Shown here in pieces: positions 1 through 64,000 of a stretch of DNA of 64,000 nucleotides. Source of the DNA: Bdellovibrionales bacterium (GTDB lineage Bacteria > Bdellovibrionota > Bdellovibrionia > Bdellovibrionales > JAUICD01). Positions within the stretch are counted from its first letter, which is position 1; every line of letters begins with the position of its first letter. Position numbers and translations under genes: made by a program. The notes beneath the pieces were generated by a model. The model was not told the DNA's origin, did not search any database, and was given only the letters and a program-made list of their open reading frames with translations. The stretch is from assembly GCA_965262715.1 (NCBI GenBank), contig OZ253553.1, positions 1,664,001 through 1,728,000 on the forward strand, written 5' to 3'.

Positions 1-46
1 GTTTGTACCTATTACCTCTAATTTCTTATATAAAAGGGCTGTCTTC

Positions 47-140
47 CTCAAAATAAATCACGCCTCTGGCGTGCTTTCTGGCACTGATCCGATGGTTAAA
101 AGCCATCGGATCAGTGCCTAGAAAGTCTATTCATTTTGAG
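47..140 (+). repeat. Structured intergenic repeat, family A (nested hairpin)
   Basis: Outer arms CTCAAAATAAAT...ATTCATTTTGAG, CCTCTGGC motif, inner stem GGCACTGATCCGATGG/CCATCGGATCAGTGCC; related copies at 14480, 15726, 44824, 45251, 56129. Confidence 0.75.
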
Positions 141-232
141 TAAAAGCCATCTCAAGGAATGTTTTGTATAATACAAAATTGGCAGTTCTTCTAAAAAATT
201 TATCTCTAATAGCATTTTTGAGATGGCTTCTA
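141..232. mobile_element. MITE-like element, family B (TIR ~TAGAAGCCATCTCAAAA)
   Basis: TAAAAGCCATCTCAAG...TTTGAGATGGCTTCTA; similar ends at 4943-5203, 15435-15520, 15639-15723. Confidence 0.6.
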
Positions 233-454
233 ATTAATTAATAAACTTACAAATAAGGAGAACAGATCCATTCTATTAAAGCCGAAAATTTTAAAAAGAA
301 CATCATAAGAAGTATATACATATTGAGACATAACGGATTATTCTTGGTAGATTACAGTCTTTTGTTCTAGTCTATGATAGATTGAGACAAAAGGAGATAG
401 AGATGACATAAAGAAATGGTGTTCTAGATGGCAAAAAAAGGTTATATCTTTATT

Positions 455-1933
455 TTACTTAAAAGTTTTTGTGACAGCAGCCTGCCATTTCTTTAATCGA
501 GTATCTATTTGCTGTTTTGATAACTTTGGTTGAAACTCCTTGCATTCTTGAAAAGACTGGTAAAGATCAGAGGTATTTTTCCAAAGGCCTACGCTCAAAC
601 CAGCCATCCATCCAGCTCCTAATGCTGTTTTTTCAACCATATTATCTCTTATCACTGGAATTCCTAAATAGTCAGCTTGGTATTGCATTAAAAGGTTATT
701 TTGTGAAGCGCCTCCATCTACTTTAAGATTTTTTAGCTTTTGAAAGTCTTTTTCTATAGACCAAATCATCTCGCAATTTTGCAGGGCCATCGCTTCTAAT
801 GCAGCTCTTGCAATATGAGCTTTATTACATCCTCTTGTTAATCCAGATATCATACCACGCGCATCAGCCTTCCAATAAGGAGATCCAAGCCCTGTAAAGG
901 CAGGGACAAACTCAACGTCTTCTGTACTTTTAACTTGCAGGGCTAAACTCTCAACTTCATCAGCATTTTTGATCAAGCCCAGTCCATCCTTGAGCCATGA
1001 AATCACAGAACCACAATTTAAAACACAGCCTTCTAAGGCATAGATCATTTTATTGTCTTTGAGTTGCCATGCGATTGTACTTAGACTCGCATTAGAACGC
1101 ACAAGATGCTCTCCTGTATTTAAAAGCAAGAAACTGCCTGTACCAAAAGTGCACTTAGCATCTCCTAAATTAAAACAGCTATGCCCGAATAATGCTGCCT
1201 GCTGATCTCCGATCATCGCAGTGATAGGAATACCATCTGGTAAAACTTTTAAACCTTTCGTAAAACCAAAGTTATGGCCAGATGGATGGATTTCAGGTAA
1301 GAGATTATCAGGAATAGAAAAAATATCTAATAGTTCTGAATCCCAATGGCCATCTTGTATATTCATAAGTTGAGTTCGAGAAGCATTAGATACATCTGTT
1401 GCATGCGCCTTGCCACCTGTTAAATGCCATAATAAAAAAGTATCAACTGTTCCTAAAACCAAATCACCTGATTGTGCTTTTTTAAGGGCACCATCAATAT
1501 TTTGTAATATCCATTGCACTTTTGAAGCACTAAAATAAGGATCGATTGTAAGACCTGTTTTTTCTTTTATAGCTTTAACAATTGTATTATCTTGAAGAAG
1601 CTTTTCACAAAAAGGACGACTACGACGACATTGCCAAACAATTCCATTATAAATAGGCTGACCAGTTAAGCGATCCCAAACAAAAACAGTCTCTCTTTGG
1701 TTGCTTATACCTATAGCAGCGATCTGACTGTGATCAAAGTCTTTAGTCACACCTTCAATAGCATGCAAGACACTTTGCCAAATATCTTCAGAGTTATGTT
1801 CAACCCATCCTGGCTTTGGAAAAATTTGACGAAATGGTTTAGTGCTTTTTTTGACCAAATGACCTGAACTGTTCATCAAACAAGCTGTTGTGCCTGTGGT
1901 CCCCTGATCAATAGCTAAAATATATTTTGACAT
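455..1933 (-). CDS. glpK: Glycerol kinase
   Basis: AIDQGTTGT, GWVEH, NQRET, DPYFSASK, GDQQAALFG, YALEG, DGGAS motifs of FGGY glycerol kinase. Confidence 0.95.
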   Translation of the reverse strand: MSKYILAIDQGTTGTTACLMNSSGHLVKKSTKPFRQIFPKPGWVEHNSEDIWQSVLHAIEGVTKDFDHSQIAAIGISNQRETVFVWDRLTGQPIYNGIVWQCRRSRPFCEKLLQDNTIVKAIKEKTGLTIDPYFSASKVQWILQNIDGALKKAQSGDLVLGTVDTFLLWHLTGGKAHATDVSNASRTQLMNIQDGHWDSELLDIFSIPDNLLPEIHPSGHNFGFTKGLKVLPDGIPITAMIGDQQAALFGHSCFNLGDAKCTFGTGSFLLLNTGEHLVRSNASLSTIAWQLKDNKMIYALEGCVLNCGSVISWLKDGLGLIKNADEVESLALQVKSTEDVEFVPAFTGLGSPYWKADARGMISGLTRGCNKAHIARAALEAMALQNCEMIWSIEKDFQKLKNLKVDGGASQNNLLMQYQADYLGIPVIRDNMVEKTALGAGWMAGLSVGLWKNTSDLYQSFQECKEFQPKLSKQQIDTRLKKWQAAVTKTFK

Positions 1934-2186
1934 AGAGCAGCCTTATATCAAACAAAAATCAAGTATTACTCATTATCTTATCACCAGCTACACTTCTTGT
2001 GCCTGATAAGTTGGAAGTCTCATATAAATCTAAATATTAATCAAGTGAAAAATACTTCAAAATGGCCTTGTTGCGCAAATACTGATTTTAAGGAATATAT
2101 ATATGAAAGTTAAGGTGAGTTAACAATATTGGTTGGCTTTTGATAGATTTCTGACTTGTCTGTGGCAAACCACTAGTAAAGGTGTA

Positions 2187-2564
2187 TTATCTTGGTTCAT
2201 CTTGATCTTGGTTTTTTATAGGTTCTTTTTGAGAAAAGACAAAAACCATATCTTCTTCCCCAGCCATATCAAAACGTTCCATAGCGAGTTCTTCCAGGTA
2301 ACTTGGCATATAGTGTTTTTGTATTTCTAATGAAATATCACGGCTTTTTTCCTTGAATTTGTTAATACTGTCAATTAAAGCAGCTTTTTTTTGAGATAAC
2401 TTCCAAATTTTTACTGCTGTACCATCTGTGATCAGGTGAAAAACCACCATGATCAGGCAAGCTCCTAATATGATTTGAGGAGACATGAGTATTTTTTCTA
2501 TGTAATGACGACGTTTCATGGTTTCATTGTGAATGAGTATATATAAAAAAAAAACAAGAATCAT
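2187..2564 (-). CDS. Septum formation initiator (FtsB/DivIC-like); start may be at 2521
   Basis: TM helix, coiled coil and 'YLEELAMERFDMAGEEDMVF' resembling the FtsB C-terminal motif. Confidence 0.65.
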   Translation of the reverse strand: MILVFFLYILIHNETMKRRHYIEKILMSPQIILGACLIMVVFHLITDGTAVKIWKLSQKKAALIDSINKFKEKSRDISLEIQKHYMPSYLEELAMERFDMAGEEDMVFVFSQKEPIKNQDQDEPR

Positions 2565-2652
2565 TCATTCAAAGTCTAATGTATAGTTTTATGACTTAAA
2601 AAAAGTTATAAATCATAAAATAAAGTGGCACATAGATCAATAGTCATACATA

Positions 2653-3948
2653 ATGAAAGTAAGAGAGGGGAGTATGAAACCTGCTGTAAATACATCCATT
2701 GCAACTCTTAAAGAATCGGCAACTCTTATGATCAATGAGAAAGCTAAATCACTGCGCTCGGCAGGGCATTCTATTTGTCATTTTGGATTTGGCCAGTCAC
2801 CTTTTCCTGTTCATGAAAGTATTCAGGAAGAGTTAAGAAGAAATTCTTATAGAAAAGATTATCTGCCTACATTAGGACTTTTAGAACTGCGAGAAACTAT
2901 ATGTGATTTTTATCACAAATATTACAAATATGAGTTTAGTCCAGATTGTATTTGTATTGGGCCAGGGAGTAAGGAGCTTATCTTTCAGGTTTTATTTATT
3001 TTAGAAGGACCTCTTTTGATTCCTGCCCCCAGTTGGGTCAGTTATGGCCCTCAGGCACATATTCGTGGTAAACAGGTCTATGTCATACATACATCTAGAG
3101 AAAACAAATATAAGGTAACATCTCAAGATCTACAAAAAGCGTGCGATGCTCATCCAAATAGTCCTCAAAAAATATTGATTATTAACAATCCCAATAACCC
3201 TACAGGAATTGTCTATTCTGATGAAGAAATTGAAGATATCAGTCAAGTAGCGCGTAAGAATTCTGTAATTATCATTTCAGATGAAATTTATGCTTTAATT
3301 AATTTTAACCAGTCTTTCTCTACTGGTTTTTCCTCCCACTATCCGGAAGGTACCATTGTAACAGGAGGTCTAAGTAAGGGGCATTCTGCTGGAGGATATA
3401 GGCTAGGCTTTATTGCTGTACCTAATAATATGCAATCTGTGATTAAGTGCCTTATTTCGATGGTCAGTGAAACTTTTAGCGCAGTTAGTGCCCCTATTCA
3501 AGCATCAGCAATTGCTGCTTTTTGTGGAAATAAGGAAGAAATAGCCTATACACAAAAATGCACAGCAATTCATAAGGCTGCAGGTTATTATATGCATAAA
3601 AGATTCTTAGAAATTGGGGCCTTTTGCCATAAGCCAGAAGGAGCTTTCTATGTTTTTCCTGATTTTATGGATATGAAGGGTTGGCTTAAATCTAAAGGTA
3701 TTATCAATTCACCAAATTTAAGTGACGTTCTTTTAGAAGAGATAAAGGTAGTGACTCTTCCTGCTTATGATTTTTATTGCTATAAAGACTATTTGGCCTT
3801 ACGTATTGCTACAGTGGATTATAATGGAGCTCAAGTTTATCAAGCAAGTTTGGAATATCCTAGAGATTTAGATGATCAATTTATTGAAGAAAATTGTCCT
3901 CATCTTAAAGAGGGTATGGACCGCATTCAAAAATTCTTTGACAAATAA
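2653..3948 (+). CDS. PLP-dependent class I/II aminotransferase (aspartate aminotransferase-like)
   Basis: GSKEL, PSWVSY, NNPNNPTG, SDEIY, GLSK...GYRLG motifs. Confidence 0.9.
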   Translation: MKVREGSMKPAVNTSIATLKESATLMINEKAKSLRSAGHSICHFGFGQSPFPVHESIQEELRRNSYRKDYLPTLGLLELRETICDFYHKYYKYEFSPDCICIGPGSKELIFQVLFILEGPLLIPAPSWVSYGPQAHIRGKQVYVIHTSRENKYKVTSQDLQKACDAHPNSPQKILIINNPNNPTGIVYSDEEIEDISQVARKNSVIIISDEIYALINFNQSFSTGFSSHYPEGTIVTGGLSKGHSAGGYRLGFIAVPNNMQSVIKCLISMVSETFSAVSAPIQASAIAAFCGNKEEIAYTQKCTAIHKAAGYYMHKRFLEIGAFCHKPEGAFYVFPDFMDMKGWLKSKGIINSPNLSDVLLEEIKVVTLPAYDFYCYKDYLALRIATVDYNGAQVYQASLEYPRDLDDQFIEENCPHLKEGMDRIQKFFDK

Positions 3949-4007
3949 GCAAATAAACCTATCATTGTTAATATTCAGAAAATCAGATGAGAGCTAGAGG
4001 ATGAAAA

Positions 4008-4904
4008 ATGAGCACGAATAAGTCTGTGTATCATGTATTGAGTTTCTATAAGTTTATAGATATCTCTAAAGAGGATACTTTAGACTTAAGTCAGTCATTA
4101 CAAGTATTAACTGAATCTCTGCAGACTAGAGGCCTTGTTCTTATAGGTAGAGAAGGCATCAATGCAACAATTTCTGGAAAAAAATCAGCTCTTTCTGAAA
4201 TTAGATCTTTTTTAGATAAGCGTATTGGAGAGGATACTCCTATTGTCTATAAAGAAAGTCTTTGTGATTTTCTACCTTTTAAAAGAATGAAGGTCAAGAT
4301 ACGAGAGGAAATCATTAAGATGAAACCTATGCATCCGGATGATATTAAGGAAAACTCTGAACACCTCTCTCCAGAACAGTGGCGTAAAGCTCTGCAAGAA
4401 AACAAAGGGTTATTTTTAGATGTGCGCAACTGGTATGAAACTCAAATAGGCACATTTGAAGGTGCTCAGGCTTTAAATATAGAGGCCTTTACCGATTTTA
4501 TGGATGCTTTTAAGAAACTTAATGTTTCTAAAGATCAACCTATTTATACTTTTTGCACAGGAGGTATTCGTTGTGAAAAAGCCAATGTAGAGATGCAAAA
4601 GATGGGTTACCAGCAAACTTATCAGTTAAAAGGAGGTATTTTAAATTATCTTCAGAACTATATAGGCAGCAAAGACAGTAAATGGCAGGGAGAGTGCTTT
4701 GTCTTTGATCACCGTGTGGCTGTAGATGGCTTAATGCAACCTTCTAAAATCTATTGTCTTTGTCCACACTGTGGTCAACCTGGTGGGAATGTCTTAGATT
4801 GCAAGGAGTGTGGTCGATCAACAAAAGTTTGTGACTCTTGTTTAACATCTGATCAATTTCATACATGTTCTAAAAACTGTGCCTATCATTATCAAAAGAA
4901 GTAA
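4008..4904 (+). CDS. trhO: Rhodanese-domain tRNA uridine(34) hydroxylase (UPF0176)
   Basis: FYKF, EGINATI, DVRNWYE, CTGGIRCEKA, GGILNY, CFVFDHRV, C-terminal Cys cluster. Confidence 0.9.
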   Translation: MSTNKSVYHVLSFYKFIDISKEDTLDLSQSLQVLTESLQTRGLVLIGREGINATISGKKSALSEIRSFLDKRIGEDTPIVYKESLCDFLPFKRMKVKIREEIIKMKPMHPDDIKENSEHLSPEQWRKALQENKGLFLDVRNWYETQIGTFEGAQALNIEAFTDFMDAFKKLNVSKDQPIYTFCTGGIRCEKANVEMQKMGYQQTYQLKGGILNYLQNYIGSKDSKWQGECFVFDHRVAVDGLMQPSKIYCLCPHCGQPGGNVLDCKECGRSTKVCDSCLTSDQFHTCSKNCAYHYQKK

Positions 4905-4942
4905 CCAGTTAATTTTGCATAAATTAATATCTTAAATATAAT

Positions 4943-5203
4943 TAAAAGCGGCCTCAAGAATGCTAGGTCTACTATATTTGAACTTACCTTAATGTAATGA
5001 TCTAGAGTTATGGCAGGCTTCTTCCATAGGCAACAGGCATCCCCCGTGCCTTGTGTTTCTGTTATTTTAAGAACCTATTATAGAATAAAATATTTTATAA
5101 AAGCCTTGTCTTCTGAGGCACTGGCCTAGGCCTATTTCAGAAGTCTGCCATAACTCTATCTCAATATTGCAAAATGCAAAACTGATTTTTAAGACTGCTT
5201 CTA
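4943..5203. mobile_element. Family B MITE-like element containing a nested second MITE (5003-5158)
   Basis: Outer degenerate TIRs TAAAAGCGGCCTCAAG / TTTAAGACTGCTTCTA; inner 20-bp TIR TAGAGTTATGGCAGGCTTCT / AGAAGTCTGCCATAACTCTA (19/20 match). Confidence 0.6.
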
Positions 5204-5235
5204 GCTTTTTTAAGGATTTTTTCTAAAAAAGAATA

Positions 5236-6279
5236 TCATTTTATTAAACTATTTTGACAAGCTTGTTTTAATTCCTCTTTAATAACTAGTTCATCAGATG
5301 GATCAAGGAAAATTAAGCCATTGCCAGTTTGATTGCGAATAGCTCTAATAATATTTTGTCGTCTCTTTTGACGTAGGTCTTGTGCTTTATTGAATGTTTG
5401 CACAAGTGGTTTTATATGTTCTCGAGCACTCTCTTTAACTCCAAGGCTATCTAAAAGGTTTTCAAGTTCACTATCTGAAACTTTTAAAGAACCTCTTGTT
5501 TGCTGATTTTGCATAAAATTAAGAAAGCCCAATAATTGATCTTCTGTGAAAAAATGACGGTAACTTTCTAAAATAGCTACTGTGTAATTTGAAATATCCT
5601 GATTGTATTGATCTATTTGCTTCTCTAAAGTATGTAGATATACTTGCTCCTTCTCTAAAGAATGATCTTCCATCAAAGGGACTATTTTAACCTCACTGAT
5701 GGAATGGACATTATTAGCAAAAAAGATAATATAAGGATCATACATAAGAGAGAGTAGTTGCTGTGTTTCCTCCTGACTCCATGTATCTAAAGGACTTAAA
5801 TTCGCATTTAAGAAATTCTTGTTTGCAAGATAGGAGGCAGTTTCAATATGAATAGGACGAATCTCTAGTTCTTCTGGAAAACGGTCTACACCAATCCAAT
5901 CTAGATTTCCAGAGTCAGCTGCCTCCTTTATTTTTTGAACACTGGATTGCCTAGATTCGATGATTTCTTGTTTATCTCTGATTATTGCATTTAGCGAAGT
6001 GGCGATTTGTTGCCAGCTTCCAGAAAGCAGTCTAGCTGTAGATAAGGCATCTTTTAAAGAGGAAGGGTTATCTAAAATATGGTGAGTAGCTTCTCTACCG
6101 ACAAAGGAAGGATGGGTTATAGGTAAAGTATATATTTGTCTATCACGAATAATGCTGACGACTTCAATGCTATTGGAATGATTAGAGTGCTCACCTGATT
6201 CTTGTGCGGATACCTTATAAGCTATCAACAAGACCATCAATAAAGGTAAATAAAATACTAACTTCACTGGATGCCTCAT
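5236..6279 (-). CDS. Secreted protein, divergent member of the local 4-gene paralogue family (possible TraB/ChaN/EreA-like fold)
   Basis: Signal peptide; RQIYTL, LDWIGVD, GNGLIFL, ACQN motifs shared with the 28799, 30685 and 31880 ORFs. Confidence 0.7.
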   Translation of the reverse strand: MRHPVKLVFYLPLLMVLLIAYKVSAQESGEHSNHSNSIEVVSIIRDRQIYTLPITHPSFVGREATHHILDNPSSLKDALSTARLLSGSWQQIATSLNAIIRDKQEIIESRQSSVQKIKEAADSGNLDWIGVDRFPEELEIRPIHIETASYLANKNFLNANLSPLDTWSQEETQQLLSLMYDPYIIFFANNVHSISEVKIVPLMEDHSLEKEQVYLHTLEKQIDQYNQDISNYTVAILESYRHFFTEDQLLGFLNFMQNQQTRGSLKVSDSELENLLDSLGVKESAREHIKPLVQTFNKAQDLRQKRRQNIIRAIRNQTGNGLIFLDPSDELVIKEELKQACQNSLIK

Positions 6280-6330
6280 TAAAGTAAAACGTCTTTTGCT
6301 ATTTTAATTTTAATTCAAAAAATAGAAGGT

Positions 6331-6394
6331 ATGAACATAACGAATACATACCATGAACATAACAAATACATACCATGAACATAACAAATACATA
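6331..6394. repeat. 22-bp tandem repeat, ~3 copies
   Basis: ATGAACATAAC(G/A)AATACATACC repeated ~2.9 times upstream of the 6279 start. Confidence 0.85.
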
Positions 6395-6670
6395 GAAAGA
6401 AAACAATAATGCTATAAGTCTATAAAAAAGGAATACCCTGATGTAAAAGGAGTATTGTTAAAGAAATATATAAAAAATTTTCACAAAGAATAACCTTGTA
6501 CATACAATAGCCTTAGAAAAGTTATAAAAATCCATTAGTGCTTGGGAAGGAATTTTTTAGATGCGAAAATTCTTACAGCTACCAGACTTCAGATACGGTT
6601 GCCAGCATCCCAGGTCCCATGACAATAGGTATTGTAAAAAGCAAAACTTATTTTGTCAGATCACTTCTAG

Positions 6671-7990
6671 TTACTTTAGTCTTACTAATTCTTTGTATGA
6701 AAAGCATCCGCTTGCCTCACCTATATCACAAGCCTTCTTAAAAAGCAGTTTAGCTTGATCAATACTTCCCTGTCTTTTTTCAAGGTCTGCAAGGATCATA
6801 CAATCTTTAATTTCGCCTTTGTTACAGGTTTCTTTGTAGGTTTGCCTAGATTGGTTGATATTTCCATATCTCTCTTCAAGCCATACAAGGAAATAGCATC
6901 CTCCATATAGCTGAGAGCTTTTATAACAAAGCCTTTTGTAAATTTGTCTAGCTTGGTTGATATTTCTTTGTTTTTCTTCAATGTCTGCAAGAATCCTACA
7001 ACCATGTCCACTTGTACCTTCACCTTTAAGTTCACTTTTTTTACTTTGATCTTCATTTTGATCACAAACCTTCTTATAGAGCTTTTTGGCTTGATTGATA
7101 TTTCCTTGCGCCCTTTCAAGATTCCCAAGTTTAATGCATTCTCCTATTTCATTTCCATCACAACCTTTTTTGTAAAATTGTTTAGCTTTATTGATATTTC
7201 CTTGCGCTTCTTCAAGGTCTCCAAGAATCACGCATCCACGCATTTCACCTTTATCACAAGCTTTCTTATAGAGTAGCTTAGCTTGATTAGTATTTCCTTG
7301 TTTGTCTTCTATTTCTCCAAGCAAGAAACAACCTACTAATTCACCCTTATCACAATTTATTTTGTAGAGCTGCCTGGCTTTATTGATATTTCCTTCCCTT
7401 TCTTCAAGGCTTGCAAGCACAAAGCAACTTTTTACTTCGCCTTCTTCACACTTCTTTTTATAAAATTGTTTGACCTGATGAATGTTTTTTTGTTTTCTTT
7501 CAAAAATTATAAGTTCAAAACAACTCCATGCTAGCATTTCATTTTGATCACAGTTTTTTTTGTAAGCTTGCCTAGCTTGATCAATATTCCCTTGCTCCTC
7601 TTCAAAAGATCCTAAAGCATGACAAGCCTCCATTCTATGTGCTCTATCTACACCACTTGCAGTATCACAAATTCTTTTGTAAACTTGTCTAACTTGATCA
7701 ATGTTTCCTTGTCTTCTTTCAAGATATCCAAGAGCAAGACATCCTTTCACCTCACCTGCATCACAAGCCTTTCTGTAAGCTTGCCTAGCCTGATCTATAT
7801 TTCCCTGGGATTCTTCATTAAATCCAAATTGCATACAAGCTTGCACCTTGTTTTGATCACAAAGGTTTTTATAGGTTTCGTTTTGATCTTGATCTATCAG
7901 ACTCAATTTGTCTTTTGTCTTTACATGAGAACATCCTTGTATAAAAAATATGACCAATAGCATAACAAAACTCTTTCTAAAGACCATCAC
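6671..7990 (-). CDS. Sel1-like/HcpA-type Cys-rich repeat lipoprotein
   Basis: Lipobox IQGC; ~11 repeats of GNIxQAxxxYKKxCDxGExxGCxxLG. Confidence 0.9.
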   Translation of the reverse strand: MMVFRKSFVMLLVIFFIQGCSHVKTKDKLSLIDQDQNETYKNLCDQNKVQACMQFGFNEESQGNIDQARQAYRKACDAGEVKGCLALGYLERRQGNIDQVRQVYKRICDTASGVDRAHRMEACHALGSFEEEQGNIDQARQAYKKNCDQNEMLAWSCFELIIFERKQKNIHQVKQFYKKKCEEGEVKSCFVLASLEEREGNINKARQLYKINCDKGELVGCFLLGEIEDKQGNTNQAKLLYKKACDKGEMRGCVILGDLEEAQGNINKAKQFYKKGCDGNEIGECIKLGNLERAQGNINQAKKLYKKVCDQNEDQSKKSELKGEGTSGHGCRILADIEEKQRNINQARQIYKRLCYKSSQLYGGCYFLVWLEERYGNINQSRQTYKETCNKGEIKDCMILADLEKRQGSIDQAKLLFKKACDIGEASGCFSYKELVRLK

Positions 7991-8313
7991 GATATCTCCT
8001 TTTATTCGACTAATAATTCATCACTGACTTATAAGCTATTGTTTTTACTTTTTATTCCATATATAGATTGACTGTCAATTGAAATGACAAGACAATTTTG
8101 CAGCTTATATTAGTGCTACCTCATAATAACATTACCATCTTTTAGTAACAGATATTCATAAGGTCATTTGAGGCTAAATTATGCGAGCAATCATTTATCT
8201 ATTGTTGTTGTAAATTGTTGGCATATTAATTAAAAAGCGATAGAAGAATCTAAATGGAGTGAGAAAAGTGATGTACTCCATTAAGTGTTAAGGTTTTAAA
8301 AAAGGAGTAGTTT

Positions 8314-9381
8314 GTGAGTCAAGTAAGTAAAAGGTTGAATTTTGTTGAGTATATTTGGTTGGATGGGGCATCTCCTGTTCAACAATTGCGTTCTAAAACT
8401 AGAATGCTTTTTCACCAAGAAGATAGAGATATAGCGTCTTTTCCTGTATGGGATTTTGATGGGTCTTCGACTTGGCAGGCAGCAGGGAACAATTCAGATT
8501 GTGTTCTTAAGCCTGTTTTTTCAACAGTAGACCCTTTAAGGCAGGAAGATAGCTATCTGGTTCTTTGTGAAGTTTTGAATGCTGACGGCAAGCCTCATCC
8601 CACAAATAAAAGGCATCACCTCTCTCAACTGATGCAAAAGGCTAAGGATCATGATCCTTACATTGGTTTTGAGCAGGAGTATACTTTTTTTGCAGGTGAG
8701 TCAGAGTCAGATAAGTGGCCACTTGGATGGCCTAAAGCGGGTTATCCCATTCCACAAGGTCCTTTTTATTGTGGTGTGGGGGCAGGTCGTGTTTGTGGAC
8801 GTGAAATCGTAGAAGAACACACTATGGCTTGTCAGGTTGCCAATTTAAATATTTATGGCACAAATGCAGAAGTGATGCTGGCTCAATGGGAGTTTCAAAT
8901 TGGTCATCGTAGTGCTGATGAACCATCAGATCCTCTTTTGATGGCAGATCATCTTTGGATAGCTCGCTATCTTTTAAAACGAGTTGCAGAAGAATTTGAC
9001 GTGACGGTTTCTTTCGATAACAAGCCTGTACCAGGTGATTGGAATGGAGCAGGTATGCACACCAATTTTTCTACAAAGGATACGCGCAATCCAACTAGTG
9101 GGATGGATGCTATTCATAAATCTATCTCGAAGCTAAAGGCTTGTCATCAGGAGCATATTAGGAGTTATGGTCATGATTTAGAATCTCGTTTAACAGGTCT
9201 TCATGAAACCTGCCATATTAATGAGTTCACATCAGGTCCTTCTCATCGTGGGGCTTCTATACGTATCCCTGTATTCACTCAAAAAAGGGGTCATGGATAC
9301 TTTGAAGATCGACGACCTGGTGCAAACGCAGATCCTTACGTTGTTGCAACTCAACTTGTGGAAACTCTATGTTGTCATTAG
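8314..9381 (+). CDS. glnII: Glutamine synthetase type II
   Basis: EYIWLDG, LRSKTR, FDGSSTWQA, GFEQEY, PQGPFYCGVG, NAEVM..QWEFQIG, GDWNGAGMHTNFS, RLTGLHET, YFEDRRP; 355 aa. Confidence 0.9.
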   Translation: MSQVSKRLNFVEYIWLDGASPVQQLRSKTRMLFHQEDRDIASFPVWDFDGSSTWQAAGNNSDCVLKPVFSTVDPLRQEDSYLVLCEVLNADGKPHPTNKRHHLSQLMQKAKDHDPYIGFEQEYTFFAGESESDKWPLGWPKAGYPIPQGPFYCGVGAGRVCGREIVEEHTMACQVANLNIYGTNAEVMLAQWEFQIGHRSADEPSDPLLMADHLWIARYLLKRVAEEFDVTVSFDNKPVPGDWNGAGMHTNFSTKDTRNPTSGMDAIHKSISKLKACHQEHIRSYGHDLESRLTGLHETCHINEFTSGPSHRGASIRIPVFTQKRGHGYFEDRRPGANADPYVVATQLVETLCCH

Positions 9382-9562
9382 TCATTGATAATATAGATAA
9401 GATTTGTGAGTGAAGGTTTTTAATGAATGTTAAAGTATTGACCTTTTAAATAAATATAAGGGTCTTTTACCTCTAGCTTGAGGCTTTTGATTTTTACAAA
9501 TTCATCTTTTTTTCTTAAAATTTAACATAAAATAGATTATTGAATACATGGAGTAAGGTCTT

Positions 9563-10321
9563 ATGATGACTATTTTGAGTAAATCAGATGTGAAAAAAAT
9601 GGCAAAGTCTGGTCACTTAGCAGCATCTACTTTAGAGCATGTAGCCCCATTTATCCAGCCAGGTATCACTACATTAGAGATTGATAAAATTTGTCATGAT
9701 TTTATGGTGAGTCATAATGCTATCCCTGCCACTTTGAATTACAAAGGATATCCTAAATCTTGCTGCACATCTGTCAACTCTGTAATTTGTCATGGAGTTC
9801 CTGACAGTACAGTTTTAAAGGAAGGTGATATTGTAAATGTAGATGTCACTACCATTTTAGAAGGATTTCATGGAGACACATCTAGAACATTTTATGTAGG
9901 TGAAGTCTCTCTGGAGGCAAAAAGACTTACTGAAGTCGCAGAAAGTGCTATGCATAAAGGGATAGAGGCTATTTCTCCAAATGGCACTGTTGGAGATATT
10001 GGATTTGCTATAAATAAATATGTGACAAGGAAAGGTTTCTTTCCTGTAAAAATGCTAGGAGGTCATGGCATTGGACGGCAATTTCATGAAGAACCTTTTG
10101 TACCTTCTTTTGGTAAAAAAGGACAAGGAGCTTCTTTGGCTCCATACCACTGTATCACAGTAGAGCCTATGGTGAATTTAACAGATGCTGCTATTAAACA
10201 ATATCCTATACCAGGTTCACAGCATATGTGGTTTGAGGCAGAAGATAAGAGTCTATCTGCCCAATTTGAACACACAATACTTGTCACAGAAAATGACTAT
10301 GAGATTCTAACAGTTTGTTAA
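9563..10321 (+). CDS. map: Methionine aminopeptidase type I
   Basis: SVNSVICHGVP, DVT...GFHGDTSRT, GHGIG..FHEEP, EPM, SAQFEHT. Confidence 0.95.
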   Translation: MMTILSKSDVKKMAKSGHLAASTLEHVAPFIQPGITTLEIDKICHDFMVSHNAIPATLNYKGYPKSCCTSVNSVICHGVPDSTVLKEGDIVNVDVTTILEGFHGDTSRTFYVGEVSLEAKRLTEVAESAMHKGIEAISPNGTVGDIGFAINKYVTRKGFFPVKMLGGHGIGRQFHEEPFVPSFGKKGQGASLAPYHCITVEPMVNLTDAAIKQYPIPGSQHMWFEAEDKSLSAQFEHTILVTENDYEILTVC

Positions 10322-10521
10322 TTGATCATAGTCGTTCTTGATTCATAACCAGTTAAGCTTTCTTTATTCCGTGATCCGGCAATCACGGACAATCTGGAAA
10401 ACGGATCCATTCCATTAGTATCAAGTAACAGATGGCGGAAGCTGATTGCCAGGTTACCTGTCTCCCGGAATTCCGGAAGAAATTAGGTAATATTTGTATA
10501 ACTATTAGATCAAATAATTCG

Positions 10522-10577
10522 AAAAAACAAAAGCCAAGCTAGGGGAACTTGGCTTTATAAGGGATTAAGGGGGATAC
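10522..10577 (-). ncRNA. Candidate sigma54-dependent small RNA, copy 1
   Basis: Starts 12 nt after the -12 C of CGGCATAGGCTTTGCA; GUAUCCCCCUUAAUCCCUU then AAAGCCAAG/CUUGGCUUU hairpin and U-tract. Confidence 0.6.
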
Positions 10578-10587
10578 TTTATTAAAA

Positions 10588-10603
10588 TGCAAAGCCTATG
10601 CCG
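10588..10603 (-). promoter_or_regulatory. sigma54 (-24/-12) promoter motif; also at 11008-11023, 11429-11444, 11848-11863
   Basis: Minus strand CGGCATAGGCTTTGCA = GG-N10-GC. Confidence 0.65.
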
Positions 10604-10941
10604 TTCTTCAATATTTTTTTTCAGCATTTAAACCGTCTTTTAAGCCATTGTAGAGTAAGCTAAGCGTCAAATACATATTCTTTGTGACAAAAAAGGTCAT
10701 ATTTAAGAGGTTAAAAAACTTCTAGATTGTAAAGTGTCTTAACTTTGAGATAAACCACCTAAGTGATTTTAGTATAGATCAGGATAAGCTGAATACTTTT
10801 TAAGAAAGAAAGGCTTTCTATGAACTACTTAAAGTATTATGAATCTGATTTCTTTGTATTAAATAAGAATTTGTTACTCAAATATAAATATATAAAAGAT
10901 ATCTTAGTTTAACAGAGATATATGTTGTATCAAATAATTCG

Positions 10942-10997
10942 AAAAAACAAAAGCCAAGCTAGGGGAACTTGGCTTTATAAGGGATTAAGGGGGATAC
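10942..10997 (-). ncRNA. Candidate sigma54-dependent small RNA, copy 2
   Basis: Identical to copy 1. Confidence 0.6.
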
Positions 10998-11362
10998 TTT
11001 ATTAAAATGCAAAGCCTATGCCGTTCTTCAATATTTTTTTTCAGCATTTAAACCGTCTCTTAAGCCATTACTAGTGTAAGCTAAGCGTCAAATACATATT
11101 CTTTGTGACAAAAAAGGTCATATTTAAGAGGTTAAAAAACTTCTAGATTATAAAGCGTCTTAACTTTGAGATAAACCACCTAAGTGATTTTAGTATAGAT
11201 CATGATAAGCCGAATACTTTTTAAGAAAGAAAGGCTTTCTATGAACTACTTAAAGTATTATGAATCTGATTTCTTTGTATTAAATAAGAATTTGTTACTC
11301 AAATATAAATATATAAAGAGCATCTTAGTTTAACAGAGATATATGTTGTATCAAATAATTCG

Positions 11363-11418
11363 AAAAAACAAAAGCCAAGCTAGGGGAACTTGGCTTTATA
11401 AGGGATTAAGGGGGATAC
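11363..11418 (-). ncRNA. Candidate sigma54-dependent small RNA, copy 3
   Basis: Identical to copy 1. Confidence 0.6.
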
Positions 11419-11781
11419 TTTATTAAAGTGCAAAGCCTATGCCGTTCTTCAATATTTTTTTTCAGCATTTAAACCATCTTTTAAGCCATTATAGAGTAAG
11501 CTAAGCGTCAAATACATATTCTTTGTGACAAAAAAGGTCATATTTAAGAGGTTAAAAAACTTCTAGATTATAAAGCATCTTAATTTTGAGATAAACCACC
11601 TAAGTGATTTTAGTACAGATCATGATAAGCTGAATACTTTTTAAAAGAGGAAGGCTTTCTATGAACTACTTAAAGTATTATGAATCTGATTTCTTTGTAT
11701 TAAATAAGAATTTGTTACTCAAATATAAATATATAAAGATATCTTAGTTTAACAGAGATATATTTTGTATCAAATAATTCG

Positions 11782-11837
11782 AAAAAACAAAAGCCAAGCT
11801 AGGGGAACTTGGCTTTATAAGGGATTAAGGGGGATAC
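11782..11837 (-). ncRNA. Candidate sigma54-dependent small RNA, copy 4
   Basis: Identical to copy 1. Confidence 0.6.
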
Positions 11838-12079
11838 TTTATTAAAGTGCAAAGCCTATGCCGTTCTTCAATATTTTTTTTCAGCATTTAAACCGTCTTT
11901 TAAGCCATTATAGAGTAAGCTCAGCGTCAAACACATATTCTTTGTGACAAAAAAGGTCATATTTAAGAGGTTAAAAAACTTCTAGATCATAAAGTGTCTT
12001 AGTTTTGAGACAAATCATCTAAGTGATTTGAGTATAGACCATAGTCAGCCGAATACTTTTTAAGAAAGAAAGGCTTTCT

Positions 12080-14107
12080 ATGAACTATATCTACCTTACA
12101 CAATCTTTACTTTATCGTTTGATTTGGCTCTCAATTTTATTTTTGGTCCTAGTTAGATGTAGTGGTAGCGGTAGTAGCACCAACCCTAGTCAATCGATAT
12201 CAGTTACAGATATTGAGAATGATACTGTACCTAAGCTTTCAAAAGAATGGGAATGGAGCTGTGATAGTGATACACTTTGTCGTTTCCGTTTTGCTATTAA
12301 TCAATCACAAACCCATATTTTTTCTGAAAATGATGACTATAGTAGCGAAACTACAAAAATAGAAGAGCTTGGAGATAAGGATGAAGGGATGTATTATCTT
12401 CATGTACAAGCTAAAGATCTATCTGGTAACGAATCAAATGTAAAAACAGCATTATTTATTTTGGAGCTTCCTAGAAGTTCTGCATCTGAAATATCATTAG
12501 TTTTAGTTGATCCAATACCTCAAGCAAACTCTCTTTATCGAAGTCATACACCAACTATCGAAGTTCGTAGAGATGGAGGAGAAAGCTTAGGGCTTAATCA
12601 ACAATTAAAGTTCTATAATGCAGAGAATTGTAATTCTTTGAATGCAATTTCTGATCTTATGGCTCCAAAAACAAATATATTATCTGCTCCATTAACTACC
12701 AATTATTTACACCATGGTATTCATAATATTTATGTTGGAATAAGAACAAAGGTTCAAAATGGGCAAGATAGTTTCGAATGTGGTACTAAACCACTATCAT
12801 ATGTGGTTTATGACCCTATTGTCACAGGCCATAAGTTTTCTTGTCGCTTAAACGCTACAGGTTCAGTTAAATGTTGGGGAAAAAATGATGAAGGTCAGTT
12901 AGGACAAGGTAATAGCAATGAATCAGGAAAAGAGGCTATCGGTGATGGCACAAATGAGATGGGAAACAATTTGCCGGCAGTGAACTTAGGCAATAATCGT
13001 ACTGCCAGATTTATTACGGCAGGAATTCAACATGTATGTGCCATCTTAGATAACAATAGTGTGAAGTGTTGGGGAAAAAATGATCAAGGCCAATTAGGTC
13101 AGGGTAATAGCAATGAATCAGGAAAAGAGGTTATTGGTGATGATATAAACGAGATGGGAGATAACTTACCAGAAGTTGATTTAGGAGAAAACCGCACAGT
13201 TAAAGTTATTGCCGCAGGAGGTGATTATACATGCGCTATTTTAGATAATAATGACCTTAAATGTTGGGGGAAGAATAATGAATACCAGCTAGGAATAGCT
13301 CTTAATACAAAAACATACGGTGATGATGCTGATGAAATGGGAGATAATTTGCCAAAAGTTGATTTAGGAGATCATTACACAGCTAAGGCTGTTTCAGCAG
13401 GAAACGACCGTGCATGTGCTATTCTAAATAACGATAGTGTAAAATGTTGGGGAAGAAGAGGGTTTTTAGATACTGAAAGTGATGAAACCCCATTATTCAT
13501 CGAAATACAAACTTCTGATCCCAATTTGGGTAGACCTTATAATGTTAACTTAGGGGTAGGTCGCACAGCTAAGATTGTTACAGCAGGAGGTTATCATACA
13601 TGTACTATCTTAGATAATGATCAAGTGAAGTGTTGGGGCTTAAATGATGAAGGTCAGCTAGGATTAGGTGATACAGAAAATCGTGGCGATGACCTCAATG
13701 AGATGGGAGATAATTTGCCAGAGATTAATTTAGGAGTAGATCGCATAGCTAAAGCTATTACAGCAGGAGATAAACATACATGCGCTATTCTTGCTTTGGG
13801 TAATGACCACTTTGTAAAGTGCTGGGGATATAATGGTAAAGGGCAACTAGGATTAGGTGATGTACATTCTCGTAGTGATGAAGAAGATGAAAACGTGGGT
13901 GACTTGCAAGAGGTTGATCTTGGATCAACTCTTATTGTTAAAGCTATCGCAGCCGGAGATGAACATACATGCGCTCTCTTAGGTGATGCTGATGATGTTA
14001 AATGCTGGGGATATAATGATAAGGGTCAACTTGGTCAAGAAGATAATGATTCACGTGGTAATGAGCCTAATGAGATGGGAGATAACTTATCTGAAATAAA
14101 ATTATAA
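12080..14107 (+). CDS. RCC1/BLIP-II repeat beta-propeller lipoprotein
   Basis: Lipobox-like LVRC-SGSG; seven repeats of AGxxHTCAILDNxxVKCWGxNxxGQLG. Confidence 0.9.
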   Translation: MNYIYLTQSLLYRLIWLSILFLVLVRCSGSGSSTNPSQSISVTDIENDTVPKLSKEWEWSCDSDTLCRFRFAINQSQTHIFSENDDYSSETTKIEELGDKDEGMYYLHVQAKDLSGNESNVKTALFILELPRSSASEISLVLVDPIPQANSLYRSHTPTIEVRRDGGESLGLNQQLKFYNAENCNSLNAISDLMAPKTNILSAPLTTNYLHHGIHNIYVGIRTKVQNGQDSFECGTKPLSYVVYDPIVTGHKFSCRLNATGSVKCWGKNDEGQLGQGNSNESGKEAIGDGTNEMGNNLPAVNLGNNRTARFITAGIQHVCAILDNNSVKCWGKNDQGQLGQGNSNESGKEVIGDDINEMGDNLPEVDLGENRTVKVIAAGGDYTCAILDNNDLKCWGKNNEYQLGIALNTKTYGDDADEMGDNLPKVDLGDHYTAKAVSAGNDRACAILNNDSVKCWGRRGFLDTESDETPLFIEIQTSDPNLGRPYNVNLGVGRTAKIVTAGGYHTCTILDNDQVKCWGLNDEGQLGLGDTENRGDDLNEMGDNLPEINLGVDRIAKAITAGDKHTCAILALGNDHFVKCWGYNGKGQLGLGDVHSRSDEEDENVGDLQEVDLGSTLIVKAIAAGDEHTCALLGDADDVKCWGYNDKGQLGQEDNDSRGNEPNEMGDNLSEIKL

Positions 14108-14181
14108 AATAGGCTGGGTTATACATACAAATATTCATCGAGTATCAATAGAGATGCCTGACTCTTTTTAATTAATATGTG

Positions 14182-14243
14182 AAAAAAAGAAAAGCCAAGT
14201 TATACAACTTGGCTTTTTGTTAGAAATTAATTAGGGGGTATAC
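14182..14243 (-). ncRNA. Candidate sigma54-dependent small RNA, diverged copy 5
   Basis: GUAUACCCCCUAAU...AAAGCCAAGUU-GUAU-AACUUGGCUUU then U-tract; same spacing from a GG-N10-GC motif. Confidence 0.6.
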
Positions 14244-14253
14244 TTTATTAAAT

Positions 14254-14269
14254 AGCAAATCTTGTGCCG
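14254..14269 (-). promoter_or_regulatory. sigma54 promoter motif
   Basis: Minus strand CGGCACAAGATTTGCT, near-consensus YTGGCAC-N5-TTGCW; palindrome TAGTGATAA-N5-TTATCACTA upstream (~14346-14368). Confidence 0.7.
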
Positions 14270-14394
14270 TTTCAAGACACTTTTAAAAGGGTTTAAACCA
14301 GCTTTTAATCATCAGAACTGTCTACTAACTGTCAAATATATCACCTAGTGATAAAAAGATTATCACTAATCACTTATGATTTTTTCTAAAATTA

Positions 14395-14491
14395 TTAGAA
14401 CTCATCTCAAAATTACTTCTAATGTCCACGTTTTCAAAACAACCTCTTAATTTAAGTACTGTATAAAAGAACTGTTTCACTCAAAATGAAC
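14395..14491 (+). repeat. 97-bp inverted repeat, left arm (pairs with 15784-15880)
   Basis: About 93/97 identical to the reverse complement of 15784-15880. Confidence 0.9.
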
Positions 14492-14606
14492 TAACCTCTC
14501 GAGGCGAACCTCTCAAGGCGAACCTCTGGCCATTTTCTGGTGATGATCCCGACAGTTTGCACTGTCGGTAAAATGATCATCACCTAGAAAACTTGTTCAT
14601 TTTGAG
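14480..14606 (+). repeat. Structured intergenic repeat, family A
   Basis: CTCAAAATGAAC...GTTCATTTTGAG arms, 14-bp internal tandem CCTCTC(G/A)AGGCGAA, nested stems. Confidence 0.8.
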
Positions 14607-14751
14607 TAGGAAAGATCCTCTTTATTTTTTTAAATCATGTTAAGGAAAGCTTTTTATTTTTATCATAAGGCATTGGCTGGGAGGACTATTTCAGAAGCCT
14701 GCTGCTGCATGCTTTTAATTTCAGAAACTTATTACAAAAGGTAAACAGTCA

Positions 14752-15291
14752 TTAATTCACTGGGTTGATATTTTGTAGATAAAACTGAAACTCTTTGATG
14801 CTTTCTCTAATGTCATCTAAGGCTTTATGTGTATTTTGCTTTTTAAATTCTTGGCCAAATTTATGTTTTAAGATGAGCTTCCAAGAAGTGATATCCAACA
14901 TGCGATAATTAAGAAGCTCATTGAACCTAGAAAGATGTTTCTTAATAAATAATCGATCTTGATGAATGGAGTTGCCAGCAATAATAACTTCCTTTTTTTT
15001 AAAGTACTTGTGGGCAAGAGCCATCAGATCATCCTCAACCTGAGATGGAGGTTTACCCATTGGCACTTTTTTAACTAAACCTGTCTCTGTGTGTGTCTTT
15101 GTGTTCCATTTGTCCATATTATCCAAAAAAGATTGAGGTTGCTTAACAACAGCATGGTATTTATCAAACTCCTTAAAGTCTAGATCTGTGATAATGGCAG
15201 CTACTTCAATAATGACTTCTTTTTCTGAATCTAAACCTGTCATTTCTAAGTCAATCCAAAAAATCTTATCCATATCCATAATAAACTCCAA
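14752..15291 (-). CDS. orn: Oligoribonuclease
   Basis: WIDLEMTGLD, IIEVAAIITD, GNSIHQDRLF, YRMLDITS, HKALDDIRESI. Confidence 0.95.
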   Translation of the reverse strand: MEFIMDMDKIFWIDLEMTGLDSEKEVIIEVAAIITDLDFKEFDKYHAVVKQPQSFLDNMDKWNTKTHTETGLVKKVPMGKPPSQVEDDLMALAHKYFKKKEVIIAGNSIHQDRLFIKKHLSRFNELLNYRMLDITSWKLILKHKFGQEFKKQNTHKALDDIRESIKEFQFYLQNINPVN

Positions 15292-15434
15292 ATATTCTTT
15301 TACCTATAAAATAAAATCTATAACATTGTGTAAAAAACGAAGAGTATCTACCTACTCAAAGTAAACGGATTTTTGAGTGAAATAAACCAGTGCCATTTAA
15401 ATACCATCATTTTTGTCTTTCTCCTTGTTTTTAT

Positions 15435-15723
15435 TAGAACTCATCTCACAAAATAATATTTTACATTCTACAATTCGATCCCTCAAATACTATAAAACTT
15501 TACTTTTGAGATGGCTTCTAGATTCTAATGGCAGGTACTTTATCTCAAAGAAAGCGTATTGCTCTTAATTTATATCAGCTTATCATACTTATACAAACCT
15601 ATTTTCAATAGAAATATGTGTTTTTTATGAAAGATTTTTAGAAGCCATCTCAAAAATACATGATAGCAGTAAATAATACGAAATTGCAAAATACAAAACA
15701 TAATATAACTAAAGATGGCTTCT
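15435..15723. mobile_element. Two family B MITE-like elements (15435-15520, 15639-15723)
   Basis: TAGAACTCATCTCAC...TTTTGAGATGGCTTCTA and TAGAAGCCATCTCAAAA...AAAGATGGCTTCT. Confidence 0.55.
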
Positions 15724-15725
15724 TA

Positions 15726-15795
15726 CTCAAAATGGACAGACTTGACGAGAGCCACAATAGTGGCCCTACGGAAAGCCGGAAGGGTCCATTTTGAG
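15726..15795 (-). repeat. Short family A element
   Basis: CTCAAAATGGAC...GTCCATTTTGAG arms with internal hairpin GCCAC-AATA-GTGGC. Confidence 0.65.
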
Positions 15796-15880
15796 TGAAA
15801 CAGTTCTTTTATGCGGTACTTAAATTAAGAGGTTGTTTTGAAAACGTGGGCATTAGAAGTAATTTTGAGATGAGTTCTAA
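15784..15880 (-). repeat. 97-bp inverted repeat, right arm
   Basis: Reverse complement of 14395-14491. Confidence 0.9.
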
Positions 15881-15998
15881 ATATTATGAAGAAATTCTAT
15901 GCTTACAAAGGAATGAAAGGGTAGATATTATAAGGTTTAAGAGTTTGACTTTAAAAGAGAATACTTGTAGCTATGTGTATTGATCTAAGGATAAATTT

Positions 15999-18323
15999 AT
16001 GTATTTTTTAAAAAGAGTGCTATTAATGTCATTTTTACTATGGCCCTTGGCGTCTTATGGACAAGAGTCAGAAAATGTGACTCTCAGTCAGGTTGTAGTG
16101 AAAGGAAATGACAGGATTCAAACTGATGCCATTTCAACTCAGATTAAAACTGAAAAAGGACTTTCATATTCTGAATCTGATTTACGTGAAAGTGTTCGAG
16201 CAGATGTGCTTCGATTATATCAAATGGGGTATTTCTATAATATTGAAGTGGATCAAACAGATGGTATCTTAACTTATACAATAACGGAAAAACCATTTGT
16301 TACCACACTTGTTTTTGATGGAAATGATGAACTTTCAGATGAAGATTTACAGGATGCTCTAGATGTAAAGCCTTATGAATTTTTGAATGTTTCATCTATT
16401 CAGGTAGCTGTTGAGAAATTACAAAAGTTATATGAAGAAAAGGGGTTTTTCTTAGCAAAGTTAAGTTATCAGCTAGAATATCTTGAAAATAATGCGGCAA
16501 AGCTGACTTTTCAAATTCAAGAAAATGACAAAGTGAAAGTCAAGGACATTACCATTTTAGGTAATGAAAACCTCTCTGACGATCAATTGACCTCGCTTAT
16601 GCTGACTAAAGAAAAAGGTTTATTTAGCTTCCTTTCTGGCTCAGGTCAGTATCGTCAGGAATTCTTTGAAAGAGATGCGCAAGTTTTGAAACTGATTTAT
16701 TATAATGAAGGCTATATCAATGTACAAGTTGATTTACCTAGAGTTTATATTTCCCCTGATCGAAAAAGTATTTCTATTCGCATTTCTGTCAATGAGGGAA
16801 ATAGGTATAAGATAGGAGATGTAAGTGTTAACAGCGATGAACTTTTTTCTGCAGAGCAGCTTTTAGATAAAGTTAATATTAAAGATAGCGAGTTTTTTGC
16901 TTATAATGTCCTGCAATCGGATTTAAGCAGGTTGCAAGCTATGTACGGGGATTTGGGTTATGCCTATACCAATGTTGTACCTCAAACTCAAATTAATGAG
17001 AAAGAACGTAAAGTCGATATCACTTTTGAGATAGAAAAGGGCAATAAAGTTTCTTTTGGTAGAATTTCTATCATCGGTAATGACAAAACAAGGGATAAGG
17101 TCATTAGAAGAGAGATGAGCATCAAAGAAGGCGAACTTTACCATGAGACACATAAAAGACAGTCTATTGCCAATATTAGGAGGCTTGGATATTTTGAGGA
17201 GGTTGATTTTCAGCAAAAACCTCGTCCGAATCAGCCTCATATTATGGATATTGAGATTCATGTGACAGAAAGGAGTACAGACAGTATTCAATTACAAGTT
17301 GGTTATAATGGAAGAGATGGTTTTATGGGTACTATCAGACTGCAAAGTTATAACCTCTTTGGGAGAGGACAAAGCCTTGCGCTTGGCGCATCCACAAATA
17401 CCACTGCTTATAGTTTTGGCAGCCCACTTGCCATGGACTATTTCTTGCAGTTTACAGAGCCTTACTTCTTAGATTCTTTATGGTCTACAGGTATAGATTT
17501 GTATCATAGAGAGTTTTTTATTTTTGAGGATGGTTATAGAGAGAGAAGATCAGGAGGAGCTTTGAGATTAGGTTATCCTTTAGCTTCTTACCTAAGAGGT
17601 TTTGTCACTTATAAGTATTATTATGTCGGCATAGGAACAGAGGAAGAGTTTGATGCAACTATACCCACATTTTCAGATGTCAATTCAGCAATTGGGCATA
17701 GGAGTATCGTAGGCTTATCATTACAATACGATAGGCGAGATGATCGTCTTTTTCCTCAAAATGGTGTATTTTTTTCATCATCAATGGAGTATGCAGGGGC
17801 TGGAGGTGGTAAAAAATACATAGAAGGCTTCTTTAATGCCCGTTTTTTTAAAGAAATCTTCTGGGGGATTGTGCTTCGTAATAATTTGGTGTACTCTTTT
17901 TTAGCAGCTCCGGAAGGTCATACAGTTCCTTTTAATCAGCTTTTTAGATTAGGAGGTTCAGAGACTTTGAGAGGCTATGATTGGATTAGTGTTGGTAGAA
18001 CAGAAAAATCTGCAAACCGTGATAGAAGAAGTGGTAGAAGGATAGATAAAGTTGTTGGTGGCTCCCAACAGCTTTATTATAACTTGGAACTTCAATTTCC
18101 ATTACTTTCACGTATTAAGATGTTAGGAGTTTTATTTTTTGATATTGGTTATGCAGAGGATGAATTCCGCTTAGAAAATCTTAGAAGTAATGTAGGATTT
18201 GGATTTCGCTTAAATACACCAATATCTCCAATAAGAATAGAGTTTGGAATACCAATTAGAAAGAGAGCTCATGAAAGTGGTTTTGTGGTACAATTTGGTT
18301 TAGGATCACTTGCACCTTTTTAA
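15999..18323 (+). CDS. bamA: Outer membrane protein assembly factor BamA
   Basis: POTRA repeats, GNDKTRDKVIRRE, LRGY motif, C-terminal barrel. Confidence 0.95.
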   Translation: MYFLKRVLLMSFLLWPLASYGQESENVTLSQVVVKGNDRIQTDAISTQIKTEKGLSYSESDLRESVRADVLRLYQMGYFYNIEVDQTDGILTYTITEKPFVTTLVFDGNDELSDEDLQDALDVKPYEFLNVSSIQVAVEKLQKLYEEKGFFLAKLSYQLEYLENNAAKLTFQIQENDKVKVKDITILGNENLSDDQLTSLMLTKEKGLFSFLSGSGQYRQEFFERDAQVLKLIYYNEGYINVQVDLPRVYISPDRKSISIRISVNEGNRYKIGDVSVNSDELFSAEQLLDKVNIKDSEFFAYNVLQSDLSRLQAMYGDLGYAYTNVVPQTQINEKERKVDITFEIEKGNKVSFGRISIIGNDKTRDKVIRREMSIKEGELYHETHKRQSIANIRRLGYFEEVDFQQKPRPNQPHIMDIEIHVTERSTDSIQLQVGYNGRDGFMGTIRLQSYNLFGRGQSLALGASTNTTAYSFGSPLAMDYFLQFTEPYFLDSLWSTGIDLYHREFFIFEDGYRERRSGGALRLGYPLASYLRGFVTYKYYYVGIGTEEEFDATIPTFSDVNSAIGHRSIVGLSLQYDRRDDRLFPQNGVFFSSSMEYAGAGGGKKYIEGFFNARFFKEIFWGIVLRNNLVYSFLAAPEGHTVPFNQLFRLGGSETLRGYDWISVGRTEKSANRDRRSGRRIDKVVGGSQQLYYNLELQFPLLSRIKMLGVLFFDIGYAEDEFRLENLRSNVGFGFRLNTPISPIRIEFGIPIRKRAHESGFVVQFGLGSLAPF

Positions 18324-18378
18324 AGGTTTGATTATTAAAAAGGAAAAGTCGTTTTTAAGATTTTAAAGGAGAGTTATT

Positions 18379-18942
18379 ATGAGATTTGTAAAAGTTGTAA
18401 TTTTAGTAAGTATATTTTTGTTTGGAGGAGCCATCTTAGCTGATGCTGATAAAACGACAGGCTTAAAAATCGGCTACGTAGATATGAACGAGGCTCTTAT
18501 ATCTACTAAAGCAGGTCAAAAAGCTGATCAGCAATTACAAAGTGAATTTAAGAAAAAGCAGAAAGAGTTAGGAGCGAAAGAAGAGGATATAAAAGCCATG
18601 CTTCAAAATTTAAAGAAGCAAGCCATGGTGATTTCTGATGAAGTTCGCGCGCAGAAAGAGAAAGCATTATATGAAGAGCAGTTAAGGTTTCAAAAGTTGG
18701 TTGCAGAGAGCAATGTTGGCATTCAAAAAAGAGAGATGTCATTAAAAGAGCCTATTTTAGATAAATTACGTGATGTGATTGATGATATTGCTAAAAAAGA
18801 GAAGTACGACATGATCTTACAAAAAGCAGATATCACCATTCTGTGGGCTAAACGTGAATTTGACCTTACAGATCGAGTGGTTAAAACTTTTGATAACATG
18901 AAGAAAAGCAGCAACAAAAAGAAAAGCAGCGATAAGAAGTAA
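18379..18942 (+). CDS. skp: OmpH/Skp periplasmic chaperone
   Basis: KIGYVDM start, coiled coil, DLTDRVV end; follows bamA. Confidence 0.9.
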   Translation: MRFVKVVILVSIFLFGGAILADADKTTGLKIGYVDMNEALISTKAGQKADQQLQSEFKKKQKELGAKEEDIKAMLQNLKKQAMVISDEVRAQKEKALYEEQLRFQKLVAESNVGIQKREMSLKEPILDKLRDVIDDIAKKEKYDMILQKADITILWAKREFDLTDRVVKTFDNMKKSSNKKKSSDKK

Positions 18943-19024
18943 TAAAATATTGGTTTAATAGAAATTGTCTTTATAGTGGATAGTGATAATGAAAGGATAA
19001 AGAAACCTTAAAAGAAAGGTTTAT

Positions 19025-19507
19025 TTGATGGGAGTTGGTAAGAATTCATTAGACACTTGTGATATCATTTCTATTTTACCACATCGGCATCCTTTTTTAT
19101 TAGTAGATAAGGTTTTACAGCGCAGGCGGCCTGATAATTTAGAAAAAGGGGATTGGAAAGGGGCTTACCTTCTTGCCGTTAAGAATGTAACCATTAATGA
19201 GCCTTATTTTCCTGGGCATTTTCCAGATAGTCCCATTATGCCAGGAGTGATGATTATAGAAGCTATGGCTCAAGCAGCAGCTCTTTTAGTAGAGCGTCCA
19301 CACCCTAGCAAAGATAAATGGAGTTTTGTTTTAGGAGGGATTAAAAAGGCAAGGTTTTACAAGCCTGTTTGCCCTGGTGACTGTGTACAAATGCATGTGA
19401 ATATATTAAATGCAAAAAGAAATAATACTGTTTATCTCTTCGAGGTAAAAGCTTTAGTAGATGATGTCAAAAAAGCAGAAGCAACTATCACTGCACAGAT
19501 GTTTTAA
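19025..19507 (+). CDS. fabZ: 3-hydroxyacyl-ACP dehydratase
   Basis: LPHRHPFLLVDK, KNVTINEPYFPGHFP, PIMPGVMIIEAMAQ. Confidence 0.95.
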   Translation: MMGVGKNSLDTCDIISILPHRHPFLLVDKVLQRRRPDNLEKGDWKGAYLLAVKNVTINEPYFPGHFPDSPIMPGVMIIEAMAQAAALLVERPHPSKDKWSFVLGGIKKARFYKPVCPGDCVQMHVNILNAKRNNTVYLFEVKALVDDVKKAEATITAQMF

Positions 19508-19723
19508 GATTCATAATTAGGGACTACTTCCCTTTTCAAGTTTTTCATTTTCCATGAGAATCTGGTAAATCGGCAAACTGTTCTTATGTTTCCGGGAATG
19601 GTTGATGACTTCCTTGTTTGACAGATTGCCAGTTAAAAAAGACTTAATAAGATATGGTTTGTAATTCAATATATTATTTTAAAATAGCAACAGCCTCTAA
19701 TATAGTTAGAATGTTTCAGAAAT

Positions 19724-21589
19724 TTATTTTTTGTTTTCAACTCTATTAACTGGCGGGAAAACTTTACTTTTCTTTTTTGCTGCTAAGGTCTCTTTTTTGA
19801 TTTTATCGTCAATCCAAAAGAGTCCTCCTGTACTAGGACTGGTGGGATCAAAGATAGCTTGTTGCGAAAGTAAAGTTGCAGCTCCACTCTTTGGCAACTT
19901 CATCCAGCGCCAGTGACAGGTCCTTACAAGAGGAAAATAATGAGAAGGGATAAAATCCCCTAAATCATGGATACGTTTAGCAATATCTTTTGCTAATTTG
20001 ATGTGTAAAGCTTGATCGCTTGTTTCTCTATATTGATCAATAAGTTTATCTAGCTTTTGATCAGATGTATTAGAAATATTATTCGTATTTGGTTTCGCAT
20101 TGATAGAATGAAAGGCCTGCCATGGAGCGGGAGTTAAGCCTGTAGACCATGCCCAAAAAGTTGCTTGATGGTTTTTTTCTTTGACTTTCTTAAAAGCTGT
20201 TGCGCCATCTAAGAAGTCCAATATCAATTCAACACCTGCTTTTTTAGCTTGCTCCTTTAAAAAACCTAAGTGATCTGTATAAACGGCATAGCTATAAGTG
20301 ACTTTAACAGAAAAGCGTTGGTTGCCTTTTGCCCAGATACCATCTTTATCTCTCTTCCAACCTAGAGACTTCATAATACTCTCTACACGTTTTATGTCAT
20401 ACTTTCTAGCTTTAATGGATTTGTTTTCATAGTCTCCATAGCCTGTATAAGGTCTTTCTAAACGGTAAACATCTCCTCTAAATATTTTTTGTATTGATGA
20501 ATCAGTATCCATGGCATGAGCAAATGCATGTTTGATCTGACTGTTTTTAAAAAGAGAGTTTGATGTGTTTAAATAGAAACCTCTATTGGAACGTGGGCTG
20601 TTTGTGTAATAAGTGGTCTTTTCGATATATCCTCGATCAAACTCCTTTCCACGACACTTTAAATACCAACGCTCTGGAGTCATGGCTTCAAATACATCAG
20701 ACTTGCCTTTTTTAAACAGTTCATAAGTGACAGCTTCATCTCTAACTACCTTGACAAGAAGCCTTTTAGGGTTAAAGCGATTCTTCATATATCTTAAGTT
20801 TTGGGCCCACCAATTCTTTTGTTTTTCAAATGTAAAGCCCTTACCTTTTCTGATTTTAGTCAATAGATAGGGGCCTGTTACAGGCTCGATCTTCCAGTTA
20901 TAGCTTTTCACAAAGTCTTTTGGAATTTTTCCTTTATAAAAGTGTTTTGGACGAGGAGATAAATTAAGATACTCTTCTAGTTTAGGATAAGGTTTTTTAG
21001 CAAAAGCTCCAAGTGTCTTATTATCGTATTTGACAACCTTATCAATATACTTCTCAACATAGTCATTTGCAAAAGGATCTAAAACATGCTTACTTTTCAT
21101 CATCTCTATCATAAATAAGAAGTCATCAACTGTAACAGGAACACCGTCAGACCATTTGGCTTTTGGGTGGATTTTGAAGAACATAGAGCGTTTATCTTTA
21201 CCAAAGGCCCAGCTTTCAGCCAGTAGTGGGATAAGATTTCTTGTGTTAGGGTGAATAGTGACAAGAGGCCAATTGTTATCTGAAAGATAGGCTCTAAAAG
21301 CAATGTTAGAATCAGGGCCTATTGTACGAATAGTTAAAGGAAATGTATTGATAAATAAAGTCATTGTGCCACCTGGCTTTGCTTGGGAAGAAGAATAGAT
21401 GGGATCTGTCTGATTAGACTGCCATTTTAAATCAGTAGGAAGACTTTCTACTTTCTTAGTAGGTGAGGGAGTTTTTTTTTGAGCTTCTACAGGTAGTGGT
21501 TGTATGATGATTCCAAAAAGCAGCACAAGTAGTATAAAGTGTTTTTGGCGAAGGTTTCTTTTATTAAAAATTAAAAAAAGATATTTCAT
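19724..21589 (-). CDS. ABC transporter peptide-binding protein (family 5, YejA-like)
   Basis: AKPGGT, PLLAESW, AKWSDGVPVTVDD, TGPY motifs; signal peptide. Confidence 0.85.
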   Translation of the reverse strand: MKYLFLIFNKRNLRQKHFILLVLLFGIIIQPLPVEAQKKTPSPTKKVESLPTDLKWQSNQTDPIYSSSQAKPGGTMTLFINTFPLTIRTIGPDSNIAFRAYLSDNNWPLVTIHPNTRNLIPLLAESWAFGKDKRSMFFKIHPKAKWSDGVPVTVDDFLFMIEMMKSKHVLDPFANDYVEKYIDKVVKYDNKTLGAFAKKPYPKLEEYLNLSPRPKHFYKGKIPKDFVKSYNWKIEPVTGPYLLTKIRKGKGFTFEKQKNWWAQNLRYMKNRFNPKRLLVKVVRDEAVTYELFKKGKSDVFEAMTPERWYLKCRGKEFDRGYIEKTTYYTNSPRSNRGFYLNTSNSLFKNSQIKHAFAHAMDTDSSIQKIFRGDVYRLERPYTGYGDYENKSIKARKYDIKRVESIMKSLGWKRDKDGIWAKGNQRFSVKVTYSYAVYTDHLGFLKEQAKKAGVELILDFLDGATAFKKVKEKNHQATFWAWSTGLTPAPWQAFHSINAKPNTNNISNTSDQKLDKLIDQYRETSDQALHIKLAKDIAKRIHDLGDFIPSHYFPLVRTCHWRWMKLPKSGAATLLSQQAIFDPTSPSTGGLFWIDDKIKKETLAAKKKSKVFPPVNRVENKK

Positions 21590-21719
21590 ACAGCACTCTT
21601 TTATTTTACTTAAATTTTTAAAAATAATAATTAGAGGTTTTATTTCTTCTTTATGTTATGATACCTGATAAACAGGTAGAATGCTTATTTTTTTACTGGT
21701 TGTATAATTTTAGGACAAT

Positions 21720-22259
21720 ATGCAAACAAGATATAAGTCGCATTGGGCTATATTTGTATCTGGTAGAGGGTCTAATCTGAGTGCTCTTATAGAGTGTAGT
21801 TTTTTAGATTCTATCGGGCTTGTGGTGTCTTCTCAATCTCGTGCTTATGGCTTAAAAAAGGCAAAGAGGTATGGAATACCTACCAAAGTGTTAGATCTTA
21901 AAATTGACTGGCAAGACCTTTTATGGACATTAAAAACCTATAATATCTCAAAAATTTTCTTAGCTGGGTTTATGAAAATCCTACCTGCTCATTTTATCAG
22001 CAAATGGCAAAAGCCTATTGTTAATATCCACCCTAGTTTGCTTCCCGAGTATCCAGGTCTTCATAGTATAGAAAGATCGTTTAAAGATAACAAGCTAATG
22101 GGCTGCACACTTCATAAAGTGATCGATAAGGTAGATATGGGAGATATTATCTTTTCTTCTTCTATTGCCCCAGTTTCTTCTTTAGAAACAGCTGAGTTTT
22201 TGATACATGTAGAAGAACAAAAGTTAGGTAGAAAGCAGTTTTATTTGAGGAATGTATAA
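21720..22259 (+). CDS. purN: Phosphoribosylglycinamide formyltransferase
   Basis: SGRGSNL, LAGFMKIL, NIHPSLLPEYPG, GCTLH..VDMG. Confidence 0.9.
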   Translation: MQTRYKSHWAIFVSGRGSNLSALIECSFLDSIGLVVSSQSRAYGLKKAKRYGIPTKVLDLKIDWQDLLWTLKTYNISKIFLAGFMKILPAHFISKWQKPIVNIHPSLLPEYPGLHSIERSFKDNKLMGCTLHKVIDKVDMGDIIFSSSIAPVSSLETAEFLIHVEEQKLGRKQFYLRNV

Positions 22260-22646
22260 ATTGTACATCCAAGGACATAGGTAACACTTTTATTAAGGTA
22301 TCGCACAGATAAAGGTCAAGAGGATAAAAAAGAATTTAAGGAATATCAAGCATTTAAGTTAAATCATGTAATGCGGGCCAATATAGATAAAATAGAACAG
22401 AAAGGTAAAAAATTAGATGAAAAAGAGCTTGAGCAATTTGCTCTTCCTCTTAAATATATCAGGAATCCTGATATCTCTCATAAAAATATCGATAGATTTT
22501 ATAAAAAGTTTATAAGCTTAATCCTTTTTTAACTTTTTCTTTAGTATTTTCTTTATATAACCGATGTAATTATATATTTTAATTTTAACCTTACTTTTGT
22601 CTTAATAGAATTTCAAAAATTTATAATAACAAATGGAGTAGTTGAG

Positions 22647-23297
22647 ATGGGAAGAATGAAATATTTTATTTTTATCGGTTTATTTTTTACGAGTGTGCCT
22701 TCATTTAGTCAGTATCAGTCATGTAATAGGTTAGGTGAGGTGAAAGTAGATCGTTTTTTTGTGACGGCTCATACACAAAAGAGAGCACTGCTTATGTGTA
22801 GAAATATAGATGGGAGGCTGAGATTTGGTGCTATTCCATCAGGGCAACTCTTTACTTTCCTTGATGCGCACAAAGATGATTTTGAGTTCAGATCAAGAGC
22901 CTCTGATATTTTTGAGCAAAGTTTTGAATCTGGATTAGAGTTTGTGAGAAGTCAGACTGGAGGAAATATAATTTTATCTGAAAGTAGACAACAAGATGTT
23001 GCACATCTTAACTATTTAGCTGAGAAATACAATACATGGTCAGGTCAATCAAGTTCTGCTAATACAAGTACAAGTACAAGTAGTAGTGAAAATGAAAATT
23101 TACTTCAATCATCAGCTAAAGGCAATAAAAGCATCATTCAACAGCTAAAGAGCGGAGTTAATTGTGAACAAATAGAAAGTGCTCCATCAGTAGTTAAAGT
23201 TCGTTTTGAAGATAATGGTTCTGAGCAGAACATTATTCCTGTAGGTATAGAGCCTTTGGCCTGTGCTAGGATAGGACTATGTTGTGTTATAATTTAA
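22647..23297 (+). CDS. Hypothetical secreted protein (possibly 5' part of a frameshifted gene running to 23551)
   Basis: GGAG RBS, signal peptide, overlaps downstream ORF 23279-23551. Confidence 0.6.
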   Translation: MGRMKYFIFIGLFFTSVPSFSQYQSCNRLGEVKVDRFFVTAHTQKRALLMCRNIDGRLRFGAIPSGQLFTFLDAHKDDFEFRSRASDIFEQSFESGLEFVRSQTGGNIILSESRQQDVAHLNYLAEKYNTWSGQSSSANTSTSTSSSENENLLQSSAKGNKSIIQQLKSGVNCEQIESAPSVVKVRFEDNGSEQNIIPVGIEPLACARIGLCCVII

Positions 23298-23551
23298 CAT
23301 ATATAGATCATCATTGTGTCACTGCCCGATGTCCAAATCCGGTAAGAGAGAGGAAAATTATAGATCATATAACAACAGGTCTTAGCTGGCAATCTCCTAA
23401 TGGGGAAAATTCTAATATAACGGTACAAAAGCATAATCATTCTCATACAAGTTGTAACTTGGACAGGTATAAACATACTATACGATATGGATCATCAGGA
23501 ACAACAAGAAGATCAGGAAGTTCTAGAGATAGAAGTAGCGGTAGAGATTAG
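23279..23551 (+). CDS. Hypothetical ORF, probable 3' part of the frameshifted gene
   Basis: No clear RBS; Cys-containing, Ser/Arg-rich tail. Confidence 0.4.
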   Translation: MLCYNLTYIDHHCVTARCPNPVRERKIIDHITTGLSWQSPNGENSNITVQKHNHSHTSCNLDRYKHTIRYGSSGTTRRSGSSRDRSSGRD

Positions 23552-23660
23552 AGGAAGAGACTAGGGACTCATTTAAATCGATTCTTTAAAAGAATCTTTT
23601 TATAATGGGTATTTATGCAATAGGCCTTTTAAGATTATAAAAGTTGTGTAACGTCAGTTA

Positions 23661-24332
23661 TTAAGTAATATTTTTTAGATAAAGAGGAAAGACTTCTTCC
23701 CACTTTAAATATTTATCTGAAGACTGTCTTGCAGATAAGATAGCTAGTTTCTGAGCTTGAGGATAATTTTGTAAGCTATTCTCCTCATCCTTAGAAAAAA
23801 CTAGGTGTTGAGCTGATAAGACTTCATGAGGAAGTAGATCATGCACGCAACCCAGAACATGCCCTGGTTCTTTTAGAAAATGAGAAGCTTGATCTTGTTG
23901 AATAACTTGAGGTGATTGGATTTCAATACATTCTTTCGAGCTTTTAAGATATTGAGCAAAGAAGAGCTTTTGAGCAAATGCATTTTGAAGAGCATAAATA
24001 GTATCTTGGCCTTGGCTTTGATGGTTTTCAGCAAGAACTCTTAAAGAACTAAAAGTAGCTATAGGTAGGTTATAAGAGTATGCAAGAGCTTTTATAACAC
24101 AAAGAGCAACTCTTAAGCCCGTGAAGCTGCCAGGCCCATTACCAACACCTAAAAGGTCTATTTGTTCAAAGCTTTCCAAGCCTGCTAAATGAAGAGCAGA
24201 TTTTAGAGAACTGATAAGTAATTTATTATGTGACTTTCGATTTTGCCAAGAAAGAAATGAAAGTGTATTGGAATCTTTAGAAATAGCAACACTTCCTAAT
24301 GCTGTGCTACAATCAATAGCTAAAATATACAT
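23661..24332 (-). CDS. tsaB: tRNA threonylcarbamoyladenosine biosynthesis protein TsaB
   Basis: ILAIDCST, GPGSFTGLRV, C-terminal PLYL. Confidence 0.9.
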   Translation of the reverse strand: MYILAIDCSTALGSVAISKDSNTLSFLSWQNRKSHNKLLISSLKSALHLAGLESFEQIDLLGVGNGPGSFTGLRVALCVIKALAYSYNLPIATFSSLRVLAENHQSQGQDTIYALQNAFAQKLFFAQYLKSSKECIEIQSPQVIQQDQASHFLKEPGHVLGCVHDLLPHEVLSAQHLVFSKDEENSLQNYPQAQKLAILSARQSSDKYLKWEEVFPLYLKNIT

Positions 24333-24343
24333 ACAGTAGATAA

Positions 24344-26038
24344 CTAACTTTCAAAAATACGAGAGATGTCATTAAAGATAGCTAAAGCCATTAAACTTAG
24401 AATGAAAATCAATCCAATGATTTGAGCAATCTCCATTTTTCTCATACTAAGAGGAGCTCCTCTTAAAGCCTCAATACTGAAAAAAAGCAGGTGACCTCCA
24501 TCTAGCACAGGAATAGGCAACATATTAAGAATGAAAAGGTTAATAGATATAATGGCCATGATTTTTAAAAAGTAACTTAATCCCATTTGAAATGTCTGAC
24601 TAGCAACTTGACCAATCATAATAGGACCACCAATGGCTCGAGGTGAAACACGTGCTTGCAACAAACGCAAAAGGCTTAGACAAGTCACTTTTGTCCAATA
24701 CAGTGTATCTAAAACTCCTTTTTGGAGGGCCAAAAGAGGATTAAAAGTACGTATAAGAACGCGATCTGTAGGACTAGACATAACGCTAGCAAAAATACCT
24801 AATGCATATTTTGACTGTCTGCCTCCTCTTTTATCAGGCTGTTCAACCAATTTAGGAGTAATTGAAATGTTTTTCATTTCTCCTTCTCTCATAATTTCAA
24901 GATCAAATCCATTACTGTTGTTGGGATCATAACTTTGGACTTTTTCAATAAGACCTGCCCAGTTATTAACAGCTTCACCGTCGATAGATCGAATTCTATC
25001 ACCATCAAGCATACCTGCTTTTTTTGCAGGACTATCTTCAGTGAATTTATAAACATATAAATCAGGAATTTCAAATCCAAGTATTTCTGGTGATAATTGA
25101 CCAACAAGCTGTCTAGGAATTTCAACATGAGCTGTCTGAACATCTTCATTTGTTTGACTTGCATTTTCCTCGCTTAATGGTCTTATATATTTAATTTCTA
25201 AGGGTTCTGATTGATTGTAACTTTCTAAAAAAGAGACAATCTCATACCATTTTTTAACAGGTGTTTGATTAATAGATTGAATTTTATCAAAAGACTTCAT
25301 TCCTGCTTGCGCTAACATAGAGCCTGGGCTTAAAATACCTACTTGAGTTTCTCTTGCAAGAAAAGTTAGCCCTTTAATATCCCCTATTTCTTCTTCTGTA
25401 CTTAGAATATTAGGATTGGGAATTATAGATGTACTTGCTTGCAGAGAGATAGTTTCTTGTGTATTCATGCGGATGATATCAAAAGACAGCTCTTGATTTT
25501 TATGCTCTTCTATGTTAGCCTTTACATCATCCCAAGTTTTAATAATGTCTCCATTAACAGATTGAATTGTATCTCCAGAACGAAATCCATAAGTCCATGC
25601 TACAGAATCCTGTTCCACATCTCCTACAACTGGACTTATCATTTGTTCGCCCACAATAGCGATAACAAAAAATATAAGTATAGCAAAAAAGAAATTCACT
25701 AGGGGTCCTGCAAGAACGATAGCTATTCTTTGACCTACTGGTTTATGTAAAAATGATCCATGCCTTTCATCTTCTGGTACTTCAATGGAAGGGTCATCAC
25801 CAAACATTTTCACATAACCACCAAGTGGAATAAGAGATACACAATAATCTGTACCACCTCGTTGAAATTGAAAGATCTTTGGTCCAAAACCAAGGCTAAA
25901 AGTTTCTACTCTTACCTTATAAAATTTAGCAACAAGAAAATGCCCCATCTCATGTACAAAGATCAAAACCCCTAAAAGGATGATAAAAGGTACTAAAAAA
26001 GATAAACCACTTTGAATAACATTAAATAACCAATCCAT
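24344..26038 (-). CDS. rseP: RIP metalloprotease RseP with multiple PDZ domains
   Basis: HEMGH, FSLGFGP, PLGGYVKM, AGPLVN, NMLPIPVLDGGH. Confidence 0.95.
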   Translation of the reverse strand: MDWLFNVIQSGLSFLVPFIILLGVLIFVHEMGHFLVAKFYKVRVETFSLGFGPKIFQFQRGGTDYCVSLIPLGGYVKMFGDDPSIEVPEDERHGSFLHKPVGQRIAIVLAGPLVNFFFAILIFFVIAIVGEQMISPVVGDVEQDSVAWTYGFRSGDTIQSVNGDIIKTWDDVKANIEEHKNQELSFDIIRMNTQETISLQASTSIIPNPNILSTEEEIGDIKGLTFLARETQVGILSPGSMLAQAGMKSFDKIQSINQTPVKKWYEIVSFLESYNQSEPLEIKYIRPLSEENASQTNEDVQTAHVEIPRQLVGQLSPEILGFEIPDLYVYKFTEDSPAKKAGMLDGDRIRSIDGEAVNNWAGLIEKVQSYDPNNSNGFDLEIMREGEMKNISITPKLVEQPDKRGGRQSKYALGIFASVMSSPTDRVLIRTFNPLLALQKGVLDTLYWTKVTCLSLLRLLQARVSPRAIGGPIMIGQVASQTFQMGLSYFLKIMAIISINLFILNMLPIPVLDGGHLLFFSIEALRGAPLSMRKMEIAQIIGLIFILSLMALAIFNDISRIFES

Positions 26039-26229
26039 GATTTCCCCATTGTTTATTTTAATTATGTTCTAGTCACTATTACTGAAAAGTGTTTGAAAAT
26101 TAGACTTGAATATTATGATATTTAGCCTTTGTTTTTCTATTTATTATCGTATGATTTATCTATTTATGATAGTATTTTTTATCAAATCAGACGAATTAAA
26201 TTCTATAACATATCTGTGATCTCTGTATT

Positions 26230-27231
26230 TCAGTCTCTTTGAGCTAACTGTCTTTTACCTAAGAGCTTTGCCCTTAAATACTGTGAGACCCTATAGCTGG
26301 AGCCTGATGGGATTCGAATTCTGTGCTGCCTGACTGAACTTGGTATTTTGAAAAGAATCAGTTCTGGATTGAGTCTTTTTAAAAGAGCAGATGAGACATT
26401 TAAATGTTTGGCCAAATTTGAAAGATAGAGCCCTCCTGGAGCTACAAAGTATTCAAAGTAATCTGGTTGTTGATGGTTTAGATCTCTAAATCCATAAAGA
26501 CCTGGGGCTTTAGCAATTAACATAGCTGCGATCATTTTTGGAACATAATTAATTGTCTCTGAATGAAGTACTCTTTTTCTTGCTAATATCCAGAAATTAC
26601 GTGTTTTATGCTTTTTCATCAGCCTTTTCACCCGATTCTCTCCTGTGTTGTAAGCTGCTGCAACCAAGTACCAAGAACCAAATAGTTGATAGAGATATTT
26701 GATATATTCACTTGCGGCTTTTGTGCTTTTATAGAGATCACGGCGTTCATCAAGCCACCAATTAATTCTTAAGCCAAACCTTTGACCTGTCTCTCTAATA
26801 AACTGCCATGGTCCCACTGCAGCTGCCGAAGATACAGCAAGAAACGAAAATCCGCTTTCAATCATTGACATATAGATCAGATCTTTTGGAAGCTTTTCTT
26901 TTGTAAGAATATCTTGTATAGGTTTTGAAACCCTAGAGTATCTTTCTAACCATAACTTAAAATGACTTTGCCCTCTTGTTTGAAAATAATGGATCCATTT
27001 TTTGACTTGGTTATTATATTCTACTGGAAGGTCAAATATAAGGGATGGCTCTGTCTTTTCAATAATAGTTAAAGGACGAGTTACAAAGTTGCTAAAAGAA
27101 GATATGGGCTTATTAGCAGCAAAGCTGTCTTGATGAAAAAATGAGATCAAAAAGGACATCAAAAGTATAAAGATCACAGATAGGTTTTGGTTATATATGG
27201 TTTTATAAAAGGACATAGATTCATTCTTCAT
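26230..27231 (-). CDS. Lytic murein transglycosylase (MltD-like)
   Basis: MIESGF, AVGPWQF, DERRD, AAYNTGE, ETINYVPK. Confidence 0.9.
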   Translation of the reverse strand: MKNESMSFYKTIYNQNLSVIFILLMSFLISFFHQDSFAANKPISSFSNFVTRPLTIIEKTEPSLIFDLPVEYNNQVKKWIHYFQTRGQSHFKLWLERYSRVSKPIQDILTKEKLPKDLIYMSMIESGFSFLAVSSAAAVGPWQFIRETGQRFGLRINWWLDERRDLYKSTKAASEYIKYLYQLFGSWYLVAAAYNTGENRVKRLMKKHKTRNFWILARKRVLHSETINYVPKMIAAMLIAKAPGLYGFRDLNHQQPDYFEYFVAPGGLYLSNLAKHLNVSSALLKRLNPELILFKIPSSVRQHRIRIPSGSSYRVSQYLRAKLLGKRQLAQRD

Positions 27232-27423
27232 TGATTATTGCCTTTTGTCACCTATCATTACTTATAAACTCTAGACTTTAGTTATAAAAAGTGTAATTAT
27301 TACTATATTTTATTAATTTAAAGGCAGTTGGCAAAACAAAAAAGATATTAGAAATAGAAATATCTTATTTTTTGATAATAAAAGACTCAAGTTTACAAGT
27401 TCAAAATAAGCTCTTCTTCTAAT

Positions 27424-28791
27424 GTGGTTAAGTGTATGCAATTTGATTCTCTCACATTTCATTTTATAGGTATTGGCGGGGTTGGAATGAGCGGTCTTGC
27501 TGAACTGCTTCACAATATGGGTGCTACAGTTACAGGTAGTGACCTTGCTTGCAATACATATACAAAAGAGCTTTCTGCTTTAGGTGTTCACATTTTTTAT
27601 GGACATTCTAAAGATCATATTGGAAAAGCAGATGTTGTTGTTTTTTCCAGTTCTATTAAAAACTCTAACTCCGAAATGCAATTTGCAAAAAAACAAAAAA
27701 TACCCCTCATTCAAAGGGCGGAAATGCTAGCAGAGCTTATGCGCTTTAAGAGAGGAATAGCTATTGCAGGCACTCACGGTAAAACAACAACTACCAGCCT
27801 GCTTGCTTCTATTTTTTTGCAAAGCCAAATGGACCCTACTATCGTTGTTGGAGGAAGATTAAATTTAATCAAAAGTACATCTAAGTTAGGTCAAGGGGAG
27901 TGGTTGATTGCTGAAGCTGATGAGAGTGATAGGAGTTTTTTAAAACTCTCTCCAGAGATTGCTCTTATAACTAATATTGATAATGATCACTTAGATCAAT
28001 ATCATGACTTTGATCATTTAAAACAAGCCTTTTTAGATTTTGCTGTCAAGATCCCCTTCTATGGGTTTGCAATGGTTTGTGGAGACGATCCGTCTATTTG
28101 TGAAGTGTTTGCTGACTTTCCAAAAAAGATAAGAAAGTATGGATTTCATGATAGTAATGATTATCAACTCAAACAGCGATCTAATAAGTATCAAGTGTAT
28201 TTCAAAAAGAAATGTCTTGGAGAATTTCAACTCAATCTACCAGGCTATCATAATGCGCTTAATGCCTGTGGTGCCTTTGCAGTAGGCATAGAATGTGGGC
28301 TTGATGTTAAAAAAATCATAGAGACTATAGAAAAATTTGTGGGTGTAGAAAGAAGATTTCAATTCAAAGGAGAAGTTAAAAAAATTGCTATTTATGATGA
28401 TTACGGGCATCATCCTACAGAAATCCAATGCATGATTCAATCTCTTAAAAAAAAGTGGCCTCAAAGACGTTTGGTCATAGCTTTTCAGCCCCATAAGTTT
28501 TCAAGGACAAGGCTCTGTTGGAAACAATTTCAAACTTGCTTTAAAGGTGCCGATAAGCTTTTGCTCTTTGATATCTATCCTGCAGGAGAAGATCCTATTG
28601 AAAATATAACATCCTCTCGCCTTTTTAATGATATTCATTTAACTTGTAAAGCATATATTGGTTGTCACAAAACACAAATAGATACAGTGGCAAGCCATCT
28701 TCTAGAAGGTGATATTTTTTTGACGTTGGGTGCAGGAGATATCTTCGAATTAGGAGAAGCTTTTTTTAATAGACTATCTGTATTGAAATAA
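27424..28791 (+). CDS. murC: UDP-N-acetylmuramate--L-alanine ligase
   Basis: HFIGIGGVGMSG, GTHGKTTT, EADESD, DDYGHHPTE, FQPH. Confidence 0.95.
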   Translation: MVKCMQFDSLTFHFIGIGGVGMSGLAELLHNMGATVTGSDLACNTYTKELSALGVHIFYGHSKDHIGKADVVVFSSSIKNSNSEMQFAKKQKIPLIQRAEMLAELMRFKRGIAIAGTHGKTTTTSLLASIFLQSQMDPTIVVGGRLNLIKSTSKLGQGEWLIAEADESDRSFLKLSPEIALITNIDNDHLDQYHDFDHLKQAFLDFAVKIPFYGFAMVCGDDPSICEVFADFPKKIRKYGFHDSNDYQLKQRSNKYQVYFKKKCLGEFQLNLPGYHNALNACGAFAVGIECGLDVKKIIETIEKFVGVERRFQFKGEVKKIAIYDDYGHHPTEIQCMIQSLKKKWPQRRLVIAFQPHKFSRTRLCWKQFQTCFKGADKLLLFDIYPAGEDPIENITSSRLFNDIHLTCKAYIGCHKTQIDTVASHLLEGDIFLTLGAGDIFELGEAFFNRLSVLK

Positions 28792-28798
28792 AACTCCA

Positions 28799-29761
28799 TT
28801 ATGGTGAGCTGTTTTCATTTTGACAAGCTGTAATAAGACCTTGCTTAATACCAGGACCGTGAGATGTTCCAAAGAGTATAAGTCCATTGCCAGGTAGGTC
28901 CAAGATAGATTGAACAACTGCTTTATCACGCCTTGGAATTAGTGAGATAATATCATTATGCGCTCTTATCAGTCTTCTCATATTTGTACGGGAGCCTTCT
29001 TCAACTCTGAGGTTGTCTAGAAGATCTTCAAATTCACTTTCTAAAATCAAACGAGGATTAGGTATGACTGTTTTACCTGTTAAGGAAACAATTTCTGAAT
29101 ACTGATAAGGTGTAACATGAGTATCCTGTCTAACGAGGGTTTCCCAATGATTAAAGTCATCAATACGTTCATTTGTTTCCTTCTTTAAACTCTCATCTCC
29201 TAATAAATGCATTCTAATCCCTTGAAAAGTTTCTGGATGATTTGCATGCGCGATAATAAGAGCAGAATACATAAGAGAAAATAACTGATTTGTTTTACTA
29301 GAATCCCAGTCAGGCAAGGGATTTAAAAGCGCGTTAATATAAGGTAGATATTTTGAATAAATATCAGATTCAATATCAACATAAGAGGTGTCTGTTCTAT
29401 TATGTTCAATACCAATCCAATCTATCTTTTCAGACTCAGCTAGTTCTATAATTTTTTGAACGTCAGATTGTTCAGATACGATTGTTGCTAGGTGCTTTTC
29501 AAGCAGCTGATTTAAAGGAGCTACAGCATTCTCTGGTGTATGGGAGGTAATAATTGCAGCAGCTTCATCATGTTGACCAAAAAGATGCTGTGTAAATAAA
29601 GTATATATTTTTCTATCACCTATCTGACCGACTTCAACACCTTCTATTTCTGAATTAGAAAAACTGCAACTTTCTGTTTGAGCAAATACTGGAGAGGGAT
29701 AACTCAACAAACTTATTATATAAAAAATAAATAGTGTAGATAAGAATTTCTTTGAGCTCAT
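28799..29761 (-). CDS. Secreted paralogue family protein
   Basis: Signal peptide; IYTLFTQH, IDWIGIE, RDKAVVQSIL, GNGLILFGTSHGPGI. Confidence 0.8.
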   Translation of the reverse strand: MSSKKFLSTLFIFYIISLLSYPSPVFAQTESCSFSNSEIEGVEVGQIGDRKIYTLFTQHLFGQHDEAAAIITSHTPENAVAPLNQLLEKHLATIVSEQSDVQKIIELAESEKIDWIGIEHNRTDTSYVDIESDIYSKYLPYINALLNPLPDWDSSKTNQLFSLMYSALIIAHANHPETFQGIRMHLLGDESLKKETNERIDDFNHWETLVRQDTHVTPYQYSEIVSLTGKTVIPNPRLILESEFEDLLDNLRVEEGSRTNMRRLIRAHNDIISLIPRRDKAVVQSILDLPGNGLILFGTSHGPGIKQGLITACQNENSSP

Positions 29762-30041
29762 AGTAAATACTCCTTTTTTTAAGTTTTATTTCATGTATAT
29801 GATATAAGCAATATATACCAAGTAAACCTGAATGAGTTTGGCATTTATTTTTTAGTATCTGTATCAAAAATTAAAAGGTATTTAGGAGGTTTATTACTGT
29901 TATCAAAAGATGTAGTGTACAAAGTTGGTTTTGAATTCATAACTGGTTGTGAGCCAAATATTTTAAATATTTGGAAGCTTTTTATTGACAAACACTTGTA
30001 AAAAGTATTATAGGTGCTATTGTTTTTAGGAGATAACAACT

Positions 30042-30572
30042 ATGAATTTACTTAAATTATATACTGGTTTCCTATTAGTTGCTATTATACCAATAGACGG
30101 TATCCTTGCAGGCAATCAATCAGTTGACACATCACGTTGCCCAACAAAAATGATTCGGGCTATTTTAGAAAGTCGTTCAGAAGTTGTACAATTTCTTTTA
30201 GAAAATGGTGAAAACCCAGATATGTCTCTTGATAGTTGCCATATTATAATAAGTCCAGAGGGTGGTGTCATCTTACCTGATGATATTGTTTTCTGGACAG
30301 CATTACCAGAATCCATACTTAGAAGTTTTTCATTACTTCATTTAGCAGTAAGAATGATGTCTGCCACTCAAGGAAGAATAATGTCTGCCACTCAAGGAGA
30401 GAAGGATACTGATCCAACATATGAATATGAATATGACAGACAAAGAGAGATTTTTGCATGGTTGATAAAGTATGGGGCAGATACAAGTGTAAGGGATGCG
30501 ACAGGACAAACGCCATTAGACATTGTACCATTACCATTAGATATAGTAGCAGAAACTCGGGTGAGAGAATAA
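30042..30572 (+). CDS. Secreted ankyrin-repeat protein
   Basis: VVQFLLENGENPD, LLHLAV, YGADTSVRDATGQTPLD; internal duplications RMMSATQG/RIMSATQG and PLDIV x2; paralogous to 47741-48187. Confidence 0.75.
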   Translation: MNLLKLYTGFLLVAIIPIDGILAGNQSVDTSRCPTKMIRAILESRSEVVQFLLENGENPDMSLDSCHIIISPEGGVILPDDIVFWTALPESILRSFSLLHLAVRMMSATQGRIMSATQGEKDTDPTYEYEYDRQREIFAWLIKYGADTSVRDATGQTPLDIVPLPLDIVAETRVRE

Positions 30573-30684
30573 ATATATCTTAAGTTTAGGTAATAAGAGC
30601 CCCACACCTTTTTCGACTTTAAATGCAGAAGATATTTTTGAATTGAGAAAAACTCTTTTTAGAAATTATGGAATAAAGCTCTAA

Positions 30685-31686
30685 TTATGGTGAGCCATTT
30701 CCATTTTGACAAGCTGTGATTAAACCTTGCTTAATACCAGGTCCGTGAGCTGTTCCAAAGGTTATAAGTCCATTGCCAGGTAATTCTAAGATAGATTGAA
30801 CAACTGCTTCATCACGTTTTAGGATTAATGATACAATATTATTATTTATCACTCTTAGCCTTCTTATATTTCTAAGAGCCTCACTTCTGATCCTAAGCCA
30901 CTCGAGAAGATCTTCAAATACATTTCTTGAAATTGAACGAGGAGGTGAGATATGATCATTTATAAAAGAAATAATCTGTGAATGTTGATAGGGTGTAACA
31001 TGAACATCTTTTTTGACAAGTTCCTTCCAGTAAAAAAAACTATTTAATTGAGTAATTGTTTCAATGATTAAGTTCCTATCTTCCAATGGATATAGTCTAA
31101 CTCTTCGAAAAACTCCTGGATGATTTGCGCGAACAATAGCCCTGGCGGGATGTAAAAGGAAAAGTAACTGATCTGTCTTACTTGCATCCCAGTCTGGTAA
31201 ATGATTGAATCTCATACCAATGGAATCTAGATTATCTAAATAATTTAATGAATACTGAAGAAAGTCTCGGTCATTTAAATGATTATCAGTTGCGTTAGTG
31301 TAAGAAGTATATCTATTACCAGCTTCAATACCAATCCAATCTATTTTTCCAGACTTAGCTAACTCTAGGATCTTTTCAGCATCGGACTGTTCAGATTCAA
31401 TTATCGCCTGATATTTTTCAATAATTTGATTCAAAGGAGCTACAGCATCTTCTGGTTCATGAGACTCTAGAATCTCATGAACCTCTCTATCCTCAGTGAA
31501 GGGATGTTCTGTAAATAGGGTGTATATTTGTCTATCACCTATTTGACCGACTTCCACACCTTCAATTTCATAATCAGAAAAAGCGCAAGCTTCCATCTGG
31601 GCAAATGCCAATGGATAACCAAGTAGGCTCACTATATAAGAAATAAATAGTGCAGATAAAAACTTTTTGGAATTTATGATAGACAT
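30685..31686 (-). CDS. Secreted paralogue family protein
   Basis: Same motifs as 28799-29761. Confidence 0.8.
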   Translation of the reverse strand: MSIINSKKFLSALFISYIVSLLGYPLAFAQMEACAFSDYEIEGVEVGQIGDRQIYTLFTEHPFTEDREVHEILESHEPEDAVAPLNQIIEKYQAIIESEQSDAEKILELAKSGKIDWIGIEAGNRYTSYTNATDNHLNDRDFLQYSLNYLDNLDSIGMRFNHLPDWDASKTDQLLFLLHPARAIVRANHPGVFRRVRLYPLEDRNLIIETITQLNSFFYWKELVKKDVHVTPYQHSQIISFINDHISPPRSISRNVFEDLLEWLRIRSEALRNIRRLRVINNNIVSLILKRDEAVVQSILELPGNGLITFGTAHGPGIKQGLITACQNGNGSP

Positions 31687-31879
31687 CCTGTTTCAAGCCT
31701 TTTAATATTTTAAATTGTAAATGAGAGATATGGCAAATGAATTGTGGTTATATGTAGATGTGGTTTGACAAAATAAGTAAAATATATACTATTCTAGGAT
31801 CTGGCAGTCGGGCGATCCGGCAGCTGTATCAGATAACAGGGAGCTATTTTAAGTTTAAAAAGTGTCCTTGAGTGTTATA

Positions 31880-32908
31880 TTATGGAGAGCCATTTCCATT
31901 TTGACAAGCTTCTATTAAACCTTGTTTAATACCATGAGCATGATCTGTTCCAAAAAGTATAAGTCCATTGCCAGGCAGTTGTAAGATAGATTGGACAGCG
32001 GTTGCATCACGGCTTAGAATTGATGATACAAGATTATTATGTGCTACTCTTAGCATGTCCAAATATCCAATATTATTGATGTCAATCCTAAGTCCATCAA
32101 AAAGAGCTTTAAATACATTTCTTGAGATAAGACGAGGCTTAGGTGAAAAATGATTAGTTATAAAAAGGGCAATTCCTGAATGTTGAAAAGGTGTAATATG
32201 AGTATCTCTTTCAAGAACTCCTGCCCAATATAGAAGATTGTCTAAGTGAGAAGTTGACTCATTATCTTCTTGATCCTTGTCTTCTAATGGGTACACTCTC
32301 ACTCTACGAAAAATTTCAGGATGATTTACACGAACAATAGTAGATGCATGATATATAAGAGAAAGTAATTGATCTGTTTTATTTGCATTCCATTCGGGCA
32401 GATGATTAAAGCGTCTGGTTAGGGCACTTCGATGGCGTGAATAAAGTGAGTCTATTTGAAGAAGGTTCTGGTCATTTAAATAATTGTTATCAGTCATGTT
32501 AGAGTAGGAAGTGTAACTATTAAGAGCTTCAATACCGATCCAGTCTATTTGTCCAGACTTAAGTAGTTCTAAGATCTTTTGAGCGTCGGCTTGTTCAGAT
32601 TGAATAGTTTCTTGATGCTTGTTGATCAATTGGTTTAAAGTACCTACAGCATCTTCACTGAATCTATGAGACTTCATGATCTCAAAATACTCATTATCTT
32701 CATTAGTAAGGTGGCTTGTAAATAATGTATATATTTGTCTACCACTAATTTGTCCGATTTCAATACCTTCTATTTCATAATTAGAAAAACTACAAGCCTC
32801 AGGTTGAGCAAATACTAATGAACTGTTTAACAGACCTATCGTGTAAAAAATACATATTGCATATAAAAATTTCATGACACTCATAGTGAATACATCCTTG
32901 TTTTTCAA
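31880..32908 (-). CDS. Secreted paralogue family protein (likely start ~32884)
   Basis: Same motifs as 28799-29761; upstream DNA ~32985-33090 resembles ~31760-31860. Confidence 0.8.
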   Translation of the reverse strand: MKNKDVFTMSVMKFLYAICIFYTIGLLNSSLVFAQPEACSFSNYEIEGIEIGQISGRQIYTLFTSHLTNEDNEYFEIMKSHRFSEDAVGTLNQLINKHQETIQSEQADAQKILELLKSGQIDWIGIEALNSYTSYSNMTDNNYLNDQNLLQIDSLYSRHRSALTRRFNHLPEWNANKTDQLLSLIYHASTIVRVNHPEIFRRVRVYPLEDKDQEDNESTSHLDNLLYWAGVLERDTHITPFQHSGIALFITNHFSPKPRLISRNVFKALFDGLRIDINNIGYLDMLRVAHNNLVSSILSRDATAVQSILQLPGNGLILFGTDHAHGIKQGLIEACQNGNGSP

Positions 32909-33249
32909 GGTTTATTTTACATGTTAAATTATAAGCGATATATATATCAATAATTTTTTTTTTAAACAACGTAAGTTAAAATAGAAGTGGTCTGATAAAA
33001 TAAGTAAAATACATATTATTCTGGGATCAGAAAGTCCGGCAATCTGGCAAGGCCAGTATCAGGTAACAGGGATCTGTTTTAAATTTAAAAAATTTCCTCT
33101 TATCTAAAGTAAAAAAGGAAATACTTTTTAAATATATAGTCAGTTAAGTTCAAGGTTTTTGAAACTGATTTAATTGAACTGATACTTTTCACTTGACTTA
33201 TCAATCTCAAACTCAAAGCAATAAAATCACCTAAAATGGAGACTTATAC

Positions 33250-33687
33250 ATGACTAAATATTTTATTTTATCTTTTATATTTGTTTATTCTATTAATGCA
33301 AATGCTGATATGTGTGACTCTCAGTTTTGGGAGGACCCGTCAAGAGAAGAAATTGATAGTTTTTTATTTCAAGGTGAAGTGGGTTTAGATAATTCAAACC
33401 AAACTGTGGACGCTCTTTTTGAAGATTGTGAAAACGGTAGAAAACCTATTGAAATTGCTAGTGAGACAGCTAGTCATGCCATCATTACTTATTTATTATG
33501 TAAGGTAGCTGTTAATGCTGTTTTTAATGAAACTTTACCGTATTTAATCAGTCATTTTCGAGATGATCATGAAGGGCAATTTAATCTCGGGGTATATGTT
33601 ACAGTGAGCCTGCCTGAAATTGGAGGGATAACAGGCCTTACAATACAAGCGAGTTCTTGTTACTGTGAAACTCGTATTTTTCAATAA
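33250..33687 (+). CDS. Hypothetical secreted protein (possible degenerate ankyrin-like segment)
   Basis: GGAG RBS, signal peptide ending ANA, 'ENGRKPIEIAS'. Confidence 0.6.
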   Translation: MTKYFILSFIFVYSINANADMCDSQFWEDPSREEIDSFLFQGEVGLDNSNQTVDALFEDCENGRKPIEIASETASHAIITYLLCKVAVNAVFNETLPYLISHFRDDHEGQFNLGVYVTVSLPEIGGITGLTIQASSCYCETRIFQ

Positions 33688-33700
33688 AAATCATTGTAGA

Positions 33701-35200
33701 TTATTGCGTAGTGGGGATCAATAAGACTTGCCCTATTCGCAGATAATTGGGATTAGAGATGTTATTGACCTTGATTAGCGACTCATGAGAGACCTTAAAT
33801 CTTCTAGCAATTTTAAGGAAAGTATCTCCCTTTTTAACTCTGTATACTAATTTATCTTTTTCAATCTTTCTTGGAATATCTTCAAGGAAGTCTTTGGATT
33901 TTCCTTTTTGAAGATAAAGATTTGTTCCTTTGGGAATACTCCAATAACCTTTTCTAATGTTTGTGCTCAAGTGAGAGTTGTATAAATAAGTAAGGTCTCT
34001 ATTATTATCAAAAAATGAAACTAAATAAGAGAATGGAATAGGAGACTTAACCTGAACTGTTTCATAGTCTAACTTTTTGGCCCAGGCAGGAGATTGATTG
34101 TCTGATGGCATAAAGTATTTATCAGCATTTTGTTCTACAAATACAGCAGCTAAAAAGCTAAAATAAAAGTTAGCTGATGCAAAACCAAAGCGTCGAGATC
34201 GCTTTTTACTTTCTATTATCTTTAGTAAGTCCGATGTCCCGTGCCTTTTAAATAGGCGTCTCATTCCATATAAACCAAAATTATAGGCAGTGACTGCTGC
34301 TGGCCAATCTTTTAGTCTTTGAAAATTATGTCTTAACATTTTAGCAGCAGCCCTTGTGGCTACAATGGGGTCATTTCTTTCATCGACAAATGCGGTAACT
34401 GTCATATATTGGCGGCCTGTTCTGGGCATAAATTGCCAAATACCACTTGCGCCCACTCTTGATCTGGCAGAGAGATTAAAAGAACTTTCAACAAATGGGA
34501 GTCTTGTTAACTGTAAAGGTAAATTAGCTTTTTTAAAAATAGATTCCATCTTTTCCAAATATCTACCTGAATAAAATATCCCATAGAAAAACCGATCTTT
34601 TTGACCTAGTTGAAATCGTATACGTCCACCTGTGGCTGCTTTCTTATATTTTTTAGGATCTTTAATACGTTCAAATAAGTCCCAAAACTTTTTCTGTTCT
34701 AAAGACCATTTACTCTTTTCTTTAGGGTTCAGTTTTGCTAAAGAGAGAATTGTGTTTTTGATATGTTTTTTTTTCGAGTTAATAAACTTTTCTCTCTGTG
34801 CAATACGTTGGGTTTCTTTAAGTTGAGGTTCTTCTTTTGAAAAATCAATCACTTCATATACCAAATGAGGGTGGATAGAATCATGCAATACTCCTTGATC
34901 TGTGGAATACTTAGAGTAAATATCTACCCAAAACTGCCAATTTTCCCTAAGATTTTCAGGCACAGCAAACATATTTGGAGAAGCACCTAAGATAGACTCT
35001 TGATTTTGATAATTAGGAGGTTTCCAAGGTGTGACTTGTTTTTTATCTTCTAAAAGATGAGTGTATTCCTGATGACTTACAATCAATCCAGAGGAGGCTT
35101 GTACCGTAAATCTATAAGAAAAAATAATTATTATAGCTATTATGGCTATAATATAATAGAGATTTTTAGTTAATAAAAACAGTCGTTTTGTAAACATCAT
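33701..35200 (-). CDS. Lytic transglycosylase with C-terminal LysM domain
   Basis: VESSF, GASGIWQFM, DERND, AYNFG; YRVKKGDT...LRIGQVLLIP. Confidence 0.9.
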   Translation of the reverse strand: MMFTKRLFLLTKNLYYIIAIIAIIIIFSYRFTVQASSGLIVSHQEYTHLLEDKKQVTPWKPPNYQNQESILGASPNMFAVPENLRENWQFWVDIYSKYSTDQGVLHDSIHPHLVYEVIDFSKEEPQLKETQRIAQREKFINSKKKHIKNTILSLAKLNPKEKSKWSLEQKKFWDLFERIKDPKKYKKAATGGRIRFQLGQKDRFFYGIFYSGRYLEKMESIFKKANLPLQLTRLPFVESSFNLSARSRVGASGIWQFMPRTGRQYMTVTAFVDERNDPIVATRAAAKMLRHNFQRLKDWPAAVTAYNFGLYGMRRLFKRHGTSDLLKIIESKKRSRRFGFASANFYFSFLAAVFVEQNADKYFMPSDNQSPAWAKKLDYETVQVKSPIPFSYLVSFFDNNRDLTYLYNSHLSTNIRKGYWSIPKGTNLYLQKGKSKDFLEDIPRKIEKDKLVYRVKKGDTFLKIARRFKVSHESLIKVNNISNPNYLRIGQVLLIPTTQ

Positions 35201-35255
35201 ATTACACTAAAGTTGGATTAAAAAATATAACTGAATAAATATTATTTTAAAACGT

Positions 35256-36677
35256 TTATATGACAAGAGACAACATCATTTCATCTATAAATTGAATAAC
35301 ATCATAATTGCTTTTTGGTCCATTATATATAATAGCAAAAACTTTTATATCTCCATCTTTTGCTTTTAAATAACCCGCCAATCCAATAACTCCATTAATT
35401 TGTCCTGATTTTGCCCTAACTTTGCCTTTTACTTTGGCATTTTGCATGCGAGATTCTAATGTGCCGTCTTCTCCTGAAATAGGTAAAGATGAAACAAATT
35501 CATAACTATGAGAAAAACGGTTATGATATATTTGTAGGAGCTTTACAAGAGAATGAGGCTTAAAGCGATTTTGACGAGATAGTCCAGCCACATTGGATAT
35601 CTCAAAGTCAGCAGATGAAAACCCTAAAGATTTAAGATGAGAATAAACAACTTTAAGTCCTTCTGGTAAACTTCCCACTTTAGCTCCTTTAGCCAATGCT
35701 AATTGTTTGGTAAGCATTTCAGCAATGAAATTATTGGAGTATTTCATCATAAGGCGTACAAGTTCCGCAATAGTCTCTCCTGGAGAGGAAGCTACAACTT
35801 GAGATTTGAGAGGTGTTCGTCCTTCCTTAACTCTACCTTGCACTTTAATATTTCTTTGACTTAAAAAAGCTTTTAGGTTTTCACCAGTCCATATTGCAGG
35901 TTGAGTGATTTTTCTGTAATAGATCTTTTCTTTATGGTTCAAAGGAATACTACCAGAAATTCCTATTTCATTTATTTTGTCTCGAGATGCAATCGGCATG
36001 CTTTTAACAGAAACTCTTAGTTTTTTGCCGCGTGTTTTAGTATCATTAATCAGTTTAATAGGATCAGCAATCGGATCTAGATAAACATGAGCTTTTGAGT
36101 TGTTTTTCTTTCCAGGATTTAAAAAAACATTTACAACATTCCAGTTAAAAGAAAGAGCTCCCACATGAGCATCATAAGCTCTATCTGTTGGTGTTAGTCT
36201 ATTAGGATCTCTATTGACAGAATCAAAAAGAGAATCATCTACTATAATATCTCCTTGTATTTGATGAATCTGTCTTCTCATCAGTTCATTTACAAGATAC
36301 CACATTCTCTCTGAGGTGAAAGAAGGATCTCCAAAGCCTTTTAAATATAAAGGTCCATGTAAGACTCCTTTTTCAATTTTCTTGTTGACAAGCAACTGTG
36401 TTTCAAAAGTGTGACCAGTATTAAAGACATCCAATACAGTACCTGCAATAAGTATTTTTGTAAGGGATGCAGGTATTTTACTCATTTCAGGGTGAAGTGC
36501 ATATTCAAGATCATTTGTTGATAGATCTTTGATAACAAAGCTTAAGTTTGACTTAGAAATACGGTGTTTTTTAATGAGTTTGTCAATACGTGATTGAAAT
36601 GAAGAAGTCTCTACAGAAGCTAGTACAGAAAAAGACAAACACATCAAAGAAATAATGATGAAATGAATAACCCTCAT
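35256..36677 (-). CDS. dacB: D-Ala-D-Ala carboxypeptidase/endopeptidase PBP4
   Basis: PASLTK (SxxK), GDPSF, SNN, GLSRQN, KSG. Confidence 0.9.
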   Translation of the reverse strand: MRVIHFIIISLMCLSFSVLASVETSSFQSRIDKLIKKHRISKSNLSFVIKDLSTNDLEYALHPEMSKIPASLTKILIAGTVLDVFNTGHTFETQLLVNKKIEKGVLHGPLYLKGFGDPSFTSERMWYLVNELMRRQIHQIQGDIIVDDSLFDSVNRDPNRLTPTDRAYDAHVGALSFNWNVVNVFLNPGKKNNSKAHVYLDPIADPIKLINDTKTRGKKLRVSVKSMPIASRDKINEIGISGSIPLNHKEKIYYRKITQPAIWTGENLKAFLSQRNIKVQGRVKEGRTPLKSQVVASSPGETIAELVRLMMKYSNNFIAEMLTKQLALAKGAKVGSLPEGLKVVYSHLKSLGFSSADFEISNVAGLSRQNRFKPHSLVKLLQIYHNRFSHSYEFVSSLPISGEDGTLESRMQNAKVKGKVRAKSGQINGVIGLAGYLKAKDGDIKVFAIIYNGPKSNYDVIQFIDEMMLSLVI

Positions 36678-36704
36678 AAAACATTTATAACATCTGTATA
36701 CACT

Positions 36705-37481
36705 TCATTTCAACAATAAAGATGATCTTATAAAATAAACAAAATAAAAAACACAAACCACAATAAATATTAAACTTACCCATGAAGACAGACTTAAGGA
36801 TAGGAAAACTTCTCCTCTAAAATCACCTCTAAAAGGTTCTATAATCAATCGACTTATACTGTGGAGTAAAAGCCAGAAATAAAAGAGACCTCCTTTTAGC
36901 AAAAACTTCTTTTTTTCTATAAATAAAATGAGTGTAAAAATTATAAACTCAGATCCAGAAAGGTAAAGCTGTGTAGGATGCAAAGGTATATTGCCAGGTG
37001 CAACCACATCAGATGAAAATGTCACAGCCCATGGAATTGAAGAGGGGTTACCATAACAGCATCCTCCTAAAAAACATCCTATTCGACCTAAAGCATATCC
37101 AAGTGAGATAATAGGTGTAAAAAAATCCATCCAGACAGTTAAACTATCTTTATGATATTTGATAACAATAAAACATCCTAAAAAAGCAAATAAAAAACCA
37201 CCATAAAAAACAAAGCCTCCTTGATAGAGTAAAAAAATATCAAGAGGATGTTTGAGGTAATAATCTGGATATTCAAAGACAACATGAACTAACCTAGCTC
37301 CTAGTATTCCAAAAATCATAATAACAAGTGAGTAATCCAGTGTTCTATGAGGAGAAAGTCCTTTTTGATCAGCACGTCTTACAGCCCAAAGTAGGCAAAA
37401 ACAACAGATCACTGACATCATAAAAATATAAGTAGAAAGCAAGAAAGAAGAATTGAAGGTCAAAGAAGGATACATCATCAC
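36705..37481 (-). CDS. lgt: Prolipoprotein diacylglyceryl transferase, copy 1
   Basis: GARL, GGFVFYGG, GRIGCFLGGCCYG, HPTQLY. Confidence 0.9.
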   Translation of the reverse strand: MMMYPSLTFNSSFLLSTYIFMMSVICCFCLLWAVRRADQKGLSPHRTLDYSLVIMIFGILGARLVHVVFEYPDYYLKHPLDIFLLYQGGFVFYGGFLFAFLGCFIVIKYHKDSLTVWMDFFTPIISLGYALGRIGCFLGGCCYGNPSSIPWAVTFSSDVVAPGNIPLHPTQLYLSGSEFIIFTLILFIEKKKFLLKGGLFYFWLLLHSISRLIIEPFRGDFRGEVFLSLSLSSWVSLIFIVVCVFYFVYFIRSSLLLK

Positions 37482-37510
37482 ACCTCAGGCACTTACTATT
37501 GGCCTTTTAA

Positions 37511-37744
37511 TTATGAGTTTTCATTATTGGCCTGCACAATGAATATACTGAAAATGAAAGCACTAAGTATTGCCAATATCCAATAATATATACTTTTTTT
37601 AGTTTTAATCACATGATACTGGCCTGAAAAGATTTTTAACCCTCTAAGTTCTCCTTCATTATCTTTTGTTCGGATAGTATTTCTTATTTTTGAAGATGTA
37701 ATAGCAAAAATATCATGTAAGCTATTTAATAAAGCTTTACGTGT
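37511..37744 (-). pseudogene. 3' fragment duplicate of the 41057-41941 gene, truncated by the IS
   Basis: TRKALLNS...NNENS identical to the C-terminus of the 41057-41941 product; the ORF's N-terminus comes from IS sequence. Confidence 0.85.
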
Positions 37745-39697
37745 CCTGAGTTTGACACTTAATTTGAATTTTCGTGATATTTTTTTCAAGGAATGTTGTA
37801 TTTATAGTCATTAGCGGTTATTGTGTTTGTATTTTGGTCAAAAAGTGTAGTGTACTTATTTATCATACACTACGCGTCATATACCTTATTTTCTTTTATT
37901 TTTTATATTTTTCTTGTAATGTATTTTTATGTTCATAAGGTCTACAAGAAATCCGAGAGGAGACATATATTATCATCTTGTTGAGAGCTACAGATTAGGT
38001 TCTCAAGTGAAGCAAAGGATTCTAATGTCTTTAGGTAAAGCCGCGGATAAGGAAGTTAACTTGAAGAAGCTTCTAGACGTATTATCTAAAGAGTTAGAGA
38101 TAATTCCTGCTAGTAAGTTATTAAAAGAGATTGATGTAAAAGACACTTTTATTTTAGGTCCTTTGCTTATAATAGATACTATTTTTAAACAATTAAATCT
38201 CTATAGATTATTAACAGATTTAAAACAGAAGCATCGTAAAGTGCAATTTGATTTTGTTAAGATTATTTTTACATTGGTTATAAGTCGTTTTGTAGAGCCT
38301 TGTTCTAAGCTTAAAGTATTTTCACACTGGCAGAAGTTATTTTATCCTGATTTTTTAGAAGGGGAGCTTCATCTTCAAGACATTTATCGTTCTTTAGATA
38401 TTCTAAGTAAGCATAAAGAAGATATAGAGAAGACTCTTTATATGCGAGGTAAGTCTCAATTAAGTTTTTTCAATGAGTGTGATGTTATTTTGTATGATTT
38501 AACGACATTGAGATTTGAGAGTACCCGTGAGGATTTAGATAATCTTCGAAGGTTTGGTTATAGCAAAGAGAAGAGGAGTGATTGCACACAAGTGGTATTT
38601 GGACTTTTAGTAGATACAGAAGGTATGCCCTTAGGCTTTGATGTTTATCCTGGGAATACATTTGAAGGTAAAACAATACCTTCAGTTATGACGAAGCTAA
38701 AAAAGAAGTTTAAGATCAGAAGATTTATATTAGTAGGAGATAGAGGTTTATTTTCTAATGAGAATCTCCAATCATTAAAAGCAAAGGGAGATGAATTTAT
38801 AGTAGGATTAAAGCTAGGTTTATTAAAGGATCGTCATGCAGAGATATACAATTTAAAGAATTTTAAATTTATAAATGAAGATTTAGCTATATACGAGACA
38901 AGCTATAATAATGATCGTTGTATAATTACCTGGTCGAGAAAGAGAGCAGAACGAGATAAGAAAGTAAGAGAAGATATTCTATCTAAGATAGAAGCTCAAT
39001 TATCAAAGAAGTCCATAAGCACAAGATCTTTTTTATCTAATAGTAATTATAAGAAGTATATTGTTCATCCTAAGAGTAAAGGCAAGCCTACTTTAAATAA
39101 GTCAGCTATAGAACAATCAGAGAGGACAGATGGTTTTTTTGGAATAATTACAAACACAGATTTAAGCTCTGAAGAGATTATAATGAACTATAAGCAATTA
39201 TGGAAGGTAGAGAATTCATTTAGAGAGTTGAAGGGTACATTAAAGACACGTCCTATGTTCCACTGGACAGATAAGAGGATATTAGGTCATTTAGTTGTGT
39301 GTTTTTTATCTTACTTATGTGAGGCTTATTTTGCAAAGAAGTTACATCAAAGAAACATCACATTAAAAGATAAAGCGATCACAGACAAGAGAATAAAGTC
39401 AAGGCCATTGAGTGTAGCGGAAGCTATGTCAAAGCTGAAAGAAGTACGAGCTATACCTGTCAGATATAAAAACAAAACTATTTGGATAAGAACAGATATT
39501 TATGGCAATAACGCTGATGTATTTAAAGCTATAGGAGTTAAGATCCCATCAAAACAACTTAAAATTGAATCTACTTAAACCTACAAACAATCTCTTAAAT
39601 CTCTACCACAAAATCAAAATGTAGTGGTACAAAATCACACATCCACTGTAACTAACTAAAATAACTCAACTTTATTTTCGCAACTGTCAAACTCAGG
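37745..39697 (+). mobile_element. IS1634-family insertion sequence (1953 bp)
   Basis: 13-bp TIRs CCTGAGTTTGACA / TGTCAAACTCAGG enclosing one transposase. Confidence 0.9.
37929..39578 (+). CDS. IS1634-family DDE transposase
   Basis: Y.LVESYR..VKQR N-terminus, YDLTTLRFE, GYSKEKRSD, GDRG, Y..LW.VE.SFR.LK..L..RP..HW. Confidence 0.9.
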   Translation: MFIRSTRNPRGDIYYHLVESYRLGSQVKQRILMSLGKAADKEVNLKKLLDVLSKELEIIPASKLLKEIDVKDTFILGPLLIIDTIFKQLNLYRLLTDLKQKHRKVQFDFVKIIFTLVISRFVEPCSKLKVFSHWQKLFYPDFLEGELHLQDIYRSLDILSKHKEDIEKTLYMRGKSQLSFFNECDVILYDLTTLRFESTREDLDNLRRFGYSKEKRSDCTQVVFGLLVDTEGMPLGFDVYPGNTFEGKTIPSVMTKLKKKFKIRRFILVGDRGLFSNENLQSLKAKGDEFIVGLKLGLLKDRHAEIYNLKNFKFINEDLAIYETSYNNDRCIITWSRKRAERDKKVREDILSKIEAQLSKKSISTRSFLSNSNYKKYIVHPKSKGKPTLNKSAIEQSERTDGFFGIITNTDLSSEEIIMNYKQLWKVENSFRELKGTLKTRPMFHWTDKRILGHLVVCFLSYLCEAYFAKKLHQRNITLKDKAITDKRIKSRPLSVAEAMSKLKEVRAIPVRYKNKTIWIRTDIYGNNADVFKAIGVKIPSKQLKIEST

Positions 39698-40223
39698 AAA
39701 GAGCTCCCACATGAGCATCATAAGCTCTATCTGTTGGTGTTAGTCTATTAGGATCTCTATTGACAGAATCAAAAAGAGAATCATCTACTATAATATCTCC
39801 TTGTATTTGATGAATCTGTCTTCTCATCAGTTCATTTACAAGATACCACATTCTCTCTGAGGTGAAAGAAGGATCTCCAAAGCCTTTTAAATATAAAGGT
39901 CCATGTAAGACTCCTTTTTCAATTTTCTTGTTGACAAGCAACTGTGTTTCAAAAGTGTGACCAGTATTAAAGACATCCAATACAGTACCTGCAATAAGTA
40001 TTTTTGTAAGGGATGCAGGTATTTTACTCATTTCAGGGTGAAGTGCATATTCAAGATCATTTGTTGATAGATCTTTGATAACAAAGCTTAAGTTTGACTT
40101 AGAAATACGGTGTTTTTTAATGAGTTTGTCAATACGTGATTGAAATGAAGAAGTCTCTACAGAAGCTAGTACAGAAAAAGACAAACACATCAAAGAAATA
40201 ATGATGAAATGAATAACCCTCAT
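39693..40223 (-). pseudogene. dacB: Truncated 5' duplicate of dacB
   Basis: First 176 aa identical to 35256-36677; ends in the IS right TIR. Confidence 0.9.
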
Positions 40224-41290
40224 AAAACATTTATAACATCTGTATACACTTCATTTCAACAATAAAGATGATCTTATAAAATAAACAAAATAAAAAACAC
40301 AAACCACAATAAATATTAAACTTACCCATGAAGACAGACTTAAGGATAGGAAAACTTCTCCTCTAAAATCACCTCTAAAAGGTTCTATAATCAATCGACT
40401 TATACTGTGGAGTAAAAGCCAGAAATAAAAGAGACCTCCTTTTAGCAAAAACTTCTTTTTTTCTATAAATAAAATGAGTGTAAAAATTATAAACTCAGAT
40501 CCAGAAAGGTAAAGCTGTGTAGGATGCAAAGGTATATTGCCAGGTGCAACCACATCAGATGAAAATGTCACAGCCCATGGAATTGAAGAGGGGTTACCAT
40601 AACAGCATCCTCCTAAAAAACATCCTATTCGACCTAAAGCATATCCAAGTGAGATAATAGGTGTAAAAAAATCCATCCAGACAGTTAAACTATCTTTATG
40701 ATATTTGATAACAATAAAACATCCTAAAAAAGCAAATAAAAAACCACCATAAAAAACAAAGCCTCCTTGATAGAGTAAAAAAATATCAAGAGGATGTTTG
40801 AGGTAATAATCTGGATATTCAAAGACAACATGAACTAACCTAGCTCCTAGTATTCCAAAAATCATAATAACAAGTGAGTAATCCAGTGTTCTATGAGGAG
40901 AAAGTCCTTTTTGATCAGCACGTCTTACAGCCCAAAGTAGGCAAAAACAACAGATCACTGACATCATAAAAATATAAGTAGAAAGCAAGAAAGAAGAATT
41001 GAAGGTCAAAGAAGGATACATCATCACACCTCAGGCACTTACTATTGGCCTTTTAATTATGAGTTTTCATTATTGGCCTGCACAATGAATATACTGAAAA
41101 TGAAAGCACTAAGTATTGCCAATATCCAATAATATATACTTTTTTTAGTTTTAATCACATGATACTGGCCTGAAAAGATTTTTAACCCTCTAAGTTCTCC
41201 TTCATTATCTTTTGTTCGGATAGTATTTCTTATTTTTGAAGATGTAATAGCAAAAATATCATGTAAGCTATTTAATAAAGCTTTACGTGT
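39698..41290 (+). repeat. 1593-bp direct repeat, right copy
   Basis: Matches 36152-37744; abuts the right TIR. Confidence 0.95.
40251..41027 (-). CDS. lgt: Prolipoprotein diacylglyceryl transferase, copy 2
   Basis: Protein identical to 36705-37481. Confidence 0.9.
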   Translation of the reverse strand: MMMYPSLTFNSSFLLSTYIFMMSVICCFCLLWAVRRADQKGLSPHRTLDYSLVIMIFGILGARLVHVVFEYPDYYLKHPLDIFLLYQGGFVFYGGFLFAFLGCFIVIKYHKDSLTVWMDFFTPIISLGYALGRIGCFLGGCCYGNPSSIPWAVTFSSDVVAPGNIPLHPTQLYLSGSEFIIFTLILFIEKKKFLLKGGLFYFWLLLHSISRLIIEPFRGDFRGEVFLSLSLSSWVSLIFIVVCVFYFVYFIRSSLLLK

Positions 41291-41941
41291 TTTTCCATGA
41301 AATGTTAGAACTCCTTTTGCATGAGGGCTTATGTCTAATATTTTTTCTTGGTTTTCTGGAATAGAAATAGCTTTGGTTGATCTCAATGTGACCAAAACTT
41401 CTAGCGGTTCACTTGATAAGTTTTCTAAAGAAAGATTTGCTGTAAAAGAACTTCCATGTGATGTGATTTGTAATTGTCCTTGAAGAGGTAGCTTAGGAGA
41501 TGAGATGGCTTCTGCTCCAATAAAAACATCTTTCACCATTATGGAAGAAAATGGGTATCCATTCATATCATGATAGTGACGATAAAACTCCATTGGATAA
41601 GAACCTATAAGAGGTAATTGAAAATCTCTACAATATTCTTTTGTGCAATGCCATTTAGATAAAAAAGATCTTTCGTGAATTCTCCATTCATGCTTTTCAT
41701 TGGGGTCTAAATCATACCCATCCCCTTTCCATTGCCATGATCCTATTTGTAATTCTGGAAAAACATCTAGGGCTATCTCATCTCCCAAATTTAAAAACTC
41801 TACATGACCTGAAACTGTAACAACACCTCCTTTTAGCTCAAATTGAACTTGAGGTGATCCCTGAATGGAAATGGTGCCCGCTAGAGTGCTATTTAAAAAT
41901 ATAAAGTAGAATAAAGTAATTAGAGATGATCTTAAAAACAC
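41057..41941 (-). CDS. Hypothetical exported protein with C-terminal TM anchor
   Basis: Signal peptide, beta-rich body, C-terminal hydrophobic helix. Confidence 0.7.
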   Translation of the reverse strand: MFLRSSLITLFYFIFLNSTLAGTISIQGSPQVQFELKGGVVTVSGHVEFLNLGDEIALDVFPELQIGSWQWKGDGYDLDPNEKHEWRIHERSFLSKWHCTKEYCRDFQLPLIGSYPMEFYRHYHDMNGYPFSSIMVKDVFIGAEAISSPKLPLQGQLQITSHGSSFTANLSLENLSSEPLEVLVTLRSTKAISIPENQEKILDISPHAKGVLTFHGKTRKALLNSLHDIFAITSSKIRNTIRTKDNEGELRGLKIFSGQYHVIKTKKSIYYWILAILSAFIFSIFIVQANNENS

Positions 41942-41977
41942 TTTTACTACCTAATTTCCAGAACAAATATATATAAT

Positions 41978-43348
41978 CTATTCAAAGTCTGCATGATCTC
42001 GCACTTCTACAATTCCAAAAGACCTGATTTGAGGGAGTACTTTTGAATTAGCATAGATTAAGATTTTTAAATTATAAGGATCAATATGTTTCTTAATCGC
42101 TGCATTTACTTGTCTTACGGTGATTTTTGAAATTTCAGATTGATAAGTTCTTAAATAGTTATCAGAAACACCATAGAGGCGGAATAGCAGTAAATTAAAA
42201 GCTAACTTTTCAGGAGTTTCTATTGCCTGAGGAAACACTCCTAATAGGTATTTTTTAGCTAATGAAACTTCTTCTTCTGTAACTCCCTCTTTATAAAAGG
42301 ACTCTAAAATAGTCAAGATTTCTTGAATGATTTTACCTGTAGTTTGACTTTTAGTGAAGGTGATAATGGAAAAAGGCCCTTTATCTAAACGAGCATCAAA
42401 GTCACTTGAAATACTATATGTTAAACCTAAATTGTCTCTTACATGGTCCATCAAACGACTTACAAAGCCTGTGCCTAAAATGGTATTTGCAACCCTCAAG
42501 CGTAAAAAATCAGGATCAGAGCGTTCAATTCCAATATGTCCAATCCTTATTTCAGCCTGTGTTAAGTCATCTTTAGTCACTAGGCGTATAAGACGGTCTT
42601 TAATTACAGGTTTCTTAGGAAAGGATGGATGTTCAATTTTTGTATCTTTCCAGTCTTCAAAGGCATTCTCCAGTAATGGTATCACATTATCATCAATATC
42701 ACCTACAACAGCTAAAGTGGCATTTCCAGGACGAAAAACTTTTAAATAATGATTAAGAACTTGCTTTCTTTTAATAGAGGCTACACTCTTTAAAGAACCT
42801 AAAGTAGAACGCCCATAAGGGTGAGATCCATACAAATACATATTATACATTTTTTGGGCATAGATAGAAGGTCTATCTGACATGGTTTTTATAACTGCTA
42901 AAGCTTTATTCTTATGGCGTTCAACTTCTGCCTCAGGAAAGCTAGGTTGAGTTACCACCTCAGCTAACAACTCAAAAAGTGTCTTTTGGTAACGTGAGAG
43001 TGTATTTGTTGTGATCAAAATGTAATCTCTTCGAGTTGTAGAAGAAAATTGCGTGCCGAGTTTTGCAAAAGCATTAGTGATCTCTAATGCTGAGCGGTTT
43101 TTTGTTCCCATATCAAGTATGCTAGTGACAAAAGAGGTTAAACCAAAATAAAGTGTTGGATCACTAATACTGCCTTGATGAAATATCAAACTGGTAGAAA
43201 TATAAGGTAGACTGTTATCCGGAACTAAAAGTACTTTAAGTCCGTTTTTTAATTTGAGTTCACGATAATCTCTAATAGCAAAATCTTTTTTGATAGAAGA
43301 TGTTGCACAGGATATTAAAAATAAAAAAAGAAATCCATATTTTTTCAT
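41978..43348 (-). CDS. M16 family peptidase, non-catalytic subunit (lipoprotein)
   Basis: LKNGLKV, lacks HxxEH, SRL..VR..LGLTY; lipobox LISC. Confidence 0.85.
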   Translation of the reverse strand: MKKYGFLFLFLISCATSSIKKDFAIRDYRELKLKNGLKVLLVPDNSLPYISTSLIFHQGSISDPTLYFGLTSFVTSILDMGTKNRSALEITNAFAKLGTQFSSTTRRDYILITTNTLSRYQKTLFELLAEVVTQPSFPEAEVERHKNKALAVIKTMSDRPSIYAQKMYNMYLYGSHPYGRSTLGSLKSVASIKRKQVLNHYLKVFRPGNATLAVVGDIDDNVIPLLENAFEDWKDTKIEHPSFPKKPVIKDRLIRLVTKDDLTQAEIRIGHIGIERSDPDFLRLRVANTILGTGFVSRLMDHVRDNLGLTYSISSDFDARLDKGPFSIITFTKSQTTGKIIQEILTILESFYKEGVTEEEVSLAKKYLLGVFPQAIETPEKLAFNLLLFRLYGVSDNYLRTYQSEISKITVRQVNAAIKKHIDPYNLKILIYANSKVLPQIRSFGIVEVRDHADFE

Positions 43349-44733
43349 TTGTTTTTTCTAGGTCCTCTCGATTTTTTTGTGGGAGATATTGGTTGTACAT
43401 GAATTAATGTTTCTTGCCATGGATTAAGATACTTTTTAGCTACAGATTGAATTTGTTGGGCTGAAACTTTTGAATATTTTTCTATATCTTTAAAAAAGAA
43501 TTGATAATCTCCCATAATAATTTCGTTAATAGCGAGTGACTGAGCTTTGCCGTGAAAGGATTTCATACTTTCAATATGGGTTAGTAAAACAGAAGTTTTG
43601 GTTCTTTGTATTTCATCTTCAGTAAATGGGTTTTTTTGTGCTTGTTTGATTTCTTCAGAAATAATTTTAAGTACTTTTTTGCTGTCAGATTTAGGTTTGA
43701 GGGATACAGCAATCTGCATAATACCAGGATCTTTTGGAGTATAAGCATAAACAGAAACACTACTAGCTAGTTGAGATTCATAGACCAATCTTCTATAAAG
43801 TCGGCTGGATTTATTGCCGCCTAACATATCTGCTAGTAAGTCAAGTGCATAGGAATCATTATCTCCTGCTTTTGACACATGAAACCCTATCGCAAGAGAC
43901 TCGTTTTGAACATCCTTAAAAATCACTTTCGACCGTCTCCTTTTTTGTATGCCTTCTTGTTGATAGGCTCGACGGTGAATGGATTGTCTAGGAATTGAGC
44001 CATAGTATTTATTAAGAAGGTTTTTAACTTTTTGAGAATTAAAGTCTCCTACAATAACAATAACAGCATTGTTAGGCGCATAGTACTGTCTAAAAAACTC
44101 TTTACATTTTTCAACAGTGACATTATCTAGATCTTCCATTAAACCTACAATAGGAAACCGGTAAGGGTGTTTTTGAAAAGCTGTTAAAAACATATTTTCA
44201 TAAGTTGTTCCTTCTATACTGTTTTCAACACGAGATCTTCTTTCTTCTTTTGTGACCTCTCTCTCACTTTGTAGGTTTGCGGCAGTAATTTGTAATGACT
44301 CCATACGATCTGACTCTAAATCCATAACCAATTCTAAACCATGGCTTGGCAAGTTAATGTAATACCCTGTATAGTCTTTGCTTGTAAAAGCATTTAAAAT
44401 AGCCCCATTAGAGCGAAGAATACGATCAAATTCTTTATTACCATAACGTTTTGCTCCTTTAAACATCATATGCTCAAAAAGATGAGCGATGCCTGTAAAG
44501 CCTGGCTCTTCATCTTTAGAGCCTACACGAAACCATGTATGATAACTAATAAGAGGTGTGGAATGATCTTCATGCAATAACACAGTTAAACCATTTGGAA
44601 GTTGAAGTTTTTCAACATCAAAATGGACGGTTACTTCAGTAGACAACCCTTGTTTTGATAAAAAAACAAATAAAAATAGAGTAAAAAATATTTTTATTTT
44701 ATATTTTGATCCTTTTTCATTAAAAGCTCGCAT
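43345..44733 (-). CDS. M16 family zinc peptidase, catalytic subunit
   Basis: GIAHLFEHMMFKG (HxxEH), NAFTS.D.T.Y. Confidence 0.9.
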   Translation of the reverse strand: MRAFNEKGSKYKIKIFFTLFLFVFLSKQGLSTEVTVHFDVEKLQLPNGLTVLLHEDHSTPLISYHTWFRVGSKDEEPGFTGIAHLFEHMMFKGAKRYGNKEFDRILRSNGAILNAFTSKDYTGYYINLPSHGLELVMDLESDRMESLQITAANLQSEREVTKEERRSRVENSIEGTTYENMFLTAFQKHPYRFPIVGLMEDLDNVTVEKCKEFFRQYYAPNNAVIVIVGDFNSQKVKNLLNKYYGSIPRQSIHRRAYQQEGIQKRRRSKVIFKDVQNESLAIGFHVSKAGDNDSYALDLLADMLGGNKSSRLYRRLVYESQLASSVSVYAYTPKDPGIMQIAVSLKPKSDSKKVLKIISEEIKQAQKNPFTEDEIQRTKTSVLLTHIESMKSFHGKAQSLAINEIIMGDYQFFFKDIEKYSKVSAQQIQSVAKKYLNPWQETLIHVQPISPTKKSRGPRKNK

Positions 44734-44823
44734 ATTTTAGTTTTACCCCTCTATCAATAATAGATACATCACCTTTCTTATAGTGTATACAAAAAAATGA
44801 AATTCATCATCTTTTTCATTTCT

Positions 44824-44935
44824 CTCAAAATAAACCAACCTCTCGAGGTGAGCCTCTGGTTGTTTTTGGGCAATGAACACGACGGCTAACGCCCTCGTAA
44901 AATGTTCATTGCCTCAAAAATCCGTTTATTTTTAG
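44824..44935 (+). repeat. Structured intergenic repeat, family A
   Basis: CTCAAAATAAAC...GTTTATTTTTAG; stem GGCAATGAACA/TGTTCATTGCC. Confidence 0.75.
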
Positions 44936-45106
44936 GAAGGAGATACTGCTTGTTCTTAACATCATGTTAGGGAAAATATTTTTATTTCTCTTTCTGCAAA
45001 AATTTAAAACTTATCATTACCATTCAAGTTCAATTCTTCTATTTGAGAGCACTATATATTGGTTTTAAACAAGAAAGAAGTGATAAAAGCTGATGATAAG
45101 AATGAG

Positions 45107-45148
45107 AAGAGGCCCGCCTCGAGAGGCCCGCCTCGAGAGGCTCGCCTC
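45107..45148. repeat. 14-bp tandem repeat x3, related to the family A internal unit
   Basis: (A/G)AGAGGC(C/T)CGCCTC x3. Confidence 0.75.
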
Positions 45149-45250
45149 ACGAGTCTGGCCTTAGGGTAATGAATTTCGAAGTTCAAGAAATAAATTAAGG
45201 GTTCAGCTCAACAGGGATATGCTTTAAATTTTTGCATCTATTTTATTTCC

Positions 45251-45378
45251 CTAAAAATAAACGGATTTTTGAGGTAGTCAGCTACTTGTCGAAGGCATAA
45301 GTCTTCATGCTAATTACCAAAAAACTGCCAGAGACTTGTCTTGAGAGACTCGTCTCGAGAGACCTACTTCGTTTTTAG
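45251..45378 (-). repeat. Structured intergenic repeat, family A
   Basis: Reverse complement shows CTAAAAACGAA, 14-bp tandem, TCTCTGGC, stem GGTAATTAGC/GCTGACTACC, CCGTTTATTTTTAG. Confidence 0.7.
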
Positions 45379-45644
45379 TGAAACAAAGGTTTTCCAGCTA
45401 GGTCAGATGCTTATTATAGCTCTCCTGTACATATTTATACAACAAGGTCATATAAAATTTTCTTAATCTCTGAGATGATTTTAAATGAACTATGTAAATA
45501 TTTCACGGTAATTCTTATAAACTTTAAATTTTACAGTAAACTTTACAGTTTTTATTGTTTTTGTATTTTTTTGAGTCTATAATGTTGTTGCTCTTAACAA
45601 TCTAAATTATTTTGTTGATGTGTAAGTAGAAGGAACTAAAGGAA

Positions 45645-46550
45645 ATGAGTTTATTTAAAAATATAGTTGTTATATTCTCATTATTAGTAATGATAAACTC
45701 AAGTAGTGTAGCAATTGGAGCAGATGAAAATGCTACAGATAGAGCTAGAGATGCGGCTAATAAGTTCGGATCTTGGATAGCTACTATCTGGAACGACGAG
45801 GTAGCGCCTGTGATAGTTACTATCTGGAATGACAAGGTATGGCCTGTAGTAACAGACTGGACGTTAGGTGAGTTGTATCTCGATACTGCAACTGGGTTTG
45901 ATGAATGGACACCTTTGATAGATGCTGCTTGGAATGGCCAGCTAGATATTGTAAAGGAGTTGATAGCAGCTGGCGTAGATGTAGATGCTAGGGATCGTAA
46001 TGGAAGGACAGCATTAATGTATGCTGTTTGGAATAACCAGTTAGAAGTTGTAAGAGAGTTGATAGTAGCTGGCGCAGATGCAGGTGCTAGAGATGATAGA
46101 GAAGTGACAGTGTTGATGTATGCTGCCCAGAATATTGGAAGGGCGGCATTAATGCCTATTTGGGATGATTTGTTAGAGATTGTAAAAGAGTTAATAGCAG
46201 CTGGCGCAGAGGTAGATGATAGAGATTATAATGGAAGGACAGCATTGATATGTGCTACTGAAGGAGATATCGAAAAGGAAGAAGAATTGTATGGTAATGG
46301 CCGCCGGCTAGAGCTTATAAGGGTATTGATAGCATCTGGCGCAGATGTAAATGCTAAGACTCGTAATGGAATGACAGCATTGATGAATGTTGTTCAAAAA
46401 GGAGGCGGTCTAGAGCTTGTAAGGGTATTGATAGCAGCTGGCGCAGATGTACGCGCTAGAAATGGTGATGGATGGACAATATTGGGGCTTAGTAGATGGG
46501 AAGGAACAATGAGAGTTGTAAGGGAATTGAGAAAAGCTGGAGCAATGTAA
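45645..46550 (+). CDS. Secreted ankyrin-repeat protein
   Basis: Signal peptide; repeated GRTALMYA...IVKELIAAGADVNA. Confidence 0.92.
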   Translation: MSLFKNIVVIFSLLVMINSSSVAIGADENATDRARDAANKFGSWIATIWNDEVAPVIVTIWNDKVWPVVTDWTLGELYLDTATGFDEWTPLIDAAWNGQLDIVKELIAAGVDVDARDRNGRTALMYAVWNNQLEVVRELIVAGADAGARDDREVTVLMYAAQNIGRAALMPIWDDLLEIVKELIAAGAEVDDRDYNGRTALICATEGDIEKEEELYGNGRRLELIRVLIASGADVNAKTRNGMTALMNVVQKGGGLELVRVLIAAGADVRARNGDGWTILGLSRWEGTMRVVRELRKAGAM

Positions 46551-46760
46551 ATTCTATAAAACCTAACTTTCTAAGAATAACTCCTTATTTACTATACTTT
46601 TGACTTCAAAGGTTTATCACAAAAAGTAACTAGCCTCTAAAACATGTGATATTTTCTCTTATTTTTTCTACAACAATCTTGTTGATATTTTTTAAGGCCT
46701 AATGTTTGATTATACGCAGTGTAGAGGGTATCTACTTTAAACTTTCCTTTAGAATGACTA

Positions 46761-47603
46761 TTAAGAAAAAAGTGTGTTAAGTAAGTTGGCCAGTCTAATA
46801 CTTGCCTCATAAAGACGTTTTAATGCGATGGGAAGAGTTCTATTCAAGTATCGGAAATGCAAATAGGGTTTTTTGCGTTTAGAGTCTCTACCACTTAAAA
46901 TATTAGGATATTTTTTAAGGAGGTCCTGATGCAAAATCAATGGTGGAATTCTTTCAAACTGAACATTATCAAAGAAGTATACAAAAGAAAGCAGCTTAGC
47001 AGATTCGTTAGCCCAATCTTCAGGTGAAAGCTGTTTAACCTCTGTCCCTCGATAGTGTCTCTGCAAATAATCAACTAATTCTGTGTAACTTAGTCCCAGT
47101 CTTTGAATAAGTCCAGAATCCCAAACTTCGTGTAAATTGTAGGTTTGGTGAAAAAAGCTCATATAAAGGAGGCTGCCACCTCTATCTACTCTGCGACCGG
47201 CATGTAGAGGTTGATGTAAATCTTCGACAAAATGGATCAACAACTTCAGCGCATGTGTCTTATCCACTATCTTAGGATGTGAAGCCTGATCTTTTAAGAT
47301 GTTCATCATCAAGCCAATAGCCCAAACCACATCTTCTTCATTGGGTTTTTTATAGGGTTGAGCATCTTTTAAATTGGTGTAATGCCATTTAGATTGAAAA
47401 TCATATTTAGGATTGGGCCTGACAATATCTGCCCATAAAGAGGCATCTGCCACGTTGTCTCTTCCCAAAAGTTTTTGAACTTGCGCTTTAGCTTTAGGTG
47501 TAAGATGTTTTTCAGCTAACTGCCCAATAGCTCTATGCCCTATATCACCCCAAGCAAGGAGAGTATGAGGTATAAATAAAAATAAAAAAATCCAATGCCA
47601 CAT
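46761..47603 (-). CDS. S1/P1 nuclease
   Basis: Mature N-terminus WGDIGH, WAD, WHY, HFVEDLHQPLH, NLHEVWD. Confidence 0.92.
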   Translation of the reverse strand: MWHWIFLFLFIPHTLLAWGDIGHRAIGQLAEKHLTPKAKAQVQKLLGRDNVADASLWADIVRPNPKYDFQSKWHYTNLKDAQPYKKPNEEDVVWAIGLMMNILKDQASHPKIVDKTHALKLLIHFVEDLHQPLHAGRRVDRGGSLLYMSFFHQTYNLHEVWDSGLIQRLGLSYTELVDYLQRHYRGTEVKQLSPEDWANESAKLLSFVYFFDNVQFERIPPLILHQDLLKKYPNILSGRDSKRKKPYLHFRYLNRTLPIALKRLYEASIRLANLLNTLFS

Positions 47604-47740
47604 ATAAAAATCTTTTAACAGTTATATTGATGTCCTATTGCTTATTTTTAATTAAATCTCTTTTATCACTATGCATAAAAGGTGTCAATACACACTTCAA
47701 ATCTTTACAAGCTGTAGTATAAGTAGTAAATCACTAATAA

Positions 47741-48187
47741 ATGGAAGGTCTTAGATTTATTGATATTATATGGAGGTGTTTTATGAAAAAAATAACATTC
47801 ATTTTACTAATTTTTGGATTTGTCTTTTCATCTTATAGTACTGCTTATCAAATAGAGCAAGGTTCTCAAGAAGAGAGAGAATCATGTCCTTTTTTATATT
47901 TTTTGGTTGTTGATAAAAATACAGGCATGCTAAGAGATATCTTAAGGAATATAAGAATGAGTCCAAACGTTTCTCTTGAGGGCTGTCGTGGTGATGAGTT
48001 TTATGATAGTCTTCCTGAAGGTTCTACATTACTTCATGTAGCTGCTCATTTAGGAAGTGATTATTCTTCATATAATATTTATCAAGCACTTAAACAATAT
48101 GGAGCAGATGAAGCAGCTAAAGATGAGAATGGAAATACACCACCAGACATACAAGCTATGATGAGGAAGAAAAGGTTAGGACGATAA
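47741..48187 (+). CDS. Small secreted ankyrin-like protein (likely start 47783)
   Basis: GGAGG before MKKITF; GSTLLHVAA, YGADEAAKDENGNTP. Confidence 0.75.
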   Translation: MEGLRFIDIIWRCFMKKITFILLIFGFVFSSYSTAYQIEQGSQEERESCPFLYFLVVDKNTGMLRDILRNIRMSPNVSLEGCRGDEFYDSLPEGSTLLHVAAHLGSDYSSYNIYQALKQYGADEAAKDENGNTPPDIQAMMRKKRLGR

Positions 48188-48196
48188 ATAAAACAC

Positions 48197-48497
48197 ATTT
48201 CAGGTTTTAGATAATGTATTATTATACCAATTAGAGCCACATCTTGGTGTGATTATTGTCCTATTATCGTGTCTCAGTTCCTAGGTAATTATCTTATACT
48301 AGTGAGGAAAGTTTAATGGCGACATTAATTTTAACGGTAGTAATAATGCTATCTTTTATAATCAAGATACATTTTAACTTACTTAAGAGGTAGATTGATA
48401 TTTTAGATGTCATTATTTACACAATTCATTTCACAGGATTGATCTGTATAGCCTATTTTTATTTCAGTTCTTAGATAATGTGTTATACTAATGGGAG
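48197..48497 (-). CRISPR. Degenerate CRISPR-type array, 3 repeats
   Basis: Repeat variants at 48197-48236, 48271-48308, 48461-48497 resembling the 37-bp repeat at 51230-52554; gaps of 34 bp and 152 bp. Confidence 0.65.
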
Positions 48498-48631
48498 AAG
48501 CAAGATCAATTAGAAAATAGATATGACCAGCTTTCAGACATAAAAAATAAGGAGGCAAACATGCTGGATTATATAGCCAAAAAGCTTAGTTATTTTATAA
48601 ATGATATTGAGAAAAAGGCGTGCGTATTACC
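48498..48631 (-). promoter_or_regulatory. Putative CRISPR leader, copy 1
   Basis: AT-rich, clearly homologous to 52555-52688; TATAAT on the minus strand pointing into the array. Confidence 0.6.
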
Positions 48632-48753
48632 TTATAATAAAAAGTTAAGCGATTCTTTACTGAAACTAGAAAGGAAATATAACGGAAGGAAGAACATTGC
48701 GTAATATTATTAGTTGTTTAAGATAGTAGACGAAAAACTTCGATGTCTTATTT

Positions 48754-49449
48754 TTGAGAAGTATTGAATTGCTTTTTGACGATATAATTATAGAGGATAG
48801 TCTTATGTTAAGTGTATTGTTTGATAAGATAGGTGATAAAGCCTATCAACATAAATGGATACAAGTGGTGATTATAAGCTGGATATTGGTTGCTGTTTTT
48901 GCTTTTATACTAATGGTTATAGCTTGGACAATGTCGCCAGATGAGTTGGTTAAAGCTGACTGGCATTGGATATTAATGGTCACCCCTTTTATTTTATCAT
49001 TTCTTATTACAGTAGTGCCGGTACTTATAGTTTTATTTCATCCTCATTTGCGTTCTCAGATATATACTTCACCGATGATAGGAGCTGTCAGTCTATTGGT
49101 ATTTTCGTTTTTACTTAGTTTTATGCTATTGATAAGTATAGAAGTGATATGTAGGTCAATGGAAATAGAGTCTCTTTTTTATATTAGAGACTACTCAGGC
49201 TATAATAGTTTGTGGGTTGGTGTATTCATGGCAATTCTGACCGGTTTTTTCATTGGTATTATTGCTTTCTCTCTCACGTTTGGGATTGTCTTTCCACTTG
49301 CAATTCCTATTGTATGCTCAGTGATTGTATCTGAAATTATACATGAAAATCATAACATTTCATGTAAGGTTTGGGGTATTCTAATGTTTGGTGCTACTTT
49401 AGGATGGGGACTTGTTTCAGTTGTGGGGTATGCATTAGGCAATGCCTAA
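48754..49449 (+). CDS. Hypothetical multi-pass membrane protein (likely start 48805)
   Basis: About six hydrophobic segments. Confidence 0.7.
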   Translation: MRSIELLFDDIIIEDSLMLSVLFDKIGDKAYQHKWIQVVIISWILVAVFAFILMVIAWTMSPDELVKADWHWILMVTPFILSFLITVVPVLIVLFHPHLRSQIYTSPMIGAVSLLVFSFLLSFMLLISIEVICRSMEIESLFYIRDYSGYNSLWVGVFMAILTGFFIGIIAFSLTFGIVFPLAIPIVCSVIVSEIIHENHNISCKVWGILMFGATLGWGLVSVVGYALGNA

Positions 49450-49513
49450 AGCATGAGCAGGTATGATACAATGCATACAATATATATAAAGTCATAATTT
49501 TTTCAATGCTCCC

Positions 49514-49572
49514 CGAATTACCTCAGAATATCTGTTACTGAAGCTTGGTAACATATATTCTGAGGTAATTCG
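49514..49572. mobile_element. 59-bp hairpin mini-element truncating the IS256 transposase
   Basis: CGAATTACCTCAGAATAT..TGTTAC / GTAACA..ATATTCTGAGGTAATTCG; arm resembles the IS end at 50641-50667. Confidence 0.6.
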
Positions 49573-50136
49573 CTCTACTTACTGTACTCTTAGAAAGACC
49601 GGTGCCGCCTACAATATCATCAAGAAGTTCACTGTAATTACGAGAAGATACTCCTCTTATAGCATAGCTCAGAACTCTATCACAAATGATGTCATAGCTT
49701 TGAAGCGCTGAATAAGACTTCAGTTTAATACCAGAACCCCCCATCTCCTTCACCCTAGGCTTTCTAACCTGAAGCCTTTGACCTTGTGCAAGAACACTCC
49801 AGCGATCACTACCAGCTCTGTAGTATCTCTTATTAATACCACGAACATGACGCTTACCACACAAAGCTAACAGCTCCTCTTCAAACAGTGCATAGATCAT
49901 ATCAATAATTGCAGATCTTATGCGACCTTCTATAACTTCTCGAATCTGATTTAATTTAGAGGATAAAACTTGAATTGAATAACGATTCTTGGTATTTTTC
50001 ATAATAGCTCCTTTCTGTTTATTGATTTCCTGACAAAATAAAAACAGTAAACAACGGCTAGACGACTTAGGCTAGCCGGGAGCTCTACTTCTTCTAATCT
50101 CTATAAGAAAATTTCACCGATCTATGGGACAACCTC
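49573..50136 (-). mobile_element. IS256-family remnant (5' part of transposase 49573-50002 plus left end)
   Basis: 'EEE...LCG.RH.R...YYRAG...QRLQVRKPRV...RGVSSRNY...GLSKSTVSR' typical of the IS256 N-terminal half; end GAGGTTGTCCCATAGATCGGTGAAATTTTC. Confidence 0.8.
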
Positions 50137-50151
50137 TCAAAGACAGATCAA

Positions 50152-50424
50152 CTATTTTTTAGCTTCTAGCTTTTCAAGGATAAGCTTTTGACCTTCATTA
50201 AGTTTAGTGATCTTAGCATCTAAGGCATCAATCTTCTTATCTGTATCAGTGATATGGTTATCTAGTTTTTCATTGATAGGCCTCAACTCGGCTCTAAAAA
50301 GGTCTTTTAAATCATTCTTAAATTCTCTAATATCACTTTTCAGTGAACTAAATATGTAGATAAAAAGGCCTGAAAAAATAACTAAAATAGGGCCTAAAAT
50401 AATAAAAACATCTATCAATTCCAT
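50152..50424 (-). CDS. Small protein with N-terminal TM helix and coiled coil
   Basis: Hydrophobic N-terminus followed by heptad pattern. Confidence 0.65.
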   Translation of the reverse strand: MELIDVFIILGPILVIFSGLFIYIFSSLKSDIREFKNDLKDLFRAELRPINEKLDNHITDTDKKIDALDAKITKLNEGQKLILEKLEAKK

Positions 50425-50462
50425 AAAATAATAATATCAGTTTTTTAAGGATTTTGTCAATT

Positions 50463-50667
50463 AAAACCCTCATATACCCGAAAAGCAAAAGGAAGCTCTC
50501 ATAAAACAAAGAAAAAAACTTAATCCTTTTGAATTAGTTAAAGCTAGAGAAAAAAACTATCTCAATTCTTTAAACTACTCAACTTATATAATAAACAAAG
50601 GAAAAATAATGAATAACTTAACTCTTATACAAAAACTCTTGGTAACAATTTATTATGAGGTAACACG
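50463..50667 (+). mobile_element. 3' remnant of an rve/integrase-type (ISNCY/IS481-like) transposase with its right end
   Basis: Translates NPHIPEKQKEALIKQRKKLNPFELVKAREKKL...; followed by GGTAACAATTTATTATGAGGTAAC. Confidence 0.5.
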
Positions 50668-50842
50668 TATATAAACACAAAAGGCTTTAGTTGTTTTATA
50701 GGTAAAGTAAGCTTTAAAAAACTCCATAAGGGTTAAATATGAGGCTGTGAGAGCGTGTTTAATCAATATGTCGATGAACCAGAAGTTTAAAGTGACTTAA
50801 TTTTGTTTTAAAAGTTTTAGTGATAAAAGGCGACAAAGAAGT

Positions 50843-51229
50843 ATGAGATTTATTCTGATTTTTATCTTTATCTTGGGATGGATGGTTGAGTCTAAAGCTT
50901 CAGATTATGAAAAAGAGATGAAAAGTATGCGTCGGGAAATAGAGAAGCTCTGTCCAAAAGCTGATTCTCAAAATTTATATCTTATATGCTCTAATTTTAA
51001 AGCAATGCTTTCTTTACAAGAACGTAATCATGCTACTCATCTAAGAATGATTGAAAGTCTTGGCCCACTTATTGAAACCGTTTTTAATAATGCTAAAATA
51101 ACTGATGAAAATAATGGAGTTCTTGAGAAAAGAATTGATGCTTTAGAGAAAGCTTGCAAAAAGAAACATGTTATAGATACGCCTAAAACAATCCCTAAGA
51201 GAATCAACCAGAAGAAAAACGCCAAGTAA
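50843..51229 (+). CDS. Hypothetical secreted coiled-coil protein
   Basis: Signal peptide; stop codon directly abuts the first CRISPR repeat. Confidence 0.65.
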   Translation: MRFILIFIFILGWMVESKASDYEKEMKSMRREIEKLCPKADSQNLYLICSNFKAMLSLQERNHATHLRMIESLGPLIETVFNNAKITDENNGVLEKRIDALEKACKKKHVIDTPKTIPKRINQKKNAK

Positions 51230-51581
51230 GTTTCAGTTTCTAGGTAATGTGTTATACTGATGAGAGTAGATACGCATGGTACAGCTTCACACACTATACA
51301 CAGTTTCAGTCTCTAGATAATGTGTTATACTAATGAGAGGTCAGCGCGGAAGTGAAAAGTTCTCTTGTGAGGTGTTTCAGACTCTAGGTAATGTGTTATG
51401 CTAATGAGAGCTTGCAGCTAACTACCAATCAGCAAGGGCTATGGGTTTCAGACTCTAGGTAATGTGTTATGCTAATGAGAGCTTGCAGCTAACTACCAAT
51501 CAGCAAGGGCTATGGGTTTCAGACTCTAGGTAATGTGTTATACTAATGAGAGTTTCTTCATAGATAGCCTCATACATCTTT

Positions 51582-52175
51582 TTACTTTACATGGCTAAGG
51601 ACATCTATACCATAAAGATAGTCATGAAGAAAGCTCCTGGCTTTTCTCAACTCTTTATCAGCAGGGAGAAGATATTTTCTATTAGAAGTATCAACAATAT
51701 AAAATCTCTTTGACTTTTCAAAAGTTTCTAAGGAAACGAAGCTTGTAATGGAAGGGTTATTGCCCTTTTTAAGAGGAATTGTCTTCTGATAACACTTCCA
51801 TCCTTCTAACACGCATCCAAAAATATTTTGATCTACGTCTCTTTTAGCATGACTTATAATGGAGTATAATATCTCTCCTTGTTCATTTTCAAGGTTTTTA
51901 AGAGTCATAGCTCTTTGTCCAATATTATTAACACAGATGGTTAAGAAGAAATCAGTATGTGGATGAATATTTGAAAAATATTCTTTGTCTTTATTAGAAA
52001 GGTGATCTTGAATTGATGTTAAAGTCTTATAAAACAGAATAATTTGTCCTTCTATTTTTGGTAATTGCATTTGATAGTTTTGATAAGCAACCAAAGCAAT
52101 GGCAATTGTACTCATAGCTGTTGTAAAGGGGTATAAAGACTCTTTTAAAAAAGGAGGGTCAAATAATGTGGCCAA
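51582..52175 (-). CDS. Hypothetical protein inside the array interval (N-terminal hydrophobic segment; start may be 52114)
   Basis: 197-aa ORF, no recognised family. Confidence 0.55.
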   Translation of the reverse strand: MATLFDPPFLKESLYPFTTAMSTIAIALVAYQNYQMQLPKIEGQIILFYKTLTSIQDHLSNKDKEYFSNIHPHTDFFLTICVNNIGQRAMTLKNLENEQGEILYSIISHAKRDVDQNIFGCVLEGWKCYQKTIPLKKGNNPSITSFVSLETFEKSKRFYIVDTSNRKYLLPADKELRKARSFLHDYLYGIDVLSHVK

Positions 52176-52411
52176 TATTACTAGAGTTTGCTGCTCCTCT
52201 AGCTGTACAATCGCTTTTTAAGCTTATGGAAGATGACCCAGATGAGAATCTTGAAGAGTATCTTGAACATCTTCAAGAATATATAGAAGAGCTTGAAGAT
52301 AGAGTTCAAGTACTTGAAAAAAAGGTTAAAGCACTACAACAAGCTTTTCTAACAATAACCATACTAGCGATTATAGGTTGTATTTTTTTTGGAGTTCTAT
52401 ATTTTTCTTAA
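52166..52411 (+). CDS. Small coiled-coil protein with C-terminal TM, inside the array interval
   Basis: Strong AAGGAGG RBS; acidic coiled coil followed by hydrophobic helix. Confidence 0.65.
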   Translation: MWPILLEFAAPLAVQSLFKLMEDDPDENLEEYLEHLQEYIEELEDRVQVLEKKVKALQQAFLTITILAIIGCIFFGVLYFS

Positions 52412-52554
52412 AATGTGAAGGTCAAGGATTATTATAAAACTTTCTTCTTTAGATTTTTTATTATTTTTTATTGCGTCTTCTATTCAACCATATCAAAAAA
52501 TCATTGTGACAAGATGTGTTTCAATCTCTAGATAATGTGTTATACTAATGAGAG

Positions 52555-52688
52555 AAGCAAAATCAATTAGAAAATAGGTATGACGAACCCTCAGATATAA
52601 AAAAGAAGGAAGCAAACATGCTGGATTATATAGCCAAAAAGTTTAGTTATTTTATAAATGATACTGAGAAAAAGGCGTGCGTGTTGCC
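52555..52688 (-). promoter_or_regulatory. Putative CRISPR leader, copy 2
   Basis: Homologous to 48498-48631; adjacent to the terminal repeat. Confidence 0.6.
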
Positions 52689-52778
52689 ATAATAAATAGA
52701 TGGACAAAATATTTTAAAAAGAGCTTTCATACTTTATAAAAGTACAGATCAAGGTTGCCTTTTTTGTGTTTGTGAAAA

Positions 52779-52811
52779 GCCCTTTGCAGGTGTAGTGTCC
52801 CTGCAAAGAGC
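52779..52811 (-). terminator. Hairpin downstream of pilin gene (duplicated at ~63017-63049)
   Basis: CTTTGCAGG-N11-CCTGCAAAG, with T-run on the minus strand. Confidence 0.65.
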
Positions 52812-52843
52812 TGGAGATAAAAAATTATCAAATCGTGTGAGCA

Positions 52844-53473
52844 TTAAAGGCCGTTTTTTATATTCATCATGTATTTTCCAGTAGGTTTAGGCGCAGCTTG
52901 ACCTATACCCATCTCCCAATGATCTTCTTGTGCTCCTCCTAAATTACCAACTGCGATAATGATAAATTTAGGTGCGAATTTATCTGTGTTATCTATCTTT
53001 GCTTCTGTAGGAATTGTGAATGTTCCAGTAGATAAATAAGTACAATCATCTGAAGTATTACAAAAGTCTTCAGTGTTTATCATGGTATTAGCATTACTTG
53101 GATTGCTTGGAACTGGCGGACCATCATAATCTGATAAATTGGGAGGTAATGTATTGCCTTGTACCCAATTACCCGGATCTTTTGTAACTAAAGCATTGAA
53201 GCCTGTTTTATATTGAACGTCACCACTTGGTGAAAAACCTAATTGTATGAAGTTTGATGTTGAATATCCCCATTCAGAATTAAAAGCTATACTTGAAGTG
53301 TATATACCACCTAATATTAACTTAGGTTCAAGTTGTCTGGCCTTCCTTTGATACTTTTGATAGTTAGGTATGGCAATACTAGTTAGTATACCTATGATGG
53401 CAACTACAACCATTATCTCAGTGAGTGAAAATCCTTTTTGATTGAATCTATTTTTTACTTTTTTCATAAGCAT
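52844..53473 (-). CDS. Type IV pilin
   Basis: QKG/FSLTEIMVVVAIIGILTSIAIPNY prepilin cleavage motif. Confidence 0.92.
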   Translation of the reverse strand: MLMKKVKNRFNQKGFSLTEIMVVVAIIGILTSIAIPNYQKYQRKARQLEPKLILGGIYTSSIAFNSEWGYSTSNFIQLGFSPSGDVQYKTGFNALVTKDPGNWVQGNTLPPNLSDYDGPPVPSNPSNANTMINTEDFCNTSDDCTYLSTGTFTIPTEAKIDNTDKFAPKFIIIAVGNLGGAQEDHWEMGIGQAAPKPTGKYMMNIKNGL

Positions 53474-53486
53474 CTACCTGTTTTAA

Positions 53487-53951
53487 TCATAAAGAGGCTA
53501 TCACTTTGCCACAGAATATATTAAATAATTGGTTGTCTATTGCTTTACATTTAAGCGGTTGATCGTTTTCTAAAGTGACTTTTAAAGAGCAATTATAAAC
53601 TCTATACTGCTTAAATTTGTATTTACTCGATAGATTGTTACAGACCTTCAAAATTTCTTTACCTCTAAGTAGAGCACATGATTTTTGACATATATTAATA
53701 AAGGTTGCATTGTCTCCTATGGTATTTGCTTTTTCTATATAGTCTGTATTTGGTCTATAATTGGCATAGAAGTAATATTGTGCAGCTTCAGTATCTTGCT
53801 TAAGATGTGTGGATAAAAACTTCTGATTTGCCTCCTGTGTATCTTTATAAAATTTAAGCCTTGCATTGTTTACAAGTAATCCTAGTAAACCAATAATAAC
53901 AATTGCTAGTAAGTAAAGTAATCTTCTAGGACTTGTTTTCTTTAGTTTCAT
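53487..53951 (-). CDS. Hypothetical membrane-anchored Cys-rich protein paired with pilin
   Basis: N-terminal TM; paralogue at 63719-64000. Confidence 0.7.
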   Translation of the reverse strand: MKLKKTSPRRLLYLLAIVIIGLLGLLVNNARLKFYKDTQEANQKFLSTHLKQDTEAAQYYFYANYRPNTDYIEKANTIGDNATFINICQKSCALLRGKEILKVCNNLSSKYKFKQYRVYNCSLKVTLENDQPLKCKAIDNQLFNIFCGKVIASL

Positions 53952-53995
53952 TTTTTATTTCCTCAATAAGATCAAGAATAGAATCTCGTAGTTAT

Positions 53996-54256
53996 CTATT
54001 CTTTCCCCTTCTGAGTTATTTCCCATATACTTGCGTTTTTCTCGCTTAACAACTTCTTTACCTTTTCTTCTTTTTCTAATAGTCGTAATATGCTGTATGT
54101 TATCCAATTCTCATGTTCTATGTTATGGGCCCCTGTTTTTTGACTTATCTCCGCTTGTTTAAGAGGCTTTCCCTCATTCTCTAAAACACGCAATATAGCA
54201 ATTTTTAGTAACTTTTCAGCAATATCAACAAGGTCCCTACTTAAATTCGACATCAT
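53996..54256 (-). CDS. Small winged-helix-like protein
   Basis: AAGGAG RBS; 'AILRVLENEGKPLKQAEISQKTG...ILRLLEKEEKV...W' pattern. Confidence 0.55.
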   Translation of the reverse strand: MMSNLSRDLVDIAEKLLKIAILRVLENEGKPLKQAEISQKTGAHNIEHENWITYSILRLLEKEEKVKKLLSEKNASIWEITQKGKE

Positions 54257-54401
54257 CTCACTCCTTTATTTTTCAATGTTATAATTCATTGCGTGTCATA
54301 CCTTTTTACCTGTTTCATGTTTCACTTCTATTTGTTTTAAGAAACCCACGCTGTGTGAAAGGAGTGCCTTTAAAACAATGTGGGTAGTTTAACGATTTAA
54401 T

Positions 54402-54641
54402 TTATAAACTCACTGGTTTTAATGCCTTATGTCCCTGATATTTATCTTCACAAGCTCTTATTTTCTTTTCTAGAAAATTCATTCTTTTACTTAAATGCAT
54501 ATCCGTCCTAGCTTGAATGCTTGACAATGTATATAGATGTGAAAAAACTTTCATACCTAAAATACTTCCTATGCCTAAAGAGATAGTGACAGCGATGACA
54601 AGCTCTAATAAATAAACTCTTTTAAATTTTAAGCTTGTCAT
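54402..54641 (-). CDS. Small pilin-like/TM protein
   Basis: 'KRVYLLELVIAVTISLGIG' degenerate prepilin-like helix; AGGGG RBS. Confidence 0.45.
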   Translation of the reverse strand: MTSLKFKRVYLLELVIAVTISLGIGSILGMKVFSHLYTLSSIQARTDMHLSKRMNFLEKKIRACEDKYQGHKALKPVSL

Positions 54642-54664
54642 AAAACCCCTTTAATTAAAAAAAT

Positions 54665-54696
54665 AAAGCCCATGTGGTTTAAGACATGGGTTTTTT
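54665..54696 (-). terminator. Intrinsic terminator downstream of major pilin
   Basis: CCCATGT-N7-ACATGGG flanked by A/T tracts. Confidence 0.7.
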
Positions 54697-54699
54697 ATA

Positions 54700-55488
54700 T
54701 TAATCAACACCATTTTTAAGATTAATTAAATTTTTTGATTCATCCATGATCCATTGATCATCTTGAGTGCCACCGATATTTCCTATTGAACCAATAGTAA
54801 AAGTAACCGTGTTTCTAGCAACATTGTTAACACCAGGCCCACTTATACCACATCCTGCAGCTGCAATTGGTGATGTTGTGTCTATTTGACTTGCTCGACA
54901 ATTCGGAGGACTAGCACCTAAGTTTAAAGTACATTTTGTGTTAGCATTACCCGGCGCTTTACATCCACCCTTAATTGTGTCTGCTGCTAAGACAGTACCT
55001 GTTACATTTTTTGAAGCACCTAAAGGAACTGTGCAACCTGGAGAATTACTTCCAGCAAATGTACTACCAGGATCAGTTACTTTACAAACATTAAAAGTAG
55101 TAAGATCACGGGTATCATCTGCAAGTGGGCCTGTATAACCAGTGGTTCCTCTAGTCTGCATATTAATATTTATACCAGCCGTACCATTGGTCCCAGTCGC
55201 ACTATCAAATCCTGTTAAATACTGAATTTGACCACCTGGAGTAAATCCAATTTGTAATAAATTCGGTGAACCTAAACCATACTCTGCTATAAAAGTTGTC
55301 TCTGCTGTGTATATACTAGCTAGCATTGTCTTTGGTTCTGTCTGCCTCGCTCTACGCTGAAACTTTTGATAATTTGGTATTGCAATCGCAGCTAAGATAC
55401 CTATGATCGCCACCACAACCATCAACTCAACTAATGAAAACCCTTTTTGGTTTTTCATTTTATTATATTTTCTTAAAAACTTTTTCAT
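54700..55488 (-). CDS. pilA: Type IV major pilin (PilA-like)
   Basis: QKG/FSLVELMVVVAIIGILAAIAIPNYQKF; own terminator; strong AGGGGG RBS. Confidence 0.85.
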   Translation of the reverse strand: MKKFLRKYNKMKNQKGFSLVELMVVVAIIGILAAIAIPNYQKFQRRARQTEPKTMLASIYTAETTFIAEYGLGSPNLLQIGFTPGGQIQYLTGFDSATGTNGTAGININMQTRGTTGYTGPLADDTRDLTTFNVCKVTDPGSTFAGSNSPGCTVPLGASKNVTGTVLAADTIKGGCKAPGNANTKCTLNLGASPPNCRASQIDTTSPIAAAGCGISGPGVNNVARNTVTFTIGSIGNIGGTQDDQWIMDESKNLINLKNGVD

Positions 55489-55671
55489 GATAAGAACCCC
55501 CTATTTCATAAAAAATAAATATTGTCTAAAATAATAAATTTAAATTTCCTCTACCTTTTTTCTCTTCATCTATCTCTAGCTGCTTAAAAATTTGAAAGAA
55601 AATATGACCAAAAATATCAAAAATGTAAGTCTTCAAAGACACATCAAAAGACCAGATTCTAACTCAACTGG

Positions 55672-55834
55672 ACTGTAACTTACGTACATAAGTTACAGTA
55701 TTAAGTTATTGAAATAAATACCGATATGGTTAATTGAAAGGGTTTTTCATTGATGGTCATTGGTAGGGAAAATGACCAAAAACATCAATGATTTTAAGGG
55801 TGCACCACTGTAACTTATGTACGTAAGTTACAGT
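55672..55834. promoter_or_regulatory. Pair of 28-bp palindromic sites upstream of pilA
   Basis: ACTGTAACTTA-CGTACA-TAAGTTACAGT (55672-55699) and ACTGTAACTTA-TGTACG-TAAGTTACAGT (55807-55834). Confidence 0.8.
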
Positions 55835-56128
55835 GCTAAGTAGTTGAAATCATTGAAGTACTAGACTGTCTAGTCTAGTATTAAGACAACATTTAAGTTC
55901 AGAAAATTATAAACTTGTTGTATATTGATAAATAATCTGTATTTGAATAAGACAACTCCGTATATTTTCACTTTAGTGAAAGAAAAATACAAGAAAAGAT
56001 TTCCTTAACATTTTGTAAAAAAAAATAAAAAGTACCTTCTTACTAAAAAATAAACAGATGATATGAATTAAATACCTAAAGACAAATTTTCCCTAACATT
56101 TTGTTAAGAAATGAAGGGAGCCTTCCTA

Positions 56129-56230
56129 CTAAAATGCTTCAAGCTTTTTAGGCATTGTCCTATTTGCCAAACAGCGTAAGCTAATTTGGAGACAATGCCA
56201 AAAAGTCGCCAGAGGCGAGTTCATTTTTAG
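56129..56230 (-). repeat. Structured intergenic repeat, family A
   Basis: Reverse complement CTAAAAATGAACTCGCCTCTGGCG, stem GGCATTGTC/GACAATGCC; shared downstream flank. Confidence 0.7.
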
Positions 56231-56337
56231 GGAAACAGGACATCTTAAAACAGCAGCTTCAGCTAAAATAGGTAAGCTGCACAAAAAAGTAGATGGTCAA
56301 AAAGAACAGGGTTTCATGTCCAGAATTTAGGCTTCGA

Positions 56338-56428
56338 TGTCCGACTGTTAGGACAGTATTTAGATTTAAAGCTTTAAAAGGTCATTTATTAGCGTTTTAA
56401 CCTCAAAAATATTGGCACGGATTTTGTA
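56338..56428 (+). promoter_or_regulatory. Possible enhancer site plus sigma54-like promoter upstream of the Rpn gene
   Basis: TGTCC-N8-GGACA at 56338-56355; TGGCACGGATTTTGTA at 56413-56428 (-12 GC replaced by GT). Confidence 0.45.
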
Positions 56429-56557
56429 TCTATATATTTTCAGTCATAAATAGAAAAACTCATATAAATCGCTCTATCAATATGAATAAGGGGATACGAT
56501 TTGTAAAGTCATGTTCTGATAAATTTTATGATGATGCGGAAGGTTAAGGGTACTTAA

Positions 56558-57613
56558 ATGTCAGCTAACTACAATAAGGGTAATAAAAAGGTAGGTTTTT
56601 CTAAAGGGCATCATCCTCATGATTTGTTCTTTAGAAGATTTTTTTCTGGTATTGAGGAAGTGGTAGCATTGTTAGAAACAATGTTGCCTCAATCTATCTT
56701 AGATCTTCTTGATATATCCACAGTGAAAATTGAAAACAGTGTTGTTGTTAAAGATTTAGAGATAAGAGTAGATTTAGTTTTAAGCATAAAGCTGAGAAAG
56801 TCTAAAAAAGAATCTAAGATTCTTTTTATTGTAGATCATAAAAGTTGGCCAGATAGAAGAGTCATACAGCAATTACTTAAATACCAATTAACAATGATTG
56901 GAGAGCATCATAATAATGAAGACTTTTTACCTCCAGTTTTGACTATTGTTTTCTATCATGGTCATAGGAAATGGAGATCGCCATTATCTTTACATGAGGA
57001 CTGGGTATCTAGAGGGGTTTTTTCAAGAGATGATCTTGGGCAAATTTCTGAGTATCTTATAAATTTCACTCCTTATTTTTTTAATTTATCTGAGTTTGAT
57101 ATAGCTAATAAAGCCATCAAGAGGATAAAACCAATTTTATATACATTTGATCAGATTTGGTCTTTGAATAAGCTTAAAGGTTTGGAGGAAAAGAAAGCAG
57201 CTTTACACAAGATTCTATTGTCAGTAAAAAAAGACTTAAAAGGAGAAGAAAAAGAGTATATAATAAATGTGCTATTAGGCATAAAGAACTATCTTCTTCA
57301 ATATAACCCAGAGCTAAGTGAGGGGCTTTTAGAAGAGGTTTCAAAAGAGATCACAAAGGAATTAAGAGGAGAGAATATCATGAAAGAGCTTGATTTAACT
57401 ATAGCAGAAATTGTTCAAAAGAATTGTCAAGAATGGAAACAGGAAGGTCTGCAAAAGGGTAGACAGGAAGGAAGACAAGAAGGAAGGCAGGAAGGGATTG
57501 GAGAGATCTTACTGAAGTTTCTTAATGCTGATATGAGTGTAGAGAAGGTATCTGAAATAACCGGTCTTTCAAAACAGGAAATCCGTAATTTTCAAGAAGA
57601 GTCTAAGAAATAA
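56558..57613 (+). CDS. Rpn/YhgA-like PD-(D/E)XK nuclease (recombination-promoting nuclease family)
   Basis: HPHDLFFR, RVDLV, DHKS, QLLKY, PVL.IVFYHG..KW, C-terminal (GRQE)n plus helix-turn-helix-like tail. Confidence 0.88.
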   Translation: MSANYNKGNKKVGFSKGHHPHDLFFRRFFSGIEEVVALLETMLPQSILDLLDISTVKIENSVVVKDLEIRVDLVLSIKLRKSKKESKILFIVDHKSWPDRRVIQQLLKYQLTMIGEHHNNEDFLPPVLTIVFYHGHRKWRSPLSLHEDWVSRGVFSRDDLGQISEYLINFTPYFFNLSEFDIANKAIKRIKPILYTFDQIWSLNKLKGLEEKKAALHKILLSVKKDLKGEEKEYIINVLLGIKNYLLQYNPELSEGLLEEVSKEITKELRGENIMKELDLTIAEIVQKNCQEWKQEGLQKGRQEGRQEGRQEGIGEILLKFLNADMSVEKVSEITGLSKQEIRNFQEESKK

Positions 57614-57638
57614 CGACTGAAATCATCAAGAGGATATT

Positions 57639-57884
57639 ATGAAAGAGCTTGATTTAACTATAGCAGAAATTGTTCAAAAGAATTGTCAAGAATGGAAACA
57701 GGAAGGTCTGCAAAAGGGTAGACAGGAAGGAAGACAAGAAGGAAGACAAGAAGGAAGGCAGGAAGGGATTGGAGAGATCTTACTGAAGTTTCTTAATGCT
57801 GATATGAGTGTAGAAAAGGTATCTGAAATAACCGGTCTTTCAAAGCAGGAAATCCGTAATTTTCAAGAAGAATCCAAAAAATAA
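57639..57884 (+). CDS. Stand-alone duplicate of the Rpn C-terminal module (RpnS-like)
   Basis: Identical to 57380-57613 product apart from one extra GRQE repeat; own AGAGG RBS. Confidence 0.75.
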   Translation: MKELDLTIAEIVQKNCQEWKQEGLQKGRQEGRQEGRQEGRQEGIGEILLKFLNADMSVEKVSEITGLSKQEIRNFQEESKK

Positions 57885-57957
57885 CGATTGAATGTATAAA
57901 ATGGAAAGTCTTATTTGTTTTGTGTTTTTTGGCATTTTTACATAAGATAAGTATTTC

Positions 57958-58152
57958 TTAAGAAAAAAGTGTGTTAAGTAAGTTAGTCAATCTAATATCT
58001 GCTTCATAAAGACGTTTTAATGCGATGGGGAGAGTTTTATTTAAATATCGGAAATATAAATAGGGTTTTTTGTCTTTAGATTTTTTACGGTGTAGAATAT
58101 CAGGACATTTTTTAAAGATGTGGTTTGGGCTATTAATTTGATAATGAATATT
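57958..58152 (-). pseudogene. Fragments of a second S1/P1 nuclease gene
   Basis: 57958-58114 is homologous to the 3' end of 46761-47603; 58115-58152 matches ~47298-47335 in inverted orientation. Confidence 0.7.
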
Positions 58153-58304
58153 TGTAAATTTATAAACTCTTAAGTAGTTATGAACCTAAAACTATTGACT
58201 AACAATAAAAACAGGCGTAACCAAACACTAAGCTCTGCTTAATTTCATCGAAACATAGGACATGCTCTAAAACTTTTACAAATAAATAGAAAAAGGTTTA
58301 TTTT

Positions 58305-59540
58305 ATGAAAGTTCTTCATACGTCAGATTGGCACCTTGGTCGGATGCTTTATGGGAGGAAACGTTATGACGAATTTGAGACATTTCTTGACTGGCTTTAT
58401 AATATTATAAAATCTGAAGGTATTGATATCTTGTTGGTTGCTGGAGACATATTTGATACTAGGACTCCAAGTCATCGATCTCAACAACTATATTATAGGT
58501 TTCTTTGTAAAACAGCTAACTCTCATTGTCGTCATATTGTCATTATTGCTGGAAATCATGATTCTCCTTCTTTTCTAAATGCTCCTAAAGAAATTTTACA
58601 TGCTTTAAATATATATGTAGTTGGATCAACGACACAATGCCTTGAAGATGAAGTGATTGTATTAACTGATCAACAAAGCAATCCAGAGGCTATTGTTTGT
58701 GCCGTACCGTATCTTAGAGATAAGGATATCCGTACTGTTGAACCTGGAGAAACCATTGAAGATAAAAATAATAAACTCATTAAAGGCATTCAAGATCATT
58801 ATGAGAAAGTCTGCAATTTGGCTGAAAATAAACAAAGACAATTTAAAAATAAGAAGGATATCCCAATCATCGCAATGGGACATCTTTTCACTTCTGGTGG
58901 TAAAGTTTTAGATGGTGATGGTGTTAGGGATCTGTATATTGGTTCTTTAGCTCATATAAGTAGAAGCATATTCCCAAAATCAATTAATTACCTGGCTCTT
59001 GGTCATTTGCATGTGCCACAATGTGTAGAGGATAGTAAATATATGCGTTATTCAGGTTCTCCAATTCCTATGGGCTATAATGAGGCTTATCAGAAAAAAC
59101 AAATCATCACAATAGAGTTTAAAGGTACATATCCTATTATTAAAGAAATTTTTATCCCAAGTTTTCAAGCCTTAGAGAGAATTACTGGATCACTGGATGA
59201 AATTCAGAAACAAATAGATCAATTAAAGCATCAGCAAAGTTGTGCTTGGCTTGAGATCGAATACACTGGATCAGAAGTTATCAACAATATCCATGAACGT
59301 ATTAATGAACTTTTGGAAGGTTCTTCTCTCGAAGTTTTACGTATTAAAAATAAAAAAGTTGCAGATCAGGTTATAAAAGCCAGTTTTGTAGATGAGGCAC
59401 TTGATGACTTGAATGAAAACGATGTTTTTGAACGTTATTTAGATAGTCGTCAAGTACCGGATGAAGATAGAGAAGATATAAGACACACTTATCGTGAAAT
59501 TGTTCAATCTGTATATGAAAATGATGACAACAAAGAATAG
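58305..59540 (+). CDS. sbcD: Exonuclease SbcCD subunit D
   Basis: HTSDWHLG, AGDIFD, GNHDS, ALGHLH, RYSGSP. Confidence 0.95.
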   Translation: MKVLHTSDWHLGRMLYGRKRYDEFETFLDWLYNIIKSEGIDILLVAGDIFDTRTPSHRSQQLYYRFLCKTANSHCRHIVIIAGNHDSPSFLNAPKEILHALNIYVVGSTTQCLEDEVIVLTDQQSNPEAIVCAVPYLRDKDIRTVEPGETIEDKNNKLIKGIQDHYEKVCNLAENKQRQFKNKKDIPIIAMGHLFTSGGKVLDGDGVRDLYIGSLAHISRSIFPKSINYLALGHLHVPQCVEDSKYMRYSGSPIPMGYNEAYQKKQIITIEFKGTYPIIKEIFIPSFQALERITGSLDEIQKQIDQLKHQQSCAWLEIEYTGSEVINNIHERINELLEGSSLEVLRIKNKKVADQVIKASFVDEALDDLNENDVFERYLDSRQVPDEDREDIRHTYREIVQSVYENDDNKE

Positions 59541-59628
59541 CTTATCAATCAATAATAAAAAATAGAGAGTTGTATTTGGGTAATAGAGTTAATTCAAGAG
59601 AAATTCTCTAAAAAAAGGAGTATCAGTA

Positions 59629-62600
59629 GTGAAAATCCTTGAGCTTAAGTTTAAAAATTTAAACTCTCTCTATGGAGAGTGGATTATAGATTTTACATCT
59701 CCAGGGTATATTTCAGATGGAATTTTTGTTTTAACAGGGCCAACCGGGTCTGGAAAATCAACAATTTTGGATGGTATATCCTTAGCTCTTTATGGTACAA
59801 CTCCGCGTCTTGGTAAAATTAGCCAAATCAGCAACGAAGTTATGTCTAGGAATACAGGTGAGTGTTATGCTGAGCTTACATTTGAATCTCAATCTGGTAA
59901 ATTTCGATGTCATTGGAGTCAACATCGCGCAAGAAAAGATCCTACAGGAAATCTCATTGCTTCAAAGCATGAGATATCTGATATTCGAACTGGTCAAATA
60001 CTTGGATCAAAAAAAACAGATGTATCTGTTATTATTGAAGAGAAAACAGGAATGGACTTTAGGCGTTTCACTCGTTCTATCCTTTTAGCTCAGGGAGAAT
60101 TTGATACATTTTTAAGAGCCAGCCCAGAGGATAAATCTATGATTCTTGAACAGATCACTGGAACTGAAATTTATACTGAAATTTCTAAAAAAGTTCATGA
60201 GAGAAGAAGAAATGAAAAGAATACATTGGAAATACTACAGGCACAAGTTTCAGGAATTAATCTTCTTTCTGAGAAGGAAGAGGAAAAAGCTAAACATGAC
60301 CTGAAAATTAAAAAAGAATCTAAAACAAAAAAACAAAATGAATTAGAAGAAGTTAAAACAGCAATTCAATGGCGTAATAAGATCAATGAAATTCAGGACA
60401 AAATTCAAGGTTTGTCTAAAGAAAATGAAAACTTAGATATAGAAATCGAGTCTTTTAAACCAAAGCGAGAAAAACTTAAATCTGCACAAAAAGCTACTAA
60501 GTTAAAAGGAGATTATATCAAATTATGTGAAATTCGAAAGCAACAAAACAGAGATCAAAGTGTTATTAAAACTAAGAGAAAGGAATGTGATGATAAAGCA
60601 AAAGAAGAATCTCAAAGAAGAAATGAGTTAGAAACAGCTAAAAATGGAATTATTGAATGTAAAAAAGAACAAGCATTATTAACCCCAAAAACAAGGGAAA
60701 CTCGTTTATTGGATCAACAGATATGTGAAAGGAAAAGATCGATTGATAATTTGCAAGCAGACTATAAAAGTCTTGATCAAAAAATAATTAAAAATAAAAA
60801 AGAAGCAGAACAAAAAAAAGAAGAACTCAACAATGTTCAAAGAAAGATAGAAGGGATTCAAAGCTATTTACAAACCAATGCTCAAGACGAATTACTTATA
60901 CAACAACTGCCTGTTATTAAAGAACAATTCAAATCTATACTCCCTATGGAAAAAGATATATTTAAAAAGATAGATTCTGTAAAAAAGAATGAAAAAGAAT
61001 TAAATGATACTTTAGCAAAAATTTCTGATAGTGATAAACGGTTAAATTCATGTAAAGATAAAAGAAAACAAGTAACTAAACAGTTTGAACTTGAAAAAAA
61101 TCAATTAAATGACCTTCTTAGAGACCAGTCGCTTAATGACTACCGTAAAGAAAAAGATAAATTATGGCAACAGATGATTTCTTTAAAGAAGATAACGGAC
61201 TTGAAATCAGAGAGAAACAATCTTAAAGATAGTCAACCATGTCCATTGTGTGGATCAAAAGATCATCCCTATGTCAACAAAAGCAGTTTGCCAGGTAAAG
61301 ACGAAACAGAAAAAAAGATAGAGCAACTTGATCAATTAATAAAAGAAGCTGAAGGTCATGAGATAAAAATTAAAGAATATGAAAAATTAAAAGAACAACA
61401 TTTAAATGAATATAATTCTATTGAGAAAAAGCAAATTCAATATATGACTCAGAAAGAAAACTGTGAAAATGAGTTAAGAAAATTGCAACAAGAAATTAGT
61501 GATCAAAATGAGAGTTTTGAAAAATTAAAAGAAGAGATATCAAATAAACTCAAACCTTTTGGTATTCAAGAAGCTTCTAAAGAAAATATAGCTTTACTAG
61601 AAGACCGATTTAAAAAATGGCAAGAGCAGAAACAGTGTGAGGAAAAAGTAAAAGAACAAAAAACTAAACTAGAAGTTAATCTTAATAGTCTTGAAGCTAT
61701 TATTAGAAATGATAATCCATTATTGGTAGAAAAAGAAAAGAAAATTATAAATCTTAAAAAGGAATACAAAGATCAAAGAATTAAACGTCAAGATTTATTT
61801 GGAGATAAAGATCCAGATAAGGAAGAAGAACGTCTAAGTAAAGTTGTTTTAAAGGCAGAAGAAGATAAGGAAAATATTCAAGAAAAATATAATGAAATTC
61901 AAAAAAATCTATATTCTATAAAAGATCACATCAAATCACTAGAGGACCAAATTTTACAAAGAAGTAGTATGCTTCAGGCTTTAGAAGCAACATTTAAGGA
62001 CTATCTGAAATCATCTGGTTTTGTAAGTGAACAGAACTTTAAAGAATGCTTGTTACCTGATGAAGAACAAAGCAAACTTACAGATAAAATGAAACAGCTT
62101 AATGATGAAAAAACAAGTATTCAAGCAAGAAAGAGTGAACAGGAGAATGCTTTAGCCGAAGAAATGAATAAAAAAACAACTCATTTAACAGCAGAGGACT
62201 TAAAATTATCACAAACAAAACTTAAGGAAGATTTAGAAACAGTAACAAATGATATTGCTGAGTTAGAGTATAAAATCAAAGACAATGAACAATCTAAGCA
62301 GAAATTTAAAGAACAACAGATTCTTATTAAAAAACAAAAAAAAGAATATAGTAGATGGGAAAATCTAGGTGACCTTATTGCTTCAGCTGATGGAAAAAAA
62401 TACAGAAATTTTGCACAAGGACTAACTTTTAACTTAATGATCTCACATGCCAATAAGCAACTTAAAAAGATAACAGATAGATATTTGTTGATACATGATA
62501 ATAAAAAACCTCTTGAGCTTAATGTCGTTGATAACTATCAAGCAGGTGAAATTCGTCCAATAAAAAATCTATCAGGAGGCGAGAGCTTTATTGTGAGTCT

Positions 62601-62865
62601 TGCCTTAGCTTTAGGTCTTTCAAAAATGGCTAGTCGTAAAGTTCGTGTTGACTCTCTTTTTTTAGATGAAGGTTTTGGAACATTAGATGAAGATACACTA
62701 GAAACAGCACTGGAAGCACTAGCTAGTTTACAACAAGATGGAAAGTTAATTGGTGTCATATCACACGTTTCTGCATTAAAAGAACGTATAAGCACACAAA
62801 TTCATATCACTCCAACTTCAGGAGGTAGAAGCTTAATAAACGGCCCGGGTGTGCAGAGAATCTAG
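59629..62865 (+). CDS. sbcC: Exonuclease SbcCD subunit C
   Basis: GPTGSGKST, CPLCG zinc hook, long coiled coils, LSGGE, LFLDEGFGTLD. Confidence 0.95.
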   Translation: MKILELKFKNLNSLYGEWIIDFTSPGYISDGIFVLTGPTGSGKSTILDGISLALYGTTPRLGKISQISNEVMSRNTGECYAELTFESQSGKFRCHWSQHRARKDPTGNLIASKHEISDIRTGQILGSKKTDVSVIIEEKTGMDFRRFTRSILLAQGEFDTFLRASPEDKSMILEQITGTEIYTEISKKVHERRRNEKNTLEILQAQVSGINLLSEKEEEKAKHDLKIKKESKTKKQNELEEVKTAIQWRNKINEIQDKIQGLSKENENLDIEIESFKPKREKLKSAQKATKLKGDYIKLCEIRKQQNRDQSVIKTKRKECDDKAKEESQRRNELETAKNGIIECKKEQALLTPKTRETRLLDQQICERKRSIDNLQADYKSLDQKIIKNKKEAEQKKEELNNVQRKIEGIQSYLQTNAQDELLIQQLPVIKEQFKSILPMEKDIFKKIDSVKKNEKELNDTLAKISDSDKRLNSCKDKRKQVTKQFELEKNQLNDLLRDQSLNDYRKEKDKLWQQMISLKKITDLKSERNNLKDSQPCPLCGSKDHPYVNKSSLPGKDETEKKIEQLDQLIKEAEGHEIKIKEYEKLKEQHLNEYNSIEKKQIQYMTQKENCENELRKLQQEISDQNESFEKLKEEISNKLKPFGIQEASKENIALLEDRFKKWQEQKQCEEKVKEQKTKLEVNLNSLEAIIRNDNPLLVEKEKKIINLKKEYKDQRIKRQDLFGDKDPDKEEERLSKVVLKAEEDKENIQEKYNEIQKNLYSIKDHIKSLEDQILQRSSMLQALEATFKDYLKSSGFVSEQNFKECLLPDEEQSKLTDKMKQLNDEKTSIQARKSEQENALAEEMNKKTTHLTAEDLKLSQTKLKEDLETVTNDIAELEYKIKDNEQSKQKFKEQQILIKKQKKEYSRWENLGDLIASADGKKYRNFAQGLTFNLMISHANKQLKKITDRYLLIHDNKKPLELNVVDNYQAGEIRPIKNLSGGESFIVSLALALGLSKMASRKVRVDSLFLDEGFGTLDEDTLETALEALASLQQDGKLIGVISHVSALKERISTQIHITPTSGGRSLINGPGVQRI

Positions 62866-63081
62866 GTTTTCTTAAACCCAAAAGTGTTGCGCTTGCAATT
62901 TGAAGTTACGAAATGATGAATCTCATATTATATAACTTTTAAAAATATCTATAATCATAGAAAAGTTGCACTTGCAATTTATATTAAAATAATTGAAGCT
63001 ATGCTACAGATAAAAGGCTCTTTGCAGGTGTAGTGTCCCTGCAAAGAGCTGGAGATAAAAAATTATCAAGTTATATAATCA

Positions 63082-63711
63082 TTAAAGGCCGTTTTTTATA
63101 TTCATCATGTATTTTCCAGTAGGTTTAGGTGCAACTTGCCCTACACCCATCTCCCAATGATCTTCTTGAGTTCCTCCTAAATCACCTACAGCGATGACGA
63201 TAAAGTTAGGAGAAAACTTCTCAGTGTTATCTATCTTTGCATCAGTAGGGATTGTTAATGTTCCAGTAGGTAAATAAGTGCACTCACCTGAATTATTACA
63301 AAAATCTTCTGTGTCAATTCTTGTTTTACTTGCTGTATCTGGAACAGGCGGACCATCATAATCACTTAAGTTTGCAGGTAGTATAGTACCCGCCACCCAA
63401 TCACCTGGATCCACTGCGACTAAGCCATTAAATCCTGTTTTATAATGAATATCACCACTTGGTGAAAAACCCATTTGTATAAAGTTAGATGTAGAATATC
63501 CCCATTCAGAATTAAACGCTATATTTGAAGTGTATATACTACCTAACATTAACTTAGGTTCAACTTGTCTGGCTTTCCTCTGATACTTTTGATAGTTAGG
63601 TATCGCAATCGCGGACAATACACCAATAATAGCAACTACAACCATCACCTCAACGAGTGAAAATCCCTTTTGATTTAATATTAATATCTTTTTTGCCTGT
63701 TTCATAAGCAT
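63082..63711 (-). CDS. Type IV pilin, paralogue of 52844-53473
   Basis: QKG/FSLVEVMVVVAIIGVL; same length (209 aa) and highly similar. Confidence 0.92.
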   Translation of the reverse strand: MLMKQAKKILILNQKGFSLVEVMVVVAIIGVLSAIAIPNYQKYQRKARQVEPKLMLGSIYTSNIAFNSEWGYSTSNFIQMGFSPSGDIHYKTGFNGLVAVDPGDWVAGTILPANLSDYDGPPVPDTASKTRIDTEDFCNNSGECTYLPTGTLTIPTDAKIDNTEKFSPNFIVIAVGDLGGTQEDHWEMGVGQVAPKPTGKYMMNIKNGL

Positions 63712-63718
63712 CTACCTT

Positions 63719-64000
63719 TTATAAAGAGGCTATAACTTTACCGCAAAATACATTAAATAATTTACTATCTATTGCCTCACATCTTAGAGGCTGATCATTT
63801 TCTAAACTGACTTTTAAAGAGCAGTTATAAACTCTATACTGATTAAATTGATATTCATTGGATAGCTGATTACAAACTTCTAAAATTTCTTTACCTTTAA
63901 ATAAGTCACATTGAACCTGGCAGACATTGACAAAGGTGGCATTGCTACCTGTATTATTAACTCTTGCTATATAATCCGTATCAGGCCTGTATTTAGCATA
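63719..64000 (-). CDS. Partial paralogue of 53487-53951 (runs off the window)
   Basis: Translates YAKYRPDTDYIARV...YRVYNCSLKVSLENDQPLRC...FCGKVIASL*. Confidence 0.8.
   Translation of the reverse strand, partial: YAKYRPDTDYIARVNNTGSNATFVNVCQVQCDLFKGKEILEVCNQLSNEYQFNQYRVYNCSLKVSLENDQPLRCEAIDSKLFNVFCGKVIASL

Follow-up and report, generated by a model that had tools for sequence, protein, structure and literature searches.

Based on the sequence analysis reported here, we propose that five predicted RNA genes in the window (the whole 64,000-nucleotide stretch of DNA that was analysed) are AT-drifted members of an undescribed RNA family that extends across the Bdellovibrionales and is normally single-copy. 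The family gene is, as far as gene order tells, free-standing. In the model that we favor, and to which we give somewhat better than an even chance, this order-wide gene produces a sigma54-driven RNA of ~55-65 nt, the C-tracts of which likely pair with G-rich ribosome-binding sites (RBSs) without Hfq and lower the translation of regulators. The tandem array in which four of the copies lie is the lesser part of the finding, and its value is that it exposed the family.

The array (10509-12087, no strand assigned) was preliminarily described as a ~420-bp unit repeated ~3.75 times, and TRF agrees with a period of 421, 3.8 copies and 96% matches. Each duplicated unit carries a single RNA gene with the region upstream of it, together with a copy of the RBS region and first codons of an RCC1-repeat protein gene. 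On the minus strand, the predicted RNA copies 1 (10522-10577), 2 (10942-10997), 3 (11363-11418) and 4 (11782-11837) share one 56-nt sequence with a run of five C residues (C5) at the 5' end, a second CCC and a U-tract; in copy 1, the hairpin has an 11-pair stem at 10530-10556 and a C4 loop. Copy 5 (14182-14243, minus strand; 62 nt) has diverged, and it retains the promoter, the spacing, the 5' C5 run and the stem, while the C-rich loop, C4 in copies 1-4, is lost. Hairpin and U-tract are present in all five copies as originally described, and the folding z-scores are -4.6 and -5.1. A search of the whole 2.94-Mb genome for a sixth copy found none.

Each copy is preceded on the minus strand by a sigma54-type -24/-12 promoter core of the form GG-N10-GC (10589-10602, 11009-11022, 11430-11443, 11849-11862 and 14255-14268 for copies 1 to 5). 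In 5/5 copies, the G of the C-rich 5' end (10577, 10997, 11418, 11837 and 14243) lies 12 nt after the conserved promoter C, confirming the promoter and spacing noted earlier at every copy. The combined promoter-plus-C5 pattern has five matches in the window vs none in 100 shuffles. In two other runs, promoter variants of copy 3 leave GG and GC intact and shift toward TGGCA..TTGCT. The initial interpretation that a sigma54-type promoter, a C-rich 5' end and a terminator together form a short non-coding gene is thus supported at the level of sequence.

The preliminary description also placed two dyads in each unit, with letters that turn out to be the plus-strand and not the minus-strand reading. 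The first, GTGAC-N7-GTCAT, is identical in all four units (10684-10700, 11105-11121, 11525-11541 and 11944-11960; no strand assigned) and, at ~-107 to -124, is a candidate activator site; the second contains TGTCTT only in units 1 and 4. Upstream of copy 5, a diverged palindrome (14347-14367, no strand assigned) lies at the corresponding distance, and GAC..GTC dyads resembling the array dyad precede the orthologs in the genomes G001, G003 and G004. Order-wide, no single upstream dyad is common and GAC..GTC dyads recur in some lineages only; a dyad-enrichment search of 70 upstream regions returned A/T-tract pairs only. RpoN (Bd0843 in Bdellovibrio bacteriovorus HD100) and five full enhancer-binding proteins are encoded in this genome; these, and a dyad 80-150 bp upstream, are features expected of sigma54-dependent genes. 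In our model, an enhancer-binding protein would switch the RNA on via the upstream dyad.

Among the four units, none of the 63 columns of the RNA and none of the 14 of the promoter core vary, versus 27/221 upstream columns (Fisher p ~0.001, for regions picked post hoc and copies that are non-independent). The core had been described as identical in the four copies, and this holds for RNA and promoter but not for the spacer, in which one base differs. We suggest that the gene was duplicated once long ago, giving rise to copy 5, and that a recent tandem duplication then gave rise to copies 1-4; four tandem copies, apparently all kept intact, would raise RNA output. In collapsed short-read contigs, the core has 2-4x the depth of its flanks in 4/4 runs with contigs identical to the window sequence (X1, X2 and X3 represent one sample, which may be the source of the assembly, and X4 a second study), and no short-read contig spans the whole array. 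Read depth supports several copies, not specifically four.

Dosage amplification, as proposed in the preliminary description, is not borne out: because the genome carries 41 tandem arrays with a period of at least 150 bp, amounting to 4.6% of its intergenic DNA, selection for dosage cannot be claimed. As far as copy number only is concerned, the array could be a neutral outcome in a duplication-prone genome in which one copy is enough, and we rate this at slightly under an even chance. Such neutrality would agree with the 41 arrays, with a tRNA-Trp-like tandem in the same genome and with the one convincing copy in the same-genus genome G001. It fits less well with an RNA and promoter that are invariant next to a varying upstream region, with an array older than most in the genome (96% identity vs 98-100% in 26/46 TRF rows), and with copy 5, in which promoter, seed and stem survive although the copy has drifted heavily. 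Moreover, the genus g22 independently has ~4 paralogs, including two that lie 448 bp from each other and have a promoter each, and G002 and G016 have two copies each.

Evidence for an order-wide family comes from models searched against related genomes. A promoter-plus-RNA model (R2), built without this genome, matched 55/61 Bdellovibrionales genomes (E<=0.05), mostly once each, and in the window its top matches are the five copies (26-30 bits, E 3e-6 to 4e-5), with the next match at 11 bits. The RNA-only model (R1) gives the window copies just 8-12 bits (E ~0.5-4) and the G001 ortholog, a single AT-drifted copy intermediate between the window copies and the family, 19.5 bits; because of the low R1 scores, the assignment of the window copies to the family leans on the promoter, the architecture and this G001 bridge. 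A broader model (R3) recovered members in G003, G025 and G053; no member was found in G021, G035 and G048 even with R3, and G061 gave weak matches only. The family was found in all 13 sampled families of the order, and among 127 genomes outside it there was no convincing match. Four weak matches outside the order were rejected, three being promoters before ORF starts and none having the hairpin; also rejected were a second sigma54 site after the G045 copy, which is no tandem copy and precedes a protein gene, and a candidate in G002 (C58, L213), a chance match within a gene.

The pattern GGYRY-N5-TTGCW-N10-15-CCCCC occurs in 116/301 genomes of the order vs 29/301 in the reversed control. In an all-species scan, the family stem was present at 60/119 loci, and 59 of these 60 carry Bdellovibrionota-type names. 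Look-alikes in Steroidobacteraceae and Brevinematales might place the family within a broader, hitherto unrecognised class of short sigma54 C-run RNAs. In Rfam 15, the window has no match, and the region 10300-14750 and 16 related loci gave weak chance matches; when the unit was compared with 40 relatives at the DNA level, chance matches alone were returned, indicating that the flanks are unconserved. No description of the family was found in the freely available literature searched, and proteins of two relatives gave no exact match when looked up for gene names. Thus, the earlier proposal of an unannotated small RNA family stands in that there is no Rfam match, but the family is order-wide and normally single-copy and not local to the RCC1 gene; the conserved order of promoter, seed and hairpin that it anticipated is seen in relatives across the Bdellovibrionales, with compensatory stem changes.

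The stem is paired in 93.6% of cells among 58 distinct members, with a covariation of 0.285 that none of 500 shuffles reached, and three base pairs at its foot are near-invariant. In 62/62 members, and also in the window copies, the first C is found at +3 to +6; a C-run of at least four is found in the 5' part in 38/40 members and in the terminator loop in 38/40. This second C-tract in the loop is a feature beyond those described preliminarily, and unpaired C-rich motifs conserved in position are a trait of C-rich base-pairing RNAs of the LhrC, sX13 and RepG type. The sequence of the stem is conserved beyond the need of a plain terminator, and this may point to a protein partner. We consider it possible, if rather unlikely, that a real, sigma54-driven RNA serves mainly as a ligand or decoy of a protein, such as an RNA-binding protein of the poly(C) or KH type, whose binding site would include the stem. 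The conserved stem and its foot pairs, C-runs that vary freely in length, the lack of covariation with the best mRNA candidate (below), and the presence in this genome of a KhpA-like protein, with Hfq, CsrA and ProQ searched for there and not found, are consistent with such a role. However, both strands of the stem have diverged in this genome, G001, G003, G004 and g22 with the C-tracts staying unpaired, CsrA-sponge-type GGA repeats are absent, and CAUCC or GCAUCC adjoins the C-run in several lineages and could pair with GG-AUG starts. A CsrA/RsmA sponge was rejected because the RNA has no GGA and CsrA was not found in the genome (92.7% complete).

The gene neighborhoods are consistent with a free-standing gene. 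The RCC1-repeat protein gene (12080-14107, plus strand; 675 aa), divergent from copy 4 and convergent with copy 5, is a neighbor and no part of the RNA family; its product, one of nine related proteins in the genome, does have RCC1 repeats as first described, but the putative lipobox on which a lipoprotein would depend is non-canonical (Arg before Cys). A peptidase M24 gene (methionine aminopeptidase-like; 9563-10321, plus strand) is convergent with copy 1, and an oligoribonuclease-like exonuclease gene (14752-15291, minus strand) lies upstream of copy 5. Copies 1-4 have no same-strand gene downstream. In 16/25 genomes, an amidase_3 gene follows 29-116 nt downstream on the same strand, and CT-rich motifs in sigma54 promoters are reported to silence a downstream RBS (bioRxiv 10.1101/086108); both would suit a cis-acting element, either a sigma54 leader or attenuator of an amidase-rph operon or a terminator that carries a CT-rich insulator. 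We regard this as improbable, because the orientation of the element with respect to the amidase is reversed in G050, G042 and G054, and the element has unrelated genes beside it in Bdellovibrio, G011, G001, G002 and this genome. Moreover, copies 1-4 face the end of a convergent gene and are still invariant, and in B. bacteriovorus HD100, where the family copy is on the minus strand between bd2697 and bd2698, with a predicted start near 2,620,060 and an end near 2,620,002 just upstream of bd2697, the latter gene has its own mapped start ~30 nt past the U-tract of the copy (PMC3627812 Table S2).

Every full unit also contains, on the plus strand and convergent with the RNA, an ORF of 28-30 codons (30 codons at 10820-10912 and 11241-11333; a frameshifted 28-codon version at 11661-11747 in unit 3). 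The ldr/rdl and ibs/sib loci are characteristically arranged as tandem repeats, and the array might accordingly be read as a type I toxin-antitoxin repeat (LDR/SIB-like) in which the convergent RNA silences the 30-codon peptide. This is very improbable: the ORF uses the RCC1 start that was duplicated with the unit, carries a frameshift in unit 3, lacks a clear transmembrane stretch and lies outside the RNA, the corresponding 120-bp segment is found nowhere else in the genome, and no ORF partner exists at copies 1 and 5 or was seen beside the inspected orthologs. Membership in a type I toxin-antitoxin family was rejected, since the RNA does not overlap a small hydrophobic ORF that is conserved, and the ORFs are most likely a by-product of duplication.

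In the model of a trans-acting RNA, the exposed C-tracts at the 5' end and in the terminator loop would pair, Hfq-free (Hfq was found in 0/41 genomes of the order), with G-rich RBSs and reduce translation from a small number of regulator mRNAs. Two genes are candidate targets: a stand-alone LuxR-type gene specific to the order, and a DksA-like gene. The single G7 run among this genome's 2241 leaders lies ahead of the LuxR-type gene. A three-genome screen of 491 ortholog sets, which took in 1.6 of the 1.82 Mb of G011 and 0.8 of the 2.17 Mb of G007 and relied on home-made start calls, put the LuxR-type gene in first place, a rank that is partly circular because the gene was first picked in this genome. 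Its range parallels that of the RNA (22/23 genomes in the order, 0/127 outside), and DksA-like orthologs have G5 or longer in 17/30 leaders vs 1.3-4% of genes. G-run leaders are modestly shared between orthologs at G4 (8 of the 416/706 G000-G011 pairs with consistent starts; odds ratio 3.8, p=0.006), and not significantly at G5 in the same 416 pairs. G-rich leaders are favored by any C-rich oligomer. Cognate RNA-luxR leader pairs were no better than non-cognate ones across 34 genomes (p=0.64), with many cognate energies weak (-2 to -8 kcal/mol), and the near-invariant luxR start region runs into codons beyond C-tract pairing. Because of this negative covariation test, the targets remain candidates, and the preliminary claim of a CCCCC seed that blocks G-rich RBSs does not go beyond them.

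By analogy, precedent for C-rich loops acting on G-rich sites is provided by sX13 and LhrC. In LhrC1-5 of Listeria monocytogenes (PMC4132741), five copies each have their own activator-dependent promoter, and C-rich motifs in single-stranded regions and the terminator loop bind the Shine-Dalgarno region without need of Hfq; by contrast, LhrC is LisRK-dependent, has three UCCC sites and an extra stem-loop, and is multi-copy as a rule, whereas the Bdellovibrionales family is usually single-copy without an Rfam match. Similarly, sX13 of Xanthomonas and HPnc5490/RepG of H. pylori use C4/C5 loops on G-rich motifs near starts, independently of Hfq, but sX13 is 115 nt with three stem-loops and has no Rfam sequence match here, and sigma54 is mentioned 0 times in the text of the sX13 paper (PMC3771888). 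Pxr of myxobacteria is a sigma54-driven small RNA of an Hfq-lacking predatory lineage that controls a life-cycle switch, with a single copy in most species and tandem paralogs with own promoters in Cystobacter; however, it is 108 nt, has three stem-loops, is processed and is fixed beside nla19 (PMC5568312). Identity with Pxr was rejected, as the window RNAs have one stem, 56-62 nt, no activator gene nearby and no Rfam match.

The comparison with Qrr in the preliminary description holds for promoter type and copy number but not for Hfq. Qrr RNAs are not known to have a poly(C) seed. A master transcription regulator as target would match the candidate LuxR-type target, and Qrr1-5 of Vibrio are several sigma54-driven sibling RNAs (PMC3771888); by contrast, they are Hfq-dependent, longer and dispersed. 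Membership was rejected on the lack of Hfq in the order and of an Rfam Qrr match. Within the order, the B. bacteriovorus RNAs APsRNA1-7 and merRNA (PMC3627812) and the hit-locus RNA (PMC3818213) are also intergenic, but in the passages and tables compared they measure 98-655 nt and 261 nt, respectively, and have other coordinates, and the HD100 family copy is not among them.

The non-coding RNAs that we found reported for Bdellovibrionales have been described as lineage-specific, with no known targets. The family informs how C-rich riboregulators can act and increase in number in the absence of Hfq, and because HD100 is genetically tractable and carries the RNA gene at a known position, it is directly testable. 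We speculate, with considerable reserve, that this minimal RNA with its two C-tracts represses the LuxR-type regulator and DksA in an ancestral, order-defining circuit that gates the switch between attack and growth; if true, it could be a post-transcriptional level of control that is missing from present accounts of that switch. Among the PMC3627812 Table S1 rows compared, Bd1826, the sole LuxR-labelled HD100 gene, is as long as the candidate target, of which it may be the ortholog, and is ~10x higher in growth phase.

The tandem array claimed in the preliminary description is real: it spans window positions 10509-12087 with a period of 421 bp, 3.8 copies and 96% matches, and the diverged fifth copy reported with it lies at 14182-14268, where the order of promoter, C-run and stem is kept. 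A genome-wide search gave no copies beyond these five in the rest of the genome. On the minus strand, each copy has a sigma54-type GG-N10-GC promoter, 11 spacer bases, a G at +1, a C5 run, a stem of 11-12 pairs and a U-tract, and the promoter-plus-C5 pattern matches five times in the window and never in 100 shuffles. The invariant core between varying flanks was likewise recovered, as RNA and promoter have no changes over the four tandem units, whereas 27 of 221 columns vary in the upstream DNA. The promoter GG and GC are also untouched by the variants that two other runs carry. All copies are probably functional. In short reads, core contigs have 2-4 times the depth of the flanks in runs X1 (16.8 vs 7.9 and 6.3), X2 (39.9 vs 14.5 and 15.1) and X3 (39.5 vs 19.8 and 9.9), which are from one sample that is possibly the source of the assembly, and in X4 from a different study (8.6 vs 2-4). 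Thus, the presence of several copies is supported, and four is the number in the assembly.

This genome (G000) has 41 tandem arrays with a period of at least 150 bp plus a tRNA-like tandem and, therefore, duplication of the RNA unit needs no special cause. The tRNA-like tandem (G000:C1:2198524-2198955) comprises four copies with an 8-base anticodon loop ahead of tRNA-Trp, with a period of 89. Every 421-bp unit carries the start of the RCC1 gene, which explains the short ORFs in the units and argues against reading the array as a toxin-antitoxin repeat. About four paralogs of the RNA were gained separately in genus g22 (G028, G036; L421, L430-L433, L418, L419); two of them lie in tandem, 448 bp apart, and one is a longer variant. 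The RCC1-repeat protein gene itself (12080-14107) has a non-canonical lipobox and eight paralogs in the genome, with signal-peptide-plus-Cys starts in most. A dispersed repeat at 14380-14660, between orn and copy 5, partially matches the genome at hundreds of places (383 rows in a BLAST of 14271-14760 against the genome). Other tandem repeats in the window are at 51374-51552 (71-bp unit, 99%), 45922-46126 (99-bp units in a stretch that is ankyrin-like by inspection) and 7085-7409 (96-bp units within a TPR/Sel1 gene).

A DNA similarity search with the unit returned nothing in 40 relatives. The promoter and C-run pattern, at about one match per genome, is present in 116 of 301 genomes versus 29 for the reversed control, and the matches are followed by a G+C-rich stem, a C-rich loop and a U-tract. 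An all-species scan (52 of 64 parts) gave at least 119 loci, 60 of them with the family stem; 59 of these have Bdellovibrionota-type names and the remaining one is labelled Bacillota. An alignment of 58 distinct members has 93.6% of its stem cells paired and a covariation score that none of 500 shuffles reaches, with double-sided change in only 3 of 11 pairs; all 11 pairs change on both sides when divergent members are included in an alignment that is model-fitted and hence biased toward the model. R2, a promoter-plus-RNA model built without this genome, ranks the five copies top within the window. At E<=0.05 it matches 55 of 61 relatives, with all 13 families represented; the promoter-seed-hairpin order is kept in relatives. 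In a phylum sample, R2 matched 21 of 23 genomes within the order and gave four weak matches, none with the hairpin, in 127 genomes outside it. The window copies score low with the RNA-only model R1, owing to the drift of their stem to A-U pairs and to their longer 5' part; G001, of the same genus, has one copy whose stem, loop, 5' part and upstream dyad are all intermediate. The window copies likely belong to this order-wide family, an assignment that the RNA sequence alone falls short of proving. In genus g3 (L214 in G004, L441 in G003), the anti-Shine-Dalgarno-like stretch CUCUCCUU replaces the 5' C-run and the stem is longer; the luxR leaders of G003 and G004 likewise deviate from the order consensus.

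An amidase_3 gene lies downstream of the RNA on the same strand in 16 of 25 genomes, with an RNase PH gene beyond it in the locus checked, and this site looks like the ancestral location. The element is inverted there in three genomes (G050, G042, G054) and adjoins unrelated genes in Bdellovibrio, G011, G001 (groES-like), G002 and this genome. By its genomic placement, the RNA appears as a free-standing gene rather than the fixed leader of one downstream gene. Table S2 of PMC3627812 gives the promoter of B. bacteriovorus HD100 bd2697 with 50 upstream bases, the first of which are the 3' stem arm and U-tract of the family. Therefore, the HD100 copy ends near 2,620,002, the gene downstream has its own start and the copy is distinct from that paper's eight small RNAs (98-655 nt). 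Because only attack-phase-enriched intergenic regions were selected there, absence from this set says nothing about expression.

The named records in which this element occurs come from Bdellovibrio and other Bdellovibrionales, and named homologs of a marker protein point the same way, so the window is assigned to this order. The genome (2.94 Mb, 33.6% G+C, 92.7% complete) has genes for RpoN and for five full enhancer-binding proteins. The strict sigma54 consensus has 43 matches, most intergenic and many 57-130 nt ahead of a gene, and only the five copies combine it with a C-run and hairpin. Many sigma54-type promoters in G000 precede predicted lipoproteins, and others a repeated gene family that is nuclease-/transposase-like by inspection rather than by family scan. 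Searches of this 92.7% complete genome detected a KhpA-like protein but no Hfq, CsrA or ProQ, and Hfq was found in none of 41 genomes of the order. Two unpaired C-tracts are conserved, each in 38 of 40 members. In sX13 (PMC3771888) and LhrC (PMC4132741), C-tracts are described as pairing with G-rich leaders independently of Hfq, and the two C-tracts studied here may do the same. Such base pairing is the best reading of function by analogy, and we give it moderate confidence; the main rival is a protein-binding role for the RNA.

For base pairing, 64 of 2241 leaders in this genome versus 25 coding controls pair with the 5' part of the RNA at <=-16 kcal/mol, an excess to which the general G-richness of Shine-Dalgarno sites contributes. 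Against it, the enrichment of G-run leaders shared by two distant genomes is no more than modest. LuxR-type and DksA-like genes stand out as candidate targets. A stand-alone LuxR-type gene (G000:C1:895474; orthologs L234-L263), found in 40 of 41 relatives and absent from all 127 genomes outside the order, has the sole G7 leader in this genome, where the duplex is predicted at about -21 kcal/mol. The gene came out top among 491 ortholog sets when three genomes were screened, although it had initially been chosen in this genome. As counter-evidence, cognate RNA-luxR pairs in 34 genomes were no better than non-cognate pairs (p=0.64), many being weak, even if the RNA of this genome has its own luxR leader at the top of the 34. 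The luxR start region is nearly invariant in nucleotides, synonymous positions included (an exact 20-mer pattern recurs in 21 of the 23 genomes sampled within the order but not in this genome), and the promoter has conserved GTCTAG/GTCCAG and GTCAGACTT boxes, which suggests a separate regulatory element. DksA-like genes (G000:C1:636449; orthologs L264-L293), one to three per genome, have poly(G) ribosome-binding sites, with G5 or longer in 17 of 30 leaders versus 1.3-4% of all genes, and a recurring upstream dyad, GTTCCA..TGGAAC/TGGCAC.

The RNA resembles LhrC, sX13 and RepG in its presumed C-rich seed, and its promoter type and sibling copies are like those of Qrr and Pxr; membership failed for each of the five. 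Within the literature searched, we found no description of this family. Seventeen gammaproteobacterial look-alike loci, mostly named Steroidobacteraceae or unclassified proteobacteria (L063, L078, L080, L086, L089, L107, L110, L114, L121, L122, L124, L127, L137, L144, L163, L165, L167), have a near-invariant sigma54 promoter, a C6 run, a GC stem and a U-tract (~47 nt), without the C-rich loop. Nine tested loci scored 20-30 bits on the RNA-only model, two tested gave no Rfam match, and they possibly form a second undescribed family. Two Brevinematales records (L070:1201-1283, L120:1201-1283) have a sigma54 promoter, a 5' C5, a stem with C-rich loop and a U-tract, score 44-45 bits on the broader model R3 and closely resemble the window's layout; both groups were picked by the same promoter/C-run pattern and, thus, their likeness may reflect either homology or convergence. 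Weaker loci listed with the Brevinematales pair are L097, L160 and L154.
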